14,389 nt of DNA. Origin: Zygophlyctis sp. KS116. Lineage: Eukaryota; Fungi; Chytridiomycota. Made by a program: the position numbers and the translations under genes. The notes under the pieces were generated by a model. It had not been told where the DNA came from. It saw nothing but the letters and a program-made list of their open reading frames with translations, and did no database searches. Positions 1 to 14,389 of this stretch are shown in pieces; position 1 is the stretch's first letter, and the number at the start of each line of letters is the position of its first letter. The stretch covers positions 1 to 14,389 of the forward strand of contig BAAFSQ010000250.1 of the NCBI GenBank assembly GCA_054661495.1, in the 5' to 3' direction.

Positions 1-2
1 TG

Positions 3-71
3 CATGATTTTGAAAATTGGGTCAGTGGACAGGCAAGGACTGTACAAATGGCATCGATACTGAAATCTTAA
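3..71 (+). CDS. Probable 3' end of an upstream gene (partial; HDFENWVSGQARTVQMASILKS*)
   Basis: Open frame from the window edge to TAA at 69-71, overlapping AATAAA at 70-75. No recognisable motif. Confidence 0.4.
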   Translation, partial: HDFENWVSGQARTVQMASILKS

Positions 72-269
72 TAAATATAAAAGCTTTATCGATTCCTTTC
101 CTAAGTATGATTAATGTACATGATGATTCCAGTAGTGGCATATAACTGTGTGATGATAAGGACGTAAATATTATTGAGATTTAATCCTTTAAAATTTTGT
201 TAGATCTTCAACTTGAAAGAGAAAGTAAGTATAGATCTCTTGAATCTAGACCAACATTTTCAAAGTTTA

Positions 270-1391
270 TTAAGGCTTTCTCTTGAGTTTAGAGGCAAAA
301 TCAGCAAAAAAAAAGGTTGATGATTTTAAGCTCTTTATCAAAAAGTCTGCCATGAATGATGGAAGTCCAAACATATATCCAAAACCTGCTTTCGGTCCAA
401 GAGAAATTCCTATATTATTATCCTTTTCTGCTGCGTATTTTTTAAGCTTCTTTTGATTGCCACGAATCAATGATAAAATATTTGATGCGACAATAGGTGC
501 TTGTTTCATGACATTTACGAGCATTTTGGGTGAACCAGTTGCAGCAACATCTCCAAAACTAAAAATATTTTCATAATTTCCGACTTGCAATGTCGATCTT
601 ACAATCACCTGACCTTTTTCATCAACTAAATCTGTCGATAATCCTTTTATGGGATCGGAATTCAAAATACCGATTCCAGTACAAATCATTGTCAAATCAG
701 ATTCTAATATTGTCCCTTTATCAGTTCTGAGAGCTTGTTTCCCAGCAAAATAAACTTTATCTTTTAATTCAGAAGGAATTTCAACTCTTTCACCCAAAAC
801 AAATTTTATACCCATTCCTTCAGCCTTTTTACGCAAACGCTCTTTTGAAGCATCAGCTATATCATTTGCCAATAAAGTTGAGCGAGAATGCACAACTGTA
901 ACATCCTTGTCTGCATATTTAAATCTTATTTCAGCAGCCGTTTCAATACCAACAGGTCCACCACCAACCAAGACAATTTTTTTGGCCTTTTCAACTGCAG
1001 TACTCAACTCTGTAAATACGCTGACAGCGTCGTCCTTGGAATGATTATCTAGTTTAAATGGTAATCCATATTTAGCCCCAGTACAGTACACTAGATAATC
1101 AAATGGAATTTCTGTTTCATTTTCAAGAATGACCTTTGACTCTTCAACCTTTTTTACTTTTCCCTGAACAAACTTGGAATTTGGATTCTTAAACATATTT
1201 GTATAAGGAATGAACTGACTGGAACCAAAGGACGGATCAACTACAGCACGTACAGCAGCAACCGAATGGAAGAATTGATCATTTGGTGAAATTAAAGTCA
1301 CCATAGCTTCATTATGCTTTAAAGACTTGTCAAGATCAGAAGCGACAAGAACACCGGCAAACGATCCACCAACAATTACAATATTTTTCAT
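270..1391 (-). CDS. AMID/AIFM2(FSP1)-like FAD-dependent NAD(P)H oxidoreductase, 373 aa, intronless
   Basis: N-terminal FAD Rossmann motif NIVIVGGSFAG, IPFDYLVYCTG, NAD motif IVLVGGGPVGIETAAEI, VTVVHS, and LQV...NIFSFGD are typical of the AMID/Aif1 pyridine nucleotide-disulfide oxidoreductase family. Confidence 0.9.
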   Translation of the reverse strand: MKNIVIVGGSFAGVLVASDLDKSLKHNEAMVTLISPNDQFFHSVAAVRAVVDPSFGSSQFIPYTNMFKNPNSKFVQGKVKKVEESKVILENETEIPFDYLVYCTGAKYGLPFKLDNHSKDDAVSVFTELSTAVEKAKKIVLVGGGPVGIETAAEIRFKYADKDVTVVHSRSTLLANDIADASKERLRKKAEGMGIKFVLGERVEIPSELKDKVYFAGKQALRTDKGTILESDLTMICTGIGILNSDPIKGLSTDLVDEKGQVIVRSTLQVGNYENIFSFGDVAATGSPKMLVNVMKQAPIVASNILSLIRGNQKKLKKYAAEKDNNIGISLGPKAGFGYMFGLPSFMADFLIKSLKSSTFFFADFASKLKRKP

Positions 1392-1479
1392 TTTCAGGAA
1401 TAAAGTAGAGACTAAATAGTCAATTGAAATGTTTAAAATTACAAATTCTGTGACAGTTACTGTTGTCAGCTTTAGAAGT

Positions 1480-1541
1480 CTTAGAGAATTAGAATATGAA
1501 TTTATTTTACCTTGGAGAATTAGAATATGAATTTAATTCCT
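1480..1541. repeat. 31-bp tandem duplication in the divergent intergenic region
   Basis: cttagagaattagaatatgaatttattttac (1480-1510) and cttggagaattagaatatgaatttaattcct (1511-1541); the 21-nt core is identical at 1484-1504 and 1515-1535. Confidence 0.9.
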
Positions 1542-1545
1542 TTAA

Positions 1546-1563
1546 GCGACGCGAAGCGCGTTT
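1546..1563. promoter_or_regulatory. CGCG cluster (MCB/SCB/E2F-like) in the divergent promoter
   Basis: gcgacgcgaagcgcgttt has two CGCG cores (ACGCGAA, GCGCGTTT) in otherwise AT-rich DNA. Confidence 0.4.
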
Positions 1564-1781
1564 GACTTTTGATCTTTGTCGATCAACCACATTATCATCT
1601 GCTACAAATTCACAAGTAAGAAAACGCTACAAGGTTTAAGAAATATATCGAAACGAATGCTGGACAATTATGCAATCCATAGTGAATGTTTCTACAGTGA
1701 CCCATGCTTCGGACAACTGATATCGGAATTTAGGAACATTGCTGGTCCGATCTTTTGTTCGGAATTTAAAGATTAGAGATA

Positions 1782-3197
1782 ATGGCAACCTCAAAGACTT
1801 TAGATCGAAAAATTAATACTGAAACATTTTGTGGAATTTCAACTAAGAGAGTTTTATTCATCATCACAATTGTAACGCAATTTATAATCTTGTTGAATGG
1901 AGTCGTGACATTGACCACAGACAGTCTGGCTGAGCAAGCCTTTAAAAAGTATACAGCCACTACATTGCCGCAATTGGCCAATTTAAAATCATTATCCTGG
2001 AGAAATTGGAAGATTAATGAATTGCTCGTTGAATCATTGATCTTGAATTCAACCATGACACCTAATGTGTATCAATATTATACCATGGCTTACAAGTCGG
2101 CAATTGAATATGAAGATTCCCAGATAACTTCTGCCATGACTAATGAGAATGTTAACATATCGGCATTGATTAGCAAGTTAAAAAATGGAATTGAAGCTTC
2201 TATTTTGGCTGGAGCTCCTACTACAAGTTATGATGCAGATTTGGTTGCTTTGGATAATGCATTAATATCTCAATTAAACTCTCATTCTAGTTCTTTTGAG
2301 CAATCATTGTCTCATTTACAACAAGAAACAAAAATTGTCATGATTTTAAATGGAGTATTCTTGGGTATTATTTCTGTATTTCGTGTTATTGAAGGATATC
2401 TCTGCTTTTCTATTACCACGAGGGGATCACAGTCTCTTGAAGTATTTGGGGCCATGTCACATTTGGGTCTTTCGGTTCTTGAATGTGCTGCTTTCTTGAC
2501 CATGACAACGATTCGTTTTAATGATATTCAAAAATTGATTGATTTAATATATCCCTTGTACAATGCAGCTTGGGGAATCAAATATTATGATCCAATTTTA
2601 ACAGGATCAGCCATGAGATTTGTTTACTCTAATGGGAGTACAGAATGGTTGGATCGATATAATGCTGCTATTGATCCTCTAATTGCTTCCATTGATGTGG
2701 CTCGTTCTTTAGCTGTCTCTGCATCTGAAAAACTCTTGTTTAATTTGACAGATACAGCAAATACAGTTTTAGTGGAATTGGAAACGATTGCCTTGAATGA
2801 TTCTGTTGCGGGAGTAGCCAGTTTGACTGGAGATGCCTATACAACAAACAAGCAGATTTACTTGTATGCTATTGATCTATTTGTGAGCAAACAAGAGACA
2901 TCATTATATTCTTCTTTTGTGTCTTCAGCAACATTAACTACAGTCCTCTTGTATTGTGCATCATTCTTTACGGCCATCAGTTTGCTTAATTGGGTTCGAG
3001 AATTAATAAGACTATTTGATCCCAATGGTAATCTCAAGTATCGACTAAAGAATTCCTTGACTTCTACTCTTGCTATTGGACACGATCATGTTTCTGCTGT
3101 ATCTGGATCTCCAAAAGTCATATTAGAAGGATCTGAAAAACCGTCTGATGTGGCACCCCTTGTAATCTCTTCAAAAGAGGTTAAAGATGCCTTGTAG
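1782..3197 (+). CDS. Uncharacterised 4-TM membrane protein, 471 aa, intronless; two tandem TM-helical sensor-like domain-TM modules
   Basis: Long clean ORF with hydrophobic segments at about aa 23-45, 185-203, 220-242 and 384-405. Internal similarity at an offset of about 191 aa (W73/W264). Module 2 resembles bacterial four-helix periplasmic sensor domains. The ORF is solid; the function is inferred. Confidence 0.75.
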   Translation: MATSKTLDRKINTETFCGISTKRVLFIITIVTQFIILLNGVVTLTTDSLAEQAFKKYTATTLPQLANLKSLSWRNWKINELLVESLILNSTMTPNVYQYYTMAYKSAIEYEDSQITSAMTNENVNISALISKLKNGIEASILAGAPTTSYDADLVALDNALISQLNSHSSSFEQSLSHLQQETKIVMILNGVFLGIISVFRVIEGYLCFSITTRGSQSLEVFGAMSHLGLSVLECAAFLTMTTIRFNDIQKLIDLIYPLYNAAWGIKYYDPILTGSAMRFVYSNGSTEWLDRYNAAIDPLIASIDVARSLAVSASEKLLFNLTDTANTVLVELETIALNDSVAGVASLTGDAYTTNKQIYLYAIDLFVSKQETSLYSSFVSSATLTTVLLYCASFFTAISLLNWVRELIRLFDPNGNLKYRLKNSLTSTLAIGHDHVSAVSGSPKVILEGSEKPSDVAPLVISSKEVKDAL

Positions 3198-3310
3198 AAT
3201 AAAATATGGAATCAATTGGGAATTTATAATGTTAGAATGAATTTTTGAGACTGAGCTTATTAATTAGTATTAAACCATAATTAAACACTAATCAAAAAGT
3301 CTGAAAGAAA

Positions 3311-6087
3311 ATGAAAAATCCAATTCTAGAGTTTGAAAAAGAGTGCCAAGATAGAGATTATCCTTTAATAAATCAATTGTTAGTTTGTATTTCTGAGTTG
3401 TCCCCATTAGAGAAACATGAGGAATACGGTAGTCAATATAATTTACTCTTTAGGTATCAAATTATGGAATTTTATGGTTAGTATAGCAAACAAGGAGACA
3501 GATAAATGCAATTCCTTGTTTATAGCTCATGGGTAAAATACCAATAATAAATATAGAAAACATATAGCATGGAATTTACTCACTAAAGATGTTTGTTTGT
3601 ATGCGATCAAAGTAGGAAAGGCTTATTTTGATGCTAAAATGTATGATTTATCAAAAGAATTCTATGATGAGGCTCAAAAAGTAAGAATAGTATGCTGATT
3701 GTAGACTCTAAACGTGTCTCTAAAGAGAAATGATGCTTACTCTTACTGTCTATTAAATGTACATTTGTCTCAATTGGCAAATATTGAAAATTGTGCATCT
3801 AGTTTTGTTCTGGTCAAAAAAGCTATACAGGTTCAATTTATGAACTCATTATCTTGTGTTCAAGGCTATGATATTATATATGGGATTTTATTCAATGCAA
3901 AAAATACTCTAGATAAATTAGATTCTATAGAATGGTATAAATTGGCAATGGATGCATTAAGTAAAATTAAAGAGATTGATTCAAATGTTTTAAAAAATCA
4001 GAAATCTGCATTCATGATAGAAATAGCTCAGATTTATACTGAATTAGAGGACTATGATCAAGCAGAAAATATGATAATTCTCTCTTTTGAACAAGGCTCG
4101 AGTAATTTGATTGGATTTCGTGTGTTATTGGACATTACTTGTGCTAAATGGAAAAAGTCTGATCAAAATAATGAAAATGTAAAAGATGTCTTCAAAAGGA
4201 TGATTCAATCTCAAAATGATTTCAAGTCTCAGGCTTCTATAAAGCTTTATATGTCAATGATCTTCAAGGTTGAAAAAATATCTACAAATTTGGCAATTGA
4301 CTGTGTTGATCTCTTTCAGCCAAAATTATGGAAAAATAAGAATATTTCTTATGATTCATTTTTGGTTGTAAAAATATACTTGATGACTCTACAAAAAGAT
4401 GATTTTTCACCAGAATCATTTCAAAAACAGGTACAAGAGTTAACTAGGCAGGTCTCAATTGATGAAGACGTGAAACAATCTTGTCGTCTATTATTATTTC
4501 AGGCCGGAGATATTTCAGCAAATGAACAAAAATGGAATGATGCAATATTCTGGTATAGCCAAAGCGTTGTAATGTTTGGTGATTTAGATCAAGAAAATCA
4601 AAACTATGGTAAGAATTTATCATTTCTAATTTTAGCGATTTTGTATTCAAAACTAGCTATTTCTTATCTTAAGATTATGGAGATTGATTTAGCCAAAGAA
4701 TCAATTGACAAAGGTAATCAATACAGATTAAACTATAGCATATCATTCAAGAAGTGGAAGTTCGCCTATAGGAGACGTACTGGCTGTCCGTTTTTTGGTT
4801 CAAATGGAAAAAGGACTCACAAATGAAGCTGTAGAGACTTTGGATGCGATTAGTCAATTAAAAGATCCCAGACTACTGGTTCACGCTGCTGAAAGTGCAT
4901 TTAAAAAGGGAGATAAGAATCTCGTGAAACAAATCTTGAAAATATTTGCAGTTTCGGACATTGAATGGGATGCTCCAGATAATCAGCAAAAGTTATTCGT
5001 AATATTTAGGTAACTCTAATGATATTTAAAATTAGATGCTTGCTAAGATTAAATGAAGTCAATATTTCTGAATCAGATTCAAATGAATTAAAGTCGGAAT
5101 TGATAGAGGAAAGTCTTCGATATATTTCTAAAGTACTCCAACTTTGTTCAAAATGGTTTATTAAGGAAGCTGAACAGAATGAATATATCCAAAAAGAATT
5201 AGAATGGATGATTCAATCATCGTGGAATCAGGCTGTTGATGCTGAAAATTGTAGTTTAGAGCCATCTTCTTGCTTGTTATTTGAGCAAACAGCAGAGCTA
5301 ATCAATCTAAGCTATAAAACAGAATATCTTGAAAATCTTTATCAATGCTACTATTTCTCGATAAAGTATCGAATCAAAGAGTCACGGGAGAATAAACAGT
5401 CCTTATCAGAATCTGTACCAATAGCCAAAAAATCTTTTGATTCTCTATCGACTTTAATTCCACTGCTTAAAGATAAACTAGATCCGATTATACTCGATGA
5501 CTTGAAATCATTTTTGATTTTGTCAAACTTTGAAATGGAGCTTTTGAATGAAAATTGGGAAAACATATCCAAAATACTTGATTCTCCAGAATTATTAACA
5601 TACCGTGTATCCCTCTTGAAGTCTATGGCTGGTAATCAAGTTTAATTAACACAAATTAGACAAGGTGACATTGGATCATGATACACCGAGTGGTATTATG
5701 TATCTGACTCTTAAAAACACCATGAATGCTGTGATGAAGCGGGATACTGATTTCGATCTCGCAAAGTTTGCCCAGTGGTTTAGATTATTAATTCAGACAT
5801 CAGCTATAAGTAATGAATCTGTTACAATCGATCATCTGAATCAAGCCATCAAATTAATCAAATCATTCCCCTATTCAAAATCAGGCGGATATCCCATGTT
5901 GGAGATTGAATGGCTAATGATTACTAGTTGGAACATTGGAATGCGTTTATCAAGAATAGGAGATGAGAATCCAAGTATTGAATTCTTTCAAAAAGCTCTA
6001 GAAATCTCAAAACATTTGCCAGAAGAAATCGTTCCTGAACAGGTAAGTTTGCTCAAAATTAAAAATTCTCTCCGGTTGTTTAACTAA
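3311..6087 (+). CDS. SPO22: Meiotic TPR protein SPO22/ZIP4/TEX11, about 865 aa, 8 exons
   Basis: Introns 3429-3453, 3533-3556, 3681-3704, 4609-4635, 4714-4738, 5010-5035 and 5632-5659 give one frame. Family motifs: GIKLWN, KVGKAYFD...YDEA, WNDAIFWYSQS, NYAILYSKLAISYL, FRCLLRL, ELEWMIQSSWNQA, FAQWFRLLI, YPMLEIEWLMITSWNIG. The 3' end is ambiguous (6087 unspliced, or 6139 via intron 6043-6091). Confidence 0.85.
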
Positions 6088-6104
6088 AAAGATTAAAACC
6101 TGGA

Positions 6105-7087
6105 ATGATCACAGTCAAAGCTATACGGGAATTATCTGATGGTTCACAAGAAATTAGAAGAGCGCCTATTTCTCGGCTTCCTGGAGAATTAACGTTTGAT
6201 GAAGTATTTTTATTAATTTAATAAAAACTAGTTATGTATAATGGTCTGCAGATTGTTCAAGTTAAGTTCTGTTGATTCACTCTCTCTCAAATACTATGAT
6301 GATGAAGGGGATTTAGTAAATCTAGAAACAGACATTGACATTAGTCATGCTCTATCAATCAGCAATTTGTTAAAAGTAAAAATCATGGGTATCTATAAAT
6401 TTACTTAATTTAGAAAACGTTGAAATGGAAAAGCAATCTCCAATTTCTGCTGATCATTCTCTTTTACACGAGAAATTAGACAAGATTCTGAGTTTATTAT
6501 CTGTCAAACCTCTCACTAAAAAAGAAGTTGAAGATTTCTCATCTTTGGATAGAAAAGTTTCTTTAGAATCCTCCAATATTACCACAAACACGACATACTC
6601 TGTTGCTCCCAGTGCAACATCAATCACTGGTGCTGTCACTCCTGGCCGATCAACTCTATCAGAGGGATCGGAAAACTCCCGCCCAAATTTAGAAGTAGGA
6701 AAGTCTCCAAGTGCTCATGGTGCTCTAGTATCTCAGGTCCAATCAACAAGTTCATCATTAGCTGCGAATATCCAAGCAACTTCTGGTGTCCAAGTTTCCT
6801 ACTCTGGTGGGCAAGCGCCTTTTGCGCGAGCACCTTTTCCTGTTAGTGGACAGCCTTATCCATATGAACAATATCAACCTCCAGGACGGCCCAATTGGGG
6901 ACCACCCGCTTCTCATCCAGGCCAGGTTTCAGGACAGCTCTCTGGTCCTTTAGGCCCTGGGGCAAATCAGGGTGTTCCTTATCCAAACCAATATTCAGCA
7001 CCGGTCCGTTCTTATTATCAAGTAGGAAATCCTAATCGGCCTCCTCCTTCCAATCCAAGACCAAATTATCCTGGATACAATGGATGA
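6105..7087 (+). CDS. TFG-like protein: PB1 domain, short coiled-coil-like helix, P/Q/Y/G-rich tail; 309 aa, 3 exons (N-terminus missed by the ORF track)
   Basis: Introns 6204-6231 and 6389-6413 give MITVKAIRELSDGSQEIRRAPISRLPGELTFDE|LCIMVCRLF...LSLKYYDDEGDLVNLETDIDISHALSISNLLKVKI, with the PB1 basic Lys and the acidic OPCA motif, joined in frame to the 6425-7087 ORF. Confidence 0.8.
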
Positions 7088-7126
7088 ATTACAAATTTTA
7101 GTTTTTGGATTTTCAAATTTTAAAAC

Positions 7127-9342
7127 ATGAGACGCCAGTTCAAGTATAAGCCAGTGAGTGCAGATGGTCTGCATTGGTCTCAAGATAATCAGATTGCTTT
7201 CTGTACTCATGATGCAATCTTTATTATTGTATGCTGCTTGATTTTAATCCATAGAATCCAACAGAAAAGCTTTCTAGCACTCAAATCCTTTCACAAAAGT
7301 TCAAACCAAGGAGATTCTGGTTGGAAAATGATCATAATAATCTAGGTATTCATATAATTAGTTCTTAATGTATAGATCATATCAGATCCAGTCAGACTCT
7401 AAGCGATTCATTTATGAGTATTTGTTGGTCGCCGACAGGTCTTTCCTCTTTGGGAGGTTGCATGCTTCTTTCTATTTCTGCTCATCATTATGTACAAGTA
7501 CATGCTCCAGTTGATGATCCGAAAAGTGGATCATGGACAAAAGTGCTCGATTTAACTAAAACAATTGAAGGTTTGTCTAGAGAGGATCAAATACAAATAG
7601 ATCAGTTACAAAGCACTTGTAATTCTTAAGCTTTAATTTGATTAGGTGGGAGCTGGTCATATATGTTGCCAGGTGGTAAATCATGCATTGCTTCAATTGG
7701 TGATAAGTCTGGACGAATTATTTTCTTTATAATTTCAGAAAATAAAGTTTTAAAAACGTTTAGTATCCAAGTAGGTTATACATGGCTTTCAAAGTGTGCT
7801 TGGGCTGATTGGAAGGAGAATGGTCAAGAGAATTGTAAGATTTTATCTATTTATCTTTTAAGTCACATATTTTTCTACTGCTTCTGTTGATGGAACAGTA
7901 AAAATTTGGAAAATAAGGTTTTATAATGATCAAATTAAAGCCGAACTTCTACATCAAGTTTGTGAGCCTGATAAGTTGTTGGTGACTGCACTCTCTTTTA
8001 ACAATGGAATGGTACTTGGATCGTTTTAATTCTAGGAATTTCCGAAACTTGCATTTTCTAAAGGATATTCTCTCTATTCATGCTTGATCAATCCCGATAT
8101 AAAGGTTTCATCAATTAGATTGCCGTGTTTTATGAATATTTGCTGTAAGTATTTTCAAAAGTGATAATTTAGCGATAATTTGGAGTACATTTGATTCTTC
8201 ATTAAGAGTTTACACATTTGATGGAAATTGTTATATTTTATCCATTGATAAATCGGAATCGTTAGTTTTGATGGATGATGACTCTTCCGGGCTTAGAAAT
8301 GCAATTATTAAAACAGGCAGTAACTCTTTGGAAACAGAAGATGGAGAAGAACAACCTGAGGAGGATGACGAAGAGCCGGATCAAGTAGTAGTTTATGGGG
8401 CCTCATCATCTTTTAATAGTCTTTACGACTGTATCTTATTCACATCAACCAAAACCTATGATGTTAATTACAAAACGCTTGTTGATGAATCATGCTCAGT
8501 TTTAATTCGACCATTAGTTGATCCAAATGATGAAATGATTCTTGAAGATATCAAGCACTGCTTTGATTCTCCCATCAGTATTTTTTACTTATAACCATTA
8601 GAAATTTTGCATCCAATCTACAATCTCTGGGATATTTATGAACTATTTAAATCTTCTGATTCTACTATTCTCTCTGATATTCAAAATCAACTATTAGGAC
8701 AGTCTAGAGGTATCCTTACAAGTGATTTGGACAATATCCAAAATACTCTGTCATCTTTCCACTTTAAAGCTCATAAACTGGCTAGTTATTTAAGTTTATT
8801 AAGAGTAAGTTTTTTAAAGTAATATCTAGACTGGAAAAGTAGATTTTATATTTTATACTGAATCTATTATGTTCTACATCAAATACTTTTTATCTATTCT
8901 AAAAAGTTCAGAATCTCTTACCCCTACTGATATGAAAACCATTAGCATGATAAATTCACTTTATCTCTTAAATTCAAATGATTGGACTGACCTCTTGACT
9001 GAACTGATTAAATTTTACACTTTTCTTTCTAAAAACCAGTCAACTCAACGCATGGCAGAAGATTTACTCTCCTCACTAAAAGAAAATTCAAATCCAAATT
9101 CTATTCAAGAAGAATGCATCGTTTGTCAATCTGAAATTCATATTCTTGAAGTTGGAAGTGGTACCTGCATTAATGGACATGATTGGACACGTTGTTCACA
9201 GTGTTTCAAGTGCATTCAATCATTTTCTTATCGGGAATGCATTGGATGCAATGCAAAAGCATGCATCACAGATTCTATTAAATTAAACCATTGCATGATT
9301 TGCGGCTGCAGATTTCGTTTAGTTGGGATTGGATTTTCTTAG
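7127..9342 (+). CDS. GTF3C4: TFIIIC subunit GTF3C4/Tfc8/Sfc9 (TFIIIC-delta WD region plus C-terminal zinc finger), 667 aa, 9 exons
   Basis: Introns 7229-7254, 7346-7375, 7619-7645, 7835-7862, 8012-8035, 8145-8172, 8578-8601 and 8805-8829. Motifs: WSQDNQIA...IINP, WSPTGLSSLGGCML, TASVDGTVKIW, and the zf-TFIIIC pattern ECIVC...CINGHDWTRC...RECIGC...CMICG. Confidence 0.85.
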
Positions 9343-9378
9343 TAAAAAATTTCTTGTTTCACAAAATTGAATTTTTAA

Positions 9379-12300
9379 ATGGGAAAAAGAGCTCCAAGAT
9401 TCAATCAAAAGGCTAGATCGTCATCTTTACCAGCTAATGCACTTCCTCATCCAAGTCCAAGGGATGCCCCAGCAGTGACTGAAGGAAGTAAAAAAATGTC
9501 CAAAAAGAAGAGGATCCGATTCGAAAAGTTTGTGGAGAAGCAATTGAAAAAGGAAAATAGAATTATACTAATGGAAAAACTAAAGGAATTCAAGACAAAC
9601 GATTTATTTCAATCGTCAAAAAATCTGGGGAAAACCGTTCAAGTTGCAGCAGAGAAATCAAAATCTGTGAATTCTTCAAGGAAATCCAAGGCAATGCAAA
9701 AGAGCAGTGGGGCTGAACTTACTGTTTACTCTGAATCATCTGATGATGAAGATGCTGATGATCAGCAAGACTGCAACCTTTCTAATGAAATTGAAATTCA
9801 TAATCATGCAGATGAATCAGTTGTCAAAAATGATTCAGTCAATATGGAATTATGTCTGGATGATGAGACTGAATCTGATAAAGTCGACAAGATTGTTCAA
9901 AGTAATCAGAATTTGGAAATTATACAAGAGGAAAAAAAAGATTCCAAGGGAATAGAGTCAAAAAAGTTGCTAAATGCTAAACCTGCATTCTATGTTCCTG
10001 TACATAGGCCAAAAGAGATATCAGTGGCTCGAATGTCACTTCCAGTGGTTGGAGAAGAGCAATTGATTATGGAGACTATAATGGAGAATGATGTTACTGT
10101 ACTTTGTAGTGAAACTGGGTCAGGTAAAACTACCCAACTTCCGCAATTTCTATATGAAGCTGGTTTTGGGCATCCAGAGCATTCGAGTTATTCTGGGATT
10201 ATTGGAATTACTCAACCTAGAAGAGTTGCTGCGGTCAGTATGGCTGCTCGTGTTAGTCATGAAATGAATTTATTTAATGGAGAAGTATCTTACCAAATAA
10301 GATATGACAAAGGTCAGGTTAATAGCAAGACAAGAATCAAGTTTATGACTGATGGGATTTTGCTTAGGGAGCTAAGTCATGGTGGGGTAACTTCTTCAAA
10401 CTCTTCTAGTCTACTTTTAGCAGATTATTCTTGCATAATTATTGATGAAGCTCATGAAAGAACTGTAGGAACTGATATTTTATTAGGATGGTTAACTAGA
10501 GTGGTTAAATTGCGTAATTCAGGTCGTATAGAAGGTGTCAGACCTTTAAAATTGATCATAATGAGTGCTACTCTTCGTGTTGAAGATTTTACAGAAAATA
10601 AGTCTTTGTTTCCTCAAGCTCCCCCGCCAGTGATAAATATTCCTGGTCGACAACATAAAGTTGTGATTCGCTATAATAGAAATACTAGCACAGATTATGC
10701 ATCTGAAGCATATAAAAAGGCAGTAAAGATCCATACTCGTTTACCGCAAGGAGGGATCTTAATTTTTGTAACAGGGCAACACGAGGTTCAAATGCTGGTT
10801 AGAAAATTGAGACTTAAATTTTCATCAGTTAAAACCGATGTCGAAGAAGAGCATCAAAAAGGCAATATTGAGGGATTAAACTTATTGGAAGAATATCAGG
10901 AAGATTCAGAAGACGATTATGACTTGGAAAATATTTCTGATTTTGACTCAGAGTCAGTTCATTCTGAGGAAGAAGAAGTTCAAATATTAAATGGCACAGT
11001 GGAAGACGAAGATGTTGAAATTTTGACAGAATCTGAAACTAAAAATCGAGGTATGAAATTTTAAATTTCTTAATTGAAAGGTCCGATGCATGTACTTCCA
11101 TTATATTCTCTTTTGCCCAAGCAAGCACAATTGCGAATTTTTGAATCACCTCCCGAAGGATCCAGGCTAGTAGTTGTAGCTACTAATATTGCTGAGACTT
11201 CATTGACTATTCCAGGAATTAAATATGTGATTGATTCTGGAAAATCAAAGGAGCGTCTATCTGATCCAAAAACTGGTCTTCAGCGTTTTTGTATTGATTG
11301 GACTTCTAAAGCCGCCGCTGATCAGAGAGCAGGCCGTGCAGGTCGTGTGGGTCCTGGTCATTGTTATCGTCTTTACAGCTCTGCTGTTTTTGGAAATTAT
11401 TTTTCAGAATTTGCATCGCCGGAAATATCTAGAGTCCCATTGGATGGAGTAATTCTTCAAATGAAGGCAGTAGGGATCCAAAATATTTTAAATTTCCCGT
11501 TCCCGACCCAACCAGATTTAACCCAGTTGAAATCATCATATGAGGTATTTTTCATAAACTTAGTTATAGCTTCTTAAACACTTAAATACTCTTGATTCTA
11601 ATGAAAACATCACCACTTTAGGAAAGCGAATGTCATGCTTCCCTGTTTCTCCTAGATTTGCAAAAATGTAATTTTAATGTTTTAATTGAATAGGTTAATC
11701 GTGGCCTCACAACAATCTACATCCATTTTTGAATTTACAGTTTGTATGGTATCAGGATTATCAGTTGGAAGCCCATTTATCCATTTAGATCAAGGAAATG
11801 AAGAAGATTTGCAAGATGAAGAAAAACGGAAGAAGCGAACATCCTACTATAAGACTATGCAGGTATTTTTGCATTTATTTAAATAATTAGATTTTTAGTG
11901 GTAATAATCCTACTAGTGATGCTTTAAAACTTTTATCTGCTATCGGAGCCTATAAATTCCATAATGGAAATAAACAAGAGTTTTGTGAATCTCATTTCCT
12001 ATCATTCAAAACTATGGAAGAAATCAGTAAACTAATAAGTCAAATTACAAAAATATCTCATAAAATCCTTGGAACACCTAGCACCCCAAGTATTTCTAGA
12101 CCTCCTTTGGTATCTGAACAAACTCAACTTTTACAAATTTTACTTTCTGGGAATCCTGACAGAATTGCTAGATTAGTAAAACGTGATCGAAATGTTGGAA
12201 TTTATGAAACCATAGACTCGAATCATTCCTGGAAAATCCATTCTAGCAGTTGTCAAAATCAAAACCATCCATCTTGGATAATCTATTTAGAATCAATTTC

Positions 12301-12865
12301 AAAATCTGTCAGTTTATCTATTGATCAAGAATCAACACTTGGAACTAATTCTGATAAATTCTATCTAAATTTGGTCTCTATAGTTGAACCCAATTGGATG
12401 ACTAATTTACTTCCTAAAGCTCTATTAAAAAGCGGCAAAATCCTTGATCAACCTCTACCTAGATATGATTCAACCTTGGACAGTATAATTGTTTACTTAT
12501 CTCCTACTTATGGACCTAAATCCTGGCCTCTATCTATTCAATCGCGCCCATTATCATCTAGTGATCCTGAATCACCACTTTTGGTCGCTAGATTCCTACT
12601 TCAAGGTAAATTATTCCCTAATTTCTCTTGGCCTCGTCTTCGTTTCAACCCATCTCTTTTGAATAGTTCTAGAGGACTATTATTAGGAAAACCCTTTATT
12701 CTACATCTGTTATCGTGTCTTGAGGGTGTACTTAATGTGCAAGATTTTAGAAAGAAATGGGAGACTGATCCTAATTGGTTATATCCTCAATTACTGGAAT
12801 GGATACATGAAGAATGCAGACAAGAGTTTTGCATTGGATGGAAAAGTTTGAAGTCAAATTTTTGA
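9379..12865 (+). CDS. DHX37: DEAH-box RNA helicase DHX37/Dhr1(Ecm16), 1125 aa, 5 exons
   Basis: Introns 11051-11080, 11545-11569, 11668-11693 and 11863-11890. Motifs: [86 protein letters not shown]. The VPVHRP..I..AR..LP segment and the acidic insert in RecA2 are typical of Dhr1. Confidence 0.93.
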
Positions 12866-12894
12866 GTGAAAATTTCTCGTAAAAAAAAATTGAA

Positions 12895-14389
12895 ATGATG
12901 ACGACTTCTACACAAGAGTCTCAAGTTTTTGTTGGAAAAGAATTGCACACAAAAGAACAAGAAGTTACTGAGACTATTCCATCGGTCCCTCAAGATGTTG
13001 AAATGGAAGAAGCTGTAAAACCAATGACGGCACCTGTTCCTTCAAATGGTTTGTCGTCGTCTGCTCCTTTAGCAGCTGCAGTGACTGATACTTCAAATGT
13101 CAGAGTTTTTGATTCTATGACTGATACAACTAGTACTGCTCAGTCTGCAGTACCCACAGGAGCTGAAGTACCTGAAATGCCATCTCTACCAGAACCAGCT
13201 CCTCATGCTGCTCCTCCTGTAGCTACTCCAGCTCCTCATGCTGCTGCTCCTCCTGTTACTACCGTTGTCAAGGAAGAAGTGACTGCTGTAGCCCAAAATG
13301 TGCCAAGTTCAAATGTAATGGATACTGCAGACTCAAACCCAAAAGAATCAGATACTGTTCAAAACTCTGTAGATGTAAAACCAGTCATAGAAACTGCTAC
13401 AGAAAGTATGCAGGGTACTTTAGTTCAACACGAGTTGGAAAAGTTGATTATTCAAGAGCAATTCAAGTTTGCTTCAAATATTGTGAAGCAGTTAAAAAAG
13501 AGAAAAGAAGGATTTCTCTTTAGTAATCCAGTAGATCCAGTTCAATTAAATATTCCTACATACTTTGATGTGATTGAATCTCCAATGGATTTATCAACAG
13601 TAGAAAAAAAGTTAAGTTCTCAGTCTTACAAGTCTCCTAATGAAGTAAAAGAAGATATTATTCTAATGTTTAATAATTGTTACAAATTTAATGGAATGGA
13701 AGCTCAAGTTTCAAAAATGGGAATGGATTTACAGAAATATTTTGAAAAAGAATGGGAAAAGTTGCCCAAAGAGGTGAGTAAATTCTTTCTAAAGTATTAG
13801 CTGAAAGAAAAGAAGAAAAAGTCTTCAAGGCCTATTAGTAATCAAACACATGGTGAAGGAGTACATCGTCCCAGAAGGGAAGTTACTTCTATTCCACGTG
13901 AGCCAACAGTTTCAGAAGTTAAGGCTTCTTCAGGACGGAAATTGACTCCACAATTGAAATTTGCCTCTTCTCTTTTAAGAGATTTAATGAAAAAGCATTA
14001 TAATCCGTACAATCTGGCTTTTCTTGTACCAGTGGATCCTGATGCTCTTGGAATTCCTCAATATAGAGACATTATCAAGAATCCAATGGATTTGTCTACA
14101 ATGAGAAAAAAGATGGACGCAGGGCAATATAAAGATGGTGATGAATTTGAAGCAGATGTGCGGTTAATGTTTAGAAATTGTTATACATTTAATGCTCCTG
14201 GCTCTGAAGTTTACAATTTGGGAAAGGAGTTGGAAGCTGTTTTTGATCGTAAATGGGCCGACAAACCAGCTCCAGGGGATTATATTGAAGACAAAAATAG
14301 AAGATCTTCTCATTATCACTCTGCAGTATATTTGGACGAAGAAGATTCTGGAGATGATGGTAAGTCTTTTTTTAAACTTAAATATAGAT
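12895..14389 (+). CDS. BDF1: BET-family double-bromodomain protein (Bdf1-like), 3' partial
   Basis: BD1 FSNPVDPVQLNIPTYFDVIESPMDL...NCYKFN; intron 13774-13800; linker RPRREV; BD2 FLVPVDPDALGIPQYRDIIKNPMDL...DVRLMFRNCYTFN; intron 14360-14387. The ET domain would lie beyond the window. Confidence 0.9.
13195..13263 (+). repeat. Coding tandem duplication (33/36 nt): PAPHAAPPVAT / PAPHAAAPPVTT
   Basis: ccagctcctcatgctgctcctcctgt at 13195 recurs at 13228 with one extra gct. Confidence 0.85.

Follow-up and report, generated by a model that had tools for sequence, protein, structure and literature searches.

A four-TM chytrid protein with a bacterial-type sensor module and no recognised output domain: a candidate single-chain receptor

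What can a protein do that carries, in a chytrid genome, a sensor module of bacterial type and no domain through which to signal? The question is raised by an open reading frame at positions 1782..3197 of the forward strand of contig BAAFSQ010000250.1, a stretch of 14,389 nucleotides from Zygophlyctis sp. KS116 (GCA_054661495.1), called here the window. An earlier note, made from the letters of the sequence, had taken the product for an orphan receptor built from two tandem helical sensor modules, one conserved and one degenerate.

The gene and the layout of its product

The frame 1782..3197(+) is a real, constrained gene. It is complete and intron-free (471 codons plus the stop), the open frame continues for only four codons upstream of its ATG, and a search of the 12.7-Mb assembly found it in a single copy, with no paralogue, fused or unfused, in the host genome. 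A second strain (run X3) differs from it at eight positions, six of which are synonymous, and has no indels. Short RNA contigs of the gene occur in two freshwater metatranscriptome libraries and may derive from carried-over DNA; the loose 5' end of RNA contig X20, considered as a possible splice, was rejected, since it reflects strain variation in this same sequence. Rfam gave no match on the window.

One might suppose that the frame arose by chance, came in with bacterial contamination or is the pseudogene remnant of a bacterial kinase, and so is not a eukaryotic gene, as the sensor domain described below is overwhelmingly bacterial and the frame lacks introns, whereas its downstream neighbours are divided into numerous short exons. 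Its surroundings speak against this: the gene lies inside the 14-kb contig amid eukaryotic genes (SPO22/ZIP4, DEAH helicase and bromodomain, by Pfam), it has the same base composition as the intron-split flanking genes (~35% GC), and the same gene arrangement was assembled independently from other freshwater runs, on contigs of 25 kb and 5.6 kb. Furthermore, relatives are annotated in the genomes of Symbiodinium, Phlyctochytrium, Dinochytrium and Chromera, one of them as a 6.4-kb multi-intron gene, and the layout of four membrane helices and two modules is unlike that of the bacterial matches. We regard such an origin as extremely improbable and, within the limits of sequence evidence, it is already refuted.

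Kyte-Doolittle peaks divide the protein into TM-(137 aa)-TM-(13 aa)-TM-(139 aa)-TM-(66-aa tail), in agreement with the TM-(~140)-TM-short loop-TM-(~135)-TM-short tail of the earlier note. An N-terminal stub (aa 1-22, 1782..1847) with five K/R and two D/E, placed in the cytosol by charge count and positive-inside reasoning, is followed by TM1 (aa ~23-45, 1848..1916), with the conserved polar residues Q32 and N38, by the ectodomain of module 1 (aa ~46-182, 1917..2327), predicted by AlphaFold2 (AF2) to be a four-helix unit, and by TM2 (aa ~183-207, 2328..2402), with a conserved N190. A short loop (aa 208-220, 2403..2441), cytosolic according to hydropathy and AF2, leads to TM3 (aa ~221-243, 2442..2510), in which the family alignment reveals a conserved intramembrane glutamate, E234, in the context LEC/LES. 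The ectodomain of module 2 (aa ~244-382, 2511..2927) is assigned as a canonical four-helix-bundle sensor from its profile, its AF2 model and its PDB folds. TM4 (aa ~383-405, 2928..2996) is unusually conserved (L389, Y391, A393, T397, I399-L402), and the tail (aa 406-471, 2997..3194) begins with a basic stretch at the membrane, beyond which it is predicted to be disordered, and is poorly conserved. All these features lie on the forward strand, and the TM segments are placed by hydropathy and alignment. In each module of the AF2 model, a TM helix runs into a long helix, which is followed by two shorter helices and by a long helix that returns into the membrane; pLDDT is below 50 for aa 1-18 and 25-46 in the tail. 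Positive charges are found at the N-terminus and after TM4, and all five N-glycosylation sequons (N-x-S/T) fall within the two outer loops, two in module 1 and three in module 2. On these charges and sequons, the protein is predicted to reside in the plasma membrane (or to face a lumen) with both ends in the cytosol.

The earlier note had seen no HAMP, kinase, cyclase or MCP domain in the protein and the searches bear this out. Pfam and NCBIfam on the whole protein were blank even at E<=1-10, and beyond TM4 there is only the disordered tail of 66 aa, without a Pfam domain and without a HAMP, PAS, kinase, GGDEF, EAL or MCP transmitter. Output domains were likewise missing from the relatives: Pfam was blank for 18 of the 18 eukaryote-type or unassigned relatives scanned, among which are the transcript-derived models P0014, P0022, P0040, P0062 and P0070. 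With its sensor-related second outer loop and no signalling domain, the protein is a candidate eukaryotic receptor of a type that has not been described before.

Kinship and predicted fold of module 2

Sequence profiles show module 2 to be genuinely homologous to an extracytoplasmic sensor domain that bacteria couple to HAMP, histidine-kinase, GGDEF/EAL and chemoreceptor outputs. A search with the family profile collected 264 proteins at E<=1e-3, the nearest of which are HAMP-kinases, chemoreceptors and GGDEF-EAL proteins; the outputs in the 85 matches scanned were HATPase_c (24), GGDEF (21), HisKA (19), MCPsignal (16), HAMP (12) and EAL (7). Reciprocally, a profile built from 84 bacterial-type domains only matches aa 229-406 with 116.5 bits (E 1.2e-28 at Z = 1.84e9 sequences), while the best of 2000 shuffles reached 12 bits. 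The motif core of module 2 (aa 264-361, 2571..2864(+)), in which the blocks were compared side by side with the bacterial rows, reads W.IKYYDPILTGSA ... W.DRY..A.DPL ... AN..LVELET.AL ... Y..NK.IY. The consensus of the 85 distant matches, IxYLDEVLTxSA..W..RY...LD.AI...T..AN..LV.LE..AF...Y...K..Y, is almost exactly the motif that the earlier note had given for 4HB_MCP/CHASE3-like sensors. In a 97-sequence alignment, module 2 has all the residues that are invariant in the bacterial family (D270, Y293, L330, E334, Y353, K357) and all the near-invariant ones (L273, T274, W289, R292, L300, N327, Y360), and the invariants are kept in 13/13 module 2 rows from chytrids, Chromera, Rhodelphis and the protein itself.

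The bacterial family is un-named. No Pfam model matches it above threshold, none of its members has a solved structure, and its signature (YLDEVLT.SA / W..RY...LD / AN..L..LE / Y...K..Y) occupies an N-terminal position in histidine kinases, GGDEF/EAL proteins and chemoreceptors. It shares with module 2 an identity of 20-31%, the TM-bundle-TM layout and a size of ~150 aa. However, in bacteria the domain precedes a HAMP, PAS, enzymatic or MCP output and is present in one copy, or in two within one periplasmic loop (P0055, P0077, P0092), whereas the chytrid protein has a membrane hairpin between its two modules and nothing after them. Known Pfam families come close without claiming either side: none of 4HB_MCP_1 (PF12729), TarH (PF02203) and CHASE3 (PF05227) was found in the protein at E<=1, and the bacterial relatives score at most 24.5 bits against 4HB_MCP_1 (cut-off 27 bits), and in them HAMP follows the domain at residue ~200. 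The nearest neighbours in a protein language model are the 4HB_MCP_1, CHASE3, TarH and PilJ clusters. A bacterial-side search with the closest bacterial subgroup returned only three metagenome-assembled genomes (Actinomycetes, Gaiellales, Deltaproteobacterium) and, across 251 sampled Actinomycetota genomes, the family profile gave one single-module match, in the seed genome itself.

The predicted structure points the same way. With a deep alignment, module 2 is modelled by AF2 at pLDDT 95.6 with helices at 2-68, 73-96, 100-135 and 137-195 (module numbering), an up-down bundle of four helices, the first and the last of which run into the membrane helices. Searches of the PDB by sequence, with the protein and with the profiles of module 2 and module 1, yielded chance-level rows only. 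By structure, when the model was compared with 48,161 PDB representatives by VIA-align, all of the ten top matches were periplasmic four-helix-bundle sensors (Z 12.2-15.4), in the order 3va9 (Z 15.4), 8bsa (Z 15.0), 9kup (Z 14.8), then McpS, McpN, PcaY, QseE and NarQ, although such bundles are common and Z ~13 is possible among helical proteins without kinship. The top Foldseek matches were 4k0d, 8bsa, MCP2201, Tar, NarQ and Tsr (probability 0.84-1.0), with TM-scores by target of 0.73-0.75 for 4k0d_A and 8bsa and 0.26-0.60 for the others. Sensors of the 4HB_MCP_1/TarH type (Tar, Tsr, NarX/NarQ, McpN, PcaY_PP, Vc1313, MCP2201, HK9 and Adeh_2942 were compared) have the same fold, with helices 1 and 4 continuous with membrane helices, and superpose on module 2 with an rmsd of 1.9-3.7 A over 114-173 residues (most 2.0-2.5 A), at identities to the protein of mostly 6-15% and up to 18% in Foldseek; unlike it, they are homodimers carrying transmitters. 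The structural likeness to prokaryotic four-helix-bundle sensors anticipated by the earlier note is thus found in the whole top ten.

Module 1, the relatives and the whole model

The second half of the problem is whether module 1 is a copy of module 2. The earlier note had aligned the halves at an offset of about 191 aa; in sequence the similarity is not demonstrable, while the register is close. BLASTP of the halves found no match except the overlap produced by cutting, module 1 gave no score against the bacterial-only profile, and jackhmmer from its ectodomain converged on its own family only, so that sequence self-similarity of the halves is not seen in this protein. Strict hhalign of module 1 with the bacterial domains and with canonical module-1s was not significant (E 0.047 and 0.59); a broader module 1 alignment gave E 8.5e-5 at 60% probability. 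In the half-to-half register returned by hhalign, and by MAFFT with the module 1 of Rhodelphis, N75 stands opposite D270, an offset of 195, which is one helical turn away from the earlier value. Module 1 has lost the canonical sensor motif and has one of its own (LSWRNWKI.E and FD.NL.ALD); its AF2 helices span 21-88, 94-116, 123-143 and 148-211, at pLDDT 56-89.

The relatives are more informative. Both modules are canonical in dinoflagellate and green-alga relatives, and in P0022, P0062, P0070, P0076 and P0093 each module scores 78-113 bits against the bacterial profile; in Rhodelphis P0014, which belongs to the protein's own clade, module 1 still matches that profile end to end with 22 bits. 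In the dinoflagellate-type family, the two modules form sister clades, in a tree that has no root and is poorly resolved. Because relatives keep a canonical (dinoflagellate, green alga) or weak (Rhodelphis) module 1, we infer that module 1 is a decayed duplicate, the similarity within the protein itself staying below demonstration. Of the earlier picture of one conserved and one degenerate copy, the conserved module 2 therefore stands, whereas the degenerate copy has its backing in the relatives and not in the similarity of this module 1.

Several groups of aquatic eukaryotes that swim have members of the family. Relatives were found in chytrids, Chromera, Rhodelphis, Symbiodinium, Gymnodinium and Tetraselmis, that is, in at least five eukaryotic groups, for which reason the word orphan, apt with regard to ligand, is wrong for kinship; the named relatives are annotated as hypothetical or uncharacterised only. 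The ectodomain has been kept under selection in several of these groups, swimming forms included. The domain most likely came from bacteria, although the tree, with its poor resolution and no root, does not prove which way it was transferred; a single origin of all eukaryotic modules is neither supported nor rejected (AU test, p 0.224). The freshwater host itself builds a flagellum, because it has IFT57 (E 9e-42), in agreement with the zoosporic host on which the earlier note had made its idea of a chemoreceptor depend; tektin was not found in the host genome.

Comparisons of the whole model place it near other helical proteins. The best match of the whole model by Z is NasR (4akk_B, Z 13.8), with 269 residues aligned across both modules, and McpS matches module 2 at Z 13.7. 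NIT (NasR) and HBM (McpS) resemble the protein in that a single chain holds two adjacent helical bundles, but they are single soluble or periplasmic domains in which no membrane hairpin parts the bundles; Pfam finds neither NIT nor HBM in the protein, and the match is one of shape, with Z at a level that helical proteins reach unrelated. In predicted shape, the whole model is matched best by the PF28326 'Sensor_actino' cluster of the ESM Atlas (TM-score 0.69/0.71, 387 residues, rmsd 3.6 A, aa 18-416), whose members are actinobacterial 'secreted proteins' of ~458 aa. They are not linked to the protein by sequence, but the match means that both modules, in the same order, may also occur in a bacterial protein of equal size. 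The literature searched contained no paper mentioning the PF28326 family. With Foldseek, nothing matched the whole model at E<=1e-3, and the top row was TTYH3 (E 3.6e-3, TM-score 0.14-0.2, rmsd >20 A); the TTYH, transporter and toxin rows were rejected as kin, their TM-scores being under 0.25. Like the protein, TTYH and prominin are eukaryotic and have several membrane helices that continue outside the cell as a helical bundle. In TTYH, two hairpins make up a single bundle and the membrane helices number five; the chytrid protein has four, no Pfam match and no sequence relation to TTYH/prominin. No known eukaryotic 4-TM family thus claims it.

A candidate receptor and the alternatives

The explanation that we favour, and consider probable rather than assured, is that the protein is an outward-facing, single-chain sensor with two four-helix bundles that signals through TM4 and the tail, or through its membrane core, to a partner. 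Each of the two outward loops would be a four-helix bundle that runs on without a break into the membrane helices on either side of it, in the arrangement of a bacterial homodimer of the Tar/NarX type built here as one chain, with module 1 as the 'second subunit' of a pseudo-dimer. The pseudo-dimer packing is that of a medium-confidence AF2 model (pLDDT 70.8, pTM 0.66, four sequences; the other four models 49-59). The conserved residues of module 2 are spaced i, i+3/4, i+7 on every helix of the bundle, in its membrane-distal half, and therefore probably line a buried polar pocket or network, which probably binds the same small ligand as in bacteria. In the membrane bundle of four helices, binding would displace TM4 relative to TM3, and a separate partner would read the movement, either from TM4, which is conserved, together with the basic stretch beside the membrane and the tail, or from the polar membrane core. 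We infer, in short, a receptor role, a ligand and a signalling partner.

The missing output domain could also mean that signalling was lost and that a stable helical ectodomain is reused as a ligand sink, a surface or adhesion protein, or a membrane scaffold. The lack of an output domain here and in every eukaryotic relative scanned, the disordered and unconserved tail and the decay of module 1 would all fit such a fate; nevertheless, we consider it unlikely, since all 13 module 2 rows keep the bacterial-family invariants, TM3 and TM4 are conserved in a way that a passive scaffold would not need, and the strain differences are mostly synonymous. A further alternative is a channel or transporter, in which the four TM helices, alone or as an oligomer, form a polar pathway that the bundles gate or decorate: the subfamily conserves polar membrane residues (Q32, N38, N190, E234, T397/S400), TM4 is more conserved than a simple anchor needs, the membrane bundle of the whole model can be laid over the four-TM bundles of Cys-loop receptors (Z 11-12), and the TTYH family heads its Foldseek matches. 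However, the likeness to Cys-loop receptors and to TTYH is weak and unspecific, with the TM-scores given above and Z below the helical level of ~13, a polar core is equally needed by a single-chain four-helix signalling bundle, E234 is absent from the Chromera and Rhodelphis members, and the sole part with proven kin is the sensor domain of signalling proteins. A channel or transporter is, in our judgement, quite improbable.

Ligand modules of prokaryotic type on eukaryotic surface proteins have a precedent in the CHASE domain of plant cytokinin receptors. Cache in the alpha2-delta subunits of calcium channels is another, according to passages of two sources (PMC8915833, PMC4822843). Cache and CHASE proteins differ from the single-chain sensor proposed here in having PAS-like folds and a known output or partner. 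The literature searched contained no paper on such a four-helix-bundle sensor protein in eukaryotes, and none on chytrid zoospore chemotaxis that also mentions a four-helix bundle. To our knowledge, the receptors by which zoospores and swimming protists detect chemicals are largely unknown. It is conceivable, though we hold it doubtful, that the protein is the ligand-binding part of a chemosensory pathway that descends from bacteria and has gone unrecognised, signalling to a partner or gating its own core, in the swimming stages of aquatic eukaryotes, namely chytrid zoospores, dinoflagellates, chromerids, Rhodelphis and prasinophytes.

With an ectodomain that is kin to bacterial ligand sensors, the family is a concrete candidate for chemical sensing in swimming protists. 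Its structural solution would be to make from one chain the receptor for which bacteria need a dimer. It also draws attention to the bacterial sensor-domain family, for which, as for its eukaryotic counterpart, a ligand found on either side would inform the other.

Architecture of the protein

The sensor gene (window:1782-3197, + strand) is present as one copy in the host assembly (12.7 Mb, 1175 contigs); in the ORF listing it is an uninterrupted frame of 471 codons, and upstream of its ATG the open frame continues for 4 codons only. Hydropathy gives four membrane segments, all encoded on the + strand, namely TM1 (aa ~23-45; window:1848-1916), TM2 (aa ~183-207; window:2328-2402), TM3 (aa ~221-243; window:2442-2510) and TM4 (aa ~383-405; window:2928-2996), with spacers of 137, 13 and 139 aa and a 66-aa tail, which reproduces the alternation of long and short loops that an earlier note had described. 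The same note had seen no output domain and, in fact, Pfam and NCBIfam searches detect no domain anywhere in the protein. An ends-in, loops-out orientation fits the placement of positive charges, clustered in the N-terminal stub and directly after TM4, and that of the N-x-S/T sequons, five out of five of which lie in the two loops (chance of this about 0.07).

In the AlphaFold2 model of the whole protein, obtained from a four-sequence family alignment (pLDDT 70.8, pTM 0.66), both modules are predicted to share a common plan, in which a membrane helix runs into a long helix, followed by two shorter ones and by a long helix back into the membrane. The predicted helices span aa 21-88, 94-116, 123-143 and 148-211 in module 1, and aa 217-269 (with short turns to 282), 287-310, 314-349 and 351-412 in module 2; the C-terminal tail is modelled as disordered. 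Within the window's subfamily, TM4 is conserved nearly as strongly as the sensor motif, and polar residues are kept inside the membrane helices: Q32 and N38 (TM1), N190 (TM2), E234 (TM3, in LEC/LES), T397 and S400 (TM4).

Module 2 as a bacterial-type sensor domain

A word-based search retrieved three close relatives of the protein only, and an exhaustive profile search with the alignment of these relatives collected 264 proteins at E<=1e-3. In the distant matches, profile positions ~220-400, which cover module 2 and the flanking TM3 and TM4, correspond to residues ~20-200 of proteins of 500-650 aa, and 85 of them, when scanned, carried HATPase_c (24), GGDEF (21), HisKA (19), MCPsignal (16), HAMP (12), receiver (9) and EAL (7) domains. 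The nearest bacterial-type matches are HAMP-kinases, chemoreceptors and GGDEF-EAL proteins; the bacterial domains sit between two membrane helices, and HAMP then begins at about residue 200. Their consensus, IxYLDEVLTxSA..W..RY...LD.AI...T..AN..LV.LE..AF...Y...K..Y, is almost identical to the motif that the earlier note had given, and every invariant and near-invariant residue of the bacterial family is present in module 2 of the window. Reciprocally, a profile built from 84 bacterial-type domains only recognizes aa 229-406 with 116.5 bits (E 1.2e-28 at 1.84 billion sequences), against 12 bits for the best of 2000 shuffled versions of the protein.

The bacterial domains score at most 24.5 bits against 4HB_MCP_1, narrowly under the threshold of 27, with traces of TarH, and no PDB chain matches the module 2 family by sequence. 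The fold of module 2, predicted from a 97-sequence alignment, is a bundle of four helices (pLDDT 95.6, pTM 0.85). Its top Foldseek rows are the Adeh_2942 kinase sensor, Vc1313-LBD, MCP2201-LBD, Tar, NarQ and Tsr, with probabilities of 0.84-1.0 but E-values of only ~0.01-0.1; TM-scores by target are 0.73-0.75 for 4k0d_A and 8bsa and 0.26-0.60 for the other targets. A Foldseek-independent scan of 48,161 representatives placed ten periplasmic four-helix-bundle sensors at the top (HK9, Z 15.4; Vc1313, 15.0; MCP2201, 14.8; then McpS, LytS-N, McpN, PcaY_PP, QseE, NarQ and Adeh_2942), followed by generic bundles. The neighbours of module 2 in protein-language-model space are the 4HB_MCP_1, CHASE3, TarH and PilJ clusters. 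On these grounds, module 2 belongs to the four-helix-bundle sensor class, in which it is a distinct, unnamed and structurally unsolved family; the prokaryotic kinship proposed earlier for this module is supported by forward and reciprocal profiles and by fold. Its conserved residues recur at i, i+3/4 and i+7 on each helix, in the membrane-distal half of the bundle, and from this spacing we deduce a putative buried polar cluster or pocket.

Module 1 and the question of duplication

Module 1 gave no similarity in BLASTP, no score with the bacterial profile and no match in a PDB profile search, and jackhmmer started from it converged on its own family. Strict profile-profile tests gave E-values of 0.047 and 0.59; a broader module-1 alignment including Rhodelphis and Phlyctochytrium rows reached E 8.5e-5 at 60% probability over 174 columns, from membrane helix to membrane helix. 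Taken by itself, the sequence does not establish module 1 as a copy of module 2. The case for duplication comes from relatives that keep a canonical or weakly scoring module 1: among the proteins of the profile search, both modules are canonical (78-113 bits each) in five four-pass proteins (P0022, P0062, P0070, P0076 and P0093), and module 1 scores 22 bits end to end in P0014, whose module 2 falls inside the window's own clade, and 17 bits in P0066. The alignment of the two halves at an offset of 191 residues, as originally reported, found no counterpart in BLASTP, but hhalign and the MAFFT module-1 alignment agree on a register, with an offset of 195, that sets N75 opposite D270 and W73 opposite Y268. 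Module 1 also has conserved motifs of its own, LSWRNWKI.E and FD.NL.ALD, and in our reading it would be a decayed duplicate that has newly gained them. The idea of one conserved and one degenerate copy therefore holds for the canonical module 2, but for module 1 it depends on the relatives.

The two-module layout may also have a bacterial precedent, as judged from models. The best PDB match of the whole model is NasR (Z 13.8, 269 residues), whose NIT domain likewise consists of two helical bundles, and its best ESM-Atlas match is the Pfam PF28326 Sensor_actino cluster of actinobacterial 458-aa "secreted proteins" (TM 0.69/0.71 over 387 residues, a match of shape alone); when 251 Actinomycetota genomes were searched by sequence, the one match was a protein with a single module, from the seed genome. 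Five further proteins (P0055, P0059, P0077, P0092 and P0145) have a bacterial architecture with two tandem copies of the motif domain in one ~280-aa periplasmic loop, between membrane helices at ~20 and ~310-340, and the three scanned (P0055, P0077 and P0092) carry kinase or GGDEF outputs; duplication of the domain is thus recurrent, in a different form in bacteria.

Relatives, locus, host and possible mechanism

Named family members occur in the chytrids Phlyctochytrium bullatum and Dinochytrium kinnereticum, which are the nearest, and in Chromera velia, Rhodelphis limneticus, Gymnodinium smaydae, Symbiodinium spp. and Tetraselmis astigmatica; several members derive from transcript assemblies, all named ones are annotated as hypothetical, uncharacterised or unnamed, and a Pfam scan of 18 eukaryote-type or unassigned relatives found no domain. 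P0076 is a 6.4-kb multi-intron gene in GCA_905221605.1, one of seven Symbiodinium genomes. In the contig of the closest relative (L003:1859-3296) the gene comes out as an ORF of 165 aa and one of 317 aa that overlap, which points to a frameshift, a misassembly or a short intron separating module 1 from TM2 in that organism. In a quick, unrooted maximum-likelihood tree of the modules, the family of the window forms a single clade (SH-aLRT 99) and the dinoflagellate/Tetraselmis type a separate one, with its core module-1 rows sister to its core module-2 rows (support 92); both Tetraselmis modules, module 2 of P0061 and the ungrouped row P0083 lie unplaced beside them. An AU test (p 0.224) neither establishes nor rejects that the eukaryotic modules all go back to one origin. 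Since bacteria contribute many more members, with a wider range of architectures, a bacterial origin of the domain is the economical reading, although the tree has no root.

The contig itself is eukaryotic, with genes for an AIF-like flavoprotein, a SPO22/ZIP4-like protein, a DEAH helicase and a bromodomain protein (Pfam) around the sensor gene and a GC content of ~35% along its whole length. The sensor gene and the divergent AIF-like gene (270-1391) are single unbroken ORFs; in 3429-14389 the SPO22/ZIP4-like and helicase genes are split into several successive short ORFs, consistent with dense, very short introns. That a gene of bacterial ancestry lacks introns where the rest of the genome is rich in them may be relevant to its history. 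The window DNA is present in many freshwater metagenomes, and the locus was also assembled in other freshwater metagenomes, in contigs of 25 kb and 5.6 kb. One strain differs from the window ORF at 8 positions, with no indels; as 6 differences are synonymous and the other two (I11S, A470V) lie at the extreme ends of the protein, the frame is under purifying selection. Small indels that set the strains apart from the window are confined to the intergenic stretch upstream (1496-1704); at 1481-1545 the sequencing runs X2 and X3 show a short extra contig of higher depth on the opposite strand, perhaps a small repeat within the promoter region that the two genes share. Freshwater metatranscriptome libraries contain two short contigs on the gene, at 1822-1978 and 2733-2974, which are weak evidence of transcription, DNA carry-over being also possible; the 23 letters clipped by the aligner at the start of the former, a loose 5' end, are a strain variant of 1799-1821. 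An antisense ORF of 96 aa (1766-2056, - strand) overlaps the beginning of the sensor gene; nothing independent supports it, and most probably it is open by chance within a real gene.

The earlier note had called the protein a candidate chemoreceptor if its host is zoosporic. The host genome encodes IFT57 (G000:C160:10226-11250, - strand; E 9e-42), in two match pieces with in-frame TAG/TAA, as expected where very short introns are read through, and its presence implies that the host builds a cilium or flagellum; tektin was not found in this genome. Two HisKA phospho-acceptor matches (G000:C178:15592-15738 and 19112-19258, + strand), 3.5 kb apart on a contig other than that of the sensor gene, indicate that the host has histidine-kinase signalling. 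The search for paralogues fused to output domains was negative, as the sensor domain occurs nowhere else in the host assembly, either in a fusion or by itself.

Overall, the earlier interpretation is supported in all its testable parts. The analysis shows a eukaryotic protein that crosses the membrane four times and carries a genuine four-helix-bundle sensor module of bacterial type; the paralogous position is taken by another helical module, and a transmitter is absent. The polar residues Q32, N38, N190, E234, T397 and S400 could hold the membrane bundle together; that they line an ion path, making the protein a channel, is less likely. As a receptor, the two modules would form a single-chain pseudo-dimer in which ligand binding at module 2 would shift TM4 against TM3, and a partner might read the signal from TM4, which is strongly conserved, from the basic stretch next to the membrane or from the tail.
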